From contig CP070665.1 of assembly GCA_020351745.1 (NCBI GenBank), positions 1,125,430 to 1,134,359 on the forward strand: DNA of 8,930 nt. The letters are read 5' to 3'. Made by a program: the position numbers and the translations under genes. The notes under the pieces were generated by a model, which worked only from the letters and a program-made list of their open reading frames with translations, had not been told where the DNA came from and did no database searches. This DNA comes from Candidatus Heimdallarchaeota archaeon. Its GTDB lineage: Archaea; Asgardarchaeota; Heimdallarchaeia; Hodarchaeales; Hodarchaeaceae. Positions 1-8,930 of this stretch are shown in pieces. The stretch's first letter is position 1; every line of letters begins with the position of its first letter.

Positions 1-169
1 GTATCACAGTTTGGGGGGCCTTCAACACACGAATCACGTTTTCTATGTCTTCAAAAACGGTCTGATCAAATTCAATGTGCTGTAGTCCCATAGCTGAAGC
101 TATTTCCACCCACATCGACGGAAGAATACCGTTTATTTTCTGAATAGTCAAACCTGTAGTAAAAGTCAT
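1..169 (-). CDS. hypothetical protein, N-terminal fragment (continues past the left edge); possibly a xylose-isomerase-like TIM-barrel protein
   Basis: Too short for the ORF track. ATG at 169..167 on the minus strand, open to position 1 (56 codons): MTFTTGLTIQKINGILPSMWVEIASAMGLQHIEFDQTVFEDIENVIRVLKAPQTVI. It lies 35 nt downstream of the M16 gene stop on the same strand. The family hint (A..GLQHIEF near the N-terminus) is by eye only. Confidence 0.35.
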   Translation of the reverse strand, partial: MTFTTGLTIQKINGILPSMWVEIASAMGLQHIEFDQTVFEDIENVIRVLKAPQTVI

Positions 170-204
170 TTACTCATCTTCTGGCATTATCTCGATCTTT
201 ATTG

Positions 205-1518
205 TTACCAGGGTCCATGTTTTGGGAATTGAGGTTCCCAATTAGGTGGAATCGTACCAGTAGCATAAACTGTTATATTGAAGTTCTCTAGCAAATTATC
301 TTTAGCATTCTGAATATCTTCTGGACTGATTTGAAAGATATTCTTCTGAAATTCTTTGACTGAGAGGGGTTGGTGGAATTTAACATACTTTTGAAGAAGA
401 TCAATCCCATAATTACTGGGATCCTCGATTTCAGAAAGATATGACCCCCAAACTTCATCTTTCAGCGCGTTAGCGATTTGAGGGGAAATTTCTAGATCAC
501 GAACATAAATCATTAAGTCAATAACCTTTTGAAAGACCTCTTCTGTCTTGTTAGGAGGGCTTATGAAGAGAATATTACCTATTGAGACATCATAGAGAGC
601 TTCAAATCCATAGCGACATCCACTGGCTATTCCTTTGCTAATTACTTCCCTATACAATAATGAGGTGCGTGAATTTCCAATGAATGTATTTAGTAACAGT
701 AATGGGAAAAAGTCTGTTGATCGAATGCCAGGAGAGGTCCAAGTCAAAGCAACGTAAGAGAGGGGTTTTGATGTTTCCTTTTTGTAAAAGGAAATATTAC
801 TTATACCATTTTTTGGAGAAGGGTATTCAACATTTGGTGGGTAAATTGGATGTGTTCGTGGTTGGGCGATTGGATCACTGAAAATAGAGGTTAAGGGTTG
901 TTTTTCTGTTTCTAAATCGAAACCTCCGACCAGAGTCACTATCGCATTATCAAAAGAATACAAACGCTCAATGTAATCAAGCATCATATCAGGTGTAATA
1001 TCTGCTACAGAATCAAGTGTTCCAGGGATATTGTGCTCGAGTGCTGTACCAGTGAGATGTTTTTTCCGAACTGTAAGATTCGTATCGAATTCTGGCATAT
1101 CCGTATAAAATTGTATCTCTTGTAAAATAACTTCTTTCTCTGCTTTAAATTCTGTTGAATCAATGGTCTTATCAACTAATAATTCCTTCCAAATTTCTGC
1201 AGCTTTATGTAAATTCCGACTAGGGACTTTTGCATAATATGCTGTATGATCGTAGGTTGTATATGCGTTTAAATCAGCTCCCAGGCGTGTGAACGCCTCG
1301 TTTACTTGTTTCGCGGTTTTAGTAGGGGTTCCTTTGAAGAACATGTGTTCTATAAAATGACTAATCCCATCATTTGATCCAGGGCCAAATCCTTCCTCAT
1401 ACATTGCTCCTGCATGGAAACCAACCGCGAATAAAGTCGTTTTCCCACCTGGAATTGAGACTAATTGCAATTTTAGATTATTATCCAAAGTTACGATTTC
1501 AAATTGATCGGTCAGCAT
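205..1518 (-). CDS. M16B (pitrilysin/insulinase family) zinc metallopeptidase, catalytically competent subunit
   Basis: 437-aa ORF with an ATG start. The inverted zinc motif HFIEH (aa 54-58, nt 1345..1359) sits in GISHFIEHMFFKGT. The distal Glu in EKEVILQEIQ (E134) is 76 residues after the second His, the spacing I recall for MPP-beta zinc ligands. The ~50-kDa two-domain size is typical of M16B. Start is 13 nt after the upstream gene stop. Confidence 0.9.
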   Translation of the reverse strand: MLTDQFEIVTLDNNLKLQLVSIPGGKTTLFAVGFHAGAMYEEGFGPGSNDGISHFIEHMFFKGTPTKTAKQVNEAFTRLGADLNAYTTYDHTAYYAKVPSRNLHKAAEIWKELLVDKTIDSTEFKAEKEVILQEIQFYTDMPEFDTNLTVRKKHLTGTALEHNIPGTLDSVADITPDMMLDYIERLYSFDNAIVTLVGGFDLETEKQPLTSIFSDPIAQPRTHPIYPPNVEYPSPKNGISNISFYKKETSKPLSYVALTWTSPGIRSTDFFPLLLLNTFIGNSRTSLLYREVISKGIASGCRYGFEALYDVSIGNILFISPPNKTEEVFQKVIDLMIYVRDLEISPQIANALKDEVWGSYLSEIEDPSNYGIDLLQKYVKFHQPLSVKEFQKNIFQISPEDIQNAKDNLLENFNITVYATGTIPPNWEPQFPKHGPW

Positions 1519-1531
1519 TGATTTTCTCTCA

Positions 1532-2782
1532 TTATCCAGTATAAGTATTTCTTTTCCAACTTTCTTGAATCTGAGCGAAATTTATATCACCAACAATAGC
1601 TAAACTAACATTTTCAGGACAAAGGAGAGTTTCTTTCCACCACGAGTTGATACCTTCAGAAGTTACCACTTCAATTTCCTTATATCCTGACTCAATGTTC
1701 GGTGGAAGACCATGGACTCCCCTATTTATAATTCGAGAAGCTGTTGAACGGGAATCATCAAAAGATAAATCTAGTTGTCCTAAGATGAAATCACGGGTTG
1801 TATCATATTCTTCTTGTGATATAATCTCTCTACGTATATCGGTAAGTAGCTCCACTAACGAGTTTATTGCTTCTTCTGTCCTCTTTGGAGATGTTTCCAT
1901 GTAACAACGTAGTACTAATGATTTATCTAGAAGTTTCAAAGTCGATCCAGCAATGTATCCAAATGCTTTTTGTTCTCTCAGAATTGAGAACATTCTGGAG
2001 CCAAAAGATTCTCCAAGGAGAGCACTGGAAAAACGTGCCAGACCGATTGTATTCGGATTTGCATCAGTTACAATGTTGACACAAAGATATACACTACCCT
2101 CTTCCTTTGAAGATGCAGCAATAAGATTATTTGGTTGTATTTCTCTTTGAGGAAATGATTGAAGCTTTTGAGTCTTTGTTCTTTGGTTTGAAAGAAATTC
2201 AGTTAATTTTTGGTCTATTTGTTTATGAAGACCTTCTGAAATCGCTCCCACGGCAAATCCCCACGGATTAATTAATAATTCATGATGAGTTTTTTGTAGA
2301 TCGTCTCTCGTGAGTTTTCCTAAGGATTCAGGTGTTCCAATTTGAGAGCGGCCAAGGGGATGATTCTCTCCAAAAGTGGCTTTATCCGCGTCAAAAATCA
2401 TCATCCTTCGTATTGGATTAGATCGAACTTGATGGAAAATCTGGACTAAATTCTGTTTTTCAATAAGAAAATGAGGTTCCTCTAAGGTGGGGTGTGAAAT
2501 CATTTCGAAAAGAAGATCCAAAGTTCGGATTGCATATTTTGGTTGAATTTGAGCACCGATAATAGAGAAATCTTTTTCTGTAGAAGAAAACAGCGAGCCA
2601 CCTGTCCCATCAATCAATCTAGCGATTTCAGTTTCGTTATGTTGTTCCGTCCCTCGAGCCATGGTTTGTAACAGAACTTGGGTGGTACCAGCAAGTTTAT
2701 CGTGAGCTGCCCCTCGGTGGGTAACGATCCCCAAGCATATTGTACGTAAGTTAGGATATGGTCGAATCACTGTTGAGAGCAT
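1532..2782 (-). CDS. M16B-family peptidase-like protein, non-catalytic subunit (zinc motif lost)
   Basis: 416-aa ORF with an ATG start and GGAG (2791..2794) 8 nt upstream. GTTQVLLQTMARGT aligns with GISHFIEHMFFKGT of the neighbouring gene, so HxxEH is replaced by QVLLQ (aa 35-39, nt 2666..2680). Both His ligands and the catalytic Glu are therefore missing. Overall length is M16B-like. Confidence 0.85.
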   Translation of the reverse strand: MLSTVIRPYPNLRTICLGIVTHRGAAHDKLAGTTQVLLQTMARGTEQHNETEIARLIDGTGGSLFSSTEKDFSIIGAQIQPKYAIRTLDLLFEMISHPTLEEPHFLIEKQNLVQIFHQVRSNPIRRMMIFDADKATFGENHPLGRSQIGTPESLGKLTRDDLQKTHHELLINPWGFAVGAISEGLHKQIDQKLTEFLSNQRTKTQKLQSFPQREIQPNNLIAASSKEEGSVYLCVNIVTDANPNTIGLARFSSALLGESFGSRMFSILREQKAFGYIAGSTLKLLDKSLVLRCYMETSPKRTEEAINSLVELLTDIRREIISQEEYDTTRDFILGQLDLSFDDSRSTASRIINRGVHGLPPNIESGYKEIEVVTSEGINSWWKETLLCPENVSLAIVGDINFAQIQESWKRNTYTG

Positions 2783-2849
2783 AGAAAAATCTCCATAAAG
2801 ATGTACTAAGGAATTTATTAATAAAATAATGCATAAATCATGGATTGTA

Positions 2850-4382
2850 TCATTGAGTGAGCTGGAGGGTCATCGTACGTTCGGGAGCAACTTTCACTAT
2901 TTTTGCTCGGCCTTTTTTCCACCACCAAAGAATTGCTCCACCTACAGCGCCAACGAAAAGAAGGACCTGAGCAATAATTATCACCCAAATCATATCGAAA
3001 GATCTAGCAAGTTGCGGAAGAAGGATAGCTAATTGACCAGCCATTGTTGCTTGAAGGGTACCATTGAATAATGAGTCGACAGCTGGCATAGTACCACCTC
3101 CGATTATTCCTATTAAAGCTGCTACTTGACTGACACGATGACTGGCAACAGACAATTCTGGGAGATCTAATCGTAGTAAAACTGTTTCTCTCTCGTCTTT
3201 TATGAAGAGGGATCCTTCGAGAGATGTAGCTCGGAATCCTGCTTCTACTAACGGAGTAATAAAGAATGTTAGCACTTTTGGGAGGTTTTGTGGTTTTGGA
3301 TCAATAATTTGAGAAGTGGGTTGTACTAAACATCCACCCAGTAATGGTTCCACAACTATTCGTTTAGTGATATCAAGTAGTTCAAACTCTCCCCGAGTCT
3401 CTTTTTCTTCCTCACCCGATAGAAAGTGCTTCTTATCAGCAGCAATCTTTTTTGCTATCTGCGACAAAGTTACAGTAAATGGATAGGTTTTTCGAGGATT
3501 CATTCTGGAATAATAGTGAACGTGAGTATGAATAGTTTCAGGTTTTATTGTTTCAGGGCTGACTGTGGTGGGTGGTATAGGTTTTTCCTCAATTTCAGTC
3601 TTAAGTTCTTCTTTTATCACCTTTTTTCGTTTTTTTGAAACCTCTTCTTCTCGAATATCAAAACTCTCAGCTGCTTTAATAGGAGCTGCTGTTGGTGCTG
3701 GTGGAGGTGCCTCTGAAGGGGGAGGTGGTGGTGCAGGTTGCGGAGCTGGGGGAGCAGCTCTAGCAGCAGGACGAGATACGGGCGAAACTCCGCCAGAAGG
3801 GCCAGATGGTGTCCTCAAAACAGGTTTAGGGGGAGGGGTTGGCGGAGGCGCGGGTTCTGCAATTTCGGGAGGCGCTTCTGATTTTAGTTTTTCTGATGTA
3901 ATCTCTTCTAAAGCACCTTCAAGGATGTCATCAAGAACTGCTTCATCAAAAGCTGCTACTTCCTCTTTTTCATCCATTGCTTCCTCAATTGTTTCTTCTT
4001 CATGAAGTAAGGGAATGTCTTCTAGTTTACTTGAAAGATTGACCGCGCTTTTAGAGTAAAGCTTATCTGTTGACAGTGCTAATTCAGTTAAAACTGGTTG
4101 AATTTTTTCATATTGGGTTAGTTCTTCCCAAATAGCACCTGCTAAAAGTAAGGTTTCCAGAATAACATATTTACCAGCCTCCGTGGCTTCTTTTAATATT
4201 GTAAGAATAGTTGAAAGAAATCTAGAAGGTGTTTGAGGAAAAAAGGTTTCAAAAGTTGAGGCAAGATAATGATGAAACTCCTTATTATTAACATATTTTG
4301 AGTCGTTTGGGAGAGTTAGAAGAAAATTAGGAACAAAATCTAACCAATTCGAGGCAGATTGAAGAGAGAAAGGGAAAAACAT
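2850..4382 (-). CDS. multidomain membrane-anchored protein: helical/acidic N-terminal domain, polyproline tract, beta-rich domain, C-terminal TM anchor; function unknown
   Basis: 510-aa ORF with ATG at 4382 and GAGGT (4389..4393) 6 nt upstream. aa 1-~125 are helical. aa 125-169 are strongly acidic. aa 170-234 are Pro/Ala-rich (PAPPPTPPPKP, APPAPQPAPPPPPSEAPPPAP). aa 245-265 form a K/E-rich linker. aa ~285-415 show an alternating hydrophobic beta-strand pattern (YPFTVTL, RIVVEPLLGGCLVQP, LTFFITPLVEAG, VLLRLDLPELSV). The hydrophobic span MIWVIIIAQVLLFVGAVGGAILWWW (nt 2919..2993) is followed by KKGRAK. No obvious N-terminal signal peptide. Confidence 0.8.
   Translation of the reverse strand: MFFPFSLQSASNWLDFVPNFLLTLPNDSKYVNNKEFHHYLASTFETFFPQTPSRFLSTILTILKEATEAGKYVILETLLLAGAIWEELTQYEKIQPVLTELALSTDKLYSKSAVNLSSKLEDIPLLHEEETIEEAMDEKEEVAAFDEAVLDDILEGALEEITSEKLKSEAPPEIAEPAPPPTPPPKPVLRTPSGPSGGVSPVSRPAARAAPPAPQPAPPPPPSEAPPPAPTAAPIKAAESFDIREEEVSKKRKKVIKEELKTEIEEKPIPPTTVSPETIKPETIHTHVHYYSRMNPRKTYPFTVTLSQIAKKIAADKKHFLSGEEEKETRGEFELLDITKRIVVEPLLGGCLVQPTSQIIDPKPQNLPKVLTFFITPLVEAGFRATSLEGSLFIKDERETVLLRLDLPELSVASHRVSQVAALIGIIGGGTMPAVDSLFNGTLQATMAGQLAILLPQLARSFDMIWVIIIAQVLLFVGAVGGAILWWWKKGRAKIVKVAPERTMTLQLTQ
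3681..3875 (-). repeat. low-complexity polyproline (Pro/Ala-rich) coding tract; local GC-rich island
   Basis: aa 170-234 of the 510-aa protein. Runs of CCN/GCN codons make this ~200 nt far more GC-rich than the AT-rich surroundings. They also produce the Gly-rich antisense shadow ORF 3565..4005. Confidence 0.8.
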
Positions 4383-4440
4383 CGTTTAACCTCTTTTAAA
4401 ATATCAAAATTTCTTCTTCTTAAAGCATTTTTTCATTCAG

Positions 4441-4446
4441 AAAAAA
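4441..4446 (-). terminator. oligo-T run (T6 on the minus strand) downstream of the 4518 stop; possible archaeal-type terminator separating two transcription units
   Basis: Plus-strand A6 at 4441..4446, which is T6 on the minus strand, about 70 nt after the stop. Further T-rich runs (cttttgctttctt) follow the stop directly. The 135-nt gap is the largest within the minus-strand cluster. Confidence 0.3.
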
Positions 4447-4517
4447 GACAACAAAGTAGAACCAATGGGATATGTATAGTGTTAATCTGTTAAATGAATA
4501 TAAGAAAGCAAAAGATT

Positions 4518-4901
4518 TCACTTCTGTGACTCTGCACTAGCTCGAAGTATGATGATCTCATTTTGAATTTCTTTAATGAGTTCATCATAAGGGCAAAGAA
4601 GGTATAGATCAATGTTTCTTATCGTCTCAGGGTTATTAATATTAAAAAGAGTTCCTTCATCAACTAATTTGGCTAAACCTTGGGGAACAAACACAATTCC
4701 TTCACGAATGAGTCTAAAGATTTCCCGTAATAAGTTCTCCTTTTCTTGTAATGTTTGTATCCCAAGGAGGTTTAACAGAAACTGTAAATTTTGCCTTTCT
4801 GTGTCCTTAAATGATAATAAAATGAGCGCACGATCTGTTAATTGAACTCGTTCTTCTTCAGTTATTTCAATTTCTTTCGATAGATTTCTGTTAGTTTTCA
4901 T
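4518..4901 (-). CDS. small winged-helix-like protein of unknown family, paralog B (copy of 5406..5870)
   Basis: 127-aa ORF with an ATG start. It aligns without gaps to the 5406..5894 product: 66 identities over 110 positions by my hand count. Shared blocks are DRAL.LLSFKDT, LIREGIV(F/Y)VP.GL, INN, NID..LL.PY(D/E)ELI(K/R)EIQNEI. The helix-rich core followed by a G-I-V-x-V-P hairpin resembles a winged-helix fold; this is inference. Confidence 0.8.
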   Translation of the reverse strand: MKTNRNLSKEIEITEEERVQLTDRALILLSFKDTERQNLQFLLNLLGIQTLQEKENLLREIFRLIREGIVFVPQGLAKLVDEGTLFNINNPETIRNIDLYLLCPYDELIKEIQNEIIILRASAESQK

Positions 4902-4945
4902 CGGAATCTCGGCCTTTGCATATCCATGATAAGTCCTTACATAAT

Positions 4946-5422
4946 TTAAAATTGGGGAGATAGGTATAATAGCAATAATCGCTTGAGTAATGAATTATCT
5001 TCAAATCCTAAGGAAGGAATCAGCTCGAAATTGATTTGAGACAAGACCTCAGTTACCGAACAGCTTTTTAGGATGTTTAACTTATCTCTAACAGCATTAA
5101 TTTCATGATAGAGTTCATTTAATTGAGTAAAATTGTTGATTTGGTAATTAAAGACCTTCCGAATCTCCTCAAAATTATTGTAGAGCTTTACAAGTTCTTC
5201 AATAGGAGTTTGGGAAGGTAGTTCGAGTTCTGACTGCATATGTTTTATAAATCGCCAAGTGGCAATTAAATCATGTTCAGAGGAACCATTGGTTAATTTC
5301 AGGAATTCCTTAAGTTGTTTGACTTCTCGCTGTTTTTCACTATCCTTAGATGCAAGATCTTTGTGGAACATCATTTTCCATCCATCCGATTCATTGGTAT
5401 AGTATTTATGGATCTTTAACAA
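4946..5422 (-). CDS. all-helical hypothetical protein, upstream partner of paralog B
   Basis: 158-aa ORF whose listed start is TTG (5422..5420), overlapping the upstream gene by 17 nt. The first ATG pair is at 5374/5371, giving ~142 aa. The sequence is K/E/L/N-rich and looks alpha-helical. The C-terminal SLLKRLLLLYL resembles SELKRLLTYFL in the 5872..6189 product. The stop lies 44 nt upstream of the 4901 start. Confidence 0.65.
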   Translation of the reverse strand: MLKIHKYYTNESDGWKMMFHKDLASKDSEKQREVKQLKEFLKLTNGSSEHDLIATWRFIKHMQSELELPSQTPIEELVKLYNNFEEIRKVFNYQINNFTQLNELYHEINAVRDKLNILKSCSVTEVLSQINFELIPSLGFEDNSLLKRLLLLYLSPQF

Positions 5423-5870
5423 CCGTAATAGTACTCAACTCAGTTATCTCGTTTTGAATTTCACGAATTAATTCCTCATAGGGACGCAGGAGGCATATAT
5501 CAATATTTTCGGCTTCTAAAGAGTTGTTAATATCAAGACGAGAACCTTGATCGATTAATTGAGGGAGTCCACGAGGTACATACACTATCCCCTCTCGAAT
5601 TAAACGGTAAATCTCTTGTAATGTATTCCTCTTCTCTTCTAATGTGCTAATACCAAGAACATTTAAGACATACCGTAAGTTTTGAGTAGAAGTATCTTTG
5701 AACGAAAGAAGCAGAAGAGCACGATCTGCTAAGCGGTGAATATCACTTTCAGTTACCTCTACTCTTTTCTCTTCTTTTGATTGTAAGAATGGTTTATCCA
5801 ATAGAGATTCACGAGCTGTCTTTTTACGATTTGGTTCAACTTTTCGAATCGAAACAAATTCTGAAAACAT
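5406..5870 (-). CDS. small winged-helix-like protein of unknown family, paralog A (with a basic N-terminal extension)
   Basis: The ORF track gives 5406..5894 (162 aa). I prefer the ATG at 5870 (154 aa). GGAGGT (5878..5883) lies 7 nt upstream of it, and the upstream gene stop (5874..5872) is separated from it by one nt (TGAcATG). It is the paralog of 4518..4901, about 60% identical over the ~110-aa core. The extra N-terminal ~35 aa are basic (SIRKVEPNRKKTARE). Confidence 0.8.
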   Translation of the reverse strand: MFSEFVSIRKVEPNRKKTARESLLDKPFLQSKEEKRVEVTESDIHRLADRALLLLSFKDTSTQNLRYVLNVLGISTLEEKRNTLQEIYRLIREGIVYVPRGLPQLIDQGSRLDINNSLEAENIDICLLRPYEELIREIQNEITELSTITVVKDP

Positions 5871-5871
5871 G

Positions 5872-6189
5872 TCAAATACCTCCAGTAAGCGCATACCGAG
5901 AACTATCTGCAGGATCCTGGATCATTTGCAGTCTTTCGTGCGAGAAATATTCGATTAAGTCAAGAAAATAAGTGAGGAGTCGTTTGAGTTCTGACTCTGA
6001 AAAATTATTTTTTTCGTCCATTTGGAGTAAACAGAGCTTATTTTGAAGCTCTAATGAAGAAAAGAGATTCGTAGACATGAATAATAGTTGAAATATTCGA
6101 TCTAATGATTCTTTGATGCCAAATTGGTCGGTTACTTGCACTTTTTTCAACGTCCATGTGTTTTTGGAAATCTTTACTTTGAATAACAA
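5872..6189 (-). CDS. helical hypothetical protein, upstream partner of paralog A (possibly a shortened copy of the 4946..5422 gene)
   Basis: 105-aa ORF whose listed start is TTG (6189..6187). The frame is open up to 6252 with no ATG or GTG, and the first ATG is at 6078 (M38). It shares the LKRLL-type motif with the 158-aa protein, but the overall similarity is weak. Its stop is coupled to the next gene start. Start and authenticity are uncertain. Confidence 0.45.
   Translation of the reverse strand: MLFKVKISKNTWTLKKVQVTDQFGIKESLDRIFQLLFMSTNLFSSLELQNKLCLLQMDEKNNFSESELKRLLTYFLDLIEYFSHERLQMIQDPADSSRYALTGGI
5878..5883 (-). promoter_or_regulatory. Shine-Dalgarno site (GGAGGT) for the ATG at 5870, inside the 3' end of the upstream ORF
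   Basis: Plus-strand acctcc at 5878..5883 reads GGAGGT on the minus strand. It has a 7-nt spacer to ATG 5870..5868, and the TGA of the upstream ORF lies between them (translational coupling). Confidence 0.5.
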
Positions 6190-6440
6190 ATGAAAATCGC
6201 ATGTTGAAATATAGGGAAGTAAATCATTTTGGACATAAATCGAAAAAAGTTGTCAGTAATCATCCAAAATCATCATATGGTAAGAAATGTTAAAAAACGA
6301 CAAAAATCATCAATGGAAAAGCTCTCCCTCCATTGGTACGGAAATCGAAGAATGAATATTGATTACTTAAAAAAGAAGCCATATAGAGTCTGAAATGAGT
6401 CAATAATATTTAGATTTATATGACTGAAGTTGTTTAGAGA

Positions 6441-6600
6441 CATGGAGGGCCATTAAAAGGCCACATGTTACCCTGGGAGGATTACCATTATATATGACAA
6501 ACCAGATTTAACCTAATAGAGTCTTTCAGGGTACTCCCAGGATTAATCTCGGGGGAGTCCTCTTATATGAGGGTATTTGTTGATTTTGTCGGGTTTTTTC
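6441..6600 (+). ncRNA. candidate small structured RNA (unclassified)
   Basis: A locally GC-enriched segment inside a ~500-bp gene-free AT-rich gap. It contains a perfect 8-bp stem, CCTGGGAG (6472..6479) with CTCCCAGG (6534..6541). There is an alternative 6-bp pairing, ACTCCC (6533..6538) with GGGAGT (6553..6558). Small hairpins are GGCC/GGCC (6448..6451 with 6459..6462) and CCTC/GAGG (6559..6562 with 6569..6572). The segment ends in T6 (6594..6599). A TTATATA-like box at 6488..6494 could act as a promoter. Strand and ends are uncertain, and no known RNA family was recognised. Confidence 0.25.
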
Positions 6601-6695
6601 TGCATGTATAAAATAGAGAGGCCTTTATTATGACATACCTATAGTTTAAAGAAAGCACAATCAGATAATCAATTTTGTGTTTTCTAGTATTGAAT

Positions 6696-6848
6696 TCAGT
6701 CTATTATTGTACTAGCTGGTCCAGCAACAACTGCAGTTCCTAATGACGATGCTGCAATGTAGAGCAATATTAGGAATAACCAAGGAAGTAGTTTTAATAG
6801 CGTTAATTCGACATCAATTCTTTTCTCACGATTTCTAACTTTTTTCAT
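6696..6848 (-). CDS. small (50-aa) single-pass membrane protein, hypothetical
   Basis: Below the ORF-track length cutoff. ATG at 6848..6846 and TGA at 6698..6696: MKKVRNREKRIDVELTLLKLLPWLFLILLYIAASSLGTAVVAGPASTIID. It has a basic N-terminus followed by one ~25-residue hydrophobic span. AGGTG (6860..6864) lies 11 nt upstream of the ATG. It is transcribed divergently from the 6991 gene. Confidence 0.4.
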   Translation of the reverse strand: MKKVRNREKRIDVELTLLKLLPWLFLILLYIAASSLGTAVVAGPASTIID

Positions 6849-6956
6849 TGTTTTTTACACACCTATTTCTTTTTATTCGGTTTTTTTTGTTAAATTCTAG
6901 CATTTTAAGCAATCATTTTGCTTAAATGCACATTCGAATATTTTGTTTAGACAGGT

Positions 6957-6964
6957 TTTTAAAT
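6957..6964 (+). promoter_or_regulatory. candidate archaeal TATA box (TTTTAAAT) for the regulator gene, implying a near-leaderless mRNA
   Basis: TTTTAAAT at 6957..6964 ends 27 nt upstream of ATG 6991. There is no SD in between. With a TATA centred near -26/-27, transcription would start within a few nt of that ATG. Confidence 0.3.
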
Positions 6965-6990
6965 CATACTACCCTTCTTTTCGGCATCAA

Positions 6991-8430
6991 ATGCCTCTCC
7001 CCAAACAAATCCCATCAATTCTTGACAATTTCCGACAAAACCTCAAAATATACAAAATTGAGGAATTTGTACTTGATTTTCTCAATATCTGGATGTACAT
7101 CCATGAAAATGCTAAGGATTATTCACTGGAAGACACTCTGATATTAACAAAGAAAATCTTGGATTCTCATATTATTCCATTCTATGAGAAATTTAAAGCG
7201 GATGATAGTCTAGAATTAAATGAGAGTTGGCTTAAAGACTATGCTTCTATTGTAGTAAAGTGGAGAGAAAGGGGAGGTCACTTATTCCCTCTGAAATTAG
7301 TTGCTTATGAGATATGTTATCATCAAAAACAGCTTTTTGAATTTTTCATACAAAAATTGATAACAAAAGAGATTAATGGAGATAGAGAAGCGTTATTTGA
7401 ATTTCTTTACCCTATTTTATCGAATTTCGTAGTGCCTCTTGATGATTTGTACATATCCTTTTTAAAAGCTTTTCAGGGATTAGAAAAGCATAATCCAACA
7501 TATTATAAACAACCAACTCAAATGGATTTCGCAAGGCATTTAGACATCTCTCCCAGAACCGTTTTACGTCGTATGAATGTAATACGCCTATTACAGATGG
7601 TTAACGCTCTTCATTTCTTGGATATGGGGAAACTAGGTTTCGAGACAACTTTATTTGTACATTCAAACGTTTTCCCAAAACAGTATGAGAAATATTTGCT
7701 ATTCTCAACTAATTTGACAGTAGGAACTTTCAGTGTTGTTCAGATCCCTTACAAAAAAGCACAAGAAATATTCTCCCTTCAAGAATGTCTTGAAATTTTA
7801 ATTTCTCAATCAATGGCATCAAAGGTTTCTTCATGGAATTTAACAGGTCTGTCTCAAGGGGAAGTAACATGGCGAACTTCTCCTCCATTTCTCCATGCCA
7901 ACGCGGATATTTCCCTCATTTCTCCTAGTCCTGACATTTGTTTCTCTCTCAAACCTTCTTTTGATTCTTTTCGGCCACTTACTCCTGCTGATGTTAAAAT
8001 TCTTGATTTTCTTACCACTAGAGGGAGTTTTACAAGTATTAGACAACTTAGTGACACTATAGAAGTTTCAGCCCCAGAAATTTCAAAACGACTTCAAGAA
8101 TACGGAAAGGAAAAGATATTGGTTAAGATGTACCAATATTATAATATTGGATTAGATCTAACAATATTCTTCTTTGTTTCCACTGAAGAGAATACAATTC
8201 CATGGGTTCAGCATTTCCTCAGTTTTCCAAGATGTGATGTCTATTATCAAGGTGAAGAATCACCTTATTATTATTTTGGGTACATTAAATTGCCTAATTA
8301 TTGGATTAAAGCTTTTTCTCGGAAAATAGATTTGATCAAGAGAGATTTCGGTGTTAAAATATATTATAAAATCGCAAGTTCGGTTGATTATGTAAAATGG
8401 GGAGTTGAGCTGAGTAAAACATATTTCTAA
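6991..8430 (+). CDS. large transcription-regulator-like protein: helical N-terminal domain plus two tandem HTH + Lrp/AsnC (RAM)-like modules
   Basis: The ORF track gives 6943..8430 (495 aa) from a TTG. I prefer ATG 6991 (479 aa) because of the TATA-like box 27 nt upstream. HTH1 is TQMDFARHLDISPRTVLRRMNVIRLL (nt 7516..7596), followed by LGFETTLFVHS. HTH2 is LTPADVKILDFLTTRGSFTSIRQLSDTIEVSAPEISKRLQEYGKEKIL (nt 7981..8127), followed by YNIGLDLTIFFFVS. The pattern of an HTH, then G-(L/F)-(D/E)-x-T-hydrophobic strand, looks Lrp/AsnC-like. TAA at 8428..8430. Confidence 0.8.
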   Translation: MPLPKQIPSILDNFRQNLKIYKIEEFVLDFLNIWMYIHENAKDYSLEDTLILTKKILDSHIIPFYEKFKADDSLELNESWLKDYASIVVKWRERGGHLFPLKLVAYEICYHQKQLFEFFIQKLITKEINGDREALFEFLYPILSNFVVPLDDLYISFLKAFQGLEKHNPTYYKQPTQMDFARHLDISPRTVLRRMNVIRLLQMVNALHFLDMGKLGFETTLFVHSNVFPKQYEKYLLFSTNLTVGTFSVVQIPYKKAQEIFSLQECLEILISQSMASKVSSWNLTGLSQGEVTWRTSPPFLHANADISLISPSPDICFSLKPSFDSFRPLTPADVKILDFLTTRGSFTSIRQLSDTIEVSAPEISKRLQEYGKEKILVKMYQYYNIGLDLTIFFFVSTEENTIPWVQHFLSFPRCDVYYQGEESPYYYFGYIKLPNYWIKAFSRKIDLIKRDFGVKIYYKIASSVDYVKWGVELSKTYF

Positions 8431-8434
8431 CTAC

Positions 8435-8439
8435 TTTTT
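8435..8439 (+). terminator. oligo-T run (T5) immediately after the regulator stop; a second T6 lies at 8527..8532
   Basis: taaCTACTTTTTAtc directly follows the stop codon. T6 at 8527..8532 follows a GC-richer stretch (ggcctgag...gcctattgggacc). Both are archaeal-type termination signals by inference. Confidence 0.3.
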
Positions 8440-8680
8440 ATCTCCAGAGTTTTGCGAGCTTAAGATCATATTAGACACAAGATGGCCTGAGTTGAAATCA
8501 AGGGATTAATTTCGCCTATTGGGACCTTTTTTAATGAAATGATCTATTAAATTCTCTTAAATCTAAAAATATATTATCGATATTACACTAAGATTCTCTG
8601 AGTAACATGTTCATTTATAATGGCGAAAAAATTGTCTTTTTGCAGTTGATTAGAAAAAGGAAGTCCAATCCCAGATGTTC

Positions 8681-8704
8681 AGGGAATATAAATTCTTATT
8701 CCCT
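8681..8704. repeat. perfect 8-bp inverted repeat AGGGAATA-N8-TATTCCCT
   Basis: AGGGAATA (8681..8688) and TATTCCCT (8697..8704) are exact reverse complements separated by 8 nt. The repeat lies about 35 nt upstream of the TATA-like box of the Mrp-like gene. Confidence 0.4.
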
Positions 8705-8739
8705 AAGCAAATCAGCCATTAATAGCCTCAATCTCTAGT

Positions 8740-8747
8740 TTTAAATA
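8740..8747 (+). promoter_or_regulatory. candidate archaeal TATA box (TTTAAATA) for the Mrp/NBP35-like gene
   Basis: TTTAAATA at 8740..8747 matches the TTTAWATA consensus. It lies 64 nt upstream of ATG 8811, which would leave a ~40-nt leader containing GGAG (8801..8804) 6 nt before the ATG. Confidence 0.35.
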
Positions 8748-8810
8748 CCACGATCATTTGAACAGGAAAAACGTGATAACTTAGCTGAATTATTTGAGAA
8801 GGAGCCATAT

Positions 8811-8930
8811 ATGCGATCAAATCTACAACAACTTGAACAAGAGATCAAATCTCATATGAAAAAGGTTAAACGAAAAATTGTCGTCCTTTCTGGAAAAGGT
8901 GGGGTAGGAAAATCAACTGTTGCAGCCAAT
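8811..8930 (+). CDS. Mrp/NBP35/ApbC-family P-loop ATPase (Fe-S cluster carrier type), 5' fragment running off the right edge
   Basis: Too short for the ORF track. ATG 8811 is preceded by GGAG. The frame is open to the window end (40 codons): MRSNLQQLEQEIKSHMKKVKRKIVVLSGKGGVGKSTVAAN. The deviant Walker A, SGKGGVGKST, and its ~25-aa distance from the N-terminus are characteristic of Mrp/MinD-class SIMIBI ATPases. Confidence 0.8.
   Translation, partial: MRSNLQQLEQEIKSHMKKVKRKIVVLSGKGGVGKSTVAAN

Follow-up and report, generated by a model that had tools for sequence, protein, structure and literature searches.

The gene and its surroundings

The window, by which we mean the whole analysed stretch of 8,930 nucleotides, carries an open reading frame of 510 amino acids on its minus strand (2850..4382), the strand on which all features described below also lie. 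The product is one member of a single-copy orthologous family in Heimdall/Hodarchaeales-type Asgard archaea, which belong to the archaeal lineage nearest to eukaryotes. Its close relatives (n=51) are about 450 to 580 amino acids long and each is annotated as 'hypothetical'; all 51 named ones come from Heimdall/Hodarchaeales-type Asgard archaea, in keeping with the Asgard-type source suspected in the first-pass annotation. The N-terminus MxFPFSL is conserved in 44 orthologues, which supports the choice of start codon. The parts of the protein follow each other in the order of helical head, acidic stretch, Pro/Ala tract, beta-sandwich, weak hydrophobic segment, strong transmembrane (TM) helix, and basic tail. 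The open reading frame, the hydropathy profile, and the regions of an AlphaFold2 model based on an alignment of 45 orthologous sequences agree with the four-part anatomy first read from the DNA.

A sharp GC island, also noted at that first reading, coincides with the Pro/Ala-rich tract (3678..3875, aa 170-235). GC content across the tract was 0.50-0.59 in 200-nt windows, against a background of about 0.35. The tract had been described as 65 residues at nucleotides 3681..3875; its richness in proline and alanine held (28 prolines and 13 alanines), and its extent is now set at 66 residues. The island is entirely due to codon positions 1 and 2, with GC contents of 0.79 and 0.83, respectively. At the third position, the GC content of the tract (0.26) equals that of the remainder of the gene (0.14-0.32), and the proline codons are mainly CCT and CCA both within the tract and elsewhere. 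With third-position GC and proline codon choice the same inside and outside the tract, the gene counts as native, and horizontal transfer as the origin of the island was ruled out; the 51 close relatives and the conserved N-terminus likewise mark it as a genuine gene. No DNA tandem repeat was found in the Pro/Ala tract, and Rfam and tRNA scans of the whole window gave no matches. A promoter and terminator scan of the window stayed at chance level with bacterial models, which are not applicable to archaea.

Located directly upstream of the gene is g4 (4518..4901), which encodes a winged-helix-like protein of 127 amino acids (AlphaFold2 pLDDT 75), with MarR, SarA, CadC, and AspA as top folds, each at E >0.2. 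It is followed by three small open reading frames lacking Pfam matches, namely g3 (4946-5422), the g4 paralogue g2 (5406-5894), and g1 (5872-6141, its start probable), of which g3 and g1 both overlap g2. In all loci examined, g4 is the neighbour of the target gene, and the two occupy consecutive NCBI locus tags in eight further genomes. Of six orthologous loci compared, five (L002-L006) have g1-g3 conserved upstream, the remaining one (L001) having a shortened g3 and g4 only. The idea that g4-type winged-helix genes are constant companions of the genes for the C-terminal module described below was rejected, since three other g4 paralogues are not. The wider neighbourhood largely resembles general synteny. 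The partners of the N-terminal head may include these small upstream proteins, a weak inference for g1-g4 because of the other g4 paralogues that lie away from such genes and of the wider synteny.

The helical head and the C-terminal module

The N-terminal head (aa 1-125, 4008..4382) was modelled by AlphaFold2 as a seven-helix alpha-solenoid with pLDDT of 84-97. Its top fold match in a Foldseek search against the PDB was the VHS/ENTH-like domain of tepsin (5wf2; TM 0.67, rmsd 3.1, E 0.03, 115 columns), and generic HEAT/ARM repeats scored beside it. The head alignment gave no sequence match, ENTH or VHS included, against Pfam and PDB profiles. A basic n-region is lacking at the N-terminus, and in the AlphaFold2 model residues 10-22 make up one of the helices of the head; judged by this placement in a folded helical domain, no signal peptide is present. 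The alpha-solenoid is probably the working end of the protein and likely a protein-binding domain.

The C-terminal part begins with the beta-sandwich (aa 282-412, 3147..3539), which was predicted with pLDDT of about 90 and contains columns invariant across orthologues. Its motifs, HYYSRMNPRKTYPF, SGE, GGCLVQP, and FFITPL, are common to about 140 distant paralogues. The sandwich had no significant sequence or fold match in Pfam, NCBIfam, PDB profiles, or Foldseek; Foldseek returned nothing at E<=1e-3 against the PDB and no informative match against viral models (BFVD).

Two hydrophobic segments follow. The first (aa 416-435, RVSQVAALIGIIGGGTMPAV; 3078..3137), a probable first arm of a hairpin, corresponds to the second, weaker hydrophobic stretch that had been recognized before the anchor. 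Its Kyte-Doolittle value in the window protein is borderline (1.5-1.7 for the segment, 1.5 at residues 417-435), and in paralogues the mean is 1.87 and the maximum 2.5. It is flanked by R/K on the N-side, and a central glycine and proline are conserved. The short acidic loop behind it (aa 436-463, 2994..3077), probably on the outer face, is nearly devoid of K or R, with mean K+R of 0.4-0.9 versus mean D+E of 2.8-3.1. The strong TM helix (aa 464-487, 2922..2993; Kyte-Doolittle up to 2.6) is found in nearly every paralogue, and the KKGRAK sequence comes after it, as the first-pass annotation had it. The basic tail (aa 488-510, WKKGRAK...APERTMTLQLTQ; 2853..2921) is probably cytoplasmic, as judged from its charge. 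Its mean K+R is 5.0-5.1 per about 20 residues, equally in orthologues and paralogues, and it has a conserved sequence of its own, WWWKKGRAK..AP.R..LQL. A polybasic membrane-proximal patch was considered and rejected, the region being net acidic on average.

AlphaFold2 modelled residues 416-496 as helical, with a confidence of just 49-69 for residues 420-460. A membrane hairpin that leaves all other parts in the cytoplasm is suggested by the way the charges are distributed, by the lack of a signal peptide, and by the cytoplasmic type of the heads in related proteins. Given the borderline hydrophobicity of the first segment and the low model confidence around it, the protein may instead cross the membrane once or lie at its interface. 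The membrane tether proposed at first reading stands, and the pattern of loop and tail charges makes a cytoplasm-facing one the most likely topology.

At a threshold of E<=1e-3, an exhaustive profile search, with the window protein as the reference of the superfamily, collected 211 proteins. For about 190 of these, the match is confined to profile positions of about 130-490, where the C-terminal beta-sandwich and membrane segments lie. The shared module was defined as the beta-sandwich, the two hydrophobic segments, and the basic tail. A linker-free HMM of it matched 139 of 141 representatives with i-E of 1e-8 to 1e-31, and the motifs aligned (Y[FY]xxMNP..YP, PGC[LIV]VxP, FxxTPL, and R[IVY][SA][KR]). 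The window protein, as the reference, agrees with this profile in its motifs, two hydrophobic segments, and basic tail. Module hosts are Heimdall-type Asgard archaea and at least one bacterial branch. What precedes the module differs widely: the 118 representatives fall into at least 52 head clusters. Among the heads are Ras/Roc (7), STAS (6), and FHA (6) domains as well as TPR, MshEN, MCPsignal, Band_7, Arf, and ubiquitin-like Ufm1 domains. GTPase, FHA, and STAS domains are cytoplasmic.

No Pfam or NCBIfam family was matched above threshold by the whole protein, the head, the sandwich, or the superfamily module; the only sub-threshold matches were to low-complexity BimA and DUF7363. The latter is the sole library family touched by the module sandwiches (3 of 25 modules, best E 3e-4), with all matches below the Pfam gathering threshold and none from the window protein; DUF7363 is itself uncharacterised and no mention of it was found in the papers searched. 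PDB profile searches with four alignments gave no significant match, the full-length profile aligning only with E2 chains of 2-oxoacid dehydrogenase, in their Ala/Pro linkers and at E>=0.13. We found no description of the module family in the literature. As far as sequence comparison can tell, the C-terminal half is an undescribed, putative anchor module that recurs in numerous proteins whose heads differ, small GTPases among them.

The proline-rich linker

Residues 127-280 between head and sandwich were predicted by AlphaFold2 to be disordered (pLDDT <50). The linker opens with an acidic segment (aa 126-169, 3876..4007; pLDDT <50) containing the island FDEAVLDDILEGA, which is kept in closer orthologues only, its LDDIL columns being just 64-67% conserved. 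LDDIL was rejected as a conserved linear motif of the linker on account of this confinement to closer orthologues, and no conserved linear motif was found in the disordered hinge. The Pro/Ala tract comes next, with proline runs of PPP, PPP, PPPPP, and PPP. Under a docking reading, APPPTPPPKP and QPAPPPPPSEAPPPAP would be candidate binding peptides. The linker ends with a K/E-rich helix (KKRKK), predicted by AlphaFold2 at low confidence, and a short P/T-rich lead-in to the sandwich (together aa 236-281, 3540..3677).

Across orthologues, composition was kept and sequence was not. A Pro-rich window (25-50% proline per 40 amino acids) was present in all 45 orthologues, down to 37% identity, in comparison with 5% proline elsewhere; this bears out the earlier suggestion of selection for proline richness despite the AT bias. 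The length of the linker ranges from 107 to 231 amino acids with many indels, and runs of three or more prolines number 0 to 4 per orthologue, are absent in 6 of 45, and occupy unconserved positions. We compared the orthologues with composition-matched shuffles. PxxP was found 271 times where 275.5 were expected (z -0.4), PPP runs were marginally enriched (z about 2), and alternating PxP was strongly enriched (z 9.8), the z-scores being inflated because orthologues are not independent. PPP runs were enriched among paralogues too (ratio 1.5), in a test confounded by local proline density. Alternating PxP is typical of rigid spacers.

The same compositional feature recurs in the superfamily. A 40-residue window with at least 25% proline lies upstream of the module in 74 of 112 paralogues, and their mean proline content is 16-20% at 40-140 amino acids upstream of it versus 5-8% farther off. 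The spacer appears to be generic, accompanying unrelated heads. Taken alone, the tract is an ordinary feature, conserved in composition and not in sequence. From this conservation pattern and the composition statistics, it looks like a variable extended spacer and not a eukaryote-style docking site. The docking-site interpretation had been offered with the first description of the tract, and it finds no support in a linker whose length, indels, and PPP count vary largely freely among orthologues.

A probable cytoplasmic tether and its alternatives

We favour, as the probable explanation, a tether on the cytoplasmic face of the membrane, in which an extended spacer joins the head to an anchor module of a new type with a membrane hairpin. 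The C-terminal residues, about 230 in number, would serve as the anchor, with the beta-sandwich followed by two hydrophobic segments as the hairpin, an arrangement that would keep sandwich and tail alike on the cytoplasmic side. The disordered region of about 160 residues, centred on the Pro/Ala tract, would be the extended spacer, where selection may act on composition and the alternating X-Pro pattern rather than on exact sequence. As estimated from polyproline-II geometry, such a spacer would keep the head some tens of nanometres off the membrane. Anchor and spacer together may form a reusable chassis for dozens of heads, such as Ras/Arf-like GTPases, STAS, FHA, and TPR domains.

Proline-rich regions of formin FH1, Ena/VASP, and bacterial BimA and ActA recruit profilin-actin or similar modules, and the tract could likewise present a series of docking motifs on a membrane-anchored scaffold and so recruit profilin-actin or another polyproline-binding module. 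We consider this unlikely. The PPPxPPP and PPPPP runs, the cytoplasm-facing tether that docking requires, and the proline richness of all orthologues fit it. A VASP polyproline peptide is bound by the Heimdall LC3 profilin and by a Thor profilin, with the affinity of profilin for polyproline measured at just 0.3-3.3 mM; the authors of that study remark that many Asgard proteins carry polyproline motifs and name no physiological ligand (PMC8410842). In NCBIfam, the proline region of BimA was matched weakly (16 bits versus a cutoff of 600, E 0.004), which reflects low complexity. Moreover, the variable number and position of the PPP runs, the lack of PxxP enrichment with only marginal PPP enrichment, and the equivalent Pro-rich stretch of paralogues whose heads are GTPase, STAS, and FHA domains all speak against motif-based recruitment, and neither FH2, WH2, EVH2, nor another actin-related or partner domain was found in Pfam, NCBIfam, or PDB profiles. 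Profilin or SH3 docking at the tract is poorly supported.

The sandwich next to the membrane gives rise to two further explanations. One is a VAP-like tether, in which an MSP/PapD-like sandwich beside a membrane anchor binds FFAT-like motifs, perhaps the FDEAVLDD island. The VAP-A MSP domain, a seven-strand sandwich, is among the best PDB folds (6tqr_A, E 6e-3, prob 0.99; 2rr3), together with the PapD/ASH-type sandwiches EcpB and TRAPPII, and the order of sandwich and TM helix is that of VAP. These folds are, however, below significance, with TM of 0.40-0.44 and rmsd of 5-8 A, and many unrelated Ig-like sandwiches score alike. The local match of VQPTSQIIDP to VRPNSGIIDP of VAP is the only segment that hhalign aligns, but its IIDP is unconserved across the superfamily, and the acidic-aromatic island is kept in closer orthologues only. 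Pfam MSP (PF00635) gave no match even at E<=10, and membership in the MSP family was rejected at an hhalign probability of 0.15% against an alignment of VAP, Scs2, and MSP sequences verified against the PDB. A VAP-like tether is very improbable on these grounds. The other explanation, raised in the first-pass annotation as an S-layer or cell-surface alternative, is an extracellular protein with a Pro-rich stalk whose C-terminal TM helix and basic tail form an S-layer-associated or sortase/archaeosortase-type anchor. A Pro-rich stalk, an Ig-like sandwich, a C-terminal TM helix, and a basic cluster make up a common surface-protein layout that fits the window protein, and sandwiches of adhesin, pilin, and CARDB type were among the fold matches. 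This explanation is nevertheless most improbable: there is no signal peptide, no match to PGF-CTERM or another sorting-signal model in NCBIfam or Pfam, and the paralogues with the same module bear GTPase, FHA, and STAS heads, which act in the cytoplasm. The presence of two hydrophobic segments, together with the pattern of charges, agrees with the hairpin of the cytoplasmic tether.

Study of the tract brought to light a large family that lacks annotation and is strongly modular, with one anchor module, a usual Pro-rich spacer, and dozens of different cytoplasmic heads. If the topology holds, small GTPases and other signalling domains would be fixed to membranes by protein, which bears on how membrane-associated regulation was organised before the lipid anchors and coat adaptors of eukaryotes arose. 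The spacers are also natural proline-rich candidates for the physiological ligand of the weakly polyproline-binding Asgard profilins. A bolder proposal, to which we give a low chance, is that protein anchors, not lipids, of the Heimdall lineage post signalling and trafficking domains on membranes, and that the spacers double as low-affinity landing sites for profilin-actin. The domains so posted could be Ras/Arf-like GTPases, the ubiquitin-like domain, FHA, STAS, and the ENTH/HEAT-like head. Were this true, members such as the window protein would link sites on the membrane with the actin cytoskeleton of the archaeon and would be forerunners of the adaptors that join membrane and cytoskeleton in eukaryotes.

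Several known systems resemble the window protein in part. In keeping with the layout predicted here, VAPA, VAPB, and Scs2 place an Ig-like sandwich on the cytoplasmic side, close to a membrane anchor at the C-terminus, but they are devoid of an N-terminal head or Pro-rich linker, and the anchor here resembles a hairpin of two segments followed by a basic tail. The regions of formin FH1, Ena/VASP, and BimA type share the runs of three to five prolines, the short spacers, and the disordered setting; they differ in that the window protein has no adjoining actin-binding domain, unconserved number and position of motifs, and unenriched PxxP. GGA, epsin, and tepsin are monomeric eukaryotic trafficking adaptors composed of an ENTH/VHS head, a long disordered hinge, and a beta-sandwich ear. 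The order of a solenoid head, a long disordered acidic and proline-rich region, and a beta-sandwich is the same here, whereas those adaptors are soluble and bind membranes via lipids or Arf, the present protein is an integral membrane one, and for neither of its domains was a match of sequence or fold significant. TonB has an N-terminal anchor and spans the periplasm, in contrast to the C-terminal anchor here (beta-sandwich and hairpin), which most likely faces the cytoplasm; the TonB_C domain and any sequence relationship are absent by Pfam and NCBIfam. The X-Pro spacer alone is common to both. In layout, TonB nonetheless combines a membrane anchor, a long spacer dominated by X-Pro, and a distal globular working domain, as here, and in both proteins the length and sequence of the spacer vary while its composition is kept.

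Layout of the protein and composition of its linker

The 510-aa ORF at 2850-4382 (minus strand), our target, was proposed in the first-pass annotation to have four parts, and an AlphaFold2 model built with a 45-sequence alignment, together with hydropathy, bore out that description. Confidence was high for a helical head (aa 1-125, pLDDT 84-97) and for a beta-sandwich (aa 282-412, pLDDT about 90); the region between them (aa 127-280) has no confident structure, and a set of helices makes up aa 416-496. By hydropathy, aa 464-487 are a strong transmembrane segment, followed by KKGRAK, and aa 417-435 a weaker hydrophobic segment. The Pro/Ala tract occupies aa 170-235 (nt 3678-3875, minus strand) and holds 28 prolines and 13 alanines in 66 residues, with proline runs of PPP, PPP, PPPPP, and PPP.

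The GC island noted earlier at this tract is real (GC of 0.50-0.59 versus about 0.35 elsewhere). It stems wholly from codon positions 1 and 2, where GC is 0.79 and 0.83, respectively. The third-position GC of 0.26 is similar to that in the remainder of the gene; CCT and CCA predominate among proline codons, in the tract and outside alike. A tandem DNA repeat was sought in the tract and was absent. The island thus reflects, at the nucleotide level, the amino-acid composition of a native gene, and is not a product of foreign DNA or slippage.

The 51 homologues recovered by a search are about 450-580 aa long; each is annotated as 'hypothetical', and none carries a Pfam domain. All names supplied by the sources indicate Heimdall/Hodarchaeales-type Asgard archaea, with Promethearchaeota, Thorarchaeota, or Pacearchaeota on a few MAG labels. 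Conservation across the 45-sequence alignment is good in the head and strongest in the C-terminal half, with abundant indels between them. Conserved segments include HTHVHYYSRMNPRKTYPFTVTLS, SGE.E.ETRGEF, EPLLSGCLVQP, FFVTPL, GGGAMPALD, and WWWKKGRAK. Across these 45 orthologues the linker varies from 107 to 231 aa and contains 9-22% proline, compared with about 5% in other regions, and its best 40-aa window reaches 25-50% proline in every one of them. Each orthologue has 0-4 stretches of at least three consecutive prolines, with none in six of them. The sole conserved linker island outside the proline columns is an acidic FDE..LDDIL segment (columns 64-67% conserved), which is absent from more distant orthologues.

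The Pro-rich core of the orthologues was tested against composition-matched shuffles. PxxP was not enriched (z -0.4) and PPP runs were marginally so (z about 2), whereas alternating PxP was strongly enriched, with 396 observed versus 280 expected; such z-scores overstate significance because the orthologues are related, but the ranking of patterns holds. This ranking suggests that the selected pattern is X-Pro alternation, like that of rigid extended spacers, rather than SH3-type or long polyproline motifs. The earlier proposal of selection on the tract stands for proline richness, but not for exact sequence or linker length.

Fold searches gave leads only. PDB sequence-profile searches detected no significant relative for the head or the sandwich, and Foldseek against the PDB gave no match at E<=1e-3 for either. 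The best lead for the head was the VHS/ENTH-like domain of tepsin (TM 0.67, rmsd 3.1 Å, E 0.03), with generic HEAT/ARM matches scoring alongside. For the sandwich the leads were the MSP domain of VAP-A (E 6e-3, but TM 0.40-0.44) and various Ig-like sandwiches, namely TRAP subunits, EcpB chaperone, CARDB, RhoGDI, and p53. A local resemblance exists between VQPTSQIIDP of the target and the VAP signature VRPNSGIIDP. Profile-profile comparison by hhalign with an MSP-domain sequence set verified against the PDB aligned this segment alone, at a probability of 0.15%, and the IIDP part is not conserved across the module superfamily (25-module alignment). MSP membership is unsupported on these grounds, and the modelled fold class remains 'Ig-like sandwich'.

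The anchor module and its predicted membrane topology

Searched exhaustively with HMMER, 1.84 billion representatives yielded 211 proteins matching the family profile at E<=1e-3. About 190 of them match profile positions ~130-490 only, the rest being orthologue representatives and a few fragments. To exclude a low-complexity effect, a module-only HMM was built from aa 278-510, leaving out the linker; it matched 139 of 141 distant relatives with independent E-values of 1e-8 to 1e-31. The signature of this anchor module, read from an alignment of 25 modules, consists of the motifs Y[FY]xxMNPxxxYP, LTGE, PxFPGCLVTP, FxxTPL, and KVxxxR[IVY][SA][KR], followed by a hydrophobic segment with central G and P, a short loop, a strongly hydrophobic segment, and a basic tail. 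Pfam DUF7363 was the sole library family touched, below threshold and in 3 of the 25 modules. Our literature search found no paper describing the module family, which appears to be undescribed.

The N-terminal parts are mutually unrelated: all-against-all BLAST sorts 118 representatives into at least 52 head clusters. Pfam heads include Ras/Roc GTPases (7 of 84), STAS (6), and FHA (6), and further TPR, MshEN, MCP signalling, Band 7, Arf, and Ufm1-like domains. The Ras-like heads of two Hodarchaeales paralogues, P0145 and P0156, look circularly permuted: residues 6-94 correspond to Ras profile positions 45-135, and residues 146-184, with the P-loop GEPDIGKT, to Roc profile positions 1-39. The variants P0225 and P0239 have an FHA domain after the sandwich part of the module and no strong hydrophobic segment in their last 80 residues; P0239 also has an Arf/SR-beta-like GTPase region. 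Named sources of module proteins are Heimdallarchaeota LC3, Hodarchaeales, and Kariarchaeaceae. In the STAS-headed branch (P0264, P0209, P0220, P0253), one protein comes from a Planctomycetota MAG, and the label of P0253 is simply 'bacterium'. The module therefore extends beyond Asgard archaea, and its transfer between bacteria and Asgard archaea is possible.

Proline richness accompanies the module. Of the 112 paralogues in which 150 residues or more precede the module, 74 have at least 25% proline in some 40-aa window. In 80 paralogues, mean proline is 16-20% at 40-140 residues upstream versus 5-8% further off, and this stretch has about 2% aromatics and an acidic net charge. Since it holds the same place relative to the anchor whichever head is present, the Pro-rich stretch is most readily understood as belonging to the tether. 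An extreme form is seen in the paralogue P0141, where repeats have generated the spacer: about twelve tandem APPAPSA copies lie at this position.

No signal peptide was found in the target, whose N-terminus lacks a basic n-region and belongs to the folded head in the AlphaFold2 model. In orthologues and paralogues, R/K precede the first hydrophobic segment, the about 27-30 residues between the two segments carry 0.4-0.9 K+R and about 3 D+E, and the tail of ~20 residues carries about 5 K+R. By the positive-inside rule, this pattern fits a membrane hairpin whose two ends both lie in the cytoplasm. Hydrophobicity of the first segment is borderline for the target (KD 1.5-1.7), where AlphaFold2 confidence is low over aa 420-460, but clear for many paralogues (KD mean 1.87, up to 2.5). 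The charge pattern agrees with the heads found on paralogues, since GTPase, FHA, and STAS domains depend on nucleotides or phosphoproteins of the cytoplasm.

Gene neighbourhood

In five of six orthologous loci compared (L002-L006), the target closes a same-strand run of five genes, preceded by four small ORFs of about 89, 155, 145, and 125 aa without Pfam matches; L001 has just shortened g3 and g4 before it. These ORFs in the window are g1 (5872-6141), g2 (5406-5894), g3 (4946-5422), and g4 (4518-4901), all on the minus strand, of which g1, g2, and g3 overlap one another. The paralogous g2 and g4 share 50-60% identity. All 76 members of the g4 family come from Heimdall-type archaea, whose genomes each hold several copies. 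The AlphaFold2 model of g4 (pLDDT 75) is a winged helix flanked by long helices; the nearest folds were MarR, SarA, CadC, and AspA, none significant. Consecutive NCBI locus tags place g4 beside the target in eight further genomes. Because three other g4 paralogues are not beside anchor-module genes, the link may be regulatory or simply conserved synteny.

Directly downstream lies a pair of M16 peptidase genes on the minus strand, the proximal one (1532-2782) without the HxxEH zinc motif and the distal one (205-1518) retaining it as HFIEH, an arrangement like that of active/inactive M16B heterodimers. Most loci keep the pair next to the target, and L004 and L005, which represent one lineage, lack it; this argues against an obligatory functional link with the target. 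The start of an AP_endonuc_2-type protein at the left edge (2-169, minus strand; 59% identity to the L006 neighbour) indicates that synteny with the other loci runs past the M16 pair.

Divergent from the g1-g4 run is a 495-aa ORF (6943-8430, plus strand) that weakly matches a winged HTH; its family may form a recurring pairing with the g4 family. The intervening 750 bases or so (6190-6942) contain no ORF of at least 60 aa, Rfam match, or tRNA. Other loci have a DUF364 gene and a ParA/CbiA gene on the upstream side, and no remnant of either was detectable in this interval. A 48% homologue of the 495-aa ORF is located elsewhere in L006 (15449-16894), and a 22%-identical paralogue in a further locus, L008 (3839-5293), is divergent from another g4 paralogue.

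Readings of the target protein

The best-supported reading is that the target would be a three-part cytoplasmic membrane tether, made of a head that varies, an extended spacer conserved in composition, and a conserved anchor module; we infer its topology, its partners, and the role of the spacer. Within the tether family, it would be a member whose head is an alpha-solenoid.

The first-pass annotation had instead viewed the tract as a polyproline docking site on a membrane scaffold. A VASP polyproline peptide is indeed bound by the profilin of Heimdall LC3, but the Kd is 0.3-3.3 mM (PMC8410842). The linker conservation pattern and the PxxP and PPP statistics run contrary to docking, an actin-related domain is absent, and the spacer occurs generically across paralogues with other heads, all of which makes this proposal unlikely. 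A surface or S-layer protein, which had been raised as an alternative, is at odds with the lack of a signal peptide, the distribution of charges, and the cytoplasmic heads that paralogues carry. For a VAP-like protein, the one point in favour is the weak fold match to the VAP-A MSP domain.

Taken alone, the proline tract is nothing unusual. The anchor-module family is lineage-expanded and highly modular around one membrane-anchor module, in the archaea closest to eukaryotes, and some of its members carry small GTPases. Read as a tether, the target belongs with a known kind of protein, the membrane tethers with proline-rich spacers.

Follow-up and report, generated by a model that had tools for sequence, protein, structure and literature searches.

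The MarR and PadR families of regulators, represented here by BpsR (6pco) and LmrR (3f8f/8yrf), have one winged helix with a helix on its N-terminal side and a long helix on its C-terminal side, and dimerise through these two helices. A winged helix followed by a long C-terminal helix also characterizes Sso10a (4hw0) and AspA (5k5q). AspA recognizes a palindrome that precedes its own operon and acts together with partners encoded downstream. We find that a locus of Hodarchaeales encodes winged-helix (WH) proteins whose predicted topology is compatible with this general design. Like MarR/PadR regulators they are small (125-155 aa here), have many paralogs per genome and are accompanied by a palindrome in the promoter of their own operon, to which binding is predicted. 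Unlike them, the WH proteins display no profile or sequence similarity to MarR/PadR, the strands of their wing are split by an excursion, their full-length forms are acidic, and their recognition helix is near-invariant among paralogs rather than diversified. Furthermore, the first of them, WH-A, has an obligate, co-translated small acidic partner, S89, whereas MarR/PadR families are not known to have such a partner. From Sso10a and AspA they differ in having no sequence relation and no ParB/ParA partners, and in not being basic overall as chromatin proteins are.

Hodarchaeales and Heimdallarchaeia are at present placed nearer to eukaryotes than any other archaea and, to our knowledge, most of their lineage-specific genes are without assigned function. 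The window, the whole stretch of 8,930 nucleotides that was analysed, originates from a Heimdallarchaeota/Hodarchaeales MAG. Its features are as follows.

5872-6141, minus strand: S89, 89 aa, acidic helical protein, obligate upstream partner of WH-A
5406-5870, minus strand: WH-A, 154 aa, long-form winged-helix protein
4946-5374, minus strand: H142, 142 aa, helical, coiled-coil-like orphan
4518-4901, minus strand: WH-B, 127 aa, short-form paralog of WH-A without the N-terminal extension
2850-4382, minus strand: PP510, 510 aa, Pro-rich membrane-anchored protein with no Pfam match
1532-2782, minus strand: M16 peptidase subunit, inactive-type partner, with Peptidase_M16 and M16_C matches, lacking HxxEH, syntenic
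205-1518, minus strand: M16 peptidase subunit, active-type, Peptidase_M16 E 3.5e-26, HFIEH at residue 54, syntenic
6696-6848, minus strand: sm50, conserved small membrane protein, 50 aa
6943-8430, plus strand: HTH495, ~480 aa, two HTH regions (Lrp/AsnC-type), divergently transcribed
6232-6254, no strand: 23-bp palindrome GACA-N15-TGTC, putative operator or upstream activating site
6204-6213, minus strand: TATA-like box TATATTTCAA, conserved block in 8 aligned upstream regions

Gene order and the S89>WH pair

Positions 4518-6189 hold four consecutive ORFs, all on the minus strand, as an earlier note on this DNA had stated. With gene starts set from homologue alignments and NCBI calls for identical proteins (GTG 6141 for S89, ATG 5870 for WH-A, ATG 5374 for H142), the note's sizes for WH-A and WH-B hold, whereas the two helical proteins, given there as 105 and 158 aa, shrink to 89 and 142 aa. 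S89 and WH-A meet in GGA GGT ATT TGA c ATG; the stop codon of S89 (5874-5872) is followed one base on by the ATG of WH-A, a junction that marks the two genes as translationally coupled. The GGAGGT noted upstream of it is present, but it is the Gly-Gly codon pair of the conserved S89 C-terminus.

S89 has a pI of 4.6. Its family alignment exhibits a conserved helix, LLTYFLDLIEYF, and a conserved C-terminus, RYALTGG[FLI]; across members the end reads G-[GD]-[FLISY], several carrying GD and one ending otherwise. AF2 models the protein as three helices with a disordered tail at low confidence (pLDDT 62), and because of this low confidence its Foldseek matches are meaningless. The C-terminal GG had suggested a ubiquitin-like modifier, a candidate that is rejected given that the GG varies and that the low-confidence model is all-helical with no beta-grasp. 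A single winged helix, read by eye from 'RYALTGG', is likewise at odds with the three helices and disordered tail of that model. A match to Pfam TssR_C in 15 of 36 S89 members (best E 1.5e-4) is below the gathering score and uninformative.

The locus had been described as a tandem duplication of a two-gene module, helical protein plus WH protein, with the two helical partners as diverged or truncated copies that retain an S-x-LKRLL motif. Comparison of S89 with H142 gives a BLASTP E of 3.2 and an hhalign probability of 0.4%, falling to 0.2% with richer profiles; H142 is therefore no diverged S89, and because S89 and H142 are unrelated families the module duplication is rejected. Neither hhalign run aligns S-x-LKRLL, and the motif lies mid-protein in S89 and C-terminally in H142, consistent with a chance match. 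Profile comparison also rules out kinship between H142 and WH. The sole PDB sequence match of H142, the coiled-coil neck of DC-SIGNR (E 1e-6), reflects repeat and composition bias, and a Pfam MRG match in 5 of 20 H142 members is weak and uninformative.

What does recur and duplicate is S89>WH-A, the core of the locus. A synteny survey places S89 directly before a WH gene in 27 loci. The distance matrices of S89 and WH correlate (r 0.73), both genes of the pair duplicate together, and some loci ("pattern 5") contain S89>WH pairs without H142, PP510 or M16. Whichever function is assigned to the locus, the 'duplicated two-gene module' is thus corrected to S89>WH as the true unit. The complete operon, in the order S89-WH-H142-(WH)-PP510-M16 peptidase pair, keeps its linkage across many genomes and deep divergence, in line with the earlier note's placement of the genes upstream of a polyproline membrane protein and a protease pair. 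Mrp/NBP35, HTH495, PP510 and the M16 pair form the same chromosomal setting in up to 16 distinct loci, and identity across genera is 50-85%. Conservation of this kind beside the housekeeping gene Mrp/NBP35 argues for vertical inheritance rather than a sporadic or mobile element; the operon is vertically inherited and restricted to Hodarchaeales/Heimdallarchaeia. Upstream of S89 and divergent from HTH495, sm50 encodes a TM segment; the same ORF is present in a second locus (L002), and homologues occur in 12 distinct loci, mostly beside HTH495 paralogs.

The winged-helix family and its fold

BLASTP aligns WH-A and WH-B without gaps over 66/108 identities (61%, E 2e-39), close to the 66/110 counted by hand in the earlier note; judged by this alignment the two are clear paralogs. 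In WH-A, a variable N-terminal tail precedes a long helix; the winged helix that comes next bears a helical insert in its wing and is followed by a long C-terminal helix. Two segments, SFKDT.TQNL..VL..LGI and EIYRLIREGIVYVPRGLP, are near-invariant in the family alignment, and conservation across all WH paralogs is highest in the recognition helix and where the wing starts. In a distance tree, the WH-A clade always follows S89, while WH-B proteins form a clade of their own, always directly before the PP510 gene and sister to dispersed "solo" short WH genes. This points to WH-B as an old duplicate of the WH gene alone. The dispersed paralogs number 2-4 per genome, some of them solo, and the neighbours of solo genes are ordinary, unrelated metabolic genes. 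One distant member, P0162, joins a WH to a C-terminal Response_reg domain (E 1.6e-13), the reverse of the OmpR order, and its locus retains both an S89 homologue and the palindrome upstream; WH-A and WH-B, unlike OmpR/PhoB, have no receiver domain.

The family is small, with just 28 clusters among 1.84 billion representatives in an exhaustive profile search. Pfam HTH models match 0 of 52 members even at E 0.1, and the PadR profile (PF03551) again 0 of 52. WH-A and WH-B have no Pfam MarR match at E<=1 and nothing in NCBIfam except RecX at E 0.046, and searches of PDB sequences with WH gave no match. Kinship of WH with S89, H142 or the Lrp-type protein c5 described below is rejected by profile comparison (hhalign probability of WH vs c5, 0.8%). 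In agreement with the earlier note, none of the four proteins could be assigned to a characterized family; the S89, WH and H142 families have no Pfam, NCBIfam, PADLOC or PDB sequence match above bias or threshold level and hence are orphans, and our literature searches found no mention of the family in Hodarchaeales. All four full-length proteins are acidic. The WH proteins at full length have a pI of 4.9-5.4, and their conserved core is basic with a pI of ~10.

The winged-helix fold proposed earlier is upheld by structure prediction. The AF2 model of WH-A contains an N-terminal helix, a single winged helix per chain and a long C-terminal helix, with a core pLDDT of ~90, and the wing strands are split by an excursion of ~23 residues that includes a short helix. 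This topology is compatible with a MarR/PadR-like winged helix. The top Foldseek matches are winged-helix proteins without exception, and the best ones are dimeric DNA-binding regulators, MarR, PadR/LmrR, Sso10a, AspA and ArsR, with E-values that are weak throughout (>= 0.14). The MarR protein BpsR is matched with a Foldseek probability of 0.91 (MarR TM 0.39-0.45, E >= 0.14) and the PadR protein LmrR with 0.91 as well (TMt 0.59 for that match; TMt 0.55-0.61 and E 0.3-1.7 over the LmrR matches). Sso10a and AspA provide the best local superpositions, at rmsd 3.7-5 A and TMt 0.55-0.62, AspA with a probability of 0.72.

A palindrome upstream of S89

On the minus strand the palindrome reads GACAACTTTTTTCGATTTATGTC. 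Its two half-sites, of 4 bp each, have their centres 19 bp apart, and it is the single match to GACA-N15-TGTC in the window. Alignment of 8 loci reveals it as a distinct phylogenetic footprint, together with a conserved block of consensus (T/A)TAT(A/T)TCAA; in the window this block, at 6204-6213, lies 18 nt downstream of the palindrome and is a putative TATA box. In 19/29 loci, a palindrome with no half-site mismatch lies 112-115 nt before the start codon of S89. Counting other distances (94-145 nt), it is intact in 23 of 29 S89 loci and has one mismatch in four more. Within 200 nt upstream, it is present at 20 of 28 S89 ORFs vs 5 of 609 other ORFs (Fisher p 4e-27). It occurs once per promoter, at a constant distance, at several paralogous operons per chromosome, and is found also in loci without PP510/M16 and in loci without an adjacent HTH495. 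At solo WH loci no palindrome precedes the WH gene (0/12). With its fixed position, the site is a candidate operator or a candidate upstream activating site. For the intergenic region 6139-6942, a structured RNA is rejected, as the RNAalifold consensus amounts to only -1.96 kcal/mol and the region has no Rfam match; it has no tRNA either.

A second gene shares this element. c5 is a canonical, basic Lrp/AsnC-type HTH protein of ~98 aa that matches PH1519 in the PDB (E 4.5e-5). Like it, and weakly also like HTH495, are the Lrp/AsnC-type HTH proteins of P. horikoshii (FL11/PH1519); c5 and HTH495 come from the same neighbourhoods and regulon as the four proteins, which are themselves not Lrp-like. 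Unlike full-length Lrp proteins, c5 has no RAM/ligand domain. Stand-alone c5 genes carry the palindrome at a fixed -97 in 5/5 cases, c5 and S89 promoters have a further downstream box in common, and c5 is the third gene in S89>WH>c5 operons. The palindrome before c5, the shared box and the operon linkage make c5 as good a candidate binder as WH. HTH495 has weak HTH_24, HTH_AsnC and Lrp profile matches and belongs to a paralog-rich family that flanks S89-WH in many loci, with five copies in one of them (L025).

A candidate self-regulating module and its alternatives

We tentatively favour the view that S89-WH is a self-regulating transcription-factor module. The WH proteins would be dimeric DNA-binding factors with a MarR/PadR-like winged helix and would constitute a new family that has diverged strongly. 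They would recognize GACA-N15-TGTC just upstream of S89-WH promoters and thereby regulate the operon that encodes them; a recognition helix that hardly varies among all WH paralogs would match the invariant half-sites of the paralogous loci. S89 may act as a stoichiometric modulator of WH-A, either co-factor or anti-factor. WH-B, lacking the N-terminal extension, could form a heterodimer with WH-A or compete with it at the palindrome, and H142, PP510 and the peptidases might be regulated or signal-coupling cargo. This reading is favoured by the DNA-binding type of the fold matches, the basic core, the fixed palindrome, the receiver fusion and the S89>WH pairing, and also by the dispersal of WH paralogs, which at 2-4 per genome and solo among metabolic genes resembles that of many regulator families. 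It is weakened by the missing link to any HTH profile, the weak Foldseek E-values, the acidity of the full-length proteins, the rival binder c5 and the solo WH loci without a palindrome. The palindrome that precedes the S89-WH core in nearly every case speaks for a gene switch not described before, and less for a new structural complex.

The locus thus combines three linked orphan families (S89, WH and H142) with a sharply defined cis-element that is common to one small Lrp-type HTH gene. S89-WH together with c5 represents a ready-made small regulon, accessible with recombinant proteins and a 23-bp probe, with no need for culture. If WH binds, it would represent a new winged-helix regulator family, invisible to existing profiles and equipped with an obligate small partner; if it does not, an undescribed WH-based protein complex tied to PP510 and the M16 pair would be the outcome.

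The latter is the strongest alternative, possible though less probable than the self-regulating module. S89, WH-A, H142 and WH-B would form a non-DNA-binding, heteromeric winged-helix/helical adaptor complex on the conserved N-terminal domain of PP510, possibly feeding or regulating the M16 pair, while c5 would bind the palindrome in trans and control the regulon and its own gene. A protein-complex role retains weight because a separate Lrp-type HTH could bind the palindrome, c5 being a bona fide HTH protein with the site in its own promoter. The order S89-WH-H142-(WH)-PP510, kept over deep divergence, and the tight translational coupling agree with this reading. So do the acidity of the four full-length proteins, the lack of an HTH profile signal, and a conservation that is very high for small proteins, paralogs included, as expected with a common protein partner; the C-terminal tail of S89, unstructured in the model, may fold on a partner. 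However, S89>WH exists also without H142, PP510 and M16, solo WH genes lie among unrelated metabolic genes and a WH-receiver fusion exists. Moreover, the WH core is basic and its fold is nearest to dimeric DNA-binding regulators, PCI and cullin winged helices reaching a Foldseek probability of at most 0.41, with a poor rmsd for the PCI type. An extended form, in which the adaptor complex on the PP510 N-domain works with an MPP-like M16 heterodimer as a Hodarchaeales-specific membrane machine whose expression is set by the Lrp-type HTH via the palindrome, we consider rather unlikely. In this form, the machine would share with ESCRT-II or PCI complexes the principle of using WH modules to connect proteins.

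PP510 would be the platform of such a complex. In an alignment of 22 homologues its N-terminal and C-terminal domains are conserved, the latter being beta-rich, whereas the acidic, Pro-rich linker between them is variable; a membrane anchor lies at the C-terminus. PP510 has a strong TM segment at 458-488 and 27% Pro over residues 160-270, and its gene comes after WH or H142 in nearly all loci; H142, in turn, is found almost exclusively in operons that encode PP510 too. A WH2-like actin-binding motif (VLDDILEG...KLKS), suggested by weak BimA/SemD matches, is unconserved among homologues and is rejected. A tie between the polyproline of PP510 and Heimdall profilin (PMC8410842) is pure speculation.

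A type II toxin-antitoxin-like or defence role for S89-WH is very improbable. As in toxin-first operons such as HigBA and MqsRA, the two genes are small and coupled, the second encodes an HTH/WH fold, a palindrome lies upstream and each genome has multiple paralogous copies. Unlike these operons, S89-WH lacks toxin or antitoxin homology (no match of S89, WH-A, H142 or WH-B to PADLOC, Pfam or NCBIfam toxin, antitoxin or defence models), the acidic, helical S89 does not resemble known RNase-type toxins, and the pair, inherited vertically and with high conservation inside a longer operon, keeps its chromosomal position beside Mrp/NBP35 and is not sporadic or mobile.

Just as improbable is a reading of the WH proteins as archaeal equivalents of eukaryote-type protein-binding WH complexes (ESCRT-II Vps22/25/36, PCI, kleisin-kite/ScpB). 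The earlier note had preferred a protein-binding winged helix of this kind to a DNA-binding one, a preference weakened by the DNA-binding character of the best fold matches, the basic core, the receiver fusion, the palindrome and the lack of ESCRT genes nearby. The host lineage is the one closest to eukaryotes, the generic winged-helix fold is shared, and the lower ranks of the Foldseek matches include a few WH domains of CSN, Rpn, cullin and Scc1. The CSN/Rpn (PCI-type) matches nevertheless have a probability <=0.3 and an rmsd >20 A, cullin and Scc1 reach 0.41-0.60 at E 1.3 or higher, and no ESCRT-II chain is among the top 50 matches. Profile or significant fold matches are lacking, with 0/52 family members matching Pfam EAP30, ESCRT-II, PCI or ScpB, and the chain carries one WH, not tandem WH or a helical repeat plus WH. 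The exhaustive profile search returned small clusters and no large eukaryote-type family, and no Vps4, ESCRT-III, other ESCRT, SMC, kleisin or proteasome-lid gene lies within +-10 kb in the closed genome CP070695.

Least likely of all is a centromere-like palindrome bound by WH as an AspA-like protein together with a ParA-like ATPase, for although AspA is among the fold matches, the palindrome lies upstream and a deviant-Walker-A ATPase is a conserved divergent neighbour of the locus, there is no ParB-like gene and a single palindrome per promoter, at fixed distance and at several operons per chromosome, is promoter-like. The neighbouring ATPase matches ParA_partition (1e-8) through the P-loop only; with NCBIfam MrpORP at E 3.5e-91, ApbC at 9e-69 and a CPKC motif, it is an Mrp/NBP35/ApbC Fe-S cluster carrier and not a ParA partition ATPase.

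Gene order and the duplicated unit

Seven co-oriented genes lie on the minus strand of the window. Four of them had been read in the earlier note as a tandem duplication of a two-gene module, helical protein plus winged-helix protein, and all four are real ORFs, placed by homologue alignments and by the NCBI calls for identical proteins:

5872-6141, minus: S89, small acidic helical protein, 89 aa, GTG start
5406-5870, minus: WH-A, long-form winged-helix paralog, 154 aa
4946-5374, minus: H142, helical orphan, 142 aa
4518-4901, minus: WH-B, short-form winged-helix paralog, 127 aa

The paralogy of WH-A and WH-B is unambiguous (66/108 identities, ungapped, E 2e-39), and the coupling of S89 to WH-A is likewise borne out by the junction GGA GGT ATT TGA c ATG, in which the S89 stop lies one base from the WH-A start; the 'GGAGGT' there encodes Gly-Gly of the conserved S89 C-terminus. 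The kinship claimed for S89 and H142 fails, as BLASTP gives E 3.2, profile-profile comparison a probability of 0.4% (0.2% with richer profiles), and comparison of each with the WH family finds no relationship.

Searching six-frame ORFs of 46 related loci with HMMs of the three families, we find S89 directly 5' of a long-form WH gene in 27 non-redundant cases. The complete order S89>WH>H142>WH>PP510>M16>M16, in which PP510 is a Pro-rich membrane protein and the M16 genes encode two peptidase subunits, occurs in at least 9 genomes. Deep-branching genomes with one WH carry S89>WH>H142>PP510 or WH>H142>PP510>M16>M16, and the remaining loci carry S89>WH alone, often adjoining a paralog of HTH495, a protein with two HTH regions; short 'solo' WH genes are surrounded by ordinary metabolic genes. 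In a neighbour-joining tree drawn with no bootstrap, WH-A members, always preceded by S89, are distinct from a WH-B clade whose members always lie just 5' of PP510 and whose sister group is the solo genes. The distance matrix of S89 correlates with that of WH-A (r 0.73), and copies within one genome were duplicated as pairs. Synteny, tree and distances together argue that the recurring two-gene module is S89>WH-A, that WH-B is an old duplicate of a single gene and that the third family, H142, is related to neither and goes with PP510. This replaces the module duplication first proposed.

In 16 distinct loci a conserved housekeeping gene, encoding an Mrp/NBP35/ApbC-type Fe-S cluster carrier ATPase, adjoins the operon upstream in divergent orientation (L002 6046-6849, L006 6899-7726 and others; the window stops just short of it). 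This neighbour, a marker of stable position, argues that the operon is chromosomal and vertically inherited. The Pfam label of the ATPase is 'ParA', and AspA is among the structural matches of WH-A; an AspA/ParA-like system is nonetheless unlikely when checked against its defining features.

One Heimdall MAG contig (RDOB01000003; L004 4362-7160 and 10911-13716) holds a second S89>WH>H142 copy, whose flanks carry two TldD/PmbA metallopeptidase pairs in place of M16; the neighbourhood there has another kind of two-subunit protease that processes peptides. Two records (P0148 and L049 1329-1691) join the S89 N-terminus (MQV[TM]EQF.IKKSLD) to unrelated sequence, one nucleotidyltransferase-like and one FGGY-kinase-like, and probably reflect chimeric assembly or a rearrangement at the S89 gene.

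Family status and fold of the winged-helix proteins

WH-A, H142 and S89 are identical to JSU57_05420, JSU57_05415 and JSU57_05425, hypothetical proteins of a Candidatus Heimdallarchaeota MAG. That the four proteins belong to no recognised family stands: searches of Pfam, NCBIfam, PADLOC and PDB sequences gave zero matches, singly or family-wide. An exhaustive search with the WH profile HMM across 1.84 billion representative proteins finds only 28 clusters at E<=1e-3, and the named homologues all come from MAGs labelled by their depositors Heimdall-, Hod-, Hermod-, Thor- or Prometheoarchaeota. S89, WH and H142 are thus three orphan families restricted to this lineage.

The AlphaFold2 model of WH-A, built from a 52-sequence alignment (core pLDDT ~90), places a winged helix behind a disordered N-terminal tail and a long helix (32-55), and before a long C-terminal helix (131-152). 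The winged helix comprises strand 62-64, helices 65-71 and 77-92 and strand 96-100, with a second wing strand (124-127) preceded by a ~23-residue loop holding a short helix. Foldseek against PDB returned winged-helix proteins only, led by MarR (BpsR), PadR (LmrR), Sso10a, AspA and ArsR, all at E >= 0.14 and TM 0.4-0.6. Model and matches therefore settle the predicted fold class, a winged helix between two flanking helices of the kind that dimeric regulators have; they do not fix the family. The ESCRT-II/PCI-type likeness suggested earlier, and a toxin-antitoxin reading of the small coupled pair, are unlikely once checked against the defining features of those systems. The conserved WH core has a basic consensus (pI about 10) and the full-length proteins are acidic (pI 4.9-5.4); the S89 model (pLDDT 62, unreliable) has three helices and an unstructured C-terminal tail.

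In its proposed mode of working the S89-WH module is closest to MarR/PadR-type autoregulators, and it also resembles Sso10a and AspA, archaeal winged helices with a C-terminal helix; for membership of a known family, every profile test failed and the fold match is weak. We rate WH as an orphan family of winged-helix proteins whose small partner is obligate and whose putative operator is fixed throughout the family; it is confined to the archaeal lineage nearest to eukaryotes and, on present evidence, does not amount to a new kind of machine.

The palindrome and its putative regulon

When the S89 upstream regions of eight loci are aligned, GACA-N15-TGTC emerges as a footprint, and 18 nt downstream of it lies a TATA-like box whose conservation suggests a promoter role.

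6232-6254: palindrome, 23 bp, sole match in the window

The palindrome lies 112-115 nt from the S89 start codon with zero half-site mismatch in 19/29 S89 loci, and within 145 nt in 23 in total; 4 more have one mismatch (consensus GACAyaTTTTTyCGAAAwnnTGTC). It is present also where PP510/M16 or an adjacent HTH495 is absent. Among 28 exact matches in ~597 kb of related DNA, 23 are upstream of S89. Of 28 S89 ORFs, 20 have a palindrome in the preceding 200 nt, against only 5/609 of the other ORFs 100 aa or longer (Fisher p 4e-27).

The other carriers are genes for c5, a basic (pI 9.9), HTH-only Lrp/AsnC-type protein of ~98 aa encoded outside the window, which matches PDB PH1519 (E 4.5e-5) and Pfam HTH_24:

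L019 746-1093
L022 15584-15931
L026 13170-13472
L021 2916-3212
L024 5996-6304
L014 3536-3844
L025 7189-7515
L050 756-1052

In all five stand-alone c5 genes the palindrome lies 97 nt 5' of the ATG, with exact half-sites in 2/5 and TGGC or GCCA variants in 3/5, and the box TGTCAyTTTCGAAyATCTT is common to c5 and S89 promoters. Two loci carry S89>WH>c5 operons, in which c5 comes third, and c5 also lies convergently beside solo WH genes. When metagenomes were scanned with the extended motif, four contigs matched, two at S89 promoters, one at a c5 promoter and one apparently by chance. The shared elements and the scan argue that S89-WH operons and c5 genes form one small, specific putative regulon, which is clean and testable at once.

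Just 5' of the S89 GTG, in the presumed leader (6151-6164, minus), the 14-nt ACACATGGACGTTG is exact in 5/8 close loci, with 1-2 changes in the other three and variable flanks. Because in-frame stop codons lie upstream in some loci, it is argued not to be coding, and it may act as an element of the leader or of translation control. A distant WH member, P0162 (L047 3355-4110), has a fused C-terminal response-regulator receiver domain; an S89 homologue still precedes it, with the palindrome 115 nt 5' of that S89 gene.

Candidate binders and neighbouring genes

Either WH or c5 could bind the palindrome. We tentatively propose, with confidence a little short of even, that WH proteins are very diverged dimeric winged-helix DNA-binding factors that control their own operons through it, with S89 as modulator. 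The WH recognition helix is unusually invariant across paralogs, which would mirror half-site invariance across paralogous promoters. S89 would modulate WH-A as a stoichiometric, translationally coupled acidic partner. WH-B, in which the N-terminal extension is missing, could form heterodimers with WH-A or be its competitor at the palindrome. The output or signal-coupling part would then consist of H142, PP510 and the M16 heterodimer.

2850-4382, minus: PP510, 510-aa C-terminally anchored Pro-rich protein

PP510 has no signal peptide. A highly conserved N-terminal domain of ~140 aa (MxFPFSL...LTELALS.D.LYSK) leads into a hypervariable, acidic polyproline linker with 27% Pro; next come a beta-rich domain that is very conserved (TIHTHVHYYSRMNPRKTYPFTVTLS...), a C-terminal TM and WWWKKGRA. 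Polyproline is bound in vitro by Heimdall profilin (PMC8410842); a tie between that protein and the PP510 linker would be speculative. HFIEH is present in one M16 subunit and absent in the other. The main rival, which we rate as somewhat less likely, has the four proteins assemble on PP510 as an adaptor complex that does not bind DNA, with c5, which has the palindrome before its own genes, as the regulator; if true, it would be more remarkable than the regulator reading.

HTH495 is a less likely binder, because the palindrome is missing from its own promoter and the neighbourhood often has no HTH495 gene.

6943-8430, plus: HTH495, ~480 aa, two Lrp/AsnC-like HTH regions, no confident family assignment
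6696-6848, minus: sm50, conserved 50-aa small membrane protein (MKKVRNREKRIDVEL...)

S89-WH pairs are often flanked by HTH495, a strongly expanded family with five copies around one pair in L025 (467-8987) and two in L013. It diverges from sm50 across only ~95 nt, and since sm50 homologues lie beside HTH495 paralogs in 12 distinct loci, the two look like a recurring divergent pair in their own right. The gap from sm50 to the S89 promoter holds a further conserved stretch of non-coding DNA (6440-6490, minus; AATCCTCCCAGGGTAATAyGTGGCCTTTTAATGGCCCTC, core GGCCTTTTAATGGCC at 6448-6462), common to 6/8 close loci. This stretch has zero Rfam matches and a trivial consensus-fold energy, and may serve as a further site of protein binding or belong to the terminator region of sm50.
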